DNA of 64,000 bases from an uncultured Candidatus Rokubacteria bacterium. Lineage in GTDB: Bacteria; Methylomirabilota; Methylomirabilia; Rokubacteriales; DASRDR01. The stretch is taken from the NCBI GenBank assembly GCA_963826115.1, contig CAWGVS010000011.1:64001-128000 (forward strand), read 5' to 3'. Below, one piece after another: positions 1-64,000 of the stretch (within the stretch, counting starts at the first letter, position 1; the number at the start of each line of letters is the position of its first letter). Under the pieces are notes generated by a model, which worked only from the letters and a program-made list of their open reading frames with translations, searched no databases and was not told the origin of the DNA. A program made the translations under genes and the position numbers.

Positions 1-37
1 CCGGGCCCGCGCCGACGACCACCGCGTCAGCCGGCAC
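1..37 (-). CDS. N-terminal fragment of an FAD/NAD(P)-dependent oxidoreductase (runs off window start)
   Basis: Reverse strand from GTG at 37 reads (M)PADAVVVGAGP, the start of a GxGxxG Rossmann motif; overlaps the methyltransferase stop. Confidence 0.65.
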   Translation of the reverse strand, partial: MPADAVVVGAGP

Positions 38-761
38 GGGCGGCTCCGGCGGGCGCGCGGAGCCAGACGCCGACCTGACGGAACGCGGGTGCCCGCTGCC
101 AGCGAATGTCCGGCAGGCCGGCGCGCTCGGACAGGCGCCCGAGCTCCGCGGGCGTGTAGGCTCGCCGGACCGAGAGGGGCCCGTCGTGGCGAGCCATGCG
201 GCCGCACGCGGTCGCGCGAGTCACGAGCCACACGGCGGCCCAGGCGAGCCGTCCCCGGCGGAAGTCGCTCACGATGAAGCCCATCCGGACGAGGTCGGCG
301 AGCCGGCGGAGCAGCGCGACGACGACCTCCTCGGGGAGGTGGTGGAGGACGAGCGAGCAGAGCGCCAGGTCCACCGAGCCGGGCCGGATCGGAGCCCGCA
401 GCGCGTCCGCCCCGACGATGCGCACCTCGGGCGTGCCCTCGATGGCGCGGGCGGCGTGCCGCCAGATCGTCGGATGCATCTCGAGGGCCGTGATGGCCAC
501 GCGGTGGCCGCCGCGCCGCGCCCACCGCGCCAGCGCCAGCGGGATGTCGGCCGCTCCCGTCCCGACGTCGAGGATCCGGAGCGTCTCGCCCGGGCGCTGT
601 CCCGCCAGGAACGGCGCGACCAGACGCTGGATGGTCTGCGTGGCGCCGATCCGGTTCAGCCGCGCGATGTCGGAGAGATTGCGACACAGGTCCGCGACCG
701 GCGTGTCGAGCTCGTCCATCAGCTCGCGGCGTGCGACCTCCCGGGGCGGCGGGGGCAGCAT
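27..761 (-). CDS. Class I SAM-dependent methyltransferase, type III PKS-associated
   Basis: ILDVGTGAAD SAM motif, N-terminal ELMD, CSLVLHH and HDGPLSVRRAY motifs; directly downstream of the PKS. Confidence 0.85.
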   Translation of the reverse strand: MLPPPPREVARRELMDELDTPVADLCRNLSDIARLNRIGATQTIQRLVAPFLAGQRPGETLRILDVGTGAADIPLALARWARRGGHRVAITALEMHPTIWRHAARAIEGTPEVRIVGADALRAPIRPGSVDLALCSLVLHHLPEEVVVALLRRLADLVRMGFIVSDFRRGRLAWAAVWLVTRATACGRMARHDGPLSVRRAYTPAELGRLSERAGLPDIRWQRAPAFRQVGVWLRAPAGAARAG

Positions 762-767
762 CGCCCG

Positions 768-1790
768 CTAGAAGCGGAGGAGGGCGCCCTCGGCGGCGAA
801 GCCGGGGCCGAGCGCCATCATGAGGCCGATGTCGCCCGGGCTCGGCCGGCCGCTCTTCATGACCGCGTCCAGGACGAACAGCACGGTGGCGGAGGACAGG
901 TTGCCGAAGCGCCGGAGAACGCCGCGCGAGTACGCGACGTCGTCGTCGGTGAGGCCGAGCAGCGCCTGGGCGTTCTCGATCACCCGCCGGCCCGCGGAGT
1001 GGAGCACCCAGAACCGCACGTCCTCCCGGGCGAGCCCGTGGTCCTTCAGGATCGCCTCGGAGAGCTCCTCCATCATGGCCGGGGCGATCCGGCGCACCTC
1101 CGGCGACAGGAGGACCCGGTAGTATCCCCCCGGGAACGTGAAGCCCATGCGGTCGAGGTACTCCGACCGGATCAGCGTCCGGTGGCCGAGGACCTCGGGC
1201 CCGTCGCCCCTCGTGGTCAGGAGGACGGCGGCGGCGCCGTCGGCGAAGATCGCGTTCGCCACCGCGGTCTCCGCCTCCTCGTCCAGGTAGTAGGTCGTGG
1301 AGCAGAGCTCGACGGAGACGGCGAGCACCCGCCGGTCCGGGAAGGCCTGGAGGTAGTTCCAGGCCTGCTGGAGCACCACCATCGCGCTCGCGCACCCGGT
1401 GTCGCCGACGTGCACGCGCTGCACGTCGCTCCGGAGACCGAGCGCCGCGATCAAGTGCGCGTCGAGGCTCGGGACCAGGCGGCCCGTGCAGGTGGTGGTG
1501 ACGAGGAAATCCACGTCCGCGACGCCGAGCCCCGCCTGGGCGAGGCAGGCCTCGACCGCCTCCACGCCCAGGCGCACGCTGCCCTCGGCGAAGCGTGCGT
1601 TCAGCTCGTCGATCGTCTCGGGGCGGGGGTCCGCGGCCGTGACGTAGAGATGGCGGGCGTCGATGCCGCTGTTGTTGAAGAAGCTGCGCCGGAGCCCGTC
1701 CCCGTATCCGAAGAGCTTGGCGAGCTCGGCCTGGGTGAAGCGCCGGCTCGGGACTGCCGTCCCGATGGCGGCGATGCGGGGGATGTGCAC
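768..1790 (-). CDS. Type III polyketide synthase (chalcone/stilbene synthase family)
   Basis: Catalytic triad contexts DTGCAS, VLHSAG, GNLSSAT, plus LGPGF; GTG start at 1790 preceded by GGGAGG. Confidence 0.92.
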   Translation of the reverse strand: MHIPRIAAIGTAVPSRRFTQAELAKLFGYGDGLRRSFFNNSGIDARHLYVTAADPRPETIDELNARFAEGSVRLGVEAVEACLAQAGLGVADVDFLVTTTCTGRLVPSLDAHLIAALGLRSDVQRVHVGDTGCASAMVVLQQAWNYLQAFPDRRVLAVSVELCSTTYYLDEEAETAVANAIFADGAAAVLLTTRGDGPEVLGHRTLIRSEYLDRMGFTFPGGYYRVLLSPEVRRIAPAMMEELSEAILKDHGLAREDVRFWVLHSAGRRVIENAQALLGLTDDDVAYSRGVLRRFGNLSSATVLFVLDAVMKSGRPSPGDIGLMMALGPGFAAEGALLRF

Positions 1791-1913
1791 GCTGGACCTC
1801 CCTGGAGCGCCGCGCGCGATCATCCGCTCGCGACTCTCTCCCTCCATTATGCAACCGGACGCCGGAGCAGCGAGTTCCCGCGACGACGCCGCGGGATGAA
1901 GGGAGAACCCCGA

Positions 1914-2321
1914 CTAGCGGGGGCGGAACGTGATGACGGGCGGGTCCGCGTTCGCGGCGGAGCCGGCGAAGCGGACGGGCAGGCCGACCCGGGCGCTGTC
2001 GACCGGGACGCCCGTCAGGCGGCCCAGGAGCGAGACGCCCTCGGCCATGCGAACGACGGCGATCACGTAGGGAGCGTCGGCCGCGTACTGGGCCGGGGCG
2101 ACGCGGATCACCGTGTACGAGGCGATCTCGCCGTCGCCGCCGAGCGGCGCGCGCTCCCAGCGCAGGCCCTCGCACTCCGGGCAAACGGCCTTCGGCGGCA
2201 CGGCGAGCGCGCCACACGCCGCGCATCGCTGGACCATCAGGGAGCCCGCGCGGACGCCGGCGAAGAACTCGCCCGTCGTGACACTGCGGGCCGCGTCGGC
2301 CGTCGCGACCGGCGCGCTCAC
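1914..2321 (-). CDS. Zn-ribbon/OB-fold protein (DUF35 family)
   Basis: CAAC...CPEC zinc ribbon followed by YTVI..PYVIAVV OB fold; GTGA overlap with thiolase. Confidence 0.9.
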   Translation of the reverse strand: MSAPVATADAARSVTTGEFFAGVRAGSLMVQRCAACGALAVPPKAVCPECEGLRWERAPLGGDGEIASYTVIRVAPAQYAADAPYVIAVVRMAEGVSLLGRLTGVPVDSARVGLPVRFAGSAANADPPVITFRPR

Positions 2322-3478
2322 CGGGGCTCCCGGCCGAAGACGCTCACGAGGACGGACGCGGTGTTGCCGCCCAGCGTGTGGGCCAGCCCCACCGAGGCCT
2401 GCTCGACCTGGCGCCGCCCGGCCTCGCCCCGCAGCTGCGTGGCGATCTCGGCCACCTGCGCCGCGCCCGTGGCGCCGATCGGGTGTCCCTTGGCCTTGAG
2501 GCCGCCGGAGACGTTGACGGGGATCCGGCCGCCCAGGCTCGTCTCGCCCTTCTCGGCCGCGATGCCGCCGGTGCCGGGCTCGCAGAGCCCCAGGCCCTCG
2601 GTGGCGACGATCTCGGCGATCGTGAAGCAGTCGTGGAGCTCGACGACGTCCACGTCCTGGGGGCCGATCCCGGCCTGCCGGTATGCGGCGAGGGCGGCGC
2701 GCTCGGTGGCCACGGCCCGCGCGAGGTCACGCTTGTCGTGGAGACACATCGAGTCGCCCGCCTGGGCCGAGCCCAGCACCCACACGGGCTTCCGGGTCTT
2801 GCGTGCGAGCTCCTCGGAGGCGAGCACCACCGCGGCGGCGCCGTCCGAGAACGGGCAGCAGTCGTAGAGCTTCAGCGGGTCCGCCACCTTGGCGCTCCGG
2901 AGGACCTGCTCGAGGGTGATCTCCTTCTGGAACTGGGCCTTCGGATTCATCGTGCCGTGGCGGTGGTTCTTGACGGCCACGTGCGCCATCTGCTCCTCGG
3001 TCGTGCCGTACTTGGCCATGTGGGCCCGGGCGATGAGGGCGAAGACGCCCGGGAAGGTGAGGCCGGCCGGCTGCTCGAACACCGCGTCCGAGGCATAGGC
3101 GAACACCTCGGTCGAGCGCTCGGTGGGCATGGTCAGCACCCGCTCGGTGCCACCGACGAGGAGGACGTCCGCCGCCCCGGAGGCGATCTCGAAGATCGCG
3201 TGCCGGAAGGCGGCGTGGCTCGACGCGCACGCCGTCTCGAACCGGGTCGCGGCCACATGGGGGATCCCCAGCGTCGACGTCACCTGGGGGCCGAGGTGGA
3301 GCTGCCGCTCGCCGGCCTCTCCGACGACGTTCCCCACGTAGACGCCCTGGACCTGGCGCGGGCGGATGCCCGCGTCGATGAGCGCGTCGAGGCCCGCCTC
3401 GGCGAAGAGCTCCGCGCACGTCCGCTCGTGCTTGCCGAACTTCGTGACGCCGACGCCGACGACCGCAACCCGTCGCAT
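2318..3478 (-). CDS. Thiolase family protein (SCP-x/PhlC-like)
   Basis: ETACASS, ELHDCF, GHPIGATG, HTLGG motifs; ATG at 3478. Confidence 0.92.
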   Translation of the reverse strand: MRRVAVVGVGVTKFGKHERTCAELFAEAGLDALIDAGIRPRQVQGVYVGNVVGEAGERQLHLGPQVTSTLGIPHVAATRFETACASSHAAFRHAIFEIASGAADVLLVGGTERVLTMPTERSTEVFAYASDAVFEQPAGLTFPGVFALIARAHMAKYGTTEEQMAHVAVKNHRHGTMNPKAQFQKEITLEQVLRSAKVADPLKLYDCCPFSDGAAAVVLASEELARKTRKPVWVLGSAQAGDSMCLHDKRDLARAVATERAALAAYRQAGIGPQDVDVVELHDCFTIAEIVATEGLGLCEPGTGGIAAEKGETSLGGRIPVNVSGGLKAKGHPIGATGAAQVAEIATQLRGEAGRRQVEQASVGLAHTLGGNTASVLVSVFGREPR

Positions 3479-3533
3479 GTCTCGATTGTATCCGACGTTG
3501 CGTGGTCCCGGAAGGGTGCGTAGGATGCGCGGC

Positions 3534-4580
3534 ATGGCGGGCCCGCACGCGACCGGTGGCCCTTCCGTCCGGCCGCTACGCGCGCGGGGGGGCGCGGGCC
3601 CGATCGGGCTCGCGATCGTCGGGTGCGGGCGCTTCGCGACGTTCCACGCGCAGGCGGCCCGGCAGCTCGGTGGGGCGGTGCGGGTCGCCTTCGCGAGCCG
3701 CGACGGAGTCCGCGCCGAGTCGTATCGCCGGCGCTTCGGCGGGTTCGCCGCGTTCGGCTCCTACGAGGCCGCGGCGGCTGACCCTCGCGTCGACGCGCTC
3801 GTCGTGTGCACGCCCCACCACCTCCACGCGGCGAACGCCGGCCTGGCCGCCGAGCACGGCAAGGCCATCCTGCTCGAGAAACCCATCGCCCGCACGCTCG
3901 CCGAGGCCGACGGAATCCTCTCGGCGGCGGGCGCGGCTGGCGTCGTGCTCATGGTGGCCGAGAACGCCCACTTCGCGCCGGGATTCGCGGCCGCCGGCGC
4001 CGCGGTGCGGAGCGGCGCGATCGGGGAGGTCCGCCAGATCGTCGTGGCCGCGCGGGGCCACCGGAAGGCGTCGGGGTGGCGGACGCGGCGCGCCGAGATG
4101 GGAGGCGGGCTCCTCATCGACGGCGGCATCCACTACCTCCACCTCGTGCGGGAGTGGGCGGGCCCGGTCGACGAGGTGGTCGCCTACGCGCCTCCGAACG
4201 CGCTGTCCGCGGTCGAGGGTGAGGACACGATCTTCCTGCTCCTCCGATTCCGGAGCGGCGCGGTGGCGACGCTCGTCAACTCGATCGCCGCGCCCGGCTT
4301 ACCGCGGCTCCAGTGGACGTGGCTCACCGGCACCGAGGGGTCGATCGGCGTCGACCATCGGGGGCGCGCCCTCTGGGTCCGGGGGCGCGGTCGCCCGCGG
4401 ATGCGAGTGTTCCTGCGCGACCGGCGCGGCCTGGTGGCGCAGCTCGCGGAGTTCGTGGCCGCGGTGCGCGAGGGACGTCCCCCGGTGCTGCCCCCGGAAT
4501 CCGCCCGAGCGGACCTGGCCCTGGTGCTGGCGGCGTACCGGTCGCTGGAGACGGGCCGACCCGAGGCGCCTCCGGTGTAG
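3534..4580 (+). CDS. Gfo/Idh/MocA family oxidoreductase
   Basis: IVGCG, LLEKP, GGGLLIDGGIHY motifs. Confidence 0.88.
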   Translation: MAGPHATGGPSVRPLRARGGAGPIGLAIVGCGRFATFHAQAARQLGGAVRVAFASRDGVRAESYRRRFGGFAAFGSYEAAAADPRVDALVVCTPHHLHAANAGLAAEHGKAILLEKPIARTLAEADGILSAAGAAGVVLMVAENAHFAPGFAAAGAAVRSGAIGEVRQIVVAARGHRKASGWRTRRAEMGGGLLIDGGIHYLHLVREWAGPVDEVVAYAPPNALSAVEGEDTIFLLLRFRSGAVATLVNSIAAPGLPRLQWTWLTGTEGSIGVDHRGRALWVRGRGRPRMRVFLRDRRGLVAQLAEFVAAVREGRPPVLPPESARADLALVLAAYRSLETGRPEAPPV

Positions 4581-4628
4581 GGTGGAGGCGAGGAGCCTGG
4601 ACTGACGACGCCCGATCCGTCCGACGCG

Positions 4629-5291
4629 GTGGAGCCCAGTCCCCCGGCGAGGTCCACCGTGCTCATCGCCGAGGACGAGCCGACCTCGCGGCGCCTGCTC
4701 GAGGCCACGCTTCGCCGCTGGGGTCACGACGTCCTCGTCACCACCGACGGCGACGAGGCCTGGGCGGCGCTCCAGCGCCCCGAGGCGCCGCTCGTCGCCA
4801 TCCTGGACTGGATGATGCCCGGCGTGGCCGGCGTGGAGATCTGCCGGAAGGTCCGGGCCCAGGAGAGCCCGACGCCGCCCTACCTGATCCTCCTCACCGC
4901 GAACGCGGAGCGGGCCAACGTCGTCGAGGGCCTCCAGGCGGGCGCCGACGACTTCGTGGGGAAGCCGTTCGACCCCGAGGAGCTCCGGGCCCGGCTGATC
5001 GTCGCGATGCGCGTCGTCGAGCTGCGCCGCCGGCTTGCGGACCGTGTGCGGGAGCTGGAGGCCGCCATCGCGCGCGTCACCCAGCTCCACGGCCTGCTGC
5101 CGATCTGCGCGTACTGCAAGAACATCCGGAACGACCAGAACTACTGGCAGCGGGTGGAGGAGTACGTGAGCGCTCACGCGGACGTCCGGTTCAGCCACGG
5201 GATCTGCCCGCCGTGCTACGAGCGGATACTGGCGCCGCAGCTCCGCGCCCGGCGCGAGGCGCGCGGCGAGCCGCCGAGGCGTGACCCGTGA
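4629..5291 (+). CDS. Response regulator, receiver domain plus C-terminal CxxC...HGxCxxC domain
   Basis: AEDE, ILDWMMP, LLTA, GKPF receiver residues; tail LPICAYCK...FSHGICPPC. Confidence 0.88.
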   Translation: MEPSPPARSTVLIAEDEPTSRRLLEATLRRWGHDVLVTTDGDEAWAALQRPEAPLVAILDWMMPGVAGVEICRKVRAQESPTPPYLILLTANAERANVVEGLQAGADDFVGKPFDPEELRARLIVAMRVVELRRRLADRVRELEAAIARVTQLHGLLPICAYCKNIRNDQNYWQRVEEYVSAHADVRFSHGICPPCYERILAPQLRARREARGEPPRRDP

Positions 5292-6100
5292 CCGGCTTCG
5301 CCGGGAAGGTGGCCGTGGTGACCGGCGGCGGCAGCGGCATCGGGCGCGCCCTGTCCGTCTCGCTGGCTCGCGAGGGGGCCCACGTCGTGGTGGCCGATGT
5401 CGCCGAGGCCGACGCGGAAGAGACCGTGCGGCTGGCGAGCGCCGCCGGCGGCGAGGCCGTGGCCGTCCGGACCGACGTGGCCGACCGACAGCAGGTGGAG
5501 GCGCTGGCGGACCGCGTGTTCGACCGCTTCGGGGCGACCCACCTCCTGTTCAACAACGCCGGCGTGGTCGTCCACGGCGGCCTCGAGTCCGCGACGTGGC
5601 AGGACTGGCAGTGGGTCGTGGGGGTGAACCTCTGGGGCGTGATCCACGGTGTCCTGGCGTTCGTGCCGCGCATGATCGCGGGCGGCCAGGGCGGCCACGT
5701 CGTGAACACCGCGTCCATGGCGGGGCTCATCGCGTCGCAGGGACTCGGGGTCTACAACACCACGAAGTACGCGGTGGTCGGGCTCTCCGAGACGCTCGCG
5801 AAGGACCTCCGCCCGCACGGGATCGGCGTCACGGTCGTGTGCCCGATGGGCGTCGCGACGCGGATCCGCCAGGCGGGACGGAACCGGCCCGCCGCGCTGC
5901 GGAACGCCGAGTCGGCCGCCGAGGGCGCCGAGATGACCCTGATCGGGCGCACGCTGGACGCCGACGACGTCGCGCGCCAGACGCTCGCAGCGATCCGGAC
6001 CGGCTCGCTCTACGTCATCACGCACGATGAGGCCCTCGAGCCGCTGCGCCGTCGCTTCCAGCGGCTGGAGGCCGCGATCCGGAGGCGCCCGCAAGTTTGA
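5288..6100 (+). CDS. Short-chain dehydrogenase/reductase
   Basis: TGGGSGIG, NNAG, YNTTK. Confidence 0.92.
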   Translation: MTGFAGKVAVVTGGGSGIGRALSVSLAREGAHVVVADVAEADAEETVRLASAAGGEAVAVRTDVADRQQVEALADRVFDRFGATHLLFNNAGVVVHGGLESATWQDWQWVVGVNLWGVIHGVLAFVPRMIAGGQGGHVVNTASMAGLIASQGLGVYNTTKYAVVGLSETLAKDLRPHGIGVTVVCPMGVATRIRQAGRNRPAALRNAESAAEGAEMTLIGRTLDADDVARQTLAAIRTGSLYVITHDEALEPLRRRFQRLEAAIRRRPQV

Positions 6101-6125
6101 CACCGGCGCGAGCGACGGCTATTCT
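6097..6125 (+). promoter_or_regulatory. Sigma70-type promoter
   Basis: TTGACA-N17-TATTCT, 15 nt upstream of ATG 6141. Confidence 0.7.
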
Positions 6126-6140
6126 GAGCGCGGAGTATTG

Positions 6141-6464
6141 ATGGACGAGCGAGACGTCGTGCGCGATCTGGTGGCGAAGTTGATCGAGGCCGTCGAAGCG
6201 TCGCTCGACGCCTCCCCGGCGGTGCGCGAGGCGCTCGACGAGCTGGTCAAGAACGGATTCGAGCCGCGGCTCATGCTCCTCGCGGACGCCGCCGCGCGCT
6301 CCGCCGACGCGAGCGAGCCCGCCGCCGATGCCTCCGAGGCCGCGGACGACGATCACGATGCCGACGAGGACGAGCTCGACGAGGTGCGCGACTTGCAGTA
6401 CGAGCTGACCAAGCTCGACCGCGACTTCCTGCGCACGGTCCGCATCCAGCCGGAAAGCGGTTAG
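6141..6464 (+). CDS. Small acidic hypothetical protein
   Basis: 107 aa, host-like codon usage, GGAG RBS, own promoter; C-terminal LTKLDRDFLRTVRI. Confidence 0.7.
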   Translation: MDERDVVRDLVAKLIEAVEASLDASPAVREALDELVKNGFEPRLMLLADAAARSADASEPAADASEAADDDHDADEDELDEVRDLQYELTKLDRDFLRTVRIQPESG

Positions 6465-6499
6465 CCAGCGGGCTCCGCCCGCCGCCCCCCGGGAATCGC

Positions 6500-6760
6500 G
6501 TGGTCCGCTTCCTCGCGCTCGCGATCGTCGCTTTCCTCCTCTTCCTGATCATCCGGGCGAGCGTCCGCGCATTCCTGGCGGGCCTCGGCGTCGGCGCCCG
6601 CCCGGCGACGCCGCAGCGCGCCCGCCGCGACGAGCTCGTCAAGGACCCGGTCTGCGAGACCTACATCCCGCGCCAGAAGGCGATCAGCCGGGGGAGCGGG
6701 GCGGACACCCGGTACTTCTGCAGCGCCGCCTGCGCGGACAAGTTCACCGCGCGCTCGTGA
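6500..6760 (+). CDS. Membrane-anchored YHS/TRASH domain protein
   Basis: N-terminal hydrophobic helix; KDPVC...YFCSAAC. Confidence 0.85.
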   Translation: MVRFLALAIVAFLLFLIIRASVRAFLAGLGVGARPATPQRARRDELVKDPVCETYIPRQKAISRGSGADTRYFCSAACADKFTARS

Positions 6761-7626
6761 GCCCCTCGACGGAGGGTGCGCGTTCCGGCCCGCCGGCGTT
6801 CGAGCGGCGTGGCTCCGCCGCCGATCCCTACCGCGCCGTCGACCGCCAGGCGGATCCCCGGCGGTTCGCCAGGATCCTCGAGACCCGCGGCGCCCAGCCG
6901 CACCAGGCCCGCCTCCGCCGCGGCTTCCTGTCGCTGGCCGGCGTCGGAGCGGGGATGCGGGTGCTCGACGTCGGCTGCGGCACCGGGGTCGTGACGCGAG
7001 ACGTGGCGGCGCGCGTGGGACCGCGGGGCGTCGTCGTCGGGATCGATCCGAGCCGCGCCCTCCTTGCGGTGGCGCGACGCCGGGTCGGCGCCGCCGGCCC
7101 CGCGGCCCGGGCGACCTTCCGCCAGGCCGATGGCCTGGCGCTGCCCTTCGCCCCGGCGTCGTTCGACGTCACCCTGGCGGTCACGGTGCTCCTCCACGTG
7201 CCGGCCGGCGACCGGATCCTCGGCGAGATGATCCGCGTGACGCGCCCGGGCGGCCGCGTGGCCGTCCTCGACCAGGACTTCGGCACGCTGGTCCTGGACG
7301 CGCCCGACCGCGCGCTGACACGGCGGATCGTGGACGGGCACGCCGAGCGCTTCTACGCCGAGCCGTGGAGCGGCCGGACACTTCTGCGCCGCCTCCGCCG
7401 CGCGGGGCTCGTCCGCGTGCGGAGCCGGGTCTTCGTCGTCGTGGATCCGGTCTACGACGACTACGTCCGTTCGATGCTCGAGCGGCGCGTGGATCTCGCC
7501 ACCCGCTGGCGCCTGGTGACGCCCGGGGAGGGACGCCGCTGGCTCGGGACCCTCGAGGCGGCCGCGGCCCGCGGCGAGTTCTTCATGAGCCTCAACTACG
7601 TCGGCGTCGTCGGGGTGAGGCCGTAA
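6757..7626 (+). CDS. Class I SAM-dependent methyltransferase
   Basis: VLDVGCGTG, GIDPS, RVTRPGGR. Confidence 0.88.
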   Translation: MSPSTEGARSGPPAFERRGSAADPYRAVDRQADPRRFARILETRGAQPHQARLRRGFLSLAGVGAGMRVLDVGCGTGVVTRDVAARVGPRGVVVGIDPSRALLAVARRRVGAAGPAARATFRQADGLALPFAPASFDVTLAVTVLLHVPAGDRILGEMIRVTRPGGRVAVLDQDFGTLVLDAPDRALTRRIVDGHAERFYAEPWSGRTLLRRLRRAGLVRVRSRVFVVVDPVYDDYVRSMLERRVDLATRWRLVTPGEGRRWLGTLEAAAARGEFFMSLNYVGVVGVRP

Positions 7627-8582
7627 GCGCGGCGTCGCCGCTCGGGCGCCGGGCGGTCCTCGAGGGGGCGCTTCTCGCCGCGCTCGTGGGGCTCCCGCGC
7701 GCCCGCGCGGACGCCGCGACGCCCGGGGCCTTCGACGGCGTCCGGGCCCTCCGCGACGTGGAGCGGGTCGTCGCCCTCGGTCCGCGCCCGGCGGGGTCGA
7801 CCGCCTCGGCCCGGACCCGGGGCTACCTCGCGACCGAGCTCCGGGCGGTCGGCTGGCGCGTCCGAGAGCTCTCCTTCACGGCGCGCACCCCGCGCGGTCC
7901 GGTGGCGATGACCAATGTCATCGCGGAGTGGCCGGGGCGGGGGAACGACATCATCGCGGTCGGCGGCCACTACGATACGAAGGTCTTCGACAAGCTCCGG
8001 TTCGTGGGCGCGAACGACGGAGGCTCCTCGACCGCGCTCCTGATCGAGCTGGGCCGCGCGCTCGCCCCGCGTTTCCGCGCCGAGCCGCCGGCGCTCACGC
8101 GGTGGCTGGTCTTCTTCGACGGCGAGGAGGCGCTGGTCGAGTGGTCGGCGACCGACAGCCTGTACGGGAGCCGCGCGCTGGTGGCGGCGCTCCGGGCGTC
8201 GGGCGAGCTCGGCCGCCTCCGCGCCCTCGTGGTGGCCGACATGGTCGGGGACCGCGACCTCGTGATCCCGCGCGACGCGCAGTCCACGCCGTGGCTCGCC
8301 GGGATTCTGTGGGCGACGGCGCGGCGACTCGGCTTCGAGCGGCACTTCCCGGACCGGCCCCAGACGGTGGAGGACGACCACCAGCCGTTCCTGGACGCCG
8401 GGGTGGCGGCCGCGCTCCTGATCGATCTCGACTACGGCGGGCTGCCCGGGACGAACGCCTACTGGCACACCGCGGAGGACACGCTGGACAAGCTCTCCGC
8501 GGAGAGCCTCGGTGTGGCCGGGACGGTGATTCTCGAGTCCTTGCCCGCGATCGAAGCCGAGCTGGCGCGCCGGGCTCGGTAG
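7623..8582 (+). CDS. M28 family zinc enzyme, probable type II glutaminyl-peptide cyclotransferase with Tat-like signal (start codon uncertain)
   Basis: GHYDTK, GANDGGSS, FFDGEEA, LYGSR, DMVG, EDDHQPF, YWHT motifs; GRRAVL..ARA signal; only a GTA codon overlaps the upstream TAA. Confidence 0.78.
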   Translation, partial: VSAASPLGRRAVLEGALLAALVGLPRARADAATPGAFDGVRALRDVERVVALGPRPAGSTASARTRGYLATELRAVGWRVRELSFTARTPRGPVAMTNVIAEWPGRGNDIIAVGGHYDTKVFDKLRFVGANDGGSSTALLIELGRALAPRFRAEPPALTRWLVFFDGEEALVEWSATDSLYGSRALVAALRASGELGRLRALVVADMVGDRDLVIPRDAQSTPWLAGILWATARRLGFERHFPDRPQTVEDDHQPFLDAGVAAALLIDLDYGGLPGTNAYWHTAEDTLDKLSAESLGVAGTVILESLPAIEAELARRAR

Positions 8583-8604
8583 CCGCGCCGCTGCGCGCGG
8601 CCCG

Positions 8605-9375
8605 TCAGAAGGTGTAGGTCTGGTCCTGCTCCAGGACGTGCACCCGATCGCCCAGCCGCTCGAGTTCGTCGGACGTCTCCTCGAAGTGGGCGGGCTTGAT
8701 GTGGTACACCCAGAGCGGCGCGTCGGGCATCTTCTCCATCTCACGCTTGAGGAGATTGGGCGTGAGGTGGCCCGACTTCGTGGCCAGGTCCTCCAGGCGG
8801 TTCGGGAAGGCGGTCTCCACGATGATCGCGTGGATGCCCTTGAACTCCCGCGCGACCTTCCAGATCTCGTCGGTCGGACCGGTGTCACCCGAGAACACGA
8901 GACCTGACGTGCCGTCGTGGATGATGAACCCGGTGGCCGGGACCGAATGCTGGACGGGGACGGGCACGACGGTCAGGGACCCGAACTCGATGGCCTCGCG
9001 CTCGCGCAGCGTCTGGAGGCGCAGCGCCGGGTCCTCCGGGGTCGGGAGCTTCGTGAAGTCGGGCCAGAGTCGATTGTTGAAGCAGTGGGTGCGGAGATCG
9101 TCGACCACGGGGGCGATCGACGCCGCCGTCACCGCGGCGTTGCGGCCGGCGGCCGTCTGGGCGGACTGGATGTTGTCGACGAGGTACGCCAGCCCGACGG
9201 TGTGGTCGAGGTGCGCGTGCGAGATCAGCACGTGCTCGATGCCCGCCTGGGCGCCGAGTGGCAGGGCGCTGGTCACCGAGCCCGCCTCGAGGAGGACGTG
9301 GCCGTTGATCAGGAAGCTGGGCAGGCGCCGCTTCGGCACGCTGCCGCCGTGGCAACCGAGGATCTCGATGAGCAT
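8605..9375 (-). CDS. 3',5'-cyclic-nucleotide phosphodiesterase (metallo-beta-lactamase fold)
   Basis: ILGCHGG, SHAHLDH, FNNRLWPDF, SGDTG, GHLTP, YHIKP. Confidence 0.85.
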   Translation of the reverse strand: MLIEILGCHGGSVPKRRLPSFLINGHVLLEAGSVTSALPLGAQAGIEHVLISHAHLDHTVGLAYLVDNIQSAQTAAGRNAAVTAASIAPVVDDLRTHCFNNRLWPDFTKLPTPEDPALRLQTLREREAIEFGSLTVVPVPVQHSVPATGFIIHDGTSGLVFSGDTGPTDEIWKVAREFKGIHAIIVETAFPNRLEDLATKSGHLTPNLLKREMEKMPDAPLWVYHIKPAHFEETSDELERLGDRVHVLEQDQTYTF

Positions 9376-9560
9376 GCGGCTCGCGGTTGTCAGGCCCGCT
9401 CGCCCTGCCGTATAGTGTCCGGTGCCGTGGCCGCCCCCTCGTGGATGACCCGCTGTCCCGCGGGCTGGAAGGTCCTGTCGGTGTCGGGGATATATCCCAC
9501 AGCGCACCGCGGAAAGTCAAGCTTGGCGAGCGCGTTCGTGACGCTCGCATGGAGGGCCGA

Positions 9561-10343
9561 GTGAGCTGGGTCAAGACCAATCACGTGAAGCGCGCCCTGC
9601 GCGAAGGGCGCCCGACGTCGGGCGCGTGGCTCCATCTCTGCAGCGCGATCAGCGCGGAGGTCATGAGCCGCGCTGGCTTCGACTGGCTGCTCATCGACAT
9701 GGAGCACGGGCACGGCGACCTCCAGACCCTGCTCGGTCAGCTGCAGGCCATCGAGGGTAGCGACACGATCCCGGTGGTCCGCGTCCAGTCGAACGACGCG
9801 GCCATCATCAAGCGCGTGCTCGACATGGGCGCCTACGGCGTGATGGTGCCGTGGATCGGCGGGCGCGCCGACGCGGAGGCGGCGGTGCGGGCCGCCAAGT
9901 ACCCGCCCGACGGCATCCGAGGCATCGCCGGCAGCCACCGCGCCGGCGGCTACGGTCGCCACGCGGCGGAGTACTGGAAGCGCGCGAACGAGGAGATCCT
10001 GGTCGTGCTGCAGGTGGAGACGCGCACCGCCGTCGAGGAGATCGACCAGATCGTGCGAGTTCCCGGTGTGGACGTGATCTTCATCGGGCCGGGCGACCTG
10101 TCGACCGCGCTCGGGCACATGGGCAACCCCGGCCACCCCGACGTGCAGGCGGCCTTCGCGCGCGTGGAGAAGGCGACGCGCGCAGCCGGCCTCGCGCTCG
10201 GCAACATCACGCGCGGCTGGGACCAGGTGAAGGAGCTGTACGGAAAGGGGTACCAGTTCCTGACGCTCGGCTCCGACACGTCGCTGGTGGTGTCGGGGAG
10301 CCAGGACCTGGTCGCCCGCTTCCGACAGGACATCCGGCCGTGA
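9561..10343 (+). CDS. HpcH/HpaI aldolase family protein
   Basis: DWLLIDMEHG, KYPPDGIRG, QVET, FIGPGDL; GGAGG RBS before GTG. Confidence 0.9.
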   Translation: MSWVKTNHVKRALREGRPTSGAWLHLCSAISAEVMSRAGFDWLLIDMEHGHGDLQTLLGQLQAIEGSDTIPVVRVQSNDAAIIKRVLDMGAYGVMVPWIGGRADAEAAVRAAKYPPDGIRGIAGSHRAGGYGRHAAEYWKRANEEILVVLQVETRTAVEEIDQIVRVPGVDVIFIGPGDLSTALGHMGNPGHPDVQAAFARVEKATRAAGLALGNITRGWDQVKELYGKGYQFLTLGSDTSLVVSGSQDLVARFRQDIRP

Positions 10344-10366
10344 CGGGCCGGAAGGTCGCCGGGTGA
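10340..10366 (+). CDS. Putative 8-aa coupling mini-ORF (MTGRKVAG)
   Basis: Starts in the GTGA of the aldolase stop and ends in the GTGA of the next start. Confidence 0.4.
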   Translation: MTGRKVAG

Positions 10367-10926
10367 GCGAGCCGCGCACGGGCCGGATCCCGCCGATCGA
10401 CCCAGCGGCCGCGCCTCCGGAGCTACGCGAGCTCTTCGAACGCCAGGAAGCGCAGTGGGGCGCGCCGCTCGGCCCCACGCTGGTCCTGGCGCACTGCCCG
10501 CCGCTGGTGCGGGCCGCCGCGGGGCTATCGGTGGGCCTCGAGAAGTCCGGGCAGCTCCCGGCGGAGCTCCGCGACCTCGTGTGTCTCCGCGTCGCCCAGC
10601 TCATCGGGTGCCCGTTCTGAATGGACATCAACTCATCCCGGGGGATGAGCCACGGCGCCACGATCGAGAAGCTCTCGGCGGTGGATCGGTTCCGCGACAG
10701 CCCGCTCTTCAGCGACGCGGAGCGCGCCGCGCTCGCCTTCGCGGAGGCCGCGACCCGGACGCCGACCGTGGTGACGGACGCGGAGTTCGACCTGGTGCGG
10801 CGGCACTACACGGTCCCACAGATCGTCGAGCTCGCGGCGACGATCGCGATCGAGCACTTCCGGGCGAAGTTCAACACCGCCCTCGGCGTGCAGAGCCAGG
10901 GCCTCTGCTTCCTCCCGCCCCGCTGA
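10363..10926 (+). CDS. AhpD/carboxymuconolactone decarboxylase-like peroxidase, probable selenoprotein (CPFU, TGA at 10618-10620)
   Basis: The 85-aa and 101-aa ORFs are in frame and joined by one TGA in GCPF*MDIN, the position of the second Cys of the AhpD CxxC; hairpin 11 nt downstream. Confidence 0.85.
10632..10649 (+). promoter_or_regulatory. Putative bacterial SECIS element
   Basis: CTCATCC-CGGG-GGATGAG, perfect 7-bp stem beginning 11 nt after the TGA. Confidence 0.75.
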
Positions 10927-10928
10927 CC

Positions 10929-11741
10929 GTGCCTCGTCACGGCCTGTCCGCCCGCCTCGGGGGCCTTCGCGGCTTCGCGTTCGACCTCGACGGCTGCATC
11001 TGGGCGGGCGCGACCTTGCTGCCCGGCGCCCGCGAGCTGGTCGAGGCGCTGCGAGCGGCCCGGCGCGGCGTGGTCTTCGTCACGAACAGCTCGCGGGAGC
11101 GCGCGGGTGGAATCGCGGCGCGCCTCGCGGCGCTCGGCATTCCCGCCAAGGCGGGCGACGTGCTCGCGGCCCTGGACCTCCTCGGGGAAGCGATCCGGCG
11201 CCAGGTTGGCGCGACGGCCGTCCTGGCGCTCGGCACGCGGGAGATGCGAGAGGTCCTCGAGGCCGCCGGCCACACGGTGGTCGACTTCGACGACTGGCGC
11301 CGGGCGAAGGTCGTGGCGGTCGGCAACGACCCCCTGTTCGATTTCGGCCGGCTGCGCGCGGCCTCGCGAGCCGTCGCCGGCGGCGCGACGCTCGTCACCG
11401 TGAACCTCGATCCGCGGTTGCCGGTGGCGCCGGGAGAGTTCGACCCGGGATGCGGCGCGCTCGCGGAGGCGGTGGCGGTGGCCGGCGGCGCCCGACCGGT
11501 GGTGGTCGGCAAGCCGCACGCGCCGATCTTCGAGATGGCCCTCGAGCGCCTCGCGTGCCGGCCCGCGGAGGCGGTGATGGTGGGCGACAGCCTGACGACC
11601 GACATCGCGGGGGGACGGGCTGCCGGCATGGCCACCGTGTGGGTCGACCCCGGCGGAGAGCGTCCGGAGACGGAGGAGGCGGACACCGTCGTCCGGGACC
11701 TCGCCGAGCTGCTGGGTCTCTGGCGCGCCGCCCGCGCCTGA
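10929..11741 (+). CDS. HAD-IIA family hydrolase (NagD-like)
   Basis: FDLDGC, FVTN, VGKP, VGDSLTTDI. Confidence 0.9.
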   Translation: MPRHGLSARLGGLRGFAFDLDGCIWAGATLLPGARELVEALRAARRGVVFVTNSSRERAGGIAARLAALGIPAKAGDVLAALDLLGEAIRRQVGATAVLALGTREMREVLEAAGHTVVDFDDWRRAKVVAVGNDPLFDFGRLRAASRAVAGGATLVTVNLDPRLPVAPGEFDPGCGALAEAVAVAGGARPVVVGKPHAPIFEMALERLACRPAEAVMVGDSLTTDIAGGRAAGMATVWVDPGGERPETEEADTVVRDLAELLGLWRAARA

Positions 11742-11799
11742 CGGGAGTCTCCGCGGCTCCACGCCGCGTGGGGGTCCCGCGCCCTGCTAAGATCACCGT

Positions 11800-12747
11800 A
11801 TGACTGCCGCCGCACGGCCCGCCTCCGCGAAGGCGCGCGCGGAGCGGGTGGCCATCGCCTCGGCCGCGGCGCTGGCGGTGGGGAAGCTCACGCTCGGCCT
11901 CGTCACCAACTCGATCGGGCTCCTGTCGGCCGCGGCGGACTCTCTCTTCGACGTCGCGATCTCCAGCTTCAACCTTCTGTCGATCCGGATCGCCGAGTCG
12001 CCCGCCGACGAGGGCCACCCCTTCGGCCACGGCAAGGCGGAGAACCTGGCCGGGCTCCTCCAGACGGCGGTCATCGCCCTGGTCGGCGTGGGACTCCTGG
12101 TGGAGGCGGTGCGGCGGCTCTTCCAGGGGACGCGTCCCGAGCACGCGGAGTGGGGCATCGCGGCCATGATCGTGGCCACCGTGGCGAGCTGGCTGATCAC
12201 GCGGCACCTCCGCCGGGTGGGCCGCGAGACCGACTCGCTCGTGCTCATGGCCGACGCCCTCCACTACCAGACCGATGTGTGGACCAACGGCGGCGTGCTG
12301 GTCGGGCTGCTCCTCCTGTGGGCAACGGGCTCCGGCGTCTACGATGCGCTCATCGGCATCGCCGTGGCGGCGGTCATCCTCGGATCGGCGTACCGGCTCC
12401 TCATCCGGTCGGTGAACGACCTGATGGACGCGGCCCTGCCGGAGACCGAGCAGCGGGCGATCGAGGAGGTCATCCATCGGCATCAGTTCGTCGTGGACCA
12501 CCGCAACCTGAGGACCCGCCGATCGGGGTCGCAGCGACACGTCGACTTCACCATCGTGGCCTGCCGGCATCTGCCGCTCGGCGAGACGCACGACCTCGTG
12601 GACCACGTCGAGAAGGAGATCGGCGAGACGATCCCCGGCGCCCACGTCGTCGTGCACGCGGAGCCGACCGACGAGTGCGTCGATCCGAGCCGGTGCGTGC
12701 GCAAGGCGCGGCCCGCGGACCTTCTGGCCCATCACTCGGGGGCCTAG
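11800..12747 (+). CDS. Cation diffusion facilitator transporter (FieF-like)
   Basis: AADSLFD, HPFGHGKAE, ADALHYQTD; several TM helices. Confidence 0.92.
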   Translation: MTAAARPASAKARAERVAIASAAALAVGKLTLGLVTNSIGLLSAAADSLFDVAISSFNLLSIRIAESPADEGHPFGHGKAENLAGLLQTAVIALVGVGLLVEAVRRLFQGTRPEHAEWGIAAMIVATVASWLITRHLRRVGRETDSLVLMADALHYQTDVWTNGGVLVGLLLLWATGSGVYDALIGIAVAAVILGSAYRLLIRSVNDLMDAALPETEQRAIEEVIHRHQFVVDHRNLRTRRSGSQRHVDFTIVACRHLPLGETHDLVDHVEKEIGETIPGAHVVVHAEPTDECVDPSRCVRKARPADLLAHHSGA

Positions 12748-12843
12748 GACCGTCGCGCGAAAGCGCCGGCCTGACGCGGGCCGCCGCGGCGCGGAGGCCC
12801 CCGAAGCTTGTGTCGGTCTACCCCCCGTGATACAACCCGAACG

Positions 12844-13521
12844 ATGAGCGCTCCCGACGACGCGGGCTACGATTATCCGAAGATCTCTCGCGCCCTCATC
12901 CTGGGCGATCGCGACACCGTCGGCCAGATGACCCGGGCGGGGCTCGACCGGGGGCTCGATCCGAAACAGATCATCTTCAAGGGCCTGATCCCCGGGATGG
13001 ACGTGGTCGGCGAGAAGTTCCGGCGCAACGAGTACTACGTCCCGCAGGTCCTGCTCTCCGCGCGGGCGATGTACGCGGGCCTCGACCTCCTGAAGCCCCT
13101 CCTGACCGCCGCCTCGACCAACGAGTACCTCGGCACGGTGGTGATCGGCACGGCGCAGGGCGACCTCCACGACATCGGGAAGAACCTGGTCGCGATGATG
13201 CTGGAGGGCGCGGGCTTCAAGGTGGTGAACCTCGGCCGCGACGTCTCGCCGGAGAAGTTCTGCGCGGCCGTCGAGGAGCACGGCGCGACGATCGTCGGCA
13301 TCTCGGCCCTCATGACCACCACCATGCCGGCGATGAAGCGGACGATCGACGCGCTGGTCCGCGCGGGCCTGCGGGACCGGGTGAAGGTCATGGTCGGCGG
13401 CGCGCCGGTCAGCCCGGCCTTCGCCGATGAGATCGGCGCGGACGGCCACGCGCGGGACGCGACGCTCGCCGTCGGGCGGGCGAAGGAGCTGTCCAGTGCG
13501 CCGGTGGCGGCTCCGGGATAG
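12844..13521 (+). CDS. Stand-alone corrinoid (cobalamin-binding) protein
   Basis: Cap domain (GMDVVGEKF) plus GDLHDIGKNLV, SALMTTT, VGGAP. Confidence 0.92.
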   Translation: MSAPDDAGYDYPKISRALILGDRDTVGQMTRAGLDRGLDPKQIIFKGLIPGMDVVGEKFRRNEYYVPQVLLSARAMYAGLDLLKPLLTAASTNEYLGTVVIGTAQGDLHDIGKNLVAMMLEGAGFKVVNLGRDVSPEKFCAAVEEHGATIVGISALMTTTMPAMKRTIDALVRAGLRDRVKVMVGGAPVSPAFADEIGADGHARDATLAVGRAKELSSAPVAAPG

Positions 13522-13533
13522 GCGGGGGACGCG

Positions 13534-14448
13534 GTGAGCGCGGGGCGCGGGCGGGAGTGGCTCGACCGGGCGCGGTCCGGGGACCTCCTCGTCTTCGACG
13601 GCGGCTACGGCACGATGCTCTTCGCGGCGGGTCTCGCGAACGGCGCCTGCCCGGAGCTCTGGAACGACACCCACGCCGACGTCGTGCGGGGAATCCACCA
13701 GGGCTACTTCGACGCCGGCTCCGACCTCGTCGAGACGAACACGTTCGGCGGCTCTCGGCTCAAGCTGAACGAGTACGGGCTCGGCGACCGGACGCGCGAG
13801 CTCAACGAGCGCGGTGCGCGACTGGTGCGCGCGGCCGCGCCGGCCCACGGCTACGTGGCCGGCTCCGTCGGGCCGACCAGCCGATTGCCGGCCGAGTACG
13901 AGCCGCTGGGCGACACGTCGGACGAGGAGTACTTCGAGACCTTCCGCGAGCAGGCCGAGGCGCTGGCGGAGGGCGGGGTGGACCTGTTCGCCGTGGAGAC
14001 CATGATGTTCCCGCAGGAGGCCGTCGCCGCGGTGCGCGCCTGCAAGACCACGGGCCTGCCCGTCATGGCCACCATGTTCTTCCAGTACGAGGAGCTCCAC
14101 GACCGGGACCGCACGATGTGGGGGGAGAGCCCCGCCGAGGTCGCGAAGAACCTTCTCGCGGCCGGCGCGGACGTGGTCGGCATGAACTGCGGCCGTGGCC
14201 CGGACCGGGCCATCGCGATCGTGCGCGAGATGCGCCAGGTGACGGACGCGCCCCTGGTCGCCTATCCGAACGCCGGGCTTCCGGTCATGACGGGTGACCA
14301 GGTCACCTACGAGCTGGACCCGGAAGCGATGGCCCGCGAGTACCCGGCGCTCCTCGACGCGGGGGCCACCGTCGTGGGCGCCTGCTGCGGCTCCACTCCC
14401 GAGCACATCCGCCTGATCGCCCGGGTCGTGCGCGCCCGCCGCGGGTAG
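13534..14448 (+). CDS. Homocysteine S-methyltransferase domain protein
   Basis: DGGYGT, ETNTF, GMNC, PNAG, GACCG zinc ligands. Confidence 0.9.
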   Translation: MSAGRGREWLDRARSGDLLVFDGGYGTMLFAAGLANGACPELWNDTHADVVRGIHQGYFDAGSDLVETNTFGGSRLKLNEYGLGDRTRELNERGARLVRAAAPAHGYVAGSVGPTSRLPAEYEPLGDTSDEEYFETFREQAEALAEGGVDLFAVETMMFPQEAVAAVRACKTTGLPVMATMFFQYEELHDRDRTMWGESPAEVAKNLLAAGADVVGMNCGRGPDRAIAIVREMRQVTDAPLVAYPNAGLPVMTGDQVTYELDPEAMAREYPALLDAGATVVGACCGSTPEHIRLIARVVRARRG

Positions 14449-14467
14449 CGCGGGCCGCGGGCGGACC

Positions 14468-15916
14468 GTGGACTGGGGGGCGTTCGACCGCGCTCTCCGG
14501 GCCCGCCGCCGCCCGATCCTCGAGCGCTTCATCGAGTGCCTCCGCATCGACACCGTGAGCCAGCAGCCCGAGCGCGTCCGCGCCGGCGCCGGGTGGCTCG
14601 CGCGCGAGATGGCTCGCGTGGGTCTCGAGTCGCGGGTGCTCGAGACGGGGGGCAACCCCATCGTCCTGGGGGAGCGTCGGGTGCCCGGGGCGACGCGCAC
14701 GCTCCTGCTCTACTGCCACTTCGACACGAAGCCCGCGCCGCCTGCCGGCTGGCTCCAGCCGTCGCCGTTCGAGCCCGTGCTCCGCCCCGGGCTCGCCGAG
14801 GAGGGCGCGCCGATCTTGGAGCCCGCCGGGATTCCCGAGGACGCGCTCCCTGCCCACCGGCTCTACGCGCGCGGGGCGTCGGACGACAAGGGGCCGATCT
14901 GGGCGCATCTCGAGGCGCTCTCGCTGATGGAGCACCTCGGCGTGGCCCCGCGCGTGAATCTGAAGCTCGTGCTCGAGGGCGAGGAGGAGATCGGGAGTCC
15001 CGGGTTCGGCTCCTTCGTGGCGGCCCACCGGGACGCGCTCGCGGCGGACCTGGTCCTGGTGACGGACGGACCCAAGGACGCGAGCGAGCGGCCCACGGTG
15101 GTGTTCGGGGCTCGGGGGATCCTGGCGCTCAGCCTCGAGCTCGAGGTGGCGCGCCGCGACGTGCACTCCGGAAACTTCAGCGTGCCGAATCCCGCGTGGA
15201 TCCTGACCGGCCTCCTCGCGTCGATGGCGGCGCCGGACGGCACGCCGCTCATCGAGGGACTGGGCGCCGACGTCGTCCCGCCGACGGGCGCCGAGCGCGA
15301 GCTGATGGCCCGCATCCCGCTGGACCGGGCCGCCCTCGAGCGCGAGCTCGGCGTGCCGCTCGCGCGCGACTACCTCGAGCGCCTGATGTTCCGGCCGACG
15401 CTCACGATCCGGGGCCTGCAGGCGGGGTTCGTCGGCGCCGAGGCCAACACCATCATCCCGCACCGGGCGACCGTCGCGCTGGACCTCCGGCTCGTGAAGA
15501 ACCAGCGGGTCGACGCCGTGTACCGGCGGGTCGTGGAGCACATCCGCGCACAGGGCTTCCACGTCATCGAGTCACCGGACGCGCCCCTGCCAGACGAGCT
15601 CCGCGGCCGCGCGGTCAGGGTCGTCGAGCGCCACGGCTACGACCCTTCGAAGACGGCGGCCGACCTGCCGATCTCGCGCCGTGTCGTGGAGATCGTGGAG
15701 CGGGCCCACGAGGGGCAGGCGGCGGTCGTCGTGCCCACGGTGGGCGGCAGCGTGCCGCTCTGGGCGTTCACCGACCTCCTGGGCCTGCCCACGATCGTCG
15801 TGCCGTACGCGAACGCCAACAACCGGCAGCACAGCCCCAACGAGCACATCCGCCTGGACCACCTCTACCAGGGCGTCCGGACAACGGCGCAGCTGCTCCT
15901 GGAGCTCGGGGAGTAG
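14468..15916 (+). CDS. M20/M25/M40 metallo-hydrolase (dipeptidase-like)
   Basis: YCHFD, RGASDDKG, EGEEEIGS, HSGN, HSPNE. Confidence 0.9.
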   Translation: MDWGAFDRALRARRRPILERFIECLRIDTVSQQPERVRAGAGWLAREMARVGLESRVLETGGNPIVLGERRVPGATRTLLLYCHFDTKPAPPAGWLQPSPFEPVLRPGLAEEGAPILEPAGIPEDALPAHRLYARGASDDKGPIWAHLEALSLMEHLGVAPRVNLKLVLEGEEEIGSPGFGSFVAAHRDALAADLVLVTDGPKDASERPTVVFGARGILALSLELEVARRDVHSGNFSVPNPAWILTGLLASMAAPDGTPLIEGLGADVVPPTGAERELMARIPLDRAALERELGVPLARDYLERLMFRPTLTIRGLQAGFVGAEANTIIPHRATVALDLRLVKNQRVDAVYRRVVEHIRAQGFHVIESPDAPLPDELRGRAVRVVERHGYDPSKTAADLPISRRVVEIVERAHEGQAAVVVPTVGGSVPLWAFTDLLGLPTIVVPYANANNRQHSPNEHIRLDHLYQGVRTTAQLLLELGE

Positions 15917-15952
15917 CAGGCAGGCAGATCTCGGCGGGAGCGGCGTTGCCGC

Positions 15953-18900
15953 TCAGTCGGCGTCGAGGATCCAGAGGGTGGCGATAGTCTGGGCGCCGAG
16001 TGAGCCGCCGCTGCCCGCCGTGTCCAGGAGGAGCTGGATCGAGCGCGGTCCCTGAAGCCCGGCACGGGGCTTGACCTTGATCTTGAACGCCTCGCTCATG
16101 TCGTTCAGGCCGAAGGTGACCGTGCCGCTGGTCGCCCCCGTGTAGTCCACGCCCGGGACCGCGGTGCCGCCCGCGATCTGCCAGTGGGCTGTGACCCCGC
16201 TGGCGCTTCCGCCGGTCCGGGAGACCAGCACCTCGACGTCGGTCTCGACCCCCGGCTCCATGACGCTCTTCGCGGCGGCCGCGAACTGGACCGTTCCGCC
16301 CACGTCGTTCTCGGCGATCTGGATCGTCGCGATGTTGGGCGTGCCGAGCGTCGCGCCCGCGACATTGTCGAGGACGAGGCCGACCGTCTCCAGTCCGTCC
16401 ACCACGGTGTCGGGGCATAGCGGAATCGTCACAGTCTTGCTCGTGTCACCCGGGTTGAACGTGACGGGCAATGTGGCAGTCGTGAAGTCGATGCCGGGGC
16501 CGCAGGGGCCCGCGCCGCCCTCGGCGTTGCCCGTGCCAGTCGTCTTCACGTTCAGCGTGACGGTGGTGCCGGTCGAGCCGCCGCGGACCACGGTCACGCC
16601 GACGCCCGTGCCGCTCTCGTTCACGTTGTAGGTCGCGCTCGAGAACCGCACGCTCGGCTCGTTGTCGTTGATGCTGAGCGTGGCCGCGCTGGGAGTGCCG
16701 AGGGTCGCCCCCCCGCTCGGCAGGTCCAGCGTCACGACCAGGGTCTTCGTGCCGTCGACGAGCGAGTCGTTGAGGATCTGGATCTGGAGCGAGGCGCTCG
16801 TCTGGCCCGACCCGAACGGGATCGGGACGCTCGGCGGCGTGACGTAGTCGGTGCCCGCGACTGCGCTTCCGCCGAGGTGCCAGGGCACGGAGACCCCGCC
16901 GGCCGACCCGCCCGTCCGGAGAACGGTCAGGGTGGCGGTGCCGGTCCCCTCGGTGAGCGAGTAGGCGGAGCTGCTGAAGCGGAGCGTGCCGCCGCCGTCG
17001 TTCTCCTGGATCTGGAGGACGGCCGTGCTCTGGGCGCCGAGCGTGGCCGGCGGGGTCACCGAGAGCAGCCTCAGCGTGAGCGTCTCGGGGTTCGGGGTCT
17101 CGACGACGACATCGCCGCAGAGCTGGACGCTGAACGTCCGGCTGGTCTGGCCGGGGTTGAACGTGAGCGAGCCGTTCGAGATCGGCCGGTAGTCGGCCCC
17201 CAGCGAGCAGGATCCCGGCGTCGCGGCGGGGGTCGCGGAGTCGCCGACACCGCCGGTCGCGAAGGTCACCGTGGCCGCCTTCGCGGTGCCGCCGGTCCGG
17301 GTCAACGTGATCGTGGCGCTGCCGTTTCCTTCGCTGGCCGTGAAGGTGGCCGCCCCGAACTGGACGGTGCCCTCGTCGTCGATCAGCGTGACCGTGGCCG
17401 GATTGGGCGTGCCGAGCGCCAGGCCGCCGGTGAGGGGGGCCTTCAGCGTCACCGTGAGCGCGGAGTTGCCGTTCAGGCTCGATTCCTGCTGCAGGTGGAT
17501 GACCAGCGACTTGGTGCCCTGGCCCGGGTCGAAGTGCACGGTGCCGGCCAGGTCCGCCGGCACGACGAGGGCCGTCGCGCCCGTGATCTGGTAGTTCACC
17601 TGGGCGGCGCCGCTCGTCGAGCCGGTGCGGGTGACGTTCAGCGAGACGGACTGCGCGAACTCCTGCGCGGTGGCCGTTGCCTGGCCGAACTGGACCGTGC
17701 CCGTGCGGTCGCTGTCGACGATCGTCACCGTGGCCACCCCGGGGCTGCCCACCGTGGCGCCGCCGTGCTGGTTCTGGAGGGTGACGGTGAACTTCTCGTT
17801 CGGCTCGATCCCGTCCTGCTTCACGATGGGGATCTCGAGTGCCTGGGACATCACCCCGGCGGCGAACGTCAGCGTCCCGGTGAGCGGGCCGCCGTTAGGG
17901 CCCGTGAAGTCCGTCCCGGCCGTCGCGCTGCCGCCCGCGATGACGTAGTCGACCGTCACGTTCCCCGCCGACCCGCCGGATCGGGAGGCGGTCAGCAGGA
18001 CCTTGCCCGCCGACTCGTTGACCGAGTAGGTGGACGAACTCCACTTGAGCACGCCGCCGGCGTCTACGTTGTTGATGGTCAGGTCGACCGCCGAGCGGGG
18101 CCCGAGGTGCGCCCCCGCGGGCTGGGGCGACGAGAGGACAAGGCCGACCACCTTCGGGGCCGGATCCACGACCCCGTCCTTGCACAGCTGGACGGTGAAG
18201 GTCTTGGTCATGTCACCCGCGCCGAAGTTGAGCGTGCCGGCGACGGGCAGGTAGTCGGCCCCGGTGGTGCAGGTGGTCGCCGACGCGGACGCCGTGGCGG
18301 CGACCCCGCTCCCCGGAGACCCGGCCGTGAACCCGACGCTGACCGCCCCCCCGGGCCCCGTCCGGACGACGGGGATCGTGATCGACGAGCTACCCTCGCT
18401 GGCGGTGTAGCTGGCCTGACTGAACTGGAGACCGACCTCGTCGTCGGTGATCGTCAGGGTCGCGATCTTCTGCGACCCGAGCGTTGCCCCGCCCTGGACG
18501 TTGCTCAGCTGGACGCGCAGCGTCCGGGAGCCCTGGGCCCCCGGAGGGTTGAGGAGGTGGATCGGGATCGTCTGGCTGAGGACGTCGGCCGCGAACTGGA
18601 GCTGTCCGCTTGTCGGCCCATCGTAGTCCGTGCCGTGGACTGCGGTGGTCCCCTGGGCGACGATCGCCCAATCGACCTTCACCCCGGCGGCCTTCTGGTT
18701 CCGCGTGACGGTCAGGGCGACAGGATCCGCCGCCTCGCTGACCGTCAGCGCCGTCGGACTGAACTGGAGCGTGCCACCGCTGTCGTTGTCCGTGATCGTG
18801 AGGGTCGCCGTGCTCTTGGCCCCCAGCGTGGCGGCACCGGCAGGCTGGGGATTGGAGAGCGTGAGCTGGACCGTCCGCGATCCGTCGGCCAGGGTATCGC

Positions 18901-21712
18901 CCTGGCGGAACAGGGCCAGGGGAATCGGGACGCTCGTCGCGTTCGCTCCGAACGTCAGCGTGCCGGTCACGAGGTTCGGCAAGACGTGCGCGCCGGCCGG
19001 CACGGCCGAGCCGCTGATCGTCCAGGTGACCGTCGCCTCGCCCGATCCTCCGGACCGCTGGACGGGCACGTTGAACGAACCGTTGCTCTCGCTCGTGGAG
19101 TACGTCGCCTGGCTGAACTGGATGACCCCGGCGGCGTCGTTGTCGGTGATCGTCACCACCGCGGTGGGCTGCGCGCCGAGCAGGCCGCCGCCCGTGGGGG
19201 CGTGGAGGGACAGGAGGATCGTCTCCGGCCCCTCGACCTTCGCGTCGTTGGCGATAGGGATCGAGAAGGTCCGGGTCGACTGCCCCGGCGTGAAGGTCAG
19301 CGTGCCGTTGAGGGAGCCCGTGAAGTCGACGCCCGCCGTCGCGGTTCCCCCCTCGATCTTGTAGTCAACCGTCGCCGTGCCCCCAGTGCTCGTCAGGCGC
19401 TGCACGGTGATCGTCACGCTGCCGCTTCCTTCGCTGACCGAGTAGCTCGGCGCGCTGAACTGGAAGACCGAGCGAAGGTTGAACGTCGCCGTGACCGAGC
19501 GGTCGCCGTCCATCACGACCGAGCAGCCGCCCGTCCCGCCGCAGGCGCCGCCCCAGCCCGCCAGCCACGAGCCGGCGCCGGGCGCGGCGGTGAGGTTGAC
19601 GACATCCCCCGGGCCGAAGCTGAGGCTGCAGTTCGCCCCGCACGAGAGGCCCGGGCCGGTCACCGTCCCCGTGCCGTTCCCCGACTTCGTGACGGTGAGC
19701 CGTGCCTGCGTCCGGACGAACCGGTGGACGGTTCCGCCCGTGAGGTGGACGACGTAGAGCTCGCCTGCCGCGTCCTCCCCGAAGGTGGAGATCTTGAACC
19801 CGGATGCGAGGATCTGGGACCGGCTCCACGCGCCGTTGGACGCCTGCGCGGCGCCCCAGATCGTGCCGCGGCAGTAGTCGCCGAACACGTAGACGCCGTT
19901 GAGCGTCGGGATCCCGTCTCCACGGTAGCGGTAGCCACCCGTGACCGAGCAGCCCTCGTCGTGGTTGTAGTCCAGGATCGGCGGCGTGAAGCTCGGCGAC
20001 GAGCAGCCCGAGCTATAGCACTCGAACCCTTCCATCCGGGACCAGCCGAAGTTCGCGCCGCCGGCGCTGCCGGCGAGCAGGAAGTCGATCTCCTCGCGGT
20101 CTTCCTGGCCCACGTCCCCGATGAAGAGGTCGCCCGCGACCCGGTCGAAGCTGATGCGCCAGGGGTTGCGGAGACCCAGGGCCCAGACCTCCTTCTGGAG
20201 TCCGGAGCCGCCGGCGAAGGGGTTGCCGGACGGGATCGAGTAGTAGGGCGCCGAGCCGCCGCCGTCGGACACGTCCACGGCAAGGCGCAGGATCTTGCCG
20301 AGGTGCGCCGCCGTGTTCTGGCCGTTGCCGTGGGGATCGCCGCCGCTGCCGCCGTCTCCGACGGGCACGTACAGCCGCCCGTCCGGCCCGAAGGCGATGC
20401 CGCCGCCGTTGTGGTTGGAAAACTCGCTGTGCTCGATCGTAAGAAGGATGCGCTCGGTGCCAGGGTCCACGAGGTTCGAGCTTGCACTGGGCGCGCGATA
20501 CCGCGCGATGACGAGATCGCCGAGCGCGCCGCCCGTTCCCTTCCGCGTGTAGAAGACGAAGAAGTAGCGGTTGCTCGCGAAGTTCGGATGGAACGCGAGA
20601 CCCAGGAGGCCCCGCTCGGAGCAGCACTCGACGCGATCCCGGATGTCCAGGTACGTGCTGACGAACGCGAACGGCACGTCGTCCGTGACCTGATACGCGA
20701 GGATCCGGCCGTCCGCCTCCACCACGAAGAGCCGGTCGTCGCCAGCGTTGGCGATCGTGACCGGCCGGGTCAGGCCTCCGATGACCTGCTCGAGCGCGAC
20801 CCGCCTGGCGGTATCAAGCGGCGCGGCGTCGTTCGACCACTCCGGGCCGGCTGGCGAGCCGCCAAAGGCGCGCGTGCCCGGGCTCCCGCCCACGGCGTCG
20901 CCGATCGCGTCGCCCGCGCCCTCGTCCAGGTGGTAGAGAGCGGCGGTGTTTCCGTCCTGAGTGAAGGCGGTGAACGGCCGGGTGAACCTCGGTCCCGTGT
21001 AGCGCCGGATGGTGGACAGCCGCACCTCGTCGATCCAGCCGTGGTACGAGGGGAAGCTCGGCCCGGCGTCGTGCTTCTCGGCGCCGATGACGAGGAACGG
21101 GTCGGAGCCGGGGTGGGCAGTTGCCCGTCCGTCCTGGTAGGACACGTCCTTGTCCGACCCGACGCCGCCGTCACCCTCGGCGTCGAGGACGCCGTCGACG
21201 TAGATGCGGAGCTGTCCGTTGGACCTCTGTCGCGTCACGGCAACGTGGTGCCACTCGCCATCCGCGACCACGATGTCCCCGCAGATCGTGTTCCCGGCGG
21301 CGCCCGCGCTCACGCCGAACGCGACCCGGCCGCCGGTGAGCGACACGCCATAGTCGCCGTGCTCGCCGTCGTCGAAGACGTCCCGGTCGAAGACGATGTT
21401 TCCGTGGATCCAGCCGTCGTTCGTGTTGCAGGCGACGGCGTTCGAGGCGTTCTCGCCGGGGAGCGCCCGCATCCACCACTCGAGGGTGAAGTCGCCGGAG
21501 CCGATGTCGGCCGGGGTGGCCGGGCCGTCGATCCGGATCTTGACGCGGTCGATCCCTCCGGTGCCGTTGCCGTGGAAGCGGAGCGAGGTGGCCGGGGCGA
21601 GCCGCGGGAAGGCCAGCAGGAGGATCCCGACGGCGAGAATGAGGAGAACCGCTCTCACCGGCAGTGGCCGTCCCGCCCCGGAACCCACTGCCGACAATGT
21701 CGTTCTTGTCAC
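15953..21712 (-). CDS. Giant secreted protein: LamG + PQQ-dependent glucose/sorbosone dehydrogenase + InlB-B-like repeat + 10 Calx-beta domains (start 21712 or 21658)
   Basis: Signal peptide; WHHVAV/IDEVRLS (LamG); ERGLLGLAFHP, HNGG, GLRNPWR (GSDH); ten QFSxxxYxVxE...A.LTI.D.D repeats. Confidence 0.85.
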   Translation of the reverse strand: MTRTTLSAVGSGAGRPLPVRAVLLILAVGILLLAFPRLAPATSLRFHGNGTGGIDRVKIRIDGPATPADIGSGDFTLEWWMRALPGENASNAVACNTNDGWIHGNIVFDRDVFDDGEHGDYGVSLTGGRVAFGVSAGAAGNTICGDIVVADGEWHHVAVTRQRSNGQLRIYVDGVLDAEGDGGVGSDKDVSYQDGRATAHPGSDPFLVIGAEKHDAGPSFPSYHGWIDEVRLSTIRRYTGPRFTRPFTAFTQDGNTAALYHLDEGAGDAIGDAVGGSPGTRAFGGSPAGPEWSNDAAPLDTARRVALEQVIGGLTRPVTIANAGDDRLFVVEADGRILAYQVTDDVPFAFVSTYLDIRDRVECCSERGLLGLAFHPNFASNRYFFVFYTRKGTGGALGDLVIARYRAPSASSNLVDPGTERILLTIEHSEFSNHNGGGIAFGPDGRLYVPVGDGGSGGDPHGNGQNTAAHLGKILRLAVDVSDGGGSAPYYSIPSGNPFAGGSGLQKEVWALGLRNPWRISFDRVAGDLFIGDVGQEDREEIDFLLAGSAGGANFGWSRMEGFECYSSGCSSPSFTPPILDYNHDEGCSVTGGYRYRGDGIPTLNGVYVFGDYCRGTIWGAAQASNGAWSRSQILASGFKISTFGEDAAGELYVVHLTGGTVHRFVRTQARLTVTKSGNGTGTVTGPGLSCGANCSLSFGPGDVVNLTAAPGAGSWLAGWGGACGGTGGCSVVMDGDRSVTATFNLRSVFQFSAPSYSVSEGSGSVTITVQRLTSTGGTATVDYKIEGGTATAGVDFTGSLNGTLTFTPGQSTRTFSIPIANDAKVEGPETILLSLHAPTGGGLLGAQPTAVVTITDNDAAGVIQFSQATYSTSESNGSFNVPVQRSGGSGEATVTWTISGSAVPAGAHVLPNLVTGTLTFGANATSVPIPLALFRQGDTLADGSRTVQLTLSNPQPAGAATLGAKSTATLTITDNDSGGTLQFSPTALTVSEAADPVALTVTRNQKAAGVKVDWAIVAQGTTAVHGTDYDGPTSGQLQFAADVLSQTIPIHLLNPPGAQGSRTLRVQLSNVQGGATLGSQKIATLTITDDEVGLQFSQASYTASEGSSSITIPVVRTGPGGAVSVGFTAGSPGSGVAATASASATTCTTGADYLPVAGTLNFGAGDMTKTFTVQLCKDGVVDPAPKVVGLVLSSPQPAGAHLGPRSAVDLTINNVDAGGVLKWSSSTYSVNESAGKVLLTASRSGGSAGNVTVDYVIAGGSATAGTDFTGPNGGPLTGTLTFAAGVMSQALEIPIVKQDGIEPNEKFTVTLQNQHGGATVGSPGVATVTIVDSDRTGTVQFGQATATAQEFAQSVSLNVTRTGSTSGAAQVNYQITGATALVVPADLAGTVHFDPGQGTKSLVIHLQQESSLNGNSALTVTLKAPLTGGLALGTPNPATVTLIDDEGTVQFGAATFTASEGNGSATITLTRTGGTAKAATVTFATGGVGDSATPAATPGSCSLGADYRPISNGSLTFNPGQTSRTFSVQLCGDVVVETPNPETLTLRLLSVTPPATLGAQSTAVLQIQENDGGGTLRFSSSAYSLTEGTGTATLTVLRTGGSAGGVSVPWHLGGSAVAGTDYVTPPSVPIPFGSGQTSASLQIQILNDSLVDGTKTLVVTLDLPSGGATLGTPSAATLSINDNEPSVRFSSATYNVNESGTGVGVTVVRGGSTGTTVTLNVKTTGTGNAEGGAGPCGPGIDFTTATLPVTFNPGDTSKTVTIPLCPDTVVDGLETVGLVLDNVAGATLGTPNIATIQIAENDVGGTVQFAAAAKSVMEPGVETDVEVLVSRTGGSASGVTAHWQIAGGTAVPGVDYTGATSGTVTFGLNDMSEAFKIKVKPRAGLQGPRSIQLLLDTAGSGGSLGAQTIATLWILDAD

Positions 21713-21948
21713 CGGCCCCCGCCGGACCTTCCCGTTTTGACAGGGGTCACGACGCGGGGCGTCAGCCCGCGCGTTCGAGCGTTGGAGGGCCTCATCGAGA
21801 AAACGGTCAATGCCGACGGATGGTTCTGGCCATCCGTCCAGACGGGTTGCCTCGGTCCTGGGCAGACCGATTCCCATGGCGGGGGAAGGTAGTGCAGCCG
21901 GCATGCCAGACGGCAGGCCGGCTGCTGGGGCCGCGACGCTTCCGCGGG

Positions 21949-22875
21949 TCAGGCCTCGACCACGGGGTTGTCCAGTACGCCCAGGCCGGTGATCTCCATC
22001 CGGACCCGGTCGCCGCCCTTCAGGAGCACCGGGGGCTTCCGGGTGAACCCGACGCCTGCGGGCGTGCCGGTGATGACCAGGTCGCCGGGCAGGAGCGTCA
22101 TCTTCGCGGTCAGGAACGCTACCAGGTAGTTGATGTTGTAGATGAGGTTCTTCGAGTTGCCGTCCTGGAGCTTGGTCCCGTTCACCCAGGTGCGGAGCTC
22201 GAGCGCGTGGGGGTCGGGAACCTCAGACCGGTCGGCGATCCACTGGCCCATCGGCGCGAAGGTGTCGCACGCCTTGCCGGCCATCCACTGGGAGGTCACC
22301 ATCTGGAAGTCCCGCGCGCTGACGTCGTTGACGACCACGTAGCCCCAGATGTAGTCGAGGGCGCGCTCGGCGGGAACGTCCCGCGCCTCCTTGCCCATGA
22401 CGAAGCCGAGCTCGACCTCGTAGTCGAGCTTCTCGCAGCCCTTCGGGCGGACAATCGGCGCGCCCGCGTCCACGATGGCGTTGGAGAACTTCGCGAAGAC
22501 CGGGGGCTCCTTCGGGATCGGGCTCTTCGTCTCCTCGGCGTGGTCGATGTAGTTGAGCCCGATGCAGATGAACTTGTCGGGGTCGTGGAGCGGCGCGTGG
22601 AGGTGGACCTCCGATGCCGGATGGGTGACCCACTCGAGGCGTCCGGCGCGCACCGCCTCCTCCATCGCCCGGAGGGCGTCCTCGGCTGCCACGCCAGCCT
22701 GCATGAACCCCCGGGCGCTCGGCGGGAAGAGCGCGTGGGCGAGCTCGCCCGCCCGCACCACGCCCCGGCCGGTCAGGTAGCGATGATAGGTCTCGCCCAG
22801 GCAGCGGACCCGGTCGCCCACCAGGGCGCCGAGGCGAGGGGAGGAGCCGCGCATCGAGTAGCGAACCAGCTTCAT
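21949..22875 (-). CDS. Fumarylacetoacetate hydrolase family protein
   Basis: CIGLNY, DYEVEL, NDVSARD, TGTPAGV. Confidence 0.92.
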   Translation of the reverse strand: MKLVRYSMRGSSPRLGALVGDRVRCLGETYHRYLTGRGVVRAGELAHALFPPSARGFMQAGVAAEDALRAMEEAVRAGRLEWVTHPASEVHLHAPLHDPDKFICIGLNYIDHAEETKSPIPKEPPVFAKFSNAIVDAGAPIVRPKGCEKLDYEVELGFVMGKEARDVPAERALDYIWGYVVVNDVSARDFQMVTSQWMAGKACDTFAPMGQWIADRSEVPDPHALELRTWVNGTKLQDGNSKNLIYNINYLVAFLTAKMTLLPGDLVITGTPAGVGFTRKPPVLLKGGDRVRMEITGLGVLDNPVVEA

Positions 22876-22974
22876 CGGACTCTCCTGGTCTGGAGTGACG
22901 GATCCGGCGCTCGGCCCCCGACGGGCCAAAGATTTCATGATTATATGCCGACCCGGCGGCCGCGGGTCGTCGCG

Positions 22975-23003
22975 TTGACGCTCCTCGGACCCTGTGATAG
23001 AGA
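22975..23003 (+). promoter_or_regulatory. Possible sigma70 promoter giving a leaderless transcript
   Basis: TTGACG-N17-TAGAGA with TG extension, 6 nt before ATG 23010. Confidence 0.45.
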
Positions 23004-23009
23004 GGGCGC

Positions 23010-24029
23010 ATGGTCGTCACGATCGTCGGCGCCGGCGCCATCGGGGGCGTCACCGGGGCGTCGCTGGCGCGTGCAGGACACGACGTGCTGCTGGTCGACC
23101 AGGCCGCCGACCACGTCGCGGCGATCAACGCGAGCGGCCTCGTGGTCGAGACCTCCGGCGGCGAGTGGCGCGTCCCGGTCCGGGCCGTGGTGCCCGGCGC
23201 CATGCCGGCCGACCTCGACCTCGTGCTCCTCGCCGTGAAGGCGCAGCACACGGGGGTCGCCCTCGACCTCATCGTGCCCCGGCTCCGGCCGCGCGGCACC
23301 GTCGTGTCGCTCCAGAACGGCCTGAACGAGGCGGCGATCGCGACGCGGATCGGCCCGGCCCGGACGGTCGGCTGCCTCGTGAACTGGGCGGCCGACTGGG
23401 TGGCGCCCGGCCGGATCCTGCACGGGGGGTCGGGCACGTGCGCCGTCGGCGAGCTCAGCGGTGAGCTCTCGCCGCGGATCAAGGAGCTCGCGGACCTCCT
23501 CGGCGCGGTCTCGCCGACCCAGGTGACGTCGAACATCTGGGGCTACAAGTGGTCGAAGCACGTCTACGCCGCGCTGCTGGTGGCGACGGCCCTCGTGGAC
23601 GCGCACGTCTACGAGGTCGTCGAGCGGTCCCCGGAGGTCCAGCGGATGCTGATCGCGCTGGTGTCCGAGGGCATGGCCGTCGCCGAGGCCGAGGGCGTGC
23701 ATCTCGAGGCGTTCGACGAGTTCGACCCGGTGTGGTATCGCCAGGGACGCAAGAGCGACGCCGCGGCCGTCGCGCGCGCGATGACGGCGATCGCCGCGTT
23801 CTACCGGGGCCACACGAAGACGAAGACCGGCATCTGGCGGGACCTGGTCGTCCGGAAGCGCAAGACGGAGGTCGAGGCCCACCTCGGCGCGACGCTCGAG
23901 CGCGCCGGCCGCCACGGCATCCGGATGCCGCTCACGCGCCGCCTCCTCGAGATGATCGGAGAGATCGAGAGCGGGCAGCGGCCCATGGGCTGGCAGAACC
24001 TCGACGAGCTCGTCGGGGTCCGTCAGTGA
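23010..24029 (+). CDS. Ketopantoate reductase (PanE/ApbA) family protein
   Basis: VGAGAIG, LAVKA, LQNG, KWSK, RKTEVE. Confidence 0.85.
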   Translation: MVVTIVGAGAIGGVTGASLARAGHDVLLVDQAADHVAAINASGLVVETSGGEWRVPVRAVVPGAMPADLDLVLLAVKAQHTGVALDLIVPRLRPRGTVVSLQNGLNEAAIATRIGPARTVGCLVNWAADWVAPGRILHGGSGTCAVGELSGELSPRIKELADLLGAVSPTQVTSNIWGYKWSKHVYAALLVATALVDAHVYEVVERSPEVQRMLIALVSEGMAVAEAEGVHLEAFDEFDPVWYRQGRKSDAAAVARAMTAIAAFYRGHTKTKTGIWRDLVVRKRKTEVEAHLGATLERAGRHGIRMPLTRRLLEMIGEIESGQRPMGWQNLDELVGVRQ

Positions 24030-24060
24030 CCTCGACTCACACCCCGCGCGGGAGGACCGC

Positions 24061-25809
24061 TTGCACCGGAGCGACGGCTTGACGCCCCACTGGCACCACC
24101 CGCACCCGCGCGAGGCGGACCTCCTGCCGGCCGTGTCGGCGGAGACGCTGATGGGCCACACGCGCGCGATCGCCGCGTGGGAGCGCGAGTCGGGCACGCT
24201 CGGCGAGGCCCAGGCCTACGACCACATCGAGCGCGCGCTCAAGAGCTACGGCTACGCCGTCGAGCGCCGGGAGATCGAGGCCTACATCAGCCTTCCCCTC
24301 GAGGGCCGCGTGATCCTGCCGGACGGCGGGGTGATCGAGGGGCTCACGCACGCGTTCTCGCCCTCCATCGACGGGCTCGACGCGGAGGTGGTCGACGTCG
24401 GCGACGGGAACCCGGGCGACCTCGCGCGCGCCGCGGGCAAGATCGCGCTGCTCGACAGCCTGGCCACCCCCGGGAAGGCGTGGGCCGCGCAGGAGGCGGG
24501 GACGGTCGGCCAGATCTACGTCAACCGGGACCACCTGCACAACATGATCGTCACCACGATCTGGGGGACGCCGGAGCCCGACACCGCCTGGCGCATCCCG
24601 CGCACGCCCTGCCTCTCGGTCCGCCGCGTGGACGGCGACCGCATTCGCGCGCTGATCCGCGAGGGGCGGGGGCGCGTGCGGCTCGTGACGCGCGTGCGAA
24701 CCGGCTGGACGCCGATCCCGCACCTGACCGCGCACCTCGACGGGACCGCCGAGGACCGCTTCGTCCTGTTCTCGGGGCACGTGGACGGCTGGCACTTCGG
24801 CGCCATGGACAACGGGACGGCGAACGCGACCATGCTGGAGGTGGCGCGGCTGCTGGCGACGAGGCGCGACGCGCTCCGCCGAGGATTCCGCCTGGCGTTC
24901 TGGTCGGGCCACTCGCACGGCCGCTACGCGGGCTCCGCGTGGTACGCGGACCACACCTGGGCGGAGCTCCACCGGCGGTGCGCCGTGCACCTGAACATCG
25001 ACTCCACGGGCGCCCGCGGAGCCACCGACTACTCGGTCGTCCACGCCACCGAGGACGCCCAGAGCTTCGTCGAGAGCGTGGTGCAGGACGTCACGGGCCA
25101 GACCCCGCGGGCCCGGCACTTCCCCCGCGCCGGCGACCAGTCCTTCTGGGGGATCGGCATCCCGTCGGCCCTCATGTCGCTCTCCGGCATCCCGAAGCAG
25201 GACACCGATCTCTCCCGGTGGATGGAGCGCCTCTTCGGCACGGCGGGTTTCCCGTGGTGGTGGCATACGCGGGAGGACACGATCGACAAGATCGATGCCG
25301 ACGTCCTCGCACTCGACACCCGCGTCTATGTGGCGGCGGCGCTCAGGCTGGTGGGCAGCCCGCTGCTCCCGCTGGACTACGGCCGCTTCGCGCGCGCGAT
25401 CCTCGCCACCGCCGAGGAGCTCACCGCCGGCGGGGGATGGGACGCCGGCGCCGCGCTCGACGCGGCGCGGCGGCTCGTCGACCGGGCGTCGGCCTTCCAG
25501 GTGGCGGCGGATGCTCTCGCCGCCGGGAGCGGCCCGGACACCGGGCGCGTGGAGGCGGCCAACCGGGCCATGGTCGGTCTCTCGCGCGCCCTCGTCCCGC
25601 TCTTCTACACGACCGGCGACCGGTTCCACCACGACCTCGCGATCCCGGTGCCCCCGCTCGCGGGCCTCCAGCGGGCGCGGGAGCTGCCGGGTCTCGACCC
25701 CGCGTCCGACCGGTTCCGGTTCTCCGTCGCCGCGCTCGTCCGGGAGCGCAACCGCGTCGTGCATGCCCTGGAGCAGGCCGTCGGGGCGATCGACACCTTC
25801 GATCCGTAG
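24061..25809 (+). CDS. M28 family peptidase with PA domain (alternative TTG start 24079)
   Basis: SGHVDGW, GAMDNGT, WSGHSHGRYAGS, WWHTREDT. Confidence 0.85.
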   Translation: MHRSDGLTPHWHHPHPREADLLPAVSAETLMGHTRAIAAWERESGTLGEAQAYDHIERALKSYGYAVERREIEAYISLPLEGRVILPDGGVIEGLTHAFSPSIDGLDAEVVDVGDGNPGDLARAAGKIALLDSLATPGKAWAAQEAGTVGQIYVNRDHLHNMIVTTIWGTPEPDTAWRIPRTPCLSVRRVDGDRIRALIREGRGRVRLVTRVRTGWTPIPHLTAHLDGTAEDRFVLFSGHVDGWHFGAMDNGTANATMLEVARLLATRRDALRRGFRLAFWSGHSHGRYAGSAWYADHTWAELHRRCAVHLNIDSTGARGATDYSVVHATEDAQSFVESVVQDVTGQTPRARHFPRAGDQSFWGIGIPSALMSLSGIPKQDTDLSRWMERLFGTAGFPWWWHTREDTIDKIDADVLALDTRVYVAAALRLVGSPLLPLDYGRFARAILATAEELTAGGGWDAGAALDAARRLVDRASAFQVAADALAAGSGPDTGRVEAANRAMVGLSRALVPLFYTTGDRFHHDLAIPVPPLAGLQRARELPGLDPASDRFRFSVAALVRERNRVVHALEQAVGAIDTFDP

Positions 25810-25834
25810 CCAGAGAAGAAAGGGAGACAGGCTG

Positions 25835-27436
25835 ATGCCGAGATGGAGCAGCGTGCCGTTCCCGATTCGCGCGGTCCTCGTCTTCGCCCTCGCGGTCGGG
25901 GTGGTCGCCCTCGCGCTGCCCGCCGACGCGCAGAAGCGCGGCGGGACCCTCACGATCGTCCGGCCGACCGACCCGGTGTCCCTCGACCCTCACACCGAGA
26001 CCACGGCGCCGGGGGCGTGGGTCTACTACAACATCCTCGAGCCTCTCATCTATCTCGACGAGAAGATGACGATCCAGCCCCGGCTGGCGACGAGCTACGA
26101 GGTGATGAACCCGACCAAGGTCCGCTTCAAGCTGCGGCCGAACGTGAAGTTCCACGACGGCACGCCCTTCAACGCGGCGGCCGTGAAGTTCACGTTCGAT
26201 CGGGCGTTCAAGAGCGATCCGCCCGCCCGGTGGGCCAGCCTGGCGGGGCCGGTCGCCGGCGCCGAGGTCGTGGACGACCTCACCGTCGACATCGTCACCA
26301 AGGAGCCGTACGGGCCGATCCTCCGCTCCATGGCGATGCTCTACGTGTCCATCGTGTCGCCCACCGCCGTGCAGAAGCAGGGTGAGGGCTTCCTGCGGGC
26401 GCCGGTCGGCACCGGGCCATTCAAGTTCGTGGAGTGGAAGACCAACACCCAGATCGTGATCGAGCGGAACCCCGACTACTGGGGCGAGAAGGCCCTCCTC
26501 GACCGCGTGGTGTTCAAGACGGTGCCCGAGGAAGGCGCGCGGATGATCGGGCTCCAGACGGGGGACGCGGACATGGTCATGTTCCCGTCGCCGGCGCAGC
26601 TCCCGACGTTCCGGAAGGACGCGAAGTACACCGTCCACGAGGCTCCGGGCCTCCGGGTCGTCTACATCGGCTTCAACGCGAAGCTGGCGCCGCTCGACGA
26701 CGTGCGGGTGCGCCAGGCGCTCCTCCAGGCGGTCGACCGCAAGGCCATCATCGACAACATCGTCGAGGGCCTGGGCGTGCCGGCGAAGTCCGTCATCTCG
26801 CCCGGCGTCTTCGGCTACAAGGACATGCAGTTCGACCAGCTCTTCCCCTTCGATCGCGCCAAGGCCAAGGCGCTCCTCGCCCAGGCCGGCTGGGCCCCGG
26901 GCCCGGACGGCATCCTCCAGAAGGGCGGGCAGAAGCTCACCCTGAACTGGATCGCCCAGCGTGGCCGCTACCCGAAGGACGGCGAGATCACCGAGGCCGT
27001 GCAGCAGATGTGGAAGGAGATCGGGGTCGACGCGAAGGTCGAGTTCCGGGAGTGGGCGACCGTCTTCAACGAGTCCCGCAAGCTCGACTGGGGACGGCAC
27101 AACTGGACCTTCGGCTGGGCGACGACCAACGCCGACGCCGACTACTCGCTGTTCGCCCAGTACCATTCGACCCAGCTGACGCCGACCGGCTGGAACCGCA
27201 CCGGGTACGCGAACCCCAAGGTCGACCAGCTGCTCGAGACCGGACGGCGAAGCCTGAACCAGGGCGAGCGGGAGAAGGTCTACGCGGAGGTCCAGGACAT
27301 CCTGGCCAAGGACACGCTCTGGGTTCCCGTGTACAACACGAAGGAGATCATCATCACCCGCGCGAGCGTGAAGGGCTTCGTCATCCACCCGGTCGAGTAC
27401 AACCTCGGCCTCTGGAAGACCTGGGTCGACAAGTAG
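25835..27436 (+). CDS. ABC transporter substrate-binding protein, family 5 (Dpp/Opp/GsiB-like)
   Basis: Signal peptide, LRPNVKFHDGTPFNA, PVGTGPF. Confidence 0.93.
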   Translation: MPRWSSVPFPIRAVLVFALAVGVVALALPADAQKRGGTLTIVRPTDPVSLDPHTETTAPGAWVYYNILEPLIYLDEKMTIQPRLATSYEVMNPTKVRFKLRPNVKFHDGTPFNAAAVKFTFDRAFKSDPPARWASLAGPVAGAEVVDDLTVDIVTKEPYGPILRSMAMLYVSIVSPTAVQKQGEGFLRAPVGTGPFKFVEWKTNTQIVIERNPDYWGEKALLDRVVFKTVPEEGARMIGLQTGDADMVMFPSPAQLPTFRKDAKYTVHEAPGLRVVYIGFNAKLAPLDDVRVRQALLQAVDRKAIIDNIVEGLGVPAKSVISPGVFGYKDMQFDQLFPFDRAKAKALLAQAGWAPGPDGILQKGGQKLTLNWIAQRGRYPKDGEITEAVQQMWKEIGVDAKVEFREWATVFNESRKLDWGRHNWTFGWATTNADADYSLFAQYHSTQLTPTGWNRTGYANPKVDQLLETGRRSLNQGEREKVYAEVQDILAKDTLWVPVYNTKEIIITRASVKGFVIHPVEYNLGLWKTWVDK

Positions 27437-27446
27437 CAACCCCTCA

Positions 27447-27485
27447 GCCGGAGCGGGCGCGGGTGGGACCCGCGTCCGCTCCGGC
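27447..27485 (+). other. Strong intergenic stem-loop after the SBP gene
   Basis: 18-bp stem GCCGGAGCGGGCGCGGGT/ACCCGCGTCCGCTCCGGC with one G-U pair; no U-tract. Confidence 0.7.
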
Positions 27486-27497
27486 CCGGCCTGAGCG

Positions 27498-28421
27498 ATG
27501 CTGACCTTCCTCGTCCGTCGCCTCCTGCTGACCGTTCCCGTCCTCCTCGGCGTCCTGTTCGTCGTCATGCTGACGATGGACCTCATCCCCGGCGACCCCG
27601 TCGCCCTCATGCTGGGCGACGCGGCATCCAAGGAGAACGTGGCGCGCTTCCGCGAGCACCTCGGCCTCGACCGGCCGCTGGTCGTGCGCTACGTGCGGTA
27701 CATCGGGCAGGTCGTGACCGGCGACCTGGGCCGGTCCATCCAGCAGAACCGGCCGGTCGTGGACGAGCTGGGCGACGCGTGGCCCGCGACGCTCCAGCTC
27801 ACGATCGTGGCGCTCCTGCTGGCGGCGGTGGTGGGCGTCGCGACCGGGATCGTCTCGGCGGTGTGGCCCAACTCCGTGTTCGACGCGCTGTCCCGGCTCT
27901 CCTCGCTCTTCGGGCTCTCGATGCCGGTCTTCTGGACGGGGCTGGTCCTCATCGTCGTCTTCGCGTTCTGGCTGCCTCTCCTGCCGGTGGGCGGCGTGGG
28001 TTCCGCGGCCCACCTCGTCCTGCCGGCGGTGACGCTGGCACTTCCGTCCATCGCGATGATCGCCCGCATGACGCGGTCGAGCGTGCTCGAGGTGCTGCGG
28101 GAGGACTACGTGCGGACCGCCCGCGCCAAGGGGGTGGGGGAGCGGCTGGTGGTGGCCAAGCACGCCCTCCGGAACGCGGCCATCCCGATCCTGACTCTGG
28201 TGGGTTTGCAGGCGGGCCAGCTGATGGGCGGCGCCGTCCTCACCGAGACGGTCTTCGCCTGGCCCGGCCTCGGCCGGCTCATGGTCAAGGCGATCTTCGC
28301 GCGGGACTACGTGCTTCTCCAGGGCGCGGTGCTGATCTTCGCGCTGGCCTTCGTCGTGATCAACCTCATCGTGGATCTCTCGTACGGTGCGCTCGATCCG
28401 CGTGTGTCGCGGCAGGGGTGA
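27498..28421 (+). CDS. ABC transporter permease (DppB-like)
   Basis: PGDP, GLDRP, DYVRTARAKG, ETVFAWPGLG. Confidence 0.93.
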   Translation: MLTFLVRRLLLTVPVLLGVLFVVMLTMDLIPGDPVALMLGDAASKENVARFREHLGLDRPLVVRYVRYIGQVVTGDLGRSIQQNRPVVDELGDAWPATLQLTIVALLLAAVVGVATGIVSAVWPNSVFDALSRLSSLFGLSMPVFWTGLVLIVVFAFWLPLLPVGGVGSAAHLVLPAVTLALPSIAMIARMTRSSVLEVLREDYVRTARAKGVGERLVVAKHALRNAAIPILTLVGLQAGQLMGGAVLTETVFAWPGLGRLMVKAIFARDYVLLQGAVLIFALAFVVINLIVDLSYGALDPRVSRQG

Positions 28422-28424
28422 GAC

Positions 28425-29210
28425 ATGGGAGAGCGACGGTTGCTGGGCGAGGTGGCGATCGTGACCGGGGCGGCCCACGGCATCGGCCGCGCCATCGCGG
28501 TGGAGCTGGCGCGGGAAGGCGCGTCGGTGTGGGCGTGCGACGTCCTCGAGCGCGAGCTGGGCGAGACCCGGCGCGCGGTCGGCGAGCGCGCGGAGGGCCC
28601 GTGCCGCGTGGGGATCGTGAACGTCACCGACCCGCGGCGAGTCTCGGCGTTCGTCGACGAGGCGGTCGCCGCCGAGAAGCGACTCGACATCCTGGTGAAC
28701 TGCGCCGGCGGGGTGGTCGGCCAGACCATGAAGCCGGTGGAGGAGATCACCGACGAGGCCTGGCGCGCGATCTTCGCGGTGAACCTCGACGGCGCGTTCC
28801 ACTTCACGCGCGCGGCGGCGCCCGCCATGAAGACGCGGCGCCGCGGGAGCATCGTGAACATCTCGTCGGGCGCGGGCCGGTCGTACAGCCTCACGGGGAT
28901 CCAGGCCTACGCGAGCGCCAAGGCCGGGCTCATCGGGTTCACGCGCCAGACCGCCCGCGAGCTCGGCGAGCACGGGATCCGCGTCAACTGCGTGGCGCCG
29001 GGCTTCGTGCGCTCGAACCCGTCGAGCGAGAAGCAGTGGCAGGCCATGGGCGAGGCCGGCCAGCGCCGGCTCCTCGACAGCATCGCCCTCCGGCGGCTCG
29101 GCGAGCCCGAGGACATCGCCCGCGCCGTGGCCTTCTTCGCGTCGGACGACGCCCGCTACGTCACCGGCCAGACGATCAGCGTCGACGGCGGCCACTGGAT
29201 GCTGGGGTGA
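28425..29210 (+). CDS. Short-chain dehydrogenase/reductase
   Basis: TGAAHGIG, YASAK, VDGG. Confidence 0.92.
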   Translation: MGERRLLGEVAIVTGAAHGIGRAIAVELAREGASVWACDVLERELGETRRAVGERAEGPCRVGIVNVTDPRRVSAFVDEAVAAEKRLDILVNCAGGVVGQTMKPVEEITDEAWRAIFAVNLDGAFHFTRAAAPAMKTRRRGSIVNISSGAGRSYSLTGIQAYASAKAGLIGFTRQTARELGEHGIRVNCVAPGFVRSNPSSEKQWQAMGEAGQRRLLDSIALRRLGEPEDIARAVAFFASDDARYVTGQTISVDGGHWMLG

Positions 29211-29242
29211 ACGGCCCGTCTTGTCACGCGCGGGTGGCAGCG

Positions 29243-29418
29243 CGGTGAGCCCCCAGGCCGAAGGCCGTCCGATCGACTCCCGCGCCGCCGGGGCCGCCCG
29301 GTGAGCCCCCAGGCCGAAGGCCGTCCGATTGACTCCCGCGCCGCCGGGGCCGCTCGGTGAGCCCCCAGGCCGAAGGCCGTCCGATTGACTCCCGCGCCGC
29401 CGGGGCCGCCCGGTGAGC
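29243..29418 (+). repeat. 56-bp tandem repeat (3 full units + 8 bp); each unit is a GTGA-coupled 19-aa mini-ORF
   Basis: CGGTGAGC recurs at 29243, 29299, 29355, 29411; units differ at only two positions. Confidence 0.95.
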
Positions 29419-30303
29419 GGGGTAGCGATCGAGGCGCTGGCGCCCGTCGCGGTCCGGCCCGACACGCCGGCCGGCGACGCGTGGCGCCGGTTCCGGCGGA
29501 GCCGCCTCGCCGTCGTCGGGCTCCTCATCGTCGCCCTGATCGCGACGGCGGCAGCCGGCGCGCCCTGGCTCGCGCCCCAGGACCCCGCGAAGCAGAGCCT
29601 CATCGAGAAGCGCGCCCGGCCGTTCGGGAAGTACGTCCTGGGCGCCGACGAGTTCGGTCGCGACATCCTGTCCCGGGTGATCTACGGGGCCCGGGTCGCG
29701 CTCCTCGTCGGCCTCCTCTCGGTGGGGATCGCGCTCGGCCTGGGGCTCGTCCTCGGGAGCCTGGCCGGGTTCCTGGGCGGCTGGATCGACGGCGCGATCA
29801 TGCGGGCCGTCGAGGTGCTCCTGGCGTTCCCGTACCTCTTGCTCGCGATCGCCGTCGTGTCGGCGCTCGGACCCGGGGCCCTCAACACGACGATCGCGGT
29901 CGGGATCTGGGGCACACCGCCCGTGACCCGGATCGTCCGCGGCGCCGTGCTCCAGCTCTCCGAGACGGAGTACGTCCGGGCCGCCCGCGCCCTCGGCGCG
30001 GCGGGGCCCGCGCTGGTGGGGCGACACATCCTGCCCAACATCCTCCCGACCGTGATCGTCTACGGCACGCTCTTCATGGCGAACGCGATCCTGGTCGAGG
30101 CCGCGCTCTCCTTCCTCGGCCTCGGGGTCCAGCCGCCCACGCCGTCCTGGGGGCTCATGGTGGCGACCGGACGCGACTTCCTGCTGGTCACGCCCCACAT
30201 CACGACGATCCCGGGGCTCGCCATCATGCTGGCGGTGCTCGGCTTCAACCTCCTGGGGGACGGCCTGCGCGACGCCCTCGACCCGCGCCTCCGCGGCGCG
30301 TGA
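29413..30303 (+). CDS. ABC transporter permease (DppC-like)
   Basis: LGADEFGRD, EYVRAARALGA, LSFLGLG, GDGLRDALDPR. Confidence 0.93.
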   Translation: MSGVAIEALAPVAVRPDTPAGDAWRRFRRSRLAVVGLLIVALIATAAAGAPWLAPQDPAKQSLIEKRARPFGKYVLGADEFGRDILSRVIYGARVALLVGLLSVGIALGLGLVLGSLAGFLGGWIDGAIMRAVEVLLAFPYLLLAIAVVSALGPGALNTTIAVGIWGTPPVTRIVRGAVLQLSETEYVRAARALGAAGPALVGRHILPNILPTVIVYGTLFMANAILVEAALSFLGLGVQPPTPSWGLMVATGRDFLLVTPHITTIPGLAIMLAVLGFNLLGDGLRDALDPRLRGA

Positions 30304-30343
30304 GGCCCGGCCGGAGCCCCGCTCCGGCTCTCGCGGCGCGCGA

Positions 30344-31573
30344 ATGACGTCGCGCGTAGCCGGTTTCTTCCGTCGGAATGTCGAGGAGATCCGCGCCGAT
30401 CCGGTCCTCCGCGTCTACGGCGCGATCCTGGCCTTCGTCCACGTCCTGACGTTCGTGTTCTGGCGCGGCGACGCGCCTCTCCAGTCGGTCCTCCCGGTGC
30501 AGGCGACTCCCATCTGCTGGCCCTTCTTCGAGGATTGCCATCGGTTCCGGTTCCTGACCCCGGCGGGCGTGGACGCGATCCTGTGGACCTACCTCGCGCT
30601 CGCGCTCCTGACCATGGCCTTCTTCGCGCGGCGGGCCGCCTGTGGATGGGCGTACGCGAGTCTCCTGGCGCTCGAGGCGTTCAAGGCGCTGATCATCGTC
30701 CAGGACTACCGGCTGCGCATGAACCAGCACTACATGGCCTTCTTCGTGGCGCTCGTGTTCCTGGTCTTTCCCGCGAAGCGGCGCCTCCTCCGGTACCTGG
30801 TCGTCCTGTTCTACTTCTGGGCGGGCACGCTCAAGCTGAACCGGGACTGGCTGTCCGGGGCGATGTTCGGCGCGCGGTCGCTCCTGTGGGTTCCGGCGAC
30901 CCTGGTCCCCGTCGCCTGCGCGTACGTGATCGTCCTGGAGTCGGTGCTGGTCTTCGGGCTGTTCTCGCGCCGCCGGTGGGTCTTCTGGGGGACGCTCGGC
31001 CAGCTACTGCTGTTCCACGTGATCTCGTATCCCATCGTCGGCTTCTACTACCCGGTCTTGATGACGGCGCTGCTGTCGGTCTTTCCGCTCGCCCGGCTCG
31101 TCGGCGGGGAATCCGAGGGGCCGAGCCTGGTGGCGCTCGGCCGGGGGCTGGAGCCCGTCCCGACGTACGCGCTGCTGGCGGGGTTCTCGGCGCTCCAGCT
31201 GGTGCCCCATCTGTTCCCCGGGGATCCGGCGATCACGGGCGAGGGACGGCTCTTCGCGCTACACATGTTCGACGCCCAGGTGGTCTGCGAAGCGCATGTG
31301 ACCGTTCACGATGACCAAGGGGGGAGCCAGCGAGTCAAAATCGTTCCTCGCGTTCCCGCCCGCGTGCGATGCGACCCGATCGTCTATCTGAGCATTGCGC
31401 GGGCTCTGTGCCGACAGGGGAAGGAGCAGGGGCGGTGGACGGATCTGGATCTCTCGCTTCGGTCTCGTCGAATCACCGAGACGGTGTCTCGCCCGGTAAT
31501 AGAGCTCGACGGATTCTGTCGACGGAGCGTGAACTATGACCTCTGGCGACCGAATCCCTGGATCCTGCGGTGA
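30344..31573 (+). CDS. HTTM / vitamin K-dependent gamma-carboxylase-like membrane protein
   Basis: Multiple TM helices; MNQHYM and FYFWAGTLKLNRDWLSG resemble HTTM motifs; Cys-containing soluble C-terminus. Confidence 0.6.
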   Translation: MTSRVAGFFRRNVEEIRADPVLRVYGAILAFVHVLTFVFWRGDAPLQSVLPVQATPICWPFFEDCHRFRFLTPAGVDAILWTYLALALLTMAFFARRAACGWAYASLLALEAFKALIIVQDYRLRMNQHYMAFFVALVFLVFPAKRRLLRYLVVLFYFWAGTLKLNRDWLSGAMFGARSLLWVPATLVPVACAYVIVLESVLVFGLFSRRRWVFWGTLGQLLLFHVISYPIVGFYYPVLMTALLSVFPLARLVGGESEGPSLVALGRGLEPVPTYALLAGFSALQLVPHLFPGDPAITGEGRLFALHMFDAQVVCEAHVTVHDDQGGSQRVKIVPRVPARVRCDPIVYLSIARALCRQGKEQGRWTDLDLSLRSRRITETVSRPVIELDGFCRRSVNYDLWRPNPWILR

Positions 31574-31603
31574 CGTCTCGAACGGTTACCGGCCGGGACT
31601 ATC

Positions 31604-32434
31604 TCAATCGCAGCTGAAGGTTCGGCTCTGGGTTTCCCCTGGGCCCACGTTGACGTTCTGGGGAGAGCCCGACGCGTCACTTTCACCGAAGCAGAGTGCC
31701 CTCACCTGGTGATTCCCCACGGACACCTGCTTCTTCACGGGCGGATCTTCAGAAGTGAGACCGTTGGCGACGTGATTGCCGTCGATGAGGACGTCGATGT
31801 CGCAGCATCCGACGAGACCCACCTGGATGAAACCGTCCTGCGCGACCCCGACGAACACGGTCTTGTCGGCGTTCATGAGGACGGTGCAGGAGCCGGTGCC
31901 GCTGCAGCCGCCGGAGAACACGGCGTCAGGCTGGTTGGCGGTGAGCTTGACGCTGGTGCCCGCGAAGAAGGCCTGGGAACAGTCGCCGGGACAGGCGATG
32001 CCGTCTCCGGAGACCTGGACGCCGCCGCTGACCTGGACGGACAGGGTGACGTTGACGCCGCCGAAGACCAAAGCGACGTCGATGCTCTGGAGGCCGGGGG
32101 GGACGGTGAAGACGGGATCGGGCTTGTCGGAGGGGAAGCTCTGGCCGCCGCAGCGGATGACGCCGCTGACGCTGTACTGGCCGGCGGGGAGAAGCAGGGA
32201 GACGGTCGTGTCGCTGGCGGAGACGGTTTTGTTCCCGGGCTGGATGGTGAGCTCGACGCTCTGGCAGCCCTGGGGGAGGACGCCGAGGACGGCGCCCTTG
32301 ACCTGGCTGAAGCGGAGCTCGAGCCGGCTGGCGCTGGAGCCCGTGCTGTTACTGCTGCTCCCGCTGCAGGCCTGGGCCAGCGCGGCGATCACCACGAGCC
32401 CCGCCATGAACCGCCAGGACCATCGCATGCTCAT
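31604..32434 (-). CDS. Putative lipoprotein, paralog B (InlB-B-like repeat + PEGA-like C-terminal domain)
   Basis: LAQAC-SGSS lipobox-like; GIACPGDCS...GCSGTGSCTV repeat; near-identical to the neighbour over about 180 aa. Confidence 0.75.
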   Translation of the reverse strand: MSMRWSWRFMAGLVVIAALAQACSGSSSNSTGSSASRLELRFSQVKGAVLGVLPQGCQSVELTIQPGNKTVSASDTTVSLLLPAGQYSVSGVIRCGGQSFPSDKPDPVFTVPPGLQSIDVALVFGGVNVTLSVQVSGGVQVSGDGIACPGDCSQAFFAGTSVKLTANQPDAVFSGGCSGTGSCTVLMNADKTVFVGVAQDGFIQVGLVGCCDIDVLIDGNHVANGLTSEDPPVKKQVSVGNHQVRALCFGESDASGSPQNVNVGPGETQSRTFSCD

Positions 32435-33284
32435 GCCCTCGTCGCGACCGATCGGCTAGTGGCTAACGTCGTGGGCGTAGGAACTGGAAGAAACAGGCAT
32501 CCCCATTGAAGTTCACCTGCACGGTTCCCCCGCCGACGGTCACGTTCTGCGGCGAGTCCGGGTGCTGGAACTCCCCCTCGCCTTGGCAGAAAGCCTGGAC
32601 CGAGTGGCTTCCGCTGGACACCGACTTGCTGACGGAGCTGCCCGTGCCAAGGTGTGCCGCTACGGTGGAGCCGTCGACGGCGATTCGTATGCCGGGGCTC
32701 TCCTCCCCGGTATTGGTCACCCGGATCGTGCCCCCGCCGACGCCAACGAACACGGTCTTGTTGGCGTTCATCAGCACGGTGCAGGAGCCGGTGCCGCTGC
32801 AGCCGCCGGAGAACACGGCGTCAGGCTGATTGGCGGTGAGCGTGACGCTGGTGCCGGCGAAGAAGCTCTCGGAGCAGTCGCCGGGGCAGGCGATGCCGGA
32901 GCCGGAGACCTGGACGCCGCCGCTGACCTGGACGGAGAGGGTGACGTTGACCCCGCCGAAGACGAGGGCGACGTCGATGCTCTGGAGGCCGGGCGGCACG
33001 GTGAAGACCGGGTCGGGCTTGTCGGAGGGGAAGCTCTGGCCGCCGCAGCGGAGGACGCCGCTGACGCTGTACTGGCCGGCGGGGAGGAGGAGGGAGACGG
33101 TCGTGTCGTTGCCGGAGACGGTTTTGTTCCCGGGCTGGATGGTGAGCTCGACGCTCTGGCAGCCCTGGGGGAGGACCCCGAGGACGACGCCCTTGACCTG
33201 GCTGAAGCGGAGCTCGAACCGGCTGGCGCTGGAGCTCGTGCTGCTGCTGCCGCTGCAGGCCTGGGCCAGCGCGGCGATCACCAC
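31851..33284. repeat. Direct duplication: 31851-32395 versus 32746-33284
   Basis: About 540-bp copies with mostly synonymous differences and a 6-bp indel in the Ser-rich linker. Confidence 0.9.
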
Positions 33285-33335
33285 CAGCGCCACGGCGAGC
33301 CGCCAGGGACGCCGCCCGCGTGCTCCCACCGACAC
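32463..33335 (-). CDS. Putative lipoprotein, paralog A
   Basis: Same lipobox and core as paralog B, divergent C-terminal ~90 aa. Confidence 0.75.
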   Translation of the reverse strand: MSVGARGRRPWRLAVALVVIAALAQACSGSSSTSSSASRFELRFSQVKGVVLGVLPQGCQSVELTIQPGNKTVSGNDTTVSLLLPAGQYSVSGVLRCGGQSFPSDKPDPVFTVPPGLQSIDVALVFGGVNVTLSVQVSGGVQVSGSGIACPGDCSESFFAGTSVTLTANQPDAVFSGGCSGTGSCTVLMNANKTVFVGVGGGTIRVTNTGEESPGIRIAVDGSTVAAHLGTGSSVSKSVSSGSHSVQAFCQGEGEFQHPDSPQNVTVGGGTVQVNFNGDACFFQFLRPRR

Positions 33336-33356
33336 CCTCGTCGCCCTCGCCGGTCC

Positions 33357-34523
33357 CTAGAACCGGTACATCACGCGGACGTCCGCGTGGACTCCGTTGA
33401 TCGTGCCCGCCTGGGGGAAGGACGGGCTCCGCTCGACGTCCATGAAGAAGTAGCGCACCCCGCCCTCGATCCCGAACCGCCGGTGCGGCAGCCACGACAC
33501 CGTGGGGCCGATGGAGATCTTGGTCCGGCCGCCGTCGTAGAGCGGATCGCTTGTCGCGTATTCGTTAGCGAACACGTGCTTCACCTCGACGGCGCCCGTG
33601 ATCGTCCACACGTCGTCGATGATGTAGCCGACGACGACGCCGCCGCGGATGTCGTTGCCGTTGCTGTTGCTGGGTTCGGTCGTGAGGTTCCCGGCGGCGT
33701 TGGGCCGGTCGGCCTTGAAACGGACGATGTCCCGGAACGTCACCGCGATCCACCAGGGCTCCGGGCGCCACTCGAGGCTCACCCGGAAGTCCAGCTCGTC
33801 GCCTTCCTGGAAGCTGTCGCTGCCGCCCAGCTTGTCCGCGCTGAACATCGTGTAGGTGACGGTGCCGACGAGGCGCGTCGCGTCGGCCACGGCCACGTCG
33901 GCGAGGGCCGTGAAGGTGAGCTCGTTGCCCGGGTCGAGGTCGTCGCCCGGGATGTCCTTGGTCGGGTCGTACTCGCCCGTCCAGAGGTAGCCCACACCGC
34001 CGCCGATTCCCCACCGGCCGAAGTTCCGGTACGCGCTGACGGTCGGGTTGACGTCGAATCCCTCGCCGAACCGCTCGAGGAGGGCGAGGTCTTCGTCCTG
34101 GATCGCCGCGAGGTCGCGGGTCTTCAGGCGCGACACGCCCGTCGGGAGGTCGAGGTTCAGCCCCGCGCGGATCTCGACGTCGGCGACGATCCAGCGGTAG
34201 TACCCGGCCAGCGTCGAGTCCGTGAGACCGCTGATCTGGCCGCTCTGGCGGTTACCGCCGGGATCACGCTGCGAATCGCCGATGGCGCCCCGGATGCTCA
34301 CGCCCCAGAAGGGCGTGTCGAAGGCCAGCGACAGCGGGGCCAGGATCTGGTGACCGTCCTGTCCGGCGCCGCTCCAGGCGTCCAGGTGAACGCCGGTCCA
34401 GGCCGTCCACTCGTCGGCGAGGGCGGGGGAGCCGCCGGCCACGACAGCCGCGAGGACGAGGATCCCCGCCAGGAACAGGGCGCCGGTCCGACGCTTTCGG
34501 GACTTCCGATCTCGGAGTGACAT
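33357..34523 (-). CDS. Outer-membrane beta-barrel protein
   Basis: Signal peptide (ALA), alternating aromatic/hydrophobic strands, C-terminal VRVMYRF beta-signal. Confidence 0.75.
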   Translation of the reverse strand: MSLRDRKSRKRRTGALFLAGILVLAAVVAGGSPALADEWTAWTGVHLDAWSGAGQDGHQILAPLSLAFDTPFWGVSIRGAIGDSQRDPGGNRQSGQISGLTDSTLAGYYRWIVADVEIRAGLNLDLPTGVSRLKTRDLAAIQDEDLALLERFGEGFDVNPTVSAYRNFGRWGIGGGVGYLWTGEYDPTKDIPGDDLDPGNELTFTALADVAVADATRLVGTVTYTMFSADKLGGSDSFQEGDELDFRVSLEWRPEPWWIAVTFRDIVRFKADRPNAAGNLTTEPSNSNGNDIRGGVVVGYIIDDVWTITGAVEVKHVFANEYATSDPLYDGGRTKISIGPTVSWLPHRRFGIEGGVRYFFMDVERSPSFPQAGTINGVHADVRVMYRF

Positions 34524-34541
34524 GTCGGTCCTCTCGCCGTC

Positions 34542-35405
34542 TCAGTTGACCGAGATGTCGATGTTGGCGACGCCGTTTTCCTTCTCGGGCGCGGTGCCGC
34601 TCGACTGGTTCGACTGGCCCGTGCCGCCGCTGAGCGTGTTGCCGATGGTCTTGTCGAGCTTGGAATCGATCACGCCGAGCGTCTGACGGTCGAGGTTGCC
34701 CGGGAGCACGCTGGCGCCCTCGAAGGCGAGGCTCGACAGGACCGAGCGCTTGTCCCAGAGCGGGATGATCCGGCAGGGCGTCGGATCGCGCTTGCTCTGC
34801 ACCCGCGTGTAGCGGTTACGCGTGCAGAGGACCTGGCCGGCGTCCGTGGAGTCGGCCTGGACGGTGCCGGCGAAGACGTAGACGCGGGTGTCCGGGCTCC
34901 CGTCCGGCGCCGGCTGGCCACCGGAGCTGGGCGTCATGCCCTGGAGCAGCGCGAAGTCCGTCTGGCGCACGGCGGCGACGGCGGTCGGCGTCTTGACCGC
35001 GAAGCGTCCCATGCCGGTCCCGACCTTGGCCACGACCTGGCGGGCGACCCAGGCGCGCGCCTGCCCGTTGTTGAGGTTGAAGCGGGACGTGGTCGGCTGG
35101 TTGGCCCCGTCGACGTCGAGCTTGTCGATCTCGAGGTCGGACAGCTCGCCGACGCGCACGAGGCTCCCGTCGCCCAGCACCACCTCGGCGACGCCGCCCT
35201 TGCCCGTGACGATGCGGTCGCCCTCGGAGAGCCGGGCGCCCTTCTGCAGCGGCTGGGCCGCCGTCTGCCCCTGCTTCACGACCTCCACGGGCGCGCGCGC
35301 AAGGATCACCTCGGCGGTGCCCGTCGTCTGGGCGGCGACGCTCGATACGCCGAGCGCGACGCTCACCGCGAGGGCCAGCCCGAGCCACTTCGTGACGCTG
35401 CTCAT
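34542..35405 (-). CDS. Periplasmic FecR-domain protein
   Basis: Signal peptide; GDRIVTG..DGSLVRVGE, FAVKTPTAVAAVRQTDF, VYVFAGTV. Confidence 0.85.
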   Translation of the reverse strand: MSSVTKWLGLALAVSVALGVSSVAAQTTGTAEVILARAPVEVVKQGQTAAQPLQKGARLSEGDRIVTGKGGVAEVVLGDGSLVRVGELSDLEIDKLDVDGANQPTTSRFNLNNGQARAWVARQVVAKVGTGMGRFAVKTPTAVAAVRQTDFALLQGMTPSSGGQPAPDGSPDTRVYVFAGTVQADSTDAGQVLCTRNRYTRVQSKRDPTPCRIIPLWDKRSVLSSLAFEGASVLPGNLDRQTLGVIDSKLDKTIGNTLSGGTGQSNQSSGTAPEKENGVANIDISVN

Positions 35406-37492
35406 GACGACGCCTCCTGGCCGATCTTCTTCACGTCGACGAGATCAAAGATGTCGACGGCCAGATGCTTGCCCTTGACGGTCACGCTTCCGAGGGGGCG
35501 GACCTCCACGTGGTCCCGTACCAGCTCGTAGGTGCCCTGGCTGATGATGATGTGGCGGGCGGTCTGGTAGTCCTTGTTGAGGCTCTCGAGCCGAGCGCCC
35601 AGGTTCACCTGGTCCCCGATGACCGTGTAGGTGAAGCGCTGTGACGAACCGAAGTTCCCCACCAGCATCTCTCCCGTCGCGATACCGAAGCCCGTGACGA
35701 ACGGCTCCCGCCCCTCCGCCTGCCATTTCTCGTTGAGGCGGGCCACCACCTCGGACATTTCGACTGCAGCCCGACATGCCTGGAGTGCGTGATCCGGGTT
35801 GTCGAAGGGTGCGCCGAAGAACGCCATCGTAGCATCGCCGATGAACTTGTCCAAAGTTCCCCGGTGCCGGAAGACGACCTCGACCATCGCGGTCAAGTAC
35901 TCGCGCAACGCGCCCACGACCTCCTCCGGCGAATGGTGCTCCGAGAAGGTCGTGAAGCCTCGAATGTCCGAAAACAGGACAGTCAGGATCCGGCGCTCAC
36001 CGCCGAAGGTGAGCTTGGCCGGGTCGCGTCCGATCTCCTCGACCACGGCCGGCGGGACGTACTGGCGGAACGCCTGCTTGATCCACCGTCGCTCGCGCTC
36101 CTCGGTCAACACCTGGTAAGTCACGCTCCCCACGTGGCCGACGGCGAGGGCCACCAGGGGCGGCAGGAGCAGGACCCAGAGGCCGTTGCGAAAGCCGAGG
36201 TGGACGAGGCCCGTCGTTCCGGCCGCCAGGGCGAGCGCGACCACCGTGCCCCAGATGGCCCCCACGCGGGGCAGGAGCAGGGGGCCGACGAGGCCGAGGA
36301 CGATGACGCCGATCGTCTCGATGATGGCGAGCGCTGCCGGTGTCCGGAGCCCTCGGCCTTCCAGCAGGTTGGCGATCGCGGTGGCGTGGCTTTCGACGCC
36401 GGGCATGACCGAGTCGAAGGGAGTCGGCCGGACGTCCATGAGACCGTGCGCGGTGAAGCCGACGAGGACGACCTGGTCCTTGACGTCCGGCGGCGTGGAT
36501 CCGGTGAGAACGTCGACCGCGGGGATGTTGCGGAAGGTACCCGCCGGGCCGTAGTAGGAGAGCAGCAGCACCCCGCTCTCGTCCGTCGGCACCAGCGTCG
36601 AGCCGATCTGCACGCCGCGGTCTGCCGTCACGCGAACGCGGGTCCGCGAGAGCCCGAGCGCGAGGCGCGCGGCCTCGAGCGTCAGGCTCGGATAGAGTCC
36701 CTCCCCCAGGCGGATCATCAGCTCGACGCGCCGCAGGGCGCCGTCGGCGTCGGGGTTCACGTTGACGTGGCCGTTCCCCGCGGACGCGAGGATGAATCGG
36801 GGCAGGGGAAGCTGCACGCCCGCCGCGTGGCGCGGGTCGACCGACTGCTCGGCCTCGGGGCTCGCGAAGCCCACGATCCGGCTCCGGTTGAGGAGGCGCT
36901 GGCCCTCGTCGTCGAGCGGCATGAGCTCGTGCGGCGGGAACACGAAGAAGTAGGGCAGCACGACGCGGCGGGTCGCGGCGAGCGTCTGGGCGAGCGTCGC
37001 GTCGGTGTCCGCGTCCGCCAGCGCTTCCTCGAGGCTCCGACTGAACTCGGCCGACGGCCCCTGCGCGCGCGCGAGGCCGAGGGCCCGGTAGCGCCCGGCG
37101 AGGGCGCGCGCGAGCACCAGCCGGCTGTTCTCGTCGGGCTCGTTCAGCAGGAGGTCGAGCGCGATGACCTTCGCGCCACCCTCGGTCAGGCGCTGGATGA
37201 TCTCGGCGGTGCGGGTCCGGGGCCACGGCCACCGGCCGACCAGCTCGAGGCTCAGCTCGTCGATGGCGACGATGCTGACGTTCGGCGGTGGCGTCAGGGG
37301 CCCGCGGAGCCGCGCGTGCCAGTCGAGGACGCGCAGCTCGATCTGGTCGACGAGCGTGGGTGGCGCGAAGACGCACACGAGCCCCAGCGTGATCGCGAGG
37401 CAGGCGAGGGCCGGCCGCACGAGGCGCCGGAGCGAGCGCCTCGTGTTCGGCTTCGCCGGCTGCGTCGAGGGTGCGGCCGTCTTCAGCTTCAC
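35402..37492 (-). CDS. CHASE2-domain class III adenylate cyclase (start 37492 or 37516)
   Basis: IVAIDE..GRWPWPR, DADGALRR, PGVESHA (CHASE2); 3 TM helices; FSDIRGFT, DKFIGD, YTVIGDQVNLGARLE (K/T indicates ATP specificity). Confidence 0.93.
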   Translation of the reverse strand: MKLKTAAPSTQPAKPNTRRSLRRLVRPALACLAITLGLVCVFAPPTLVDQIELRVLDWHARLRGPLTPPPNVSIVAIDELSLELVGRWPWPRTRTAEIIQRLTEGGAKVIALDLLLNEPDENSRLVLARALAGRYRALGLARAQGPSAEFSRSLEEALADADTDATLAQTLAATRRVVLPYFFVFPPHELMPLDDEGQRLLNRSRIVGFASPEAEQSVDPRHAAGVQLPLPRFILASAGNGHVNVNPDADGALRRVELMIRLGEGLYPSLTLEAARLALGLSRTRVRVTADRGVQIGSTLVPTDESGVLLLSYYGPAGTFRNIPAVDVLTGSTPPDVKDQVVLVGFTAHGLMDVRPTPFDSVMPGVESHATAIANLLEGRGLRTPAALAIIETIGVIVLGLVGPLLLPRVGAIWGTVVALALAAGTTGLVHLGFRNGLWVLLLPPLVALAVGHVGSVTYQVLTEERERRWIKQAFRQYVPPAVVEEIGRDPAKLTFGGERRILTVLFSDIRGFTTFSEHHSPEEVVGALREYLTAMVEVVFRHRGTLDKFIGDATMAFFGAPFDNPDHALQACRAAVEMSEVVARLNEKWQAEGREPFVTGFGIATGEMLVGNFGSSQRFTYTVIGDQVNLGARLESLNKDYQTARHIIISQGTYELVRDHVEVRPLGSVTVKGKHLAVDIFDLVDVKKIGQEASS

Positions 37493-37638
37493 GGGTGGCG
37501 CGATCTTAGCATGCACCCCCGCCAGGCCTCGATTCTCGGCGTGCCCGCCGATACACGCGGCGCGCGGCGGGCCAGCTGCGGCTAGCTGCGGCTAAGTGTC
37601 GAGAAGTCAACGTCCGACGCCGTAGTATCATCCATGCC

Positions 37639-38265
37639 ATGGCACCCTTTGCAGGCGCTCCGGCGGCGCCCCGCAACGTGATCCTGGTCGGCTTCATGGG
37701 CGCAGGGAAGTCCACCGTCGGGCGTCTCCTCGCGCGTCGCCTGGGCCGCTGCTTCGTGGAGACCGACGCGATGATCACGGCGCGCGAGGGCCGCTCCATC
37801 CCCGAGATCTTCGAGACGCGCGGCGAGCCCTACTTCCGCCAGCTCGAGGGGGAGGTGCTGGAGGCGCTCACGGACAAGCGCGATCACGTGGTCGCGACGG
37901 GCGGGGGTTTTCCGTGCGCGCCCGGGGCCATGGACCGACTTCTCCAGCTCGGCACGGTCGTCTGGCTCGCGGCCGACTTCGAGGCGGCCTACGCCCGGGC
38001 CAACCGCGTCGGCGGGCGGCCCATGCTGGCGGGTCGCTCGATGGAGGAGGCCGCGGCACTCTACCGGGTCCGGCAGGACGTCTACCGTCGGGCCCACCTC
38101 GCCCTCGACACCTCGCGCATGACGGTGGACGCCGTGGTCGGGCGGATCATGCGTCACCTTCGAGACCGCGAGGGCGTCGTCCGTCGGGCCGAGGCGCCCG
38201 TCGAGCCCCGTCCGTCCGCGGACCTGCCCGCCGCGGTGGGTGAGCGTCGGGAGGGGGATGCGTAG
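37639..38265 (+). CDS. aroK: Shikimate kinase
   Basis: GFMGAGKSTVG, GEPYFRQLE, ATGGG, RPML. Confidence 0.93.
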   Translation: MAPFAGAPAAPRNVILVGFMGAGKSTVGRLLARRLGRCFVETDAMITAREGRSIPEIFETRGEPYFRQLEGEVLEALTDKRDHVVATGGGFPCAPGAMDRLLQLGTVVWLAADFEAAYARANRVGGRPMLAGRSMEEAAALYRVRQDVYRRAHLALDTSRMTVDAVVGRIMRHLRDREGVVRRAEAPVEPRPSADLPAAVGERREGDA

Positions 38266-38291
38266 CTCACGAGCCCTCGAGCCGCGGGGCC

Positions 38292-40160
38292 ATGGCTAGC
38301 GAGACGGGCGCGCTCGCCCAGCGGCTCCAGCGGGGGCCGCTCCTCGCCGACGGCGCGATGGGCACCATGCTCTACGCCCGCGGCGTGTCGCTCGACGCGT
38401 GCTTCGACGTCCTGAACCTCCACGACCCGAAGACCGTCCAGTCGATCCACCGGGAGTACGTCGCCGCCGGGGCCGACCTCGTCGAGACCAACACCTTTGG
38501 CGCCAACCGGTTCAAGCTGGCTCTTCACGGGCTCGAGGGGCGGGTCCACGAGATCAATCGCGCCGGCGCGCGGCTCGCGCGCGACGTCCGCGAGACGATG
38601 GGACGGGACGTTCTCGTGCTGGGCTCCATCGGGCCGCTCGGGAAGTACCTCTTGCCCCTCGGGACGCTCGGTGAGGCCGAGGCGGCCGCCGCGTTCCGGG
38701 AGCAGGCCGAGGCGCTGCTCGAGGGCGGCGTGGACGGGTTCGTCGCGGAAACGTTCTCCGACTTCCGCGAGCTCCGGCTCGCCGTCGCCGCGATCCGCGA
38801 GGTCTCGGCCGACCTGCCCGTCGTGGCCCAGATGGCGTTCAACGACGAGCACGTGACCTTCCGGGGCCAGGCGCCAGCCGAGGTCGCGCGCGACCTCGCC
38901 GCGCTGCCGGTCCAGGTGATCGGGGCCAACTGCGGCGTCGGCTCCAGCGTGCTCTACGACGTGGGGCTCCTCTTCCACGAGGCGGCGCCCCGGGCATGGC
39001 TGTCGATCCGGCCGAACGCGGGCCTCCCGAGCCGGCACGGCGAGCGCCTGATCTACCTGTCGTCGCCGGCCTACATGGCCGACTACGCCTCGCGCATGCT
39101 TGACGCCGGCGCCCGGATCGTCGGCGGTTGCTGCGGGACCACGCCCGCCCACATCCGCGCGATGCGCGAGGTCGTGGACGCGCACGCGGGCAGGGCGGAG
39201 GGGACGCGCCGCGCCGTGACGGTCGCGCCGTCCGTCCGCCCGGAGCGGGAGGAGGCGCCCGCGTTCGGGGTGACCGCCGAGCCCTCGCGGCTCCTGTCGC
39301 GCCTCCGCGCCGAGGAGTTCCTGGTCACGGTGGAGCTCGACCCGCCGCGTGGCCACAACATCGAGAAGCTCGTGCAGGGGGCGAAGCTGCTCGCCGAGCG
39401 CGGCGTGGAGGTCGTCGACATCAACGACGGGTCGCTCGGGCGGGTCCGGATGGCGGTTCTCGCGACCGCGCTCCTCGTGCGCGAGGCGACCGGCCTCGAC
39501 ATCAGCATGCACTTCACCTGCCGAGACCGGAACCTGATGGGCATCCAGGGCGACCTCCTCGGTGCCCACGCGCTCGGCGTGCGGAACATCCTGGCGATGA
39601 CCGGGGATCCCCCGCGTGGCGGCGACTACGTCAACGCGACCGCGGTCTTCGACGTCGACGCGATCGGCCTCGTCCGCATCATTGCCGGCATGAACCGAGG
39701 GGTGGACGCGGCGGGCAACTCGATCGGCGAGCCCACGGCCTTCGGCGTCGGCGTTGCGGTGGACCCCGGGGCCGCCGACCCGTCGCGCGAGATCGACCGC
39801 CTCCACACCAAGGTGGAGGCCGGCGCCATGTGGGCCCAGACGCAGCCGGTCTACGACCTCGGCCAGCTCGAGCAGTTCCTCGCGCGCCTCGGTCGGGTGC
39901 CGGTGCCGCTGATCGTCGGCATCCTGCCGCTCCACTCGTTCCGTCACGCCGAGTTTCTGCACAATGAGGTGCCCGGCATCACGATCCCGGACGGTGTCCG
40001 GGCGCGGCTCCGTGACGCGGGCGACCACGCGCTCCGGGTCGGCGTCGAGACGGCGCAGGAGATCCTGACCGCGGTGCGCCGGCGGCACGCGGGCGCGTAC
40101 CTGATGCCCTCCTTCGGACGCTACGAGGTCGTGGCCGAGGTCCTCGAGGCCCTCCGGTGA
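38292..40160 (+). CDS. yitJ: Bifunctional homocysteine S-methyltransferase / methylenetetrahydrofolate reductase
   Basis: DGAMGT, GANC, GGCCG followed by VELDPP, HFTCRDRN, TGDPP, FLHNEVPG. Confidence 0.9.
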   Translation: MASETGALAQRLQRGPLLADGAMGTMLYARGVSLDACFDVLNLHDPKTVQSIHREYVAAGADLVETNTFGANRFKLALHGLEGRVHEINRAGARLARDVRETMGRDVLVLGSIGPLGKYLLPLGTLGEAEAAAAFREQAEALLEGGVDGFVAETFSDFRELRLAVAAIREVSADLPVVAQMAFNDEHVTFRGQAPAEVARDLAALPVQVIGANCGVGSSVLYDVGLLFHEAAPRAWLSIRPNAGLPSRHGERLIYLSSPAYMADYASRMLDAGARIVGGCCGTTPAHIRAMREVVDAHAGRAEGTRRAVTVAPSVRPEREEAPAFGVTAEPSRLLSRLRAEEFLVTVELDPPRGHNIEKLVQGAKLLAERGVEVVDINDGSLGRVRMAVLATALLVREATGLDISMHFTCRDRNLMGIQGDLLGAHALGVRNILAMTGDPPRGGDYVNATAVFDVDAIGLVRIIAGMNRGVDAAGNSIGEPTAFGVGVAVDPGAADPSREIDRLHTKVEAGAMWAQTQPVYDLGQLEQFLARLGRVPVPLIVGILPLHSFRHAEFLHNEVPGITIPDGVRARLRDAGDHALRVGVETAQEILTAVRRRHAGAYLMPSFGRYEVVAEVLEALR

Positions 40161-40182
40161 CCCGGGGCCGGCAATCGAAGTC

Positions 40183-40240
40183 CGGGGTCAGGCCCCGCTC
40201 TTGATTTCGGCATGGACATCAAAGTCCGGGCCTGACCCCG
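40183..40240. repeat. REP/REPIN-like inverted repeat element
   Basis: CGGGGTCAGGCCC...GGGCCTGACCCCG 13-bp perfect arms, extended by TTGAT/ATCAA. Confidence 0.7.
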
Positions 40241-40279
40241 TCGTCTGGCTTCTGACGCGCGAGGGCGAGGACTGACCCC

Positions 40280-41467
40280 GTGGGGGCGCTGGACGGGCTC
40301 GTCGTCCTGGACCTCGCCACGTTCATCGCGGCGCCGATGTGCGCCACGCTGCTCGGCGAGTTCGGGGCGGAAGTCATCAAGGTGGAGCAGCCCGGGGTGG
40401 GGGACGACCTCCGCCGGCTCGGCCGCCAGTCGGACGGCGTGTCGCTCTGGTGGCTCTCCGACTCGCGAAACAAGAAGTCGATCACGTGCAACCTCCGGGA
40501 CCCGGCGGGGCAGGCCCTCATCCGACGCCTGTGTCGGCACGTCGACGTCGTCGCGGAGAACTTCCGGCCCGGCACCCTCGAGCGCTGGGGGCTCGGGTAC
40601 GAGGCCCTCCGAGCCGAGAACCCCCGGCTCGTGATGGTCCGGATCTCCGCGTTCGGCCAGACGGGACCCCACCGGGAGCGGCCGGGGTTCGGGCGCATCG
40701 CCGCGGCGGTTGGCGGCATCTCATATCTGTCGGGGTATCCCGACCGTCCGCCGGTGACCCCGGGAACGCCGACGGTGCCCGACTACCTGGCGGGCGTCAT
40801 GGGAGCGGTGGGGGCCCTGGTGGCGCTCCGGGCACGGGAGCGGACGGGCGAGGGGCAGATGGTCGACCTGGCGCTCTACGAGCCGATCGTGCGGATCCTG
40901 GACGACGCGATCCCCGTGTTCGGGGCGCTCGGGTACGTCCGCGAGCGCATCGGCTCGGCCGCGGAGAGCGCGGCGCCCCACAACCACTACGAGAGCCGGG
41001 ACGGGCGCTGGGTGGCGGTGGCCTGCACGAACGACCGGATGTTCGCCCGGCTGGCGCAGGCCATGGGAACACCCGGCCTCGTGGCGCGGTTTCCGGGGGT
41101 GCGGGAGCGTCTCGCCGCGCGGGCCGAGCTGGACGGGCTCGTCCAGACGTGGGTCGGCGCCCGGGACGCCGCGGAGGCCCTGGCCGCCCTCGACGCCGCC
41201 GAGGTGCCGTGCGCGCTCGTCAACTCCGTGCGGGACCTCTTCGAGGACCCGCAGATCAAGGCCCGGGAGAACATCGTCGCCGTGCCGGACGCGCGCCTGG
41301 GGACGGTCCACATGTCGGGTGTCGTGCCCCGCCTCACGGGCACGCCCGGGGAGATCCGGCATGCCGGGCCCCGCGAGCTCGGAGGCGACAACGAGGACAT
41401 CTACCTCGGCCGGCTCGGGCTCGAGCGGGCCGAGTACGACCGATTGCGAGCCGCCGGCGTAGTCTAG
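40280..41467 (+). CDS. Class III CoA-transferase (CaiB/BaiF)
   Basis: GAEVIKVE, RNKKSI, ENFRPG, ISAFGQTGP, catalytic PDY. Confidence 0.92.
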   Translation: MGALDGLVVLDLATFIAAPMCATLLGEFGAEVIKVEQPGVGDDLRRLGRQSDGVSLWWLSDSRNKKSITCNLRDPAGQALIRRLCRHVDVVAENFRPGTLERWGLGYEALRAENPRLVMVRISAFGQTGPHRERPGFGRIAAAVGGISYLSGYPDRPPVTPGTPTVPDYLAGVMGAVGALVALRARERTGEGQMVDLALYEPIVRILDDAIPVFGALGYVRERIGSAAESAAPHNHYESRDGRWVAVACTNDRMFARLAQAMGTPGLVARFPGVRERLAARAELDGLVQTWVGARDAAEALAALDAAEVPCALVNSVRDLFEDPQIKARENIVAVPDARLGTVHMSGVVPRLTGTPGEIRHAGPRELGGDNEDIYLGRLGLERAEYDRLRAAGVV

Positions 41468-41482
41468 GTGCAGGGAGGACTC

Positions 41483-42460
41483 ATGCTGATCCGAATTCCG
41501 GGACCGAACGACCCGCGGCCGTCCGAGATCACCCCGCGCGGCGTGTACGTGAACCGCCGGGCCTTCATGGCCGGCGCCGCCGCCGCCGTGGGGGCCGTGA
41601 CGCTGGCCGGCTCCGAGGCGACGACGGAGGCCGCCCTCAAGCCCGCGGCGAAGGGGCAGCCCCTGACCGCGGCGCGCAACCAGGGACTGAGCCTGGCCGA
41701 TCCGCCGACGCCGTGGGACAGCGCCACCACGTACAACAACTTCTACGAGTTCGGCACCGACAAGTCCGACCCCGCGCTGAACGCGCACACCCTTCGGACC
41801 CGTCCGTGGACGGTCGAGGTGGGCGGGCTCGTCCAGAAGCCGAAGACCTTCGACATCGAGGAGATCATGAAGCTGGCGCCCCTCGAGGAGCGCGTGTACG
41901 CCCTCCGCTGCGTCGAGGGCTGGTCGATGGTGATCCCGTGGATCGGGTATCCCCTGTCGGCTCTGCTGAAGCGAGTCGAGCCCACCAGCGCCGCCAAGTA
42001 CGTGGAGTTCCTGACGCTCGTCGACCCCGAGCAGATGCCCGGCACCAAGCCGAGCTTCTTCGGCTCGTCGCTCGACTGGCCCTACGTGGAGGGGCTCCGG
42101 CTCGACGAGGCGATGCACCCGCTGGCCCTCCTCACCGTGGGCATGTACGGGGTCGTGCTGGCGAACCAGAACGGCGCGCCGCTCCGGGTGGTGGTGCCCT
42201 GGAAGTACGGGTTCAAGAGCGCGAAGTCCATCGTGAAGATCCGCCTGGTGTCGGAGGAGCCGAAGACCAGCTGGAACAAGGCGGCGGCGAACGAGTACGG
42301 CTTCTACTCGAACGTCAACCCGAACGTGGACCACCCGCGGTGGAGCCAGGCGACCGAGCGGCGGATCGGGGAGTTCCGGCGCCGCAAAACCCTCATGTTC
42401 AACGGCTACGAGCAGGTCGCGTCGCTCTACACGGGAATGGACCTCAAGAAGAGCTACTAG
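41483..42460 (+). CDS. msrP: Protein-methionine-sulfoxide reductase catalytic subunit
   Basis: Tat [45 protein letters not shown]. Confidence 0.96.
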
Positions 42461-42476
42461 GCGAGGGAGCGGCGCC

Positions 42477-43046
42477 GTGGCGCGGATCGAGGGGGTGCGG
42501 GCGAGCGATCCGGGCGACGAGTACGTCCAGAAGATCCTGGCCGCCCAGGCCAAGCACTGGGGCGCGCCCCTCCTGAACCACCTCGTCTACGCGCGCCGGC
42601 CGTCCATCTTCCGCGGGGCGCGCGGGATGTGGACCGGGATCGACGCCTCGGGGCTGATCGACGAGGCGCTCAAGGCCCTGGTCAACCGGCGCGTGGCGTC
42701 GCTCAACCGCTGCGAGTTCTGACAGGACCTCAACGCTGCCGTGGGCAGCGCCCTCGGGGTCTCGGACGAGAAGATCCTCGCCCTCGGCGAGTACGCGACG
42801 AGCGCGCTGTACGACGAGGCCGAGCGGGTGGCGCTCGAGTACGCCGACGCCATGACGCTGACCCACCGCGAGGTCGACGACGCCCTCTTCGCCCGCCTGC
42901 GCCGGTCCTACGACGACGACGCGATCGTCGAGCTCACCGCGGTGATCGCCTGGGAGAACGCGTCCAGCAAGTTCAACCGGGCGCTCCGCGTGCCCTCGCA
43001 GGGATTGTGGCGTCGGCCCGGCCCGCCGGCCGCGGCGGGCCCGTAG
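42477..43046 (+). CDS. AhpD/CMD-like peroxidase, probable selenoprotein (CEFU, TGA at 42720-42722)
   Basis: NRCEF*QDLNAAVG stays in frame into the 101-aa ORF; homologous to 10363-10926; hairpin 11 nt downstream. Confidence 0.87.
42734..42750 (+). promoter_or_regulatory. Putative bacterial SECIS element
   Basis: CGCTGCC-GTG-GGCAGCG, perfect 7-bp stem beginning 11 nt after the TGA. Confidence 0.78.
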
Positions 43047-43068
43047 CCACCCCGGGACCGGTTGCGGT

Positions 43069-43719
43069 ATGACCCGACGGTGGCGCATCGGGCTGAAGGT
43101 CGTCGTGTGGGCGGGGTGCCTCGCCCCGCTGGTCGCGCTCCTCTGGCGGCTCTACGCGGACCCGCTCGTGACGAATCCCATCGACGTCGCGACGGACACC
43201 CTCGGGGACTGGACGCTCCGGCTCCTCCTCCTCGCCCTCACGATGACGCCGCTTCGCCTCCTGTTCGGGCTGTCCTGGCCGGTGACGCTCCGGCGCCTTC
43301 TGGGCCTCTTCGGCTTCTTCTACGCGTGCCTGCACTTCGGCGTCTGGCTGGTCGTCGACCACTTCTTCGACTGGCCCGAGATGGCCAAGGACATCGTGAA
43401 GCGTCCGTACGTGACGGTGGGCTTCACGGCGCTCGTGCTGCTCCTGCCGCTCGCGGCGACCTCGACGGCGGGGATGATCCGGCGCCTCGGACCGGTGGCC
43501 TGGCGACGGCTGCACCGCCTCGCATACGTGATCGGCGTGCTGGGCGTGCTCCACTACTTCTGGCTCGCGAAGGTCGGCGTGCGGGGGCCGTACTACTACG
43601 CCCTGTGGCTTCTCGTGGTGCTCTCCGTCCGGATCGTGGACGCCGTCCGGCGCCGGCTGCGCGCGCGGCGACGGACTCTGGGCCCGGTGCTCGCACCCGG
43701 TCCCGCGCGACCGGCCTGA
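43069..43719 (+). CDS. msrQ: Protein-methionine-sulfoxide reductase heme-binding subunit
   Basis: RRLLGL, FYACLH, KRPY, PLAATS, WRRLHRLAY, LHYFW. Confidence 0.95.
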   Translation: MTRRWRIGLKVVVWAGCLAPLVALLWRLYADPLVTNPIDVATDTLGDWTLRLLLLALTMTPLRLLFGLSWPVTLRRLLGLFGFFYACLHFGVWLVVDHFFDWPEMAKDIVKRPYVTVGFTALVLLLPLAATSTAGMIRRLGPVAWRRLHRLAYVIGVLGVLHYFWLAKVGVRGPYYYALWLLVVLSVRIVDAVRRRLRARRRTLGPVLAPGPARPA

Positions 43720-43818
43720 GGCGCTCGCCGTCGCCCGGGCCGCCTCCCCTCGCGCGGGCGCTTGTGCTACCGTGATCGTCGCTCGGCCGGGTGGTCCTGA
43801 GCGGCCGGAGGGGGGACG

Positions 43819-44082
43819 ATGGTGAGAGGCTTCCTTGCGGGATTCGTGGCAGGCGCGACCGTCGTGTGGTTCTTCCGCGACGATATCCAGGCTTACTTCG
43901 ACGAGCAGGCGCGGCTGGCCCGCGTGAGCACGGCCGACCGCCTCCACGCGGTCGAGGAGACGGCCGAGCGGGTGTTCGATCGCGCGTCCGGGCCGATCCG
44001 GCGCGCCGAGGAGATGCTCGACCACGGCAAGGCGCAGGTCAGCGAGACCCTGCTCGCCGCCGAGCGCACCATCCGTCCCTAG
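43819..44082 (+). CDS. Small membrane-anchored hypothetical protein (YtxH-like)
   Basis: GFLAGFVAGA N-terminal helix followed by a charged helical tail; GGAGG RBS. Confidence 0.6.
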   Translation: MVRGFLAGFVAGATVVWFFRDDIQAYFDEQARLARVSTADRLHAVEETAERVFDRASGPIRRAEEMLDHGKAQVSETLLAAERTIRP

Positions 44083-44090
44083 TCAGGCTT

Positions 44091-44170
44091 CGGGGTCAGG
44101 CCCGGAGTTTGGGTTTCCCGCCGGCGGCCGCCGGCGCAGGGCCCGGATATCAAAACTAAGGCCTGACCCC
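44091..44170. repeat. REP/REPIN-like inverted repeat element
   Basis: GGGGTCAGGCC...GGCCTGACCCC; left arm matches the reverse complement of the 40183 element right arm at 20 of 21 nt. Confidence 0.7.
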
Positions 44171-44175
44171 CGAGT

Positions 44176-45096
44176 CTAGGTCCGGAGGCGGGGGTCCATC
44201 GCGTCCCGGACCGCGTCGCCGAAGAGGTTCAGCCCGAAGACCGCCACCGCGATCGTCGCCCCGGGGAAGATCGCGAGCCACGGCGCGTTCCGCATGTTCT
44301 TCTGCGCCTCGTAGAGCATGTTGCCCCACGTGGGGCGCGGCGGGGCCTCGCCCAGCCCGAGGAACGACAACGCCGCCTCGGCCAGCAAGACCTCCGCGAA
44401 GTACAGGCTGCACTGCACGATCACCACCGAGAGGCAGTTCGGCACCACCGTCCGCAGGATGAGCCGGCGGGCCGACGTGCCGAGGGCGCGCGAGGCGGTG
44501 ACGTACTCCTGCGCCATGACCGACAGCGCGATCCCCCGGGTCATCCGCGCGATGCGCGGGAAGTACACGACGCTGAGCGCGATGACGATGCTCCGGCCGC
44601 CCGTTCCGAGCGCGGCGCCGACGGCCACCGCCAGGAGCAGGGCCGGGAACGACATCAGGACGTCGAGGGCCCGCATCAGGAGGCCCGCCACGCGCGGCGG
44701 CGCCGTCGCCCCCAGGATGCCGACCAGGACGCCGGGGACCCCGGCCAGCAGGATCGTGAGGGCGCCGATCGCCAGGCTGAAGCCTGCACCGTGGACCACG
44801 CGGCTGAAGACGTCGCGCCCCAGATGATCGCTGCCGAACCAGAATGCCGAGCCGGGCGGCGTGAAACGCTGCGAGACGTTCATGCGGACCGGGTTCTGGA
44901 GGGGGAAGTAGGGCGCGAGGAGCGCCATCACGACCAGGCCGAGCACGATCGCGGCGCCGACGACCGACAGCGGATTCCGGCGCATCCATCGCCGGGCGCG
45001 CGCCCACGCGGAGCGCCGCGGCAGCAGGGCCGCCGCGAGGGCCGTGTGCGCCTCGCCCGGCGCCGATGTTTCCATCGCTGCGCCCGGACCCGGCAT
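44176..45096 (-). CDS. ABC transporter permease (DppC-like)
   Basis: FGSDHLGRD, EYVTASRALG, LSFLGLG, DAMDPR; TGATG overlap with upstream permease. Confidence 0.92.
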   Translation of the reverse strand: MPGPGAAMETSAPGEAHTALAAALLPRRSAWARARRWMRRNPLSVVGAAIVLGLVVMALLAPYFPLQNPVRMNVSQRFTPPGSAFWFGSDHLGRDVFSRVVHGAGFSLAIGALTILLAGVPGVLVGILGATAPPRVAGLLMRALDVLMSFPALLLAVAVGAALGTGGRSIVIALSVVYFPRIARMTRGIALSVMAQEYVTASRALGTSARRLILRTVVPNCLSVVIVQCSLYFAEVLLAEAALSFLGLGEAPPRPTWGNMLYEAQKNMRNAPWLAIFPGATIAVAVFGLNLFGDAVRDAMDPRLRT

Positions 45097-46049
45097 CAGC
45101 TCGGGCGGAGCCGCGGGTCGAGGTAGGTGTACAGCACGTCGACCAGCAGGTTCACCAGCACGTAGACCACCGCCACGTAGAGGATGAGGCCCTGGATGAC
45201 CGGCAGGTCCCGGTTGTACAGGGATCGCACGACGAGCTGCCCCACGCCCGGCAGCACGAAGACCGTCTCGATCACCGCGCTCCCGCCCAGCAGGATCCCG
45301 ACGTTGATGCCGATCACGGTGACGATGGGGATGAGGGCGTTCCGGAGCGCGTGGCGCATCAGCACGACGCGGTCCCGCAGCCCCTTCGCCCGGGCGGTCC
45401 GCACGTAGTCCTGGCTCAGCACCTCCAGCATGCTCGAGCGCGTGAGGCGGGTGAGCAGCGCCGTTAGGTAGGTGCCGAGGGAGAGGCTCGGCAGGATCAG
45501 GAACGGGATCGCCTTCCAGACGCCCTCGGTGATCGGCTCGTAGCCGATGATCGGCAGAAGATCGAGCCACAGGGAGAAGAAGATGATCAGCATGAGCCCC
45601 AGCCAGAAGCTCGGCAGGGAGAGGCTCACCAGGGTCAGGAGGCGCGCGACGTGGTCGATCCAGCTGTTCCGGTACGCGGCCGACAGGAGGCCGGCGGGGA
45701 CGCCGATCGCGACCGAGAAGAGGAGGGCGAGGCCCACGAGAGCCAGCGTCGTCGGCATCCGCCAGACGAGCTCCTCCGACACTCGGGTCTTGTTGTAGAG
45801 CGACTGGCCGAGGTCCCCGCGGGCGATCTGCGCGAGCCACTCGAGGTAGCGCACGTGGAGCGGCCGGTCCAGGCCGAGCTGGTGGCGCAGCTCCTCCACC
45901 GCCTGGGGCGTCCCTTCCCCGCCCATGATCACGAGCGCCGGGTCGCCCGGGATGACGTGGACGAGCGCGAAGGAGAGGACGCTCAGCGCGAGCAGCATCG
46001 GGACGAGCGCGACCAGGCGCATCAGGACGAGCCGGATCAGGGGATGCAT
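45096..46049 (-). CDS. ABC transporter permease (DppB-like)
   Basis: PGDP, GLDRP, DYVRTARAKG. Confidence 0.93.
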   Translation of the reverse strand: MHPLIRLVLMRLVALVPMLLALSVLSFALVHVIPGDPALVIMGGEGTPQAVEELRHQLGLDRPLHVRYLEWLAQIARGDLGQSLYNKTRVSEELVWRMPTTLALVGLALLFSVAIGVPAGLLSAAYRNSWIDHVARLLTLVSLSLPSFWLGLMLIIFFSLWLDLLPIIGYEPITEGVWKAIPFLILPSLSLGTYLTALLTRLTRSSMLEVLSQDYVRTARAKGLRDRVVLMRHALRNALIPIVTVIGINVGILLGGSAVIETVFVLPGVGQLVVRSLYNRDLPVIQGLILYVAVVYVLVNLLVDVLYTYLDPRLRPS

Positions 46050-46130
46050 GGCTAGACGGGCGACGGCCTCACCGGGCGCGGGGCGGTCCGTCTCCCGGGG
46101 CCGCGACCGCCGGGCTCCGCGCGGCGGCCC

Positions 46131-47069
46131 TCACGACGCGGCCGCGAAGGCCTTCTGGAGCGATCCCGCCATCTCGTCGAGCGCCGTCCGCGCCTTGTCG
46201 AGGATGTGCGTCATGCGGACGAAGCCGTGGAACATCCCGGTGTACCGCGTGAGCGTGACGGGGACGCCGGCGTCGCGGAGGCGGGCGGCGTAGGCCTCGC
46301 CCTCGTCGCGGAGCGGATCGTGCTCCGCGGTGATCACCAGCGCCGGCGGGAGTCCAGCGAGGCTCGGCGCGCGGAGCGGGGAGGCGTACCGCTCGAACCC
46401 CTGCGCTTCGCGGGCGAGGTAGTGGTTCCAGAACCAGCGCATCGCCTCACGGGTGAGCACGTAGCCCGTCGCGTTCTCGACGTAGGACGGTGTGTCGAGG
46501 TCGAAGTCGGTGACGGGATAGATGAGGAGCTGATGCACCAGCGCGGGGCCGCCGCGCTCGCGCGCCATCAGCGCGGCCACCGTGGCCAGGTTCCCGCCCG
46601 CGCTGTCGCCGCCGATGGCGACCCGGCGCGGATCGATTCCGAGCCGCGCGGCGTGCGTCACCACCCAGTCGAGCGCAGCGTAGGAGTCCTCGGCGGCCAC
46701 CGGATACTTGAACTCCGGCGCCAGCCGGTAGTCCACGCTCAGCACCGAGCAGCGAGCCGCGTTGGTCAGCGACCGGCACAGCCCGTCGTGCGTGTAGAGG
46801 TCGCCGATCACCCAGCCGCCGCCGTGGTAGTAGACGAGCGCCGGATGCGGCCCGCGCCCGCCCGGGGAGTACTCGCGCACCACGATCTCGCCGCTCTTCA
46901 CGGGCACCTTGTGGTCGGTCACGGACGCCACGTCCTCGAAGGGGCCGAGCGCCGCGGTGCGGGCGCGGATCGACTCGCGCGCCTGGGCCGGCGTGGACGC
47001 CTCGACGGGTGGGAGGTTCAGAGCTGCCATGGCGTCGACGACGCGCTGGGCCTGGGGATCGAGTGACAT
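46131..47069 (-). CDS. Alpha/beta hydrolase, HSL-family esterase
   Basis: HGGGW, DYRLAPE, GDSAGG, DPLRDE, HGF. Confidence 0.92.
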   Translation of the reverse strand: MSLDPQAQRVVDAMAALNLPPVEASTPAQARESIRARTAALGPFEDVASVTDHKVPVKSGEIVVREYSPGGRGPHPALVYYHGGGWVIGDLYTHDGLCRSLTNAARCSVLSVDYRLAPEFKYPVAAEDSYAALDWVVTHAARLGIDPRRVAIGGDSAGGNLATVAALMARERGGPALVHQLLIYPVTDFDLDTPSYVENATGYVLTREAMRWFWNHYLAREAQGFERYASPLRAPSLAGLPPALVITAEHDPLRDEGEAYAARLRDAGVPVTLTRYTGMFHGFVRMTHILDKARTALDEMAGSLQKAFAAAS

Positions 47070-47092
47070 GACGGCCTCCGAGGGCTCTGGGG

Positions 47093-47692
47093 TCAGGCGG
47101 GCGCGGCCCCCGCGGCCGCGCGTGGCCGCAGGAGCTTGACCCGGGCATCGTGGAGCTGCTGATGGAGCGGCGTCCGCTCCCGGACCGTCATCGGCGTCTG
47201 CTCGGCGAGCCCCGTGTGGAGCTCGACGAACGCCGGTCCTTCGGCCCGGAGGAGGTCGGGGAGCCGGCGCTCGAAGTCGCCCAGGTCGTCGAGGGCCGTG
47301 GCCAGCCGGTAGCCGGCGCCCCGCGCCATCATGACGAAGTCGACCGAGAGGCCGCCCGGGATCCCCTGCGCCCCCGACGTGTGATAGACGCCGTTCCTGA
47401 AGAGGAAGTGCACCAGGTTGCGGGGCGCCGCGCCCGCCACGGTGGCGAGCGACCCGAGTTGCATGAGGAGCGACCCGTCGCCGTCCAGCACCAGGACGCG
47501 CCGGTCGGGGCGGGCGAGGGCCATCCCGAGGCCGAGCGACGAGGCGCCGCCCATGAAGCCGACGCAGGTGACGGACAGATCGTCGGGCGCGATGGTGCGC
47601 CACGCCGGCGCCGTCGTCATGGTGGGTACGACGATCGCGTCGCCGCGGCAGGTGGCGATCGCGCGCAGCACGTCCTCCGGCTTCATCGCCAT
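47093..47692 (-). CDS. ThDP-dependent decarboxylase beta subunit (sulfopyruvate/phosphonopyruvate decarboxylase-like)
   Basis: MGGASSLGLG, DGDGSLLM...FRNGVY ThDP motif. Confidence 0.8.
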   Translation of the reverse strand: MAMKPEDVLRAIATCRGDAIVVPTMTTAPAWRTIAPDDLSVTCVGFMGGASSLGLGMALARPDRRVLVLDGDGSLLMQLGSLATVAGAAPRNLVHFLFRNGVYHTSGAQGIPGGLSVDFVMMARGAGYRLATALDDLGDFERRLPDLLRAEGPAFVELHTGLAEQTPMTVRERTPLHQQLHDARVKLLRPRAAAGAAPA

Positions 47693-47702
47693 GGCGAGGT
47701 CC

Positions 47703-48263
47703 TCAGGCCGTCGGGAGCCCGACCAGCACGACGGCGGGTCCCCGGCGCGCGCGGCTCAGACGGTAGTACTCCGGGATGAGGTGCACGTCGTTCGGGCCCT
47801 CCAGGCGGGCGTGGGGCACGCCGAACGTGTCGAGGAGGGGCTCGCAGTAGCGCACCATCGAGTGCCGAGACTCGCGCGGGTCCTTGTCCTTCTCGCGGCT
47901 CAGGAGGCCGATCATGTAGAACATGGGGACCCGGCCGTCCATCGCGACCCCGCGGAGCGTGTTCACCGATGCGTAGAGACCGGCGTGCTGGATCATCAGC
48001 ACCACCGGCTCGCCGCCGACGTGGAGGCCCGCGGCGATCGCCGTCGCCTCGTCCTCGGTCGCGCAGGTCACGACGCGGATGGAATCCTCCTTGTCGAGGG
48101 CGGCGAGCACCGTCTTCTGGTGCGTGTCGGGCACGCTCAGGATCCAGCCGAGGTGCGTGTGGACGGGCGGCACCGCGTTCTCCGCCGCCAGCGCGGCCCT
48201 CGCCTCGCGGAACGTGTCCTTCAGCGTGTCGATGATGAGCGGGGCCGGAATGGACTCGGGCAT
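47703..48263 (-). CDS. ThDP-dependent decarboxylase alpha subunit (ComD-like)
   Basis: SVPD, TEDEATAIAAG, MIQHAGL. Confidence 0.78.
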   Translation of the reverse strand: MPESIPAPLIIDTLKDTFREARAALAAENAVPPVHTHLGWILSVPDTHQKTVLAALDKEDSIRVVTCATEDEATAIAAGLHVGGEPVVLMIQHAGLYASVNTLRGVAMDGRVPMFYMIGLLSREKDKDPRESRHSMVRYCEPLLDTFGVPHARLEGPNDVHLIPEYYRLSRARRGPAVVLVGLPTA

Positions 48264-48313
48264 CAGGTCTCCCGCGATGGCGGGGAGCTCACCCGCCGGG
48301 ATTCGTCGGTCCG

Positions 48314-48353
48314 CCCGGGCGCCCGCGCGAGATCGCCTCGCGGGGCGCCCGGG
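48314..48353 (-). other. Strong intergenic stem-loop after the SBP gene
   Basis: CCCGGGCGCCC(G)CGCGAG-ATCGC-CTCGCGGGGCGCCCGGG, 17 bp with one bulge. Confidence 0.65.
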
Positions 48354-48369
48354 TCTCGATCACGGACGG

Positions 48370-49944
48370 CTACTTCGAGACGCCCCAGACGCGAGCGTAG
48401 CCCGCGGCCCAGTGGGTCCAGCCCTTGACGTTCTCACGCCACGCGGCGACCTGGGGCACGTACACGGTCGGATAGTACGGCAGGTCGGCGCGGCGAAGCT
48501 GCTCGAGCTGCGCGTAGATCTTGGCGCGGTCCTCGGCCTTCGTGGCCTTGCGGCCCTCCTGGCAGAGCCGGTCGTACTCCGGGTTGTTGTAGCCGGCCTG
48601 GCTCGACTTGGACTCGTTCGTCTGGCAGTAGTACACGTCGGCGTCCGGGCGCGGCGTGAGGCCCGAGTAGAAGAGCTCGAACTCGCCCTTGTTCCAGACC
48701 TCCTGGAGCGCCGCCGACTCCAGCGTCTTCACCTCGACGTTCATCCCGGCCGCCTGGAGCTGTGCCTGGATCACGACCGCGCCCTGGGCGATCCGGTCCG
48801 GCACCAGGTGGGCCGTCAGGACGACCTTCTCGCCCTTGTAGCCGGCCTCCTGCATGAGCTGCTTGGCCTTCTGGACGTTGACCTTCGCGAACGGGTCCTG
48901 ATCGTGCACGGCGCCGTGGAACGGCATCCCGGCCGGGAACCCGGCCGCGACGGGCTTGCCCTGGCCGCCGGTCGTCGCCTTCGACAGCTCGTCCTTGTCG
49001 ATGGCGAAGCCGACCGCCTGGCGGAGCTTCGGGTTCGTGAACGGTCCCCGCTTGAACCCGAAGCGCAGGTCGTCGAACGCGATGCCGGGCTTGGAGACGA
49101 CCACGAGCCCTGGCTTGCCCTTCATGCGCGCCACGTCCTCGACGTTCAGCTCGATGGCGATGTCGACGTCGCCCTTCTCGATCGCCGCCGCGCGCACCGA
49201 GCTGTCCGGGATCGGGATGAAGTCGACCGTCTCGACCAGGGCGACCTTCTTTCCGGCGAGCCCGGAGGCCGGCCGCGTGTCCGCCACGTAATCCTTGAAC
49301 TTCTTCACGCGCAGGTACGCGTCCTTCTTCCACTCCACGAACTCGAACGGGCCCGTGCCCACCGGCTTCGTGATGGCGCCGCCCTGCTTCTCGACCTCGC
49401 CCTCGGGGTAGATCACCACCGGGCAGATGACGTTCGCGAGGTTGGCCAGGAAGACGCCGGACGGCGCGTTGAGGGTGATGCGGACCGTCGAGGCGTCGGT
49501 GGCCGCGAACTCCTTCACGAGGGCCTTGAATTCCGCCGACCGGCAGCCCTGGTTCATCATCCGGTTCAGCGTGTACGCGACGTCCTTCGCGTCCATCACC
49601 TTGCCGTTGTGGAACTTGACGCCCTTGCGCACCGTGATGGTGTAGACGAGGGCGTCCGGGCTGATCGTGGCCTTGTCGGCCAGCATCGGCTGTATCGACA
49701 GGTCCTCGCCGAGCGTGTAGAGCATCTCGTACACGTTGAGGAGCGCGACCCGGCTGACGTAGTGGGTCGTCAGGTGCAGGTCGACGTTCGAGGTGTCGCC
49801 CTGGAGGGCGACCTTCAGGTGGGTGGCCTGCGGCGAGGCCGGGGGCGCGGCGGCGAGCGCCACGCCGAGCACGAGCGCCAGCGCCGCGCCGACGCGGGCG
49901 CTCGTCGAACGGAGTCCGTGTCCTGTCGACCGCTTCGATCGCAT
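48370..49944 (-). CDS. ABC transporter substrate-binding protein, family 5
   Basis: Signal peptide, RKGVKFHNG, PVGTGPF; GGGAGGAG RBS. Confidence 0.93.
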   Translation of the reverse strand: MRSKRSTGHGLRSTSARVGAALALVLGVALAAAPPASPQATHLKVALQGDTSNVDLHLTTHYVSRVALLNVYEMLYTLGEDLSIQPMLADKATISPDALVYTITVRKGVKFHNGKVMDAKDVAYTLNRMMNQGCRSAEFKALVKEFAATDASTVRITLNAPSGVFLANLANVICPVVIYPEGEVEKQGGAITKPVGTGPFEFVEWKKDAYLRVKKFKDYVADTRPASGLAGKKVALVETVDFIPIPDSSVRAAAIEKGDVDIAIELNVEDVARMKGKPGLVVVSKPGIAFDDLRFGFKRGPFTNPKLRQAVGFAIDKDELSKATTGGQGKPVAAGFPAGMPFHGAVHDQDPFAKVNVQKAKQLMQEAGYKGEKVVLTAHLVPDRIAQGAVVIQAQLQAAGMNVEVKTLESAALQEVWNKGEFELFYSGLTPRPDADVYYCQTNESKSSQAGYNNPEYDRLCQEGRKATKAEDRAKIYAQLEQLRRADLPYYPTVYVPQVAAWRENVKGWTHWAAGYARVWGVSK

Positions 49945-49964
49945 CACCGTCTCCTCCCTGGTTG

Positions 49965-50780
49965 TCACCAGCGGATCTCGCGCTGCACCGGCAGCCGGTG
50001 CTGGTCCTGGCGCCCCTCGATCGGCCAGGCCCGGAACTCGTCGAGCCAGACCAGCATCTCCTTCATGATCGCGTCCGCGATCCGGCGGCCCTTCTCGCGG
50101 GTGGCCTTCGTCGGGTCGCCGTGGACGCCCGTCTTGGTCCAGCGCCCCCAGAAGTCGTTGAACCGCACGTTCGTGGTGCTGTCGGAGGTCATCGTCCGCC
50201 CGACCCGGTCGGTGTCCTGCACGGCCTTGTCCATCTGGACCCGGTCGGCGGCGTAGTGCAGGTAGAGCGAGGTCTCCCATTCGTCGGCGTGCGCGTAGAC
50301 CCCGCTCTCGAGCCCCCGGAGGCTGTCGTCCCGCCCCATGTTGTAGTAGCCGAACGCGCAGCAGATGGCCGGGGTCTCGAGCACCACGCGGCGCGCGATC
50401 AGGTCGGCCATCGGCATGTTCGAGCCGTGCCCGTTGACGACGGCCATCCGCCGGAAGCCGTGGTAGGCGACGCTCTTCAGGACGTCCACGGAGAAGTCGA
50501 TGAAGTGCTGAGGCTCGACGTGGATCGTCCCCGGGAAGTCGAAGTGGTGCATGTTGAGCCCGTAGGGGATGCCGGGCAGGACGAGGACCTTGTCGGGCGC
50601 CCGGCGGCCGAGCTCCTGGCACACCGATTCGACCAGGAACAGGTCGGTGTCGAGGGGCAGGTGCGCTCCGTGCTGCTCGGTCGAGCCGGTCGGCAGGATG
50701 ACGACCTTGCCGAGCTCGATCGCGTCGTTCATCTCGGGCCAGGTGAGCTTGTTGTACTCGAAGATCTCGCGCGCCTTCAA
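49965..50780 (-). CDS. Creatininase / cyclic amidohydrolase family protein
   Basis: GSTEQHGAHLPLDTD, NGHGSN, HADEWET, GVHGDP; TTG start after AGGAGG. Confidence 0.9.
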   Translation of the reverse strand: MKAREIFEYNKLTWPEMNDAIELGKVVILPTGSTEQHGAHLPLDTDLFLVESVCQELGRRAPDKVLVLPGIPYGLNMHHFDFPGTIHVEPQHFIDFSVDVLKSVAYHGFRRMAVVNGHGSNMPMADLIARRVVLETPAICCAFGYYNMGRDDSLRGLESGVYAHADEWETSLYLHYAADRVQMDKAVQDTDRVGRTMTSDSTTNVRFNDFWGRWTKTGVHGDPTKATREKGRRIADAIMKEMLVWLDEFRAWPIEGRQDQHRLPVQREIRW

Positions 50781-50935
50781 CGGACCTCCTGGATGTCGGA
50801 CGTGGTGTCGGGCCGGAACCGGTCTCGGAAGCCCGCTCAACTCTAGCGGAGGGCCGCGGCGCGGACAAGAGGGGTGAGGCTTCCGGGCGCATTCGGACGC
50901 GCGGCCGCGTCCGTCCTGAGGTAGGATGAGCGCCC

Positions 50936-52192
50936 ATGGACCACGCGAGCGCGTCCCCGGCCCCTTTCGTGACTCCCGAGGTGGCCGCCGAGGTGCGCCA
51001 GCGCTTCGGCACGCCCTGCTACGTGTACCACCGTGCCGCGCTCGAGTCGGCCGCGCGGGCGGCCCTCGCGTTCCCCGCGCCGTTCGGCTTCACGCTGCGC
51101 TACGCGATGAAGGCCAACCCGTCCCGCGGAGTCCTCCAGGTGTTCCGCGAGCTCGGCCTCCACATCGACGCGTCCAGCGACTTCGAGGTGGAGCGGGCGA
51201 TCGAGGCGGGATTCGCGCCGGGCGAGATCCAGCTCACCTCGCAGATGCCGTCGCGCCGCCTCGCCGAGCACGTCCGGCGCGGGGTCCTCTTCAACGCGTG
51301 CTCCATCCACCAGCTCGACGCCTTCGGACGGGTCGCGCCCGGCGGCGAGGTGTGCGTGCGGATGAACCCCGGGCTCGGGACCGGCTCCACCAAGCGGACC
51401 AACACCGGCGGGCCCGCGTCGAGCTTCGGGATCTGGCACGAGCACCTGGACGAGGTGAAGGCGGTCGCGGAGCGCTACCGGCTCCGGATCACGCGGCTCC
51501 ACTCCCACGTCGGATCGGGCACCGACCCCGAGATCTGGAAGCGTTGCACGCGGATGACGCTCGAGCTCGCGTCGAAGCTTCCCGAGGTGGGCGCGGTCAA
51601 TCTGGGCGGGGGATTCAAGGTCGGGCGCATGCCCGAGGAGCCCACCGTCGACCTCGGCGACGTGGGCGCCCACGTGCGCGGGGAGCTCCAGGCCTTCCAG
51701 GCCCGGGACGGCCGGAGCCTCGGGCTCGAGATCGAGCCCGGCACGTATCTGGTGGCGCGCGCCGGCGCGGTGGTGGCGAGCTGCATCGACGTCGTGGACA
51801 CGGGACGGGAAGGGTATCTGTTCGCCAAGCTCGACACCGGGATGACCGAGGTCACGCGACCCTCGCTCTACGGCGCCCAGCACCCCATCGACGTGCTGGC
51901 CCGGGACCGCGAGGCGGCCGCGGTCGTCTTCGTCGGTCCCTGCTGCGAGTCGGGGGACATCCTCACGCCGGCGCCCGGTGACCCGGAGGCGCTCGCGCCG
52001 CGCTGGGTCCCGCGCCCCCGGATCGACGACCTCGTCGTCGTCAGCGGGGCCGGCGCCTACTGCGCCGCGATGTCCACCGTCAACTACAACTCCTACCCGC
52101 GCGCGCCCGAGGTCATGCTGGAGCGGGACGGCAGCCTGCGCCTGCTCCGGCGCCGCCAGGAGCCGGCGGCCGTCTGGGCCGACGAGGTCTGA
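50936..52192 (+). CDS. lysA: Diaminopimelate decarboxylase
   Basis: YAMKAN PLP lysine, HSHVGSG, LGGG, EPG, CESGD, GAYC. Confidence 0.9.
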   Translation: MDHASASPAPFVTPEVAAEVRQRFGTPCYVYHRAALESAARAALAFPAPFGFTLRYAMKANPSRGVLQVFRELGLHIDASSDFEVERAIEAGFAPGEIQLTSQMPSRRLAEHVRRGVLFNACSIHQLDAFGRVAPGGEVCVRMNPGLGTGSTKRTNTGGPASSFGIWHEHLDEVKAVAERYRLRITRLHSHVGSGTDPEIWKRCTRMTLELASKLPEVGAVNLGGGFKVGRMPEEPTVDLGDVGAHVRGELQAFQARDGRSLGLEIEPGTYLVARAGAVVASCIDVVDTGREGYLFAKLDTGMTEVTRPSLYGAQHPIDVLARDREAAAVVFVGPCCESGDILTPAPGDPEALAPRWVPRPRIDDLVVVSGAGAYCAAMSTVNYNSYPRAPEVMLERDGSLRLLRRRQEPAAVWADEV

Positions 52193-52253
52193 TTCGGCCG
52201 GCGGCGGGCCCGGCGCGCGGAGAACACGCCGCCGCGCGACCCGTCGGCTCCTG

Positions 52254-52760
52254 CTGACGCTGGCCGTCTCGACCCTCGCCGTCAGTTTCCGTCTCCCTGC
52301 TGCCGCGCGCGTTGGCTTGGCCGAGTGGGAGGTCGAGACGCCCGGAGGGCACCTCGTCTCCCACGCGGATCCCTGGGTCGAGCAACACGGGACGTGCCTT
52401 CGGAAGCGGAGCACGGGGAACGATCCTGGGATCCTGGTTGCCCATGTCGAGTGGTGGCAGTACTACCAGGCTCACGTTGCGGGAAAGGCTCGCGACGGCT
52501 ACTTCCTCCTCCACGAGCCGACGGGCCGGTTGTCGCGCCACGCGAGCCAGGCGGCGCTCGAGGCGACGCTGCGGCAGGCCGGCGCGGGCGCGCCCGTGTC
52601 GCAGCGATTCACGCCGGCCGACGGGTGGCGCCAGGCCTGGCGGCCGGTGTTCGAGAGCCGCTGTCGCCAGCTTCAGTCAGGGGGACCAGCGACCGGAGGG
52701 CCGAGTCCCACCGAGGTGCAAGCGACTCGCGATCTGTGCCGCCAGCTCGGACTTCCGTAG
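52254..52760 (+). CDS. Hypothetical, possibly exported protein (start unresolved)
   Basis: Open frame with hydrophobic LLLTLAVS segment and aromatic-rich body; no ATG/GTG near its 5' end; more A/T-ending codons. Confidence 0.45.
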   Translation: MTLAVSTLAVSFRLPAAARVGLAEWEVETPGGHLVSHADPWVEQHGTCLRKRSTGNDPGILVAHVEWWQYYQAHVAGKARDGYFLLHEPTGRLSRHASQAALEATLRQAGAGAPVSQRFTPADGWRQAWRPVFESRCRQLQSGGPATGGPSPTEVQATRDLCRQLGLP

Positions 52761-52802
52761 CGCGCCGCGGCGCCGGGTCTATGATGGCAGCCGAGGATGC
52801 AC

Positions 52803-55157
52803 ATGAGCGGGCTGCCCATCGTTCCTCTCGTCGCGCTGGGGCTTCTCTTCTTCGCGACGCCGATCATCGTTCTGGTCCTCGTCCTGGTCCTGCTGAGCCT
52901 GCGGGCCCGGGTGCGCCGGCTCGAGGCCCGCCTCGTCGCGCTGGAGCGGCGGCCGGCAGGGAGGGCGGGGGAGACCGTTCCGGCCGCGACCCCGCCGGTC
53001 GAGCCCGAATCCGCCGCGCCTGAACCGCCGCCGGTAGAGCCGCTCGCGCCCGTCCTGGCGGCCGAGCCCGAGGCGCCCGTGGCCATCCACGCGGCCCCGA
53101 CGGAGGTGTCCGCCGCCGCGGACGGCGTCCTGCCAGAGCCCGCGGAGGTCGCGCCGCCCCCGACGGCCCCGGAGTCCGTCCCGAGCCCTGGCGTCGGTCA
53201 GTGGGAAGGCCGCCTCGGCGGGACCTGGCTCTCCCGCGTCGGGGCGATCCTGCTTCTCCTCGGCGTCGGCTTCTTTCTCAAGCACGCCTTCGAGCAGGAC
53301 TGGATCGGACCGCGGGGCCGCGTCCTGACCGGGCTCGTGGCGGGCATCGCGATGCTGGTCACCGGCACTCGACTGGCCCGCGGCGGGACCTACCGGCTCC
53401 CGGCCCAGAGCCTGGTCGCGGCGGGCATCGGCGTGATCTACCTCTCCCTCTACGCGGCCCAGGCGTTCTACGGGCTCGTGGGCGCCCCCGCGGCGTTCGT
53501 GGCGATGGCGATCGCGACGGCCGTGAGCTTCGTGACGGCGCTCCGGCTGGACGCGCGCGCCATCGCCGTTCTCGCGACGCTGGGTGGACTCCTGACGCCG
53601 ATCATCCTCGACACCGACACGGACGCCGGCGGGGCGCTCTTCACGTACCTGGCCATTCTCGGTCTCGGCGTGCTCCTGGTCGCGTCGCGGCGGGGGTGGC
53701 CGGGCCTCGCGCTCCTCTCGCTCGCGGGGACGCAGGTCATCTACGGGGGCTGGCTCGATCGCTGGTATCAGGCGAGCCGGCTCCCGACCGCGCTCGGGTG
53801 GGCGACGGCGTTCTTCGTCGGCTTCGCCGCCTGGGCCCTCCTCAGCTCGAGGCGCGAGGCGCCCGCCGGTTCGCTCGGGCTCGCGCGCGCGCTGGTCATC
53901 CTCGCCGCGCCGGCGCTGTACTTCGCGGCGGCCCGACGCATTCTCGAGTCCCCCTCCGGACGCCGGCTGGCGATCCTGGCCCTCGTGCTCGCAGGCGCCT
54001 ACTTCGTGGCCGCCCGGATGGCGGCCCGGAGCGCCTGGGGCGGCCCGCGCGTGGCCCTTCTCCACCGCGCGATCGCCCTCGCCTTCCTGGCGCTGGCGCC
54101 GGCGGTGACCTTCGGCCGGCACGACCTGGTCGTCGCGTGGTGCGTGGAGGGGGCGGTGCTCCTCCTCGGCGGCTTCGCCCTGGACGCGCCCCGCGTGCGC
54201 GCGGCGGGACTCGCAATCAGCGCGCTGGCGTGGGGGAGCTGGTACGTCGCGCTCGGCGCCGATGCTGGCCGGGCCGGGACGTTCCTGCTCGCGCACCCGG
54301 CGCTCCCCGCCACCGTGGCCGTCGTGGTGACGGCGCTCGCCGGCGCGCTCGCCTACCGGGCCCGGGTGCGGCGCGGCGCGCCACTCGAGCGCTGGGAGGG
54401 CGTCGCGCGCCCGGTCCTCCTGCTGGTCGCCATCGGCAGCGCGGCACTCCTCCTGACCGTGGAGCTCGGCCAGTTCCGCACGCTCGCCATCCCGCCGCCG
54501 TACGTCCCGATGGTGAAGTCCGTCGTGTGGATGCTGGCCGCCATGGCGCTCCTGGCCCTGGCGCGCGGCGACGGCACGCGCATCCTCCTCGGCGTCGCGA
54601 CGGTGCTCCTCCTGGCGCTGGTCGGCGAGGCGCTGGGCGGCACGGACCGCTGGGCGCGCATCCAGCCGTCGCTCCGCCCCGCGATCTCGAACCCCCGGTT
54701 CCTGGCGGGATGCCTCCTGGTGGTGCTCGTCTGGCTCTACGGGCAGGTCACCGCATCCCTGCCGTACCTCGGCGAGCGCGCCCGCCGCCGCCTCGGGATC
54801 ATCGGCGGGCTCGGCGCGGCCGTCCTGCTCCTATGGAACCTGAGCGTCGAGGTCGCGCTCATGCCGCTGCCGGAGACGCGATTCGATCCCGCGAAGCTCC
54901 GGAGCGCGGCGCTCTCCGTCCTGTGGGCGCTCTACGCGTTCACCGCGATGGCGTGGGGGTTGTGGCGGAACCAGTCGTGGCTCCGGGTGGGCGCGATCCT
55001 GCTCTTCAGCGTCACCGTGCTGAAGGTGCTCGTCGTCGATCTGTCGGGCCTCGACGCGCTCTACCGCATCCTGTCGGTCCTGGTCCTCGGGTCCGCGCTC
55101 CTGATCGCGTCCTTCCTCTACGCGCGCTCCCGGCAACGCCCCGGCGACGCGAGCTGA
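52803..55157 (+). CDS. DUF2339-type polytopic membrane protein
   Basis: WEGRLGGTWLSRVG, GVGFFLK..WIGP, KVLVVDLS..RILS. Confidence 0.85.
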   Translation: MSGLPIVPLVALGLLFFATPIIVLVLVLVLLSLRARVRRLEARLVALERRPAGRAGETVPAATPPVEPESAAPEPPPVEPLAPVLAAEPEAPVAIHAAPTEVSAAADGVLPEPAEVAPPPTAPESVPSPGVGQWEGRLGGTWLSRVGAILLLLGVGFFLKHAFEQDWIGPRGRVLTGLVAGIAMLVTGTRLARGGTYRLPAQSLVAAGIGVIYLSLYAAQAFYGLVGAPAAFVAMAIATAVSFVTALRLDARAIAVLATLGGLLTPIILDTDTDAGGALFTYLAILGLGVLLVASRRGWPGLALLSLAGTQVIYGGWLDRWYQASRLPTALGWATAFFVGFAAWALLSSRREAPAGSLGLARALVILAAPALYFAAARRILESPSGRRLAILALVLAGAYFVAARMAARSAWGGPRVALLHRAIALAFLALAPAVTFGRHDLVVAWCVEGAVLLLGGFALDAPRVRAAGLAISALAWGSWYVALGADAGRAGTFLLAHPALPATVAVVVTALAGALAYRARVRRGAPLERWEGVARPVLLLVAIGSAALLLTVELGQFRTLAIPPPYVPMVKSVVWMLAAMALLALARGDGTRILLGVATVLLLALVGEALGGTDRWARIQPSLRPAISNPRFLAGCLLVVLVWLYGQVTASLPYLGERARRRLGIIGGLGAAVLLLWNLSVEVALMPLPETRFDPAKLRSAALSVLWALYAFTAMAWGLWRNQSWLRVGAILLFSVTVLKVLVVDLSGLDALYRILSVLVLGSALLIASFLYARSRQRPGDAS

Positions 55158-55186
55158 TCCCCCGCCGCGCCGCCCGGCGGCGTCGG

Positions 55187-56731
55187 TCAGCCGGCGGCCA
55201 CGTCCTTCAGGATCGCGCGCGCGGCGTTGTGCCCGGGCGCTCCGGTGACCTCGCCGCCTGGATGGGTGCCCGCGCCGCACAGGTAGAGCCCGGCGACCGG
55301 CGTCCGGTATTGCGCCCAGCCGGGCAGGGGACGCCGGCCGAGGAGCTGCGCGGGCACGAGGTCGAGGTGGCGGATGTTGCCATCCGTCATTCCGACGCGC
55401 GCCTCGATGTCCGGCGGGGTGAGGAGCATCCAGTCCACGATCGCCCGGCGGAAGTTCGGCGCGTAGGTCGTGAGGAGGTCGATCATCCGCTCGCCCATTT
55501 CTTGACGGCGGGTCTCCCACGTGCCCTCCGCCGGCTTCACGGGAGCCCAGAGCGCCCAGATCGAGACCACGTGGTGCCCGGGCGGCGCCATCGAGTCGTC
55601 GTAGACCGACGGGATCTGCACCTCCATCAGGGGCGCGCGCGGAAGCCGGCCCGCCTGGGCGTCCTGCCACGCCGCGACGAAGGCCTCGGCGGACGGGCAG
55701 ATCTTCACCTGCGCCAGGTAGCGCGGATCGAAGCCGGGCCCGAGATACGCCGAGAAGTCCGGGAGCTCCCGGAGCGCCGCGTGGAACTTGAAATAGGCCG
55801 CCCGGGTGGAGAGAGCGGCGATCTGCTCCCGGAATTCGGCGGCCAGGGCGTCGGGCGGAACCAGCCGGAGAAATGTGCGCTTCGGGTCCGCGTTGGAGAC
55901 CACGACGTCGGCCCCGATGCGGCTGCCGTCGGCGAGCACGACGCCCGCGGCGCGCCCGTTCCGCACGTCGACCCGCGCCACCTCGACGCCGGTGCGGATC
56001 GTGACCCCTGCCTCGCCCGCCGCGCGCGCCATGGCCTGGGTGATGGCGCCCATCCCGCCCTTGACGATCCCCACCGTGTCGGGCGCCGAGCGGAGGTTCA
56101 CGCGGATGTACGCGTAGATCAGGGCGCTGCCGGGCGCGCGCGGGTCGCCGAGGTCCTGCGCATTGACCGCGTGGGCCCGCATCAGGTCGGACTCGAAGAA
56201 CTCGTGCGCGAGGTCCCACATCGGCCGGGTGAGGAGCGTCTCCAGGACTTCCTCGTCGGGCGTGCCGCGGACCCGCGCCGCCAGCTCCGCGTAGGTGGGC
56301 GCCGGGGCGAGGAAGTAGGGGTGGAGGAGGGCGGCCGCGCGCTCCCACAGCGCGATCCACCGCGGGTAGGCCGCCGCGTCCCGCTTCGAGTAGCGCTCGA
56401 TCTCCGCCGCCGTGCGCGCCACGTCCTCCCACACGACCAGGTGGCGGCCGTCCGGAAAGGGATGGAAGCGGGCCGGCTCGAGGGAGAAGACCTTGAAGCC
56501 GTGCCGGGGGAGGTCGAGGTCCCGGATCACGCGCTCCTGGAGGAGGTGACAGATGTAGGAGCAGGACGAGAGCCGGTAGCCGGGGAACAGCTCCTCGGTC
56601 ACGCATGCGCCGCCGACCATGGGGCGCCGCTCCAGCACCAGGACCTTCAGGCCGCCGCGAGCCAGGTACGTGGAGGCGACCAGCCCGTTGTGACCGCCGC
56701 CGACGATGATCGCGTCGAATCGCTCCGCCAT
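55187..56731 (-). CDS. Phytoene dehydrogenase-like FAD-dependent oxidoreductase
   Basis: VGGGHNGL, GGACVTEE, GLYLCGAGTHPGG. Confidence 0.9.
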   Translation of the reverse strand: MAERFDAIIVGGGHNGLVASTYLARGGLKVLVLERRPMVGGACVTEELFPGYRLSSCSYICHLLQERVIRDLDLPRHGFKVFSLEPARFHPFPDGRHLVVWEDVARTAAEIERYSKRDAAAYPRWIALWERAAALLHPYFLAPAPTYAELAARVRGTPDEEVLETLLTRPMWDLAHEFFESDLMRAHAVNAQDLGDPRAPGSALIYAYIRVNLRSAPDTVGIVKGGMGAITQAMARAAGEAGVTIRTGVEVARVDVRNGRAAGVVLADGSRIGADVVVSNADPKRTFLRLVPPDALAAEFREQIAALSTRAAYFKFHAALRELPDFSAYLGPGFDPRYLAQVKICPSAEAFVAAWQDAQAGRLPRAPLMEVQIPSVYDDSMAPPGHHVVSIWALWAPVKPAEGTWETRRQEMGERMIDLLTTYAPNFRRAIVDWMLLTPPDIEARVGMTDGNIRHLDLVPAQLLGRRPLPGWAQYRTPVAGLYLCGAGTHPGGEVTGAPGHNAARAILKDVAAG

Positions 56732-56878
56732 GGGTTCTCCTCCGTGTGTGAAAAGCATCGTCGCCGACGCGTCTCCGCCCTGTCAACCGCGACCGTCTTG
56801 ACGCGCGTCCCGTCGCCGGTGATAGCTAGAAGCCGCGACGATGTCGCCGCCGGCGGCGGCGACCGGGGAGGCAGCGGG

Positions 56879-57073
56879 ATGCGTGAGCCAGCGATCGAGA
56901 CGATGCGGGAGCACCTCACCACCGAGATCGCGCGCCGGTTCGGCGCCGAGCGCGCGACGGCCCTCGCCCGGGACGCGGTCGCGCTGGCGGCGGACCTCGC
57001 GCGCGTCGCGGCGGCCGAGGTGCCGGAGGACGCCGAGCCGGCGTTCTTCCTCCGCGAGAGCGACCCAGGGTGA
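56879..57073 (+). CDS. Small amidase-partner protein (AtzG/GatC-like)
   Basis: 64 aa, GGGGAGG RBS, helical, C-terminal EPAFF; GTGA overlap with the amidase. Confidence 0.6.
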   Translation: MREPAIETMREHLTTEIARRFGAERATALARDAVALAADLARVAAAEVPEDAEPAFFLRESDPG

Positions 57074-58422
57074 CGGCGCCCTTCGAGCTGTCGGCGGCCG
57101 ACGCGGCGGCCGCGATCCGCGCGGGCCGGCTCTCGGCCGGCGACCTGGTCTCCGCCTGCCTGGCCCGCATCGACGCCTGCGAGGCGCGGATCCGGGCCTG
57201 GGCAATGGTGGACCGGATAGGGGCGCTCGAGGCCGCCCGCCGTCTGGACGACGAGGCCCGCGCGGGCCGGTTCCGGGGGCCGCTCCACGGCGTGCCGGTG
57301 GGCCTCAAGGACATCATCCACGCGCGCGGACTCACGACGACCGCCGGCGCCCGCGGCTTCGCCGACACGGTGCCCGCGGAGGACGCCGCGTGCGTGGCCC
57401 GTCTGCGGGCGGCGGGCGCCGTGATCCTGGGGAAGGCGGAGACCACGGAGTTTGCGTTCAGCGATCCTGCGGTCACGCGGAATCCCTGGCATCCGGACCG
57501 GACGCCGGGCGGCTCGTCCGCGGGCTCGGCGGCGGCGGTGGCGGCACGGATGGTCCCGGTGACGCTCGGCTCCCAGACCGTCGGCTCCGTGCTCCGACCC
57601 GCGGCCTTCTGCGGCGTCGTCGGCGTGAAGCCCACCTACGGGCGTGTGAGCCGGCGCGGCGTCGTGCCGCTCGCCTGGTCGCTCGATCACGTGGGGGTCT
57701 TCGCGCGCTCGGTGGCGGACGCCGCACTCGTGGTCGGGGTCCTCTCCGGACACGATCCGGCGGACCCGTCCTCGGCCAACGTGCCGGCCCCCGACGTGAC
57801 GGCGGTGCTCGCGGGGCCGCCCGCAAGCCCCCCGCGGCTCGGGCTCATCGGCGAGCCCTACCTCGACCGCGCGACGGACGAGGTCCGGGCGCACCTCGCC
57901 GAGGTCGCGCGCCTCCTCGAGGGGCAGGGCGCGCTCGTCGAGCCGGTGCGCCTGCCGCCCCTGATGGCCGCGATCCAGTCGGCCGTGATCACGGTGTCGC
58001 GGGCGGAGATCGGCGCTGTGCACGCGGATTCCCACCGGCGGCACGCGGACGAGTACCGGCCGCGCATCCGCGCCGGGATCGAGCTCGGGCAGTGCATCCC
58101 GGCCGACCTCTACCTGCGCGCCCAGCGGATCCGGCGGCGGGCGCGCCAGGACATGGCGCCCCTCCTGAGCCGGTACGACGCCCTCGTCATGCCGTCGGCG
58201 CCCGGGCCGGCGCCGGACCGGACGACCACGGGTGACGCCTCGTTCAACGGCCCCTGGACCGGGCTCGGGGTGCCGTCCGCGTCGGTGCCGACCGGCCTCG
58301 GTCGCGAGAGGCTCCCGCTCGGCACTCAGCTCATCGGGGCGCCGTTCGCCGAGGTCCGGCTCCTCGCCGTGGCGCGCTGGGTCGAGGCCGCGGTCGGGTT
58401 CGCGGCCACCCCACCGTCCTGA
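57070..58422 (+). CDS. Amidase signature family protein
   Basis: GLKD, PGGSSAGSAA, GSQTVGSVLRPA. Confidence 0.93.
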   Translation: MTAPFELSAADAAAAIRAGRLSAGDLVSACLARIDACEARIRAWAMVDRIGALEAARRLDDEARAGRFRGPLHGVPVGLKDIIHARGLTTTAGARGFADTVPAEDAACVARLRAAGAVILGKAETTEFAFSDPAVTRNPWHPDRTPGGSSAGSAAAVAARMVPVTLGSQTVGSVLRPAAFCGVVGVKPTYGRVSRRGVVPLAWSLDHVGVFARSVADAALVVGVLSGHDPADPSSANVPAPDVTAVLAGPPASPPRLGLIGEPYLDRATDEVRAHLAEVARLLEGQGALVEPVRLPPLMAAIQSAVITVSRAEIGAVHADSHRRHADEYRPRIRAGIELGQCIPADLYLRAQRIRRRARQDMAPLLSRYDALVMPSAPGPAPDRTTTGDASFNGPWTGLGVPSASVPTGLGRERLPLGTQLIGAPFAEVRLLAVARWVEAAVGFAATPPS

Positions 58423-58626
58423 GCCCTCCCCGGTGACCCCCGGCCCGGGCTTGCGCCGGCCTCGGCCGGGCTCCCCTCCGTGCTAGACTGCCCTTGACGT
58501 GTCGCGCCATTCGGGCGTGGCCCTCGCCTCGGATAGAGCACTCTTCCGCATGTCAGGGGCGCAGAGGAAGTGCGGAAGAGTGAAAGCTCCGGGCATCGGG
58601 TCCGGGGCTCCGAAGGAGGCGCCTCC

Positions 58627-58998
58627 GTGGCGACCAAGCTCTTCGTCGGCGGCCTGTCCTATTCCACCACGTCCGAGAGTCTCCGGGAGTACTTCGCCCA
58701 GTGCGGCACGGTCGAGTCCGCCACGGTGATCACCGACCGGGCGACTGGCCAGTCCCGGGGCTTCGGGTTCGTCGAGATGGCGACCGAGGCGGAGGGTCAG
58801 GCAGCGATTTCGAAGCTGAACGACAAGCCCTTCGAGGGGCGGCGCCTCACGGTGAACGTCGCGAACCCGCAGGGTGCCGGTGGTGGCGGTCGCGCTGGTG
58901 GCGGACGGCCGGGCGGCGGATCGCGGCCGGGCGGTGGGTTCGGTGGCGGTGGTGGCGGTGGCTACGGCGGCGGCCCGCGCCGCACGCCCCGCTGGTAA
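58627..58998 (+). CDS. RRM RNA-binding protein with Gly/Arg-rich tail
   Basis: LFVGGL (RNP2), RGFGFVEM (RNP1); AAGGAGG RBS. Confidence 0.93.
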   Translation: MATKLFVGGLSYSTTSESLREYFAQCGTVESATVITDRATGQSRGFGFVEMATEAEGQAAISKLNDKPFEGRRLTVNVANPQGAGGGGRAGGGRPGGGSRPGGGFGGGGGGGYGGGPRRTPRW

Positions 58999-59062
58999 CG
59001 TAGCTCTCGCTCGGAAGGAACCGCGTCCGGGGCCCTCGTGCCCCGGGCATGCGACGACGATC

Positions 59063-59103
59063 ACGGCGGCGCAGGGTGTCTGCCCTGCGCCGCCGTTCTC
59101 ATT
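59063..59103 (+). terminator. Probable intrinsic terminator between convergent genes
   Basis: 14-bp perfect stem ACGGCGGCGCAGGG/CCCTGCGCCGCCGT followed by TCTCATT. Confidence 0.7.
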
Positions 59104-59127
59104 CGGCGCGCCGGTGCGCGCGCTCCG

Positions 59128-60735
59128 TCAGGGCTTCGACAGGAACGCCTTCGCCTGCGCGACCTCCGGCCGTTCCGTGTCCGCCTTGGCGGTGAGCGTC
59201 ACCAGCTGGGTGTACTGGAGCTTCGCCTTGGCGAGATCGCCCGAGAGCTCGGCGGCCCGCGCCAGACCGCAGTAGCCGCGGAGGCGGTTCGGCTCCCGGA
59301 GCTGCGACGCCTCGAACTCGCGGACCGCCTCGGCCGGGCGGCCGAGGTCGAGGAGCAGCTCCCCGAGGAGCTCCCGAGCCGGCACGATCGGCCCGGGCGT
59401 CACCGGATGCTTCTCGGTGGCGTCCTCGCGGTCCGCCGCCGCCCGGGTGAGCTGCACCGCGTCGTCGTTCCGGCCCTCGGCCCGGGCGATCCAGCCCGCC
59501 ACCAGGAGCCGCTGGATGTCCACCTGGTCGGCCCAGTACCCGCTCTTGGCCGCGAGCAGGCCGTCCCGGAGCGCGGCGAGCCGCGCCTGGTCGTTCCGGG
59601 CGACGGCGAGGTTTCCGCTCTTCGCCGCCGAGAGTCCGCGGCCGAAGACGAGGATCGCCTCGGCCTGCGGGAAACGCGCCCACGGGAAGTCGCCGGGCCG
59701 CAGCCCGAGCGTCGCCCCGTCGGGCCACTGACCGCGTTCGAGCGCATAGCGTGCGGGCATGGCGGCCAGGGCGAATGCCGTCGCGAAGTTCGTGACGTTC
59801 GGCTTCTCCACGGCGAGCAGCCGGTCGAGGACCCCGCGGGCCGCCCGGTCCTGCCCGAGCTGCAGGTGGGCGTAGGCCAGGTAGTCCCAGGCATGGAAGC
59901 TGTCGAAGTCGTTGTCGCTTGCGGCCGCGGAGGCGCGGTTCGAGGCGATGGAATCCTCCCAGTAGCCGCGGCGCGTGAAGATGTGGGACGGCATGTGCTG
60001 GGCGTGGGGCGCGGTCGGGGCGATGGTCGCGTAGCGCCGGGCGGCGGCGAGCCCCTTCTCCGCGATGGCCGGGTAGTCGTAGCTGTGGATCAGGTAATGT
60101 GCGGCGCCCGGGTGGTCGGGCTGCTCGCGGAACACCGCCTCCAGGATCGACGCTGCCTTCAGCTGCTGGGCGTACGTCTTGTCGGTGGCGACCGCGGTGG
60201 CGTTCAGCGCGAGCGCGTAGAAGATGGCCGCCTCGCGATCGTCGGGATACCGGGCCGCCAGCTGCTCCATCGCCTTCTCGTAGGCGACGGCGCGCGTCCG
60301 GTGCTCGACCTTGTCGTGGTCCTTGTAGAAGACCTCGATCGCGGCGATGTAGTCGACCTCCCGCGGGCTCTTCGCGCCGGCGGCGCGCGCCCGGGCGACG
60401 GCGGCCGACCCGTCGGCCAGCATCTTCGGGGAGGGCGGCCAGCCGAACGGGTTTTCGAGGGCGGCCATCGCGACGCCCCAATGCGCGATCCCGCAGGCGG
60501 GATCCTTCTGCGCGACCTCGTTGAAGGCCTTGATCGTGGCGCCCCACCAGAAGGAGTGGAGCAGGGCCACCGCGCGGGTCAGGTCCGCCTGGACCGCGGC
60601 GTCGCACGTGTTCGCGAAGTTGACCTGGCCGAGCTTCTCGTGGCCGGCGTGCTGGGCCAGGCTGGGTGTGGCGGCGACGAGTCCTATCAGGAGGACGGCG
60701 GCCGGTAGGCTTCGACGCATGGTGAGCACCTCCAT
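59128..60735 (-). CDS. Exported TPR-like helical repeat protein
   Basis: Signal peptide, LLHSFW, HPGAAHYLIHSYD, HAQHMPSHIF, PARELLGELLL. Confidence 0.78.
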   Translation of the reverse strand: MEVLTMRRSLPAAVLLIGLVAATPSLAQHAGHEKLGQVNFANTCDAAVQADLTRAVALLHSFWWGATIKAFNEVAQKDPACGIAHWGVAMAALENPFGWPPSPKMLADGSAAVARARAAGAKSPREVDYIAAIEVFYKDHDKVEHRTRAVAYEKAMEQLAARYPDDREAAIFYALALNATAVATDKTYAQQLKAASILEAVFREQPDHPGAAHYLIHSYDYPAIAEKGLAAARRYATIAPTAPHAQHMPSHIFTRRGYWEDSIASNRASAAASDNDFDSFHAWDYLAYAHLQLGQDRAARGVLDRLLAVEKPNVTNFATAFALAAMPARYALERGQWPDGATLGLRPGDFPWARFPQAEAILVFGRGLSAAKSGNLAVARNDQARLAALRDGLLAAKSGYWADQVDIQRLLVAGWIARAEGRNDDAVQLTRAAADREDATEKHPVTPGPIVPARELLGELLLDLGRPAEAVREFEASQLREPNRLRGYCGLARAAELSGDLAKAKLQYTQLVTLTAKADTERPEVAQAKAFLSKP

Positions 60736-60806
60736 GACCCGAGGCTAAGGTCGGAGCCGTCGGCGGGTCAATCGCCCCGCATGGCCCCTGGGCTGACGCC
60801 GCTGGT

Positions 60807-61841
60807 TCAGGGCGTGGGGCGGCGCGCCGGGAAGATCCGCAGCAGGCGGCCGGTGTCCTCCGCCACGACCACGGCGCCGTCGCCGAGGACGGCGAGGGCG
60901 GCGGGTCGGATCAGCCCCTCGACGAACCGCTCCACGGCCCCGTCCGCCCGGATCCGGAAGATCCTTCCTCCCAGGTAGTCGACCGCGTACGCGGTGTCGG
61001 CCTCGCCGGCCACGATGGGACCCGCCCCGCCCAGCTGGGCCAGCCGGACGGTGCTCCCGTCGGAGCGCAGCTGGTCGATCGAGCCGTTGCTCACGCTCGC
61101 GACCACGGCGCCCGACGTCAGGGCGGCCAGGCTGCTGTAGCGCGGCAGGACGATGCGCCGGCGGCGCAGCGCGGCCGGCGGGAACACCTTTCCCGCGTAC
61201 TCGAGGTTGCGCGGCAGCGGGATCGGCTCCTCGACGCGGAGCCAGTGGACCACCGGTCCCTGGTAGGGCTCGCCGCCTTCGAGCAGGTCCTTCAGGGGAT
61301 CCGCGGCGGCGTCCGCGACCGCCGCGCGTCCGGCGTAGTCGAGGATCAGGAGCCGACCTCCGCCGTCGAAGGCGAGGGCCCGCCCGTCGCCGAGCGCGTT
61401 GGCGCCCCTGGCGAAGACGGCGACCGCGCCGCCCGGGGTCACCCGGTAGACGTGACGACCTCGCGACTCGCTGACGTAGAGGTCGCCGGAGGCGGGGTGA
61501 CGGGCCAGGCTGCCGGCCTCGAACGGGACGGTCGACGAGGCGAAGGGGATGGGCAGGACGGGCAGCTGGGCCGCATCGACGGGCTCGGCGCCTCCGAGAG
61601 GCACGCGGACGAGCGCGCCGGCGCCGCGATCCTGGCCCGGCGACGTGCGGGTCAAGACCCAGAGCGCGTCCGGCGCTTCGACGGCCAGATCCTGTGGCAG
61701 GCGGAGGCCGCGCGCGACGACCTCGGACTGGTAGCCGTCCGGGAGCGTCAGCTGGCGCGCGCCCCTGAGCGACGACCCGCTCCAGTCCTGCGCGGCGGCC
61801 GCGCCGGCCAGGAGAAGAAGCAGGAGCGCCGGGCGCGTCAG
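60807..61841 (-). CDS. Exported beta-propeller protein (SMP-30/NHL-like); possible CTG start
   Basis: LLLLLLAGAAAA-Q signal, GLRLPQDLAV, GDLYVSE, GLIRPAALAV repeats; CTGA overlap with the upstream stop. Confidence 0.65.
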   Translation of the reverse strand: MTRPALLLLLLAGAAAAQDWSGSSLRGARQLTLPDGYQSEVVARGLRLPQDLAVEAPDALWVLTRTSPGQDRGAGALVRVPLGGAEPVDAAQLPVLPIPFASSTVPFEAGSLARHPASGDLYVSESRGRHVYRVTPGGAVAVFARGANALGDGRALAFDGGGRLLILDYAGRAAVADAAADPLKDLLEGGEPYQGPVVHWLRVEEPIPLPRNLEYAGKVFPPAALRRRRIVLPRYSSLAALTSGAVVASVSNGSIDQLRSDGSTVRLAQLGGAGPIVAGEADTAYAVDYLGGRIFRIRADGAVERFVEGLIRPAALAVLGDGAVVVAEDTGRLLRIFPARRPTP

Positions 61842-63685
61842 CTCATGAAGCGCTCGTAGCGCCCGTACTCCCGCGTCGCGTCCATGAACCACTGCACGAT
61901 CTCCGGCTTGGAGCGTGGCGGGATCTCGCACGACGTCGACAGGATGAAGCCCGAATGCCGGGCGGCCGTGTCGATGCACCGTCGCACCTCGGCCTCGATC
62001 TGGGCCTGCGTGGCGCGCTCGAACAGGGTGGCGTCGACGTTGCCGATCGCGATCGCCCGTCCCCGCGCCACCTCCATGAACCGCGCGAGCTGGTCCACGT
62101 GGAGCTTCGGATCGGCCTGCTGGTCGAGGTCGAAGGACACGGTGCTGAAGCCGCAGCCGATCAGGTCCTCGTAGATGGGGTAGGTGGTGCCGCAGATGTG
62201 GGTCGTGAGGCCCACCTTCTTCGCCTTGAAGTGGTCGACCAGCTCCTTGTGGTACGGCGCGATGAACTCCCGGTAGTTGTCGGGGGAGATGAGGCTGATC
62301 GACGCGGTCGGCTCCGAGAACGACAGGCCGATCTTGGTCTTCACGATCGCGTCGCCCCAGCGCTTGCAGTACTCGGTCGCGAACCGCATCAGGTCGTGGA
62401 TGAACTGGGGGTCCTCGAAGGTGTCGAGGAGCATCACCTCGGGGTTGCGCATGAGCATGGCGATGGTCCAGGGGCCCACCGCCACGGCGCCGACCGCCGT
62501 CGGGAACTTGGCCGCGACCAGCCCCTCGCAGAGCTCGAGGAACCCGGGCAGCCGCGCGTCCTTGAGCGGATCCGGGATCTCCAGGCGCGCCAGCGCGCCC
62601 TTGTCCTCCTGGAGGACGTGGCTCTCGATGGACGGGACGACGTAGTCGGAGTACTTGACCCCGCACCCCGTCGCCTCCGCCTCCTTCGCGAGGTCGTTGT
62701 ACGCGAGCACCACGTCCGGCTGGTACCGGTCGTAGTAGTTCAGCATCGCCTTGATGGCCTTGGACGGGTTCGTGCAGTACTCCTCGATCGACAGCCCGTC
62801 GAGGGTCCCGGCGAAGGACGCGACGATCGGGTACACGGGGACCCGGTCGGTGAAGCTCCGCTTGTACGCGGCGACGACGTGGTCGCGCCCGGTGTAGGCG
62901 CCTCGCCCGCGCTCCGCGTCCCAGAGGCGGTTCACCTCCATGTACCTCGGCGGCAGCTTGGCCTCGTACTCCATGAACTGGGTGATCGGGTAGCGGATGC
63001 CGCCCCGGTGCGTGCCCTCCAGACCTTCGACGATGTCGGCGATCCGGGCCCAGGGAATCGCGAATGCCATCTCGTGGTCCTGCGTCTGCCCGAAGATGCG
63101 GTCGCCGGAGCAGGGGAGGATCACCTGCGACTGGCCGGTCTGCATCGTCGTCACGATGATGTCGGAGCAGACGATGCGCCCCTGGAACGAGGACGCGAGG
63201 CGGCCGCCGGTCTTCCAGAGCGACGCCTGGGTCAGCCGCATGACCTGGGCCGGGTTCGCGTAGACGACGACGACGTCGGGCTCGAACGTCGCGCGGTCGA
63301 GCGGGGCGACCAGGAGGGCGTGGTACTCGCCCGGCTGGAACTTGTCCACCGCCGCCTCGGAGCGCGCGCCCGCCTCCTTGGTCGCCGTGTACATGCCCTC
63401 GCAGAGGGTCCCCGAGTTGTAGAGGTGGGTCGGCCGGTCGAAGCCGAGGGCCGTGATCCCGAGCGAGCAGATGCTGTCGTCGCGGGTGAGCGCGATGGTC
63501 CAGCCGTACCGCCGGGCCATGTCGATGACCTGGCAGTTCATCGAGAGCTTCCCGAAGTCCCGGGCCGGCCGCCGCGCGCGCTCCGGGATGGTCTCGCCGG
63601 GGCGCAGCATCCGGATCGCGACCGGGAAGGTCTGCGGCCGGACGTAGGTCTGGATCGCCTGATCGGCGGTCTTGGTGTCCACCAT
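61838..63685 (-). CDS. DUF169 domain fused to a UroD/MtaA-like methylcobamide methyltransferase domain
   Basis: N-terminal FPVAI, NCQ, ICSLG, NPAQVMRL, PCSGDR; C-terminal GPWT, EPTAS, THICG, GNVD, STSCEIP. Confidence 0.85.
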   Translation of the reverse strand: MVDTKTADQAIQTYVRPQTFPVAIRMLRPGETIPERARRPARDFGKLSMNCQVIDMARRYGWTIALTRDDSICSLGITALGFDRPTHLYNSGTLCEGMYTATKEAGARSEAAVDKFQPGEYHALLVAPLDRATFEPDVVVVYANPAQVMRLTQASLWKTGGRLASSFQGRIVCSDIIVTTMQTGQSQVILPCSGDRIFGQTQDHEMAFAIPWARIADIVEGLEGTHRGGIRYPITQFMEYEAKLPPRYMEVNRLWDAERGRGAYTGRDHVVAAYKRSFTDRVPVYPIVASFAGTLDGLSIEEYCTNPSKAIKAMLNYYDRYQPDVVLAYNDLAKEAEATGCGVKYSDYVVPSIESHVLQEDKGALARLEIPDPLKDARLPGFLELCEGLVAAKFPTAVGAVAVGPWTIAMLMRNPEVMLLDTFEDPQFIHDLMRFATEYCKRWGDAIVKTKIGLSFSEPTASISLISPDNYREFIAPYHKELVDHFKAKKVGLTTHICGTTYPIYEDLIGCGFSTVSFDLDQQADPKLHVDQLARFMEVARGRAIAIGNVDATLFERATQAQIEAEVRRCIDTAARHSGFILSTSCEIPPRSKPEIVQWFMDATREYGRYERFMS

Positions 63686-63745
63686 GCGGGTCCCTCCGGA
63701 CGCGGTGCCGGCCGCCTTCGAGAGCGCCGTGTTCCGGTCGCTGCG

Positions 63746-63774
63746 AGCCTACCCGTGGGGTGGGGTCCTGTCAA
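63746..63774 (-). promoter_or_regulatory. Sigma70-type promoter for the DUF169 fusion gene
   Basis: Reverse strand TTGACA-N17-TAGGCT. Confidence 0.65.
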
Positions 63775-63841
63775 CAAACACGCCCCCTTGCGTGGCGGAT
63801 GGCGAGCGACGATGCTGGCTCCGGACGAGCCGGAAGGACAC

Positions 63842-64000
63842 ATGAGGATTCGAGTGACGACGAGGCGTCTCGGCGGGCGCGCGGCCGCGCCGGCGATCGC
63901 CGGCCTGCTGGTGGCGTCGTGGCTCTCGGCGGCGCCCGGCATCGCGGCGCCGGCGGCGCCGGAGATCGGTCGACCCGCGCCGAACTTCGCCCTGACCACT
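63842..64000 (+). CDS. N-terminus of an exported thioredoxin-fold protein (redoxin/SCO-like), truncated by window end
   Basis: AAGGA RBS, signal peptide, then EIGRPAPNFALTT. Confidence 0.65.
   Translation, partial: MRIRVTTRRLGGRAAAPAIAGLLVASWLSAAPGIAAPAAPEIGRPAPNFALTT

What the first reader, a model, noticed from the sequence alone, without database searches (positions are those of the whole stretch)
29207..29416. Tandem repeat that is a chain of translationally coupled mini-ORFs (ribosome relay)
Seen: the SDR stop (GTGA, 29207-29210) opens a 13-aa ORF ending in GTGA at 29245-29248; three 19-aa ORFs follow (29245-29304, 29301-29360, 29357-29416), each MSPQAEGRPIDSRAAGAAR, each stop overlapping the next GTG, the last overlapping the permease start at 29413. 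The 56-bp period (20 codons minus the 4-nt overlap) keeps the chain intact at any copy number, and both variable positions are synonymous (ATC/ATT, GCC/GCT). No SD precedes the permease. Inference: a copy-number-tunable termination-reinitiation relay that sets DppC dosage, or a repeat element tolerated because it preserves coupling. I know of no described system like this; two synonymous changes alone are weak evidence of selection.
Basis: partly seen in the sequence, partly recalled or inferred. Interest (0 to 1): 0.82.

Follow-up and report, generated by a model that had tools for sequence, protein, structure and literature searches.

The report
MIRU-like mini-cistron repeat in Rokubacteria
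The three-copy 56-base repeat between two transporter-operon genes is a locally amplified copy of a small mobile element, found in a few soil Rokubacteria, that carries its own tiny reading frame so that ribosomes can pass from one gene to the next, a design already described for the MIRU repeats of mycobacteria.

Summary
Window 29236-29418 is a 56-bp repeat of 3.3 copies. From the SDR stop to the DppC-like start, a 13-codon ORF and three 19-codon ORFs each overlap the next by GTGA.

It is not a one-off device. The unit belongs to a dispersed family with a 20-nt core, CAGGCCGAAGGCCGTCCGAT. The family has 18 copies at 14 loci in this genome. It occurs in 15 of 251 genomes of the phylum sampled, in only two genera.

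The canonical element is 56 nt long and sense-oriented. It lies just upstream of a gene start and is flanked by a TGAGC direct repeat. It carries a 19-codon ORF with NTGA at both ends.

Orthologous junctions in relatives are empty (ATGA overlap), hold one unit, or hold other spacers. Every spacer over 30 nt is bridged by an ORF with -4 overlaps.

This is the design published for mycobacterial MIRUs, so "no described system" is wrong. Peptide selection is not supported. Dosage tuning by copy number is untested.

Verdict: a new MIRU-like family in an uncultured phylum. Relay function is plausible and has comparative support, but is unproven.

The parts
25295..27436 (+). Solute-binding protein gene of the ABC transporter operon. 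The start codon is uncertain; this is the longest ORF.
   Evidence: Pfam SBP_bac_5, E 1.3e-100.
27498..28421 (+). DppB-type permease gene.
   Evidence: Pfam BPD_transp_1 and BPD_transp_1_N.
28425..29210 (+). Short-chain dehydrogenase/reductase gene. Its TGA stop at 29208-29210 is overlapped by GTG at 29207.
   Evidence: Pfam adh_short_C2 and adh_short; sequence. The gene order SDR then dppC is kept in 9 of 13 genus relatives searched; G000 and its own second copy of the gene pair are not counted.
29207..29248 (+). Leader mini-ORF of 13 codons with GTGA at both ends. It spans 38 nt, which is 3n+2. It may be a decayed partial unit.
   Evidence: Alignment to a unit scores 20, against 12.4 +/- 3.2 for shuffles; 19 of 500 shuffles reach it.
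29245..29300 (+). Unit 1 (56 nt). Its 19-codon ORF runs 29245-29304.
29301..29356 (+). Unit 2 (56 nt). Its 19-codon ORF runs 29301-29360.
29357..29412 (+). Unit 3 (56 nt). Its 19-codon ORF runs 29357-29416, and its stop overlaps the DppC start.
29254..29273 (+). The 20-nt family core in unit 1, holding a small hairpin GGCC-GAA-GGCC. The same core lies at 29310-29329 and 29366-29385.
   Evidence: Exact pattern matches at G000:C11:93254, 93310 and 93366.
29414..29418 (+). TGAGC pentamer that closes the array. The same pentamer lies at 29246-29250, 29302-29306 and 29358-29362. It is the direct repeat flanking each unit.
   Evidence: Sequence. 17 of 19 canonical units have the same pentamer at both ends. 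Filled and empty sites are compared.
29413..30303 (+). DppC-type permease gene with a GTG start.
   Evidence: Pfam BPD_transp_1 and OppC_N. Its N-terminus aligns with those of the orthologues.

Best explanation
The array is a local threefold amplification of a small mobile or formerly mobile element family, specific to a narrow group of Rokubacteria (phylum Methylomirabilota).

The canonical element adds 56 nt at a TGAGC that forms the stop/start overlap (RTGAGC) of two co-oriented genes, or the start of a gene. After insertion:
- the old start codon opens a 19-codon ORF inside the element;
- the element's last G plus the repeated TGAGC makes a new GTG start for the downstream gene;
- that new start overlaps the mini-ORF's TGA by 4 nt.

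A ribosome finishing the upstream gene can therefore restart on the mini-ORF and be handed on to the downstream gene, so the insertion costs little. Because each unit is 3n+2 long and ends in the same GTGAGC, tandem duplication by slippage or unequal exchange keeps the chain intact. That is how three near-identical units can sit between the SDR gene and dppC.

Shown: family membership, orientation, architecture, filled and empty sites, and variation at orthologous junctions.
Inferred: mobility, the mechanism of duplication, actual translation of the mini-ORFs, and selection for the relay.

This works like a mycobacterial MIRU. It is not shown to be related to MIRUs by sequence.
For: 1. Family. 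nhmmer built from the units finds 15 hits at 11 loci in the own genome. The 24-nt core with up to 3 mismatches gives 18 copies at 14 loci.

2. Distribution. The 20-nt core occurs in 15 of 251 genomes of the phylum sampled: genus g1 in 13 of 14 genomes and genus g6 in 1 of 1. It is absent from 0 of 159 genomes of family f2. The reversed-pattern control gives 0. By my count, 58 of the 80 record titles shown in the genome-contig scan name Rokubacteria or Methylomirabilota MAGs.

3. Orientation. At 13 of 14 own-genome loci the next gene downstream is co-oriented. No copy lies inside the 3' two-thirds of a called gene.

4. Architecture. Of 14 copies with NTGA 9 nt before the core, 10 have the in-frame stop at +48 as GTGA. 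There are 19 distinct 56-nt units at 17 loci. At 13 of the 16 loci outside the window, a long ORF with coding-type GC1/2/3 starts at the unit's terminal GTG.

5. Filled and empty sites.
- Locus C5:1527520 is empty, ATGAGC|ATCGAT, in G014, G012, G013 and G008. It is filled with a 56-nt unit, ATGAGC...GTGAGC, in G011.
- The mraZ-rsmH junction is empty in 7 genomes and filled in 6.
- The SDR-dppC junction is a plain ATGA overlap in G003, holds one canonical unit in G010, and holds three here.

6. Direct repeat. 17 of 19 units have the same pentamer at both ends, including one unit with TGACC/TGACC.

7. Relay kept across alleles.
- SDR-dppC spacers of 32, 56, 95, 143 (two genomes), 152 and 206 nt are all bridged by ORFs with -4 overlaps at both ends.
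- mraZ-rsmH inserts of 29 (two genomes), 80 and 101 nt are bridged likewise, and the G000 allele is an in-frame fusion.
- In four further multi-core loci, the gene-proximal ORF overlaps the gene start by 4 nt in 4 of 4.

8. The three window units share a 3' half seen in no other copy, and differ at only 2 of 56 positions. This points to local duplication rather than repeated insertion.

9. Published parallel. [quoted passage not shown] MIRUs are 40-100 bp, in 40-50 copies, with tetranucleotide direct repeats at filled sites and ORFs overlapping the adjacent genes (PMC3184786, passage). Tandem 77-bp and 53-bp MIRUs lie between senX3 and regX3 (PMC4213456, passage).
Against: - There are no expression or ribosome data. 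Translation of the mini-ORFs is inferred.

- In a 72% G+C genome, open frames and NTGA motifs are common. A blind frame-walk from every core reached a coding ORF about as often in the two control frames (46 and 40 of 146) as in the mini-ORF frame (53 of 146).

- Among my rough gene calls, 464 of 952 co-directional neighbours with a minimal gap of 20-249 nt already have gap = 1 mod 3. That is the class a 3n+2 spacer gives. The chance background for the allele series is therefore near 0.5, not 1/3. The alleles are also not all independent.

- Counter-examples to a strict relay:
  - the own-genome copy at C5:1527520 is 57 nt with a TAG 9 nt before the GTG;
  - unit 1 of a two-unit array in G005:C70 is cut by TAA at codon 6;
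  - the first ORF in G012:C14 ends 4 nt before the next start;
  - the G001 mraZ-rsmH allele leads into an off-frame ORF;
  - G004 has a plain 12-nt spacer at SDR-dppC.

- No transposase or recombinase is linked to the family. Y1_Tnp is not found in the own genome.

- The copy number in the window is not confirmed by reads.
Confidence: 0.67

Rival explanations
1. A dedicated, copy-number-tunable regulator. Each termination-reinitiation step loses ribosomes, so the number of units sets how much DppC is made relative to the upstream genes, and the array is kept for that purpose.
For: The chain is intact through four steps. Only a weak SD-like G run precedes the DppC start, at -5.0 kcal/mol. The junction differs in length between species.
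Against: The orthologous junction holds 0 units (G003), 1 unit (G010) or unrelated spacers in relatives, so no particular copy number is conserved. The same element sits at unrelated junctions such as mraZ-rsmH and an sdh-like operon. DppB and DppC are partner permeases of one ABC importer (established knowledge), so attenuating only DppC has no obvious benefit. No strain-level copy-number data could be obtained.
Confidence: 0.1
2. The repeat is real, but the ORF chain is a by-product of high G+C and of the element's ends. DppC is initiated independently, and the element acts, if at all, as a nucleic-acid signal: a small hairpin serving as a protein-binding, processing or mRNA-stability site, as with REP elements in operons.
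For: - The 20-nt core is far better conserved than the rest of the unit, and occurs in other element classes without the mini-ORF context.
- By my hand tally of the 245 listed core copies, the hairpin loop's middle base is the most variable position, with 19 changes. Stem positions 8 and 14 change together to a T-A pair in 4 copies.
- The frame-walk test did not single out the mini-ORF frame.
Against: - The units fold no better than shuffles, with z from -0.36 to +1.26 for single units and +0.71 for the array.
- There is no Rfam match.
- The stem is only 4 bp.
- Strict sense orientation (13 of 14 loci), and insert alleles at two junctions that almost all keep a bridging ORF, are not expected of a pure DNA or RNA signal.
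Confidence: 0.15
3. The 19-residue peptide itself is the functional product, made in three copies.
For: All three units encode the same peptide, and the two differences between units are synonymous. The N-terminal PQAEGRPI is common in the family.
Against: - PQAEGRPI is encoded by the nucleotide core, which is also conserved where it is not in an ORF with a start.
- The C-terminal half differs freely between copies.
- Within the core hairpin, second codon positions changed 43 times, third positions 23 and first positions 13 (my hand tally).
- Truncated 10-codon versions lacking the core persist at mraZ-rsmH.
Confidence: 0.03
4. The array, or its copy number, is an assembly artefact.
For: No public contig spans the array, and short-read contigs end inside it.
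Against: - Contigs of related strains cover both junctions: 28800-29266, 28970-29273 and 29070-29253 on the left, and 29389-29900 on the right.
- The genome is in 12 contigs of up to 2.1 Mb.
- Two-unit arrays of the same element exist in other genomes.
- The units differ at two positions in a pattern a collapse or expansion error would not make.
Confidence: 0.05

Closest known systems
MIRU (mycobacterial interspersed repetitive units; Supply et al. 1997, known here only through passages in PMC12548453, PMC3184786 and PMC4213456)
   Same: - Both are short (40-100 bp) dispersed repeats in intergenic regions of operons, in the same orientation as the genes.
[quoted passage not shown]
- Short direct repeats flank filled sites.
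- Empty sites exist in relatives.
- Tandem copies occur between two genes of one operon. Unit lengths of 77 and 53 bp are also 3n+2.
   Different: - The host is a different phylum (Rokubacteria MAGs, not Mycobacterium).
- Sequence relatedness to MIRUs was not tested.
- The unit here is 56 nt, with a 20-nt invariant core holding a 4-bp hairpin and a 5-nt TGAGC repeat.
- Strain-level copy-number variation, the practical hallmark of MIRU-VNTR loci, was not shown.
- The promoter activity reported for the senX3-regX3 MIRUs (PMC4213456) has no counterpart in a sigma-70 scan here.
REP/BIME elements with RAYT transposases
   Same: Both are small G+C-rich hairpin-bearing repeats between genes of operons, restricted to particular lineages and present in tens of copies.
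   Different: - The elements here are sense-oriented only and carry an ORF with start and stop.
- The stem is only 4 bp.
- No Y1_Tnp (PF01797) gene is found in the 99%-complete own genome.
Coupled short upstream ORFs that deliver ribosomes to a downstream gene ('bicistronic design'; review PMC12548453)
   Same: A short ORF overlapping the start of the main gene by 4 nt is thought to hand the ribosome on, with little need for an SD.
   Different: Here the short ORF is part of a repeated, apparently mobile unit, and is chained up to four times.
Rickettsia palindromic elements (recalled from memory, no call)
   Same: Both are small repeats tolerated inside translated sequence. Two 57-nt variants of the present element are read in frame inside a long ORF in G003:C8.
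   Different: The usual state here is a separate mini-cistron, not an in-frame insertion. No relation was tested.

Membership tests
MIRU-type element (by design) | Short unit (40-100 bp) dispersed in many copies, in intergenic regions between co-oriented genes. | tested here: met
   The unit is 56 nt. There are 18 copies at 14 loci in the own genome, and 13 of 14 loci have a co-oriented gene next downstream. Other genomes of the genus hold up to 77 copies.
MIRU-type element (by design) | The unit contains an ORF whose start and stop overlap those of the flanking ORFs, in the genes' direction. | tested here: met
   10 of 14 copies with NTGA at -9 end in GTGA at +48. There are 19 units at 17 loci. 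At 13 of 16 loci a coding ORF starts at the terminal GTG.
MIRU-type element (by design) | Filled and empty sites in relatives, with a short direct repeat at the filled site. | tested here: met
   Three junctions were compared. The TGAGC pentamer is identical at both ends in 17 of 19 units.
MIRU-type element (by design) | Variable number of tandem copies between strains (VNTR). | tested here: inconclusive
   Between species there are 0, 1 and 3 units at one junction, and two-unit arrays occur elsewhere. No strain-level data exist: contigs break in the array, and the metagenome scan found only chance hits.
MIRU-type element (by design) | Co-transcription with the flanking genes. | not testable with these tools
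   No RNA run held the stretch; the best RNA share was 0.04. No terminator-like site lies in 28800-29800.
MIRU family proper (by descent) | Sequence similarity to the mycobacterial MIRU consensus, and occurrence in Mycobacterium. | not tested
   No MIRU sequence was available from a tool. The host here is a Rokubacteria MAG. I therefore file this as working like a MIRU, not as a member of the MIRU family.
REP/RAYT system | A Y1 (RAYT) transposase gene in the genome, with repeats in both orientations. | tested here: not met
   PF01797 has 0 matches in the own genome, while the control genomes ring in 6 of 14. Copies are sense-oriented.
Described structured RNA family (Rfam) | A match to a curated covariance model. 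| tested here: not met
   There were 0 matches at E<=1 on 8 loci holding family copies, and 0 at E<=0.1 on 5 loci of the long composite class.

The most novel reading that the evidence does not exclude
In this lineage, ribosome hand-over through short bridging ORFs is a selected, general way of joining operon genes. A dedicated mobile mini-cistron has evolved to exploit it by targeting TGAGC at stop/start overlaps. Arrays such as this one then act as evolvable spacers whose unit number changes the ratio of downstream to upstream protein.

Hints beyond the element itself:
- Unrelated-looking spacers at the SDR-dppC junction are also bridged with -4 overlaps at both ends.
- Genome-wide, the bridging ORF that starts on a gene's stop ends on a start-overlapped TGA in 127 of 159 pairs of the right phase. 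The figure is 26 of 64 in the two control phases.
Probability: 0.2. Interest if true: 0.7.

Novelty: new member of a known kind. Interest (0 to 1): 0.5.

Why it matters
How MIRUs move is not stated in the passages I read, which say only that they appear to be mobile and that filled sites suggest transposition (PMC12548453, PMC3184786); the proposal that their mini-ORFs preserve translational coupling dates from Supply et al. 1997.

A second family of the same design in an unrelated, uncultured phylum, if independent (relatedness to MIRUs was not tested), would suggest that the mini-cistron that restores coupling is a repeatable solution, not a mycobacterial oddity. This family also offers cleaner material. 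It has a sharply defined 56-nt unit, a 5-nt target repeat that coincides with the commonest stop/start overlap of the host (RTGAGC, 54 of 232 overlaps by 4 nt), an invariant 20-nt core with a small hairpin, and several junctions with whole series of alleles.

That makes two questions testable:
- What enzyme or process inserts such elements at start codons?
- How efficiently does a ribosome pass through one to four coupled mini-ORFs?

For annotation, it warns that such arrays in high-G+C metagenome genomes are neither non-coding spacers nor small protein genes.

Tried and rejected
RNA family and structure. Rfam gave no match on 8 family loci or on 5 loci of the long composite class. Folding the array and single units gave energies no better than shuffles. 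I therefore dropped the idea of a large structured RNA.

Promoter and terminator scan of 28800-29800: nothing found, and nothing in the shuffles either. This is uninformative for an organism whose promoters are unknown.

REP/RAYT idea: no Y1_Tnp in the own genome.

Reads. The look-up of sequencing runs found no run holding more than 0.24 of the sampled words. Laying four soil runs (all contigs) showed pieces reaching into the array from both sides, but none across it, and no joint skipping 56 or 112 nt. This gives no evidence on copy number either way. No RNA evidence could be had.

Metagenome scan with a 23-nt piece specific to the window's unit variant: 7 stretches, all unrelated coding sequence on inspection. 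No other carrier of this variant was found in that collection.

Blind frame-walk from all 146 usable core copies: 53, 46 and 40 successes in the three frames. The test cannot separate the mini-ORF frame from the controls, because the sample mixes element classes and chance hits, and because -4 chains cycle through the frames. I do not use it as support.

Genome-wide phase analysis. This rests on my own crude gene calls: 4160 ORFs chosen by GC1/2/3 pattern, with starts not predicted. The phase-2 class is depleted by the calling method. I use the analysis only as a background rate and as a lead.

Peptide selection: rejected. The position tallies were made by hand from the 245 listed sequences. 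A further 60 were not listed, and small counting errors are possible.

Leader 29207-29244 as a decayed unit: weak (19 of 500 shuffles reach the score). Left open.

Literature. The library searches for Rokubacteria or Methylomirabilota repeats and for 'MIRU-like' returned nothing relevant. From this I say only that I found no description in that library. Supply et al. 1997 is not held, so its content is cited through the passages of three later papers. One search was an unhelpful search. Supplementary files were not consulted.

Scripts 20 and 21 failed through my own bugs, an exception and an endless loop. They were rerun correctly.
Full report
**What is there**

The window lies in a 6.24-Mb, 72% G+C genome of 12 contigs. 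Record titles of other carriers of the same repeat place it among Rokubacteria (Methylomirabilota) MAGs from soil.

Around the finding lies an ABC-importer operon on the + strand:
- a solute-binding protein gene (25295-27436),
- a DppB-type permease gene (27498-28421),
- an SDR gene (28425-29210),
- the repeat,
- a DppC-type permease gene (29413-30303).

Tandem Repeats Finder reports 29236-29418, period 56, 3.3 copies, 96% matches. GTG at 29207 overlaps the SDR stop. A 13-codon ORF and three identical 19-codon ORFs follow, each ending in a GTGA that opens the next. The last opens dppC. The two differences between units are synonymous.

The genome has a canonical anti-SD. The 22 nt before the dppC start pair with it only weakly, at -5.0 kcal/mol against -11.2 for the SDR start.

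**It is one copy of a dispersed family**

A BLAST of the array against the own genome, followed by an iterated nhmmer search, found related single copies at ten other loci. With the 24-nt core and up to three mismatches there are 18 copies at 14 loci, and the reversed pattern finds none in this genome.

The full-length consensus is about 56 nt. It begins with (A/G)TGAGC, holds the invariant core CAGGCCGAAGGCCGTCCGAT, and ends just before a second GTGAGC. The window's units share the 5' 40 nt with this consensus, but they have a 3' part of their own.

At 13 of the 14 own-genome loci the next gene downstream is co-oriented. No copy lies within the 3' two-thirds of a called gene.

The exact 20-nt core occurs in 15 of 251 genomes sampled from the phylum. 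All carriers belong to two genera of one family: g1 in 13 of 14 genomes, and g6 in 1 of 1 with 74 copies. It occurs in 0 of 159 genomes of the neighbouring family.

**Architecture of the canonical element**

In 106 core-bearing stretches from public genomes, 14 have NTGA nine bases before the core. In 10 of those 14 the frame opened by that start closes 48 nt after the core's first base, in a GTGA. I found 19 distinct 56-nt units of this kind at 17 loci.

At 13 of the 16 loci outside the window, a long ORF with the coding pattern of G+C at codon positions starts at the unit's terminal GTG. At 8 of 16 the unit's TGA is the stop of a real upstream gene. The element thus sits at gene starts, often at stop/start overlaps.

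17 of 19 units have the same pentamer at both ends. It is usually TGAGC, and once TGACC at both ends.

**Filled and empty sites**

- Locus C5:1527520. Four relatives have the bare overlap ATGAGC followed directly by the gene. G011 has a 56-nt unit between ATGAGC and GTGAGC. The own genome has a 57-nt version.
- mraZ-rsmH. Seven genomes have the bare overlap and six have an insert.
- SDR-dppC. G003 has ATGA, G010 has one canonical unit, and the window has three plus a 38-nt leader.

The simplest reading is insertion of about 51 nt with duplication of TGAGC. The element's last G then turns the duplicated TG into a new GTG start. RTGAGC is the commonest hexamer at 4-nt overlaps in this genome, at 54 of 232 by my rough gene calls.

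The three window units differ at only 2 of 56 positions and share a private 3' half. I therefore infer local tandem duplication, not three separate insertions.

**Is the relay more than an accident of high G+C?**

For:
- At SDR-dppC, every spacer longer than 30 nt is spanned by ORFs with 4-nt overlaps at both ends. The spacers are 32, 56, 95, 143 (two genomes), 152 and 206 nt. The only unbridged case is a 12-nt spacer.
- At mraZ-rsmH, inserts of 29 (two genomes), 80 and 101 nt are bridged likewise. One allele is an in-frame extension and one (53 nt) is ambiguous.
- In four further multi-core loci, the ORF next to the gene overlaps its start by 4 nt in all four.

Against:
- The alleles are not independent.
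- Among my rough gene calls, 464 of 952 close co-directional pairs already fall in the matching phase.
- A blind frame-walk did not favour the mini-ORF frame.
- Broken units exist: a TAA in unit 1 of a two-unit array between dppB-like and dppC-like genes in G005, a 57-nt allele in the own genome, and a 4-nt gap in G012.

I conclude that continuity of translation into the downstream gene is probably selected, chiefly for the gene-proximal unit. It is not proven.

**What is conserved is nucleic acid, not peptide**

The C-terminal half of the 19-residue product varies freely. I tallied by hand the 245 listed core copies from ten genomes of the genus.
- Within the small hairpin GGCC-GAA-GGCC, the middle loop base changed 19 times. 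This base is a second codon position.
- Stem positions 8 and 14 changed 12 times each.
- In four copies, positions 8 and 14 changed together to a T-A pair.
- Summed over the hairpin, second codon positions changed 43 times, third positions 23 and first positions 13.

The core also occurs in other contexts:
- a long composite repeat in one genome (G019),
- copies flanked by sub-repeats of its two halves,
- short arrays of the core alone with periods of 21-29 nt.

None of these matches Rfam. The units do not fold better than shuffles. No Y1 transposase gene is present. What recognises the core is unknown.

**Comparison with what is known**

[quoted passage not shown] This likely minimises the effect on expression (PMC12548453, passage read; its reference is Supply et al. 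1997).

A 2011 review gives their size (40-100 bp) and copy number (40-50). It also notes tetranucleotide direct repeats at filled sites, and ORFs whose ends overlap the adjacent genes (PMC3184786, passage). The senX3-regX3 spacer holds three 77-bp units, or two 77-bp and one 53-bp, and has promoter activity (PMC4213456, passages).

All these traits except strain-level variation and co-transcription were found here (see the membership table). Sequence relatedness to MIRUs was not tested, so I class the element as working like a MIRU, not as a MIRU. I found no description of such elements in Rokubacteria in the library searched.

**Verdict**

The thing is a new family of a known kind of element. 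The claim of a system without precedent, and the hint of peptide selection, do not hold. Dosage tuning by copy number remains an untested possibility.

The most interesting lead that emerged is wider than the array. Bridging ORFs at operon junctions may be common and selected in this genome.

Noticed in passing
G000 genome-wide: Among rough gene calls, co-directional neighbours with short gaps favour the phase gap = 1 mod 3: 229 of 430 at 0-19 nt and 229 of 432 at 20-59 nt. In that phase, the ORF that starts on the upstream stop ends on a start-overlapped TGA in 127 of 159 pairs. In the other two phases the figure is 26 of 64. Bridging ORFs may be a general feature of operon junctions here, or an effect of my crude gene calling.
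   Followed up: partly
L120, L125, L135, L139 and other loci from one Rokubacteria MAG (G019-like): The same 20-nt core occurs two or three times inside a much longer composite repeat of some 200-300 nt, which has further palindromes. That genome holds 74 core copies. There is no Rfam match. Its relation to the 56-nt element is unknown.
   Followed up: partly
L197 = G003:C8:1766900-1768100, minus strand: Two tandem 57-nt variants of the element are read in frame inside one long open frame. They appear to link two coding stretches, so the element may also persist as translated linker sequence.
   Followed up: partly
G000:C5:2040125-2041892: The own genome holds a second SDR-dppC pair, 86-87% identical in DNA to the window's. 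Its 95-nt spacer is unrelated in sequence and is bridged by a 32-codon ORF. The genome's estimated contamination is 5.3%, so this may be a paralogue or a second strain.
   Followed up: no
window 28425-29210: An SDR gene sits between the two permease genes of an ABC importer. This unusual order is conserved in 9 of the 13 genus relatives searched.
   Followed up: no
L079 (contig titled uncultured Actinomycetota MAG) and L045/L056/L063 (uncultured bacterium): Canonical copies of the element occur in records not labelled Rokubacteria. L056 shares its flanking gene with the own-genome locus C6:514242. Mislabelling or mis-binning seems likelier than transfer, but I did not check.
   Followed up: no
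G000 contigs: 12 of the 14 element loci lie on the + strand of their contigs.
   Followed up: no
G000:C5:1482831-1482913 and L200 = G004:C11:223500-224500: Arrays of the 24-nt core alone, with a period divisible by 3, lie just before gene starts. In G004 they form a 49-codon ORF with 4-nt overlaps at both ends, before an ABC ATPase-like gene.
   Followed up: partly
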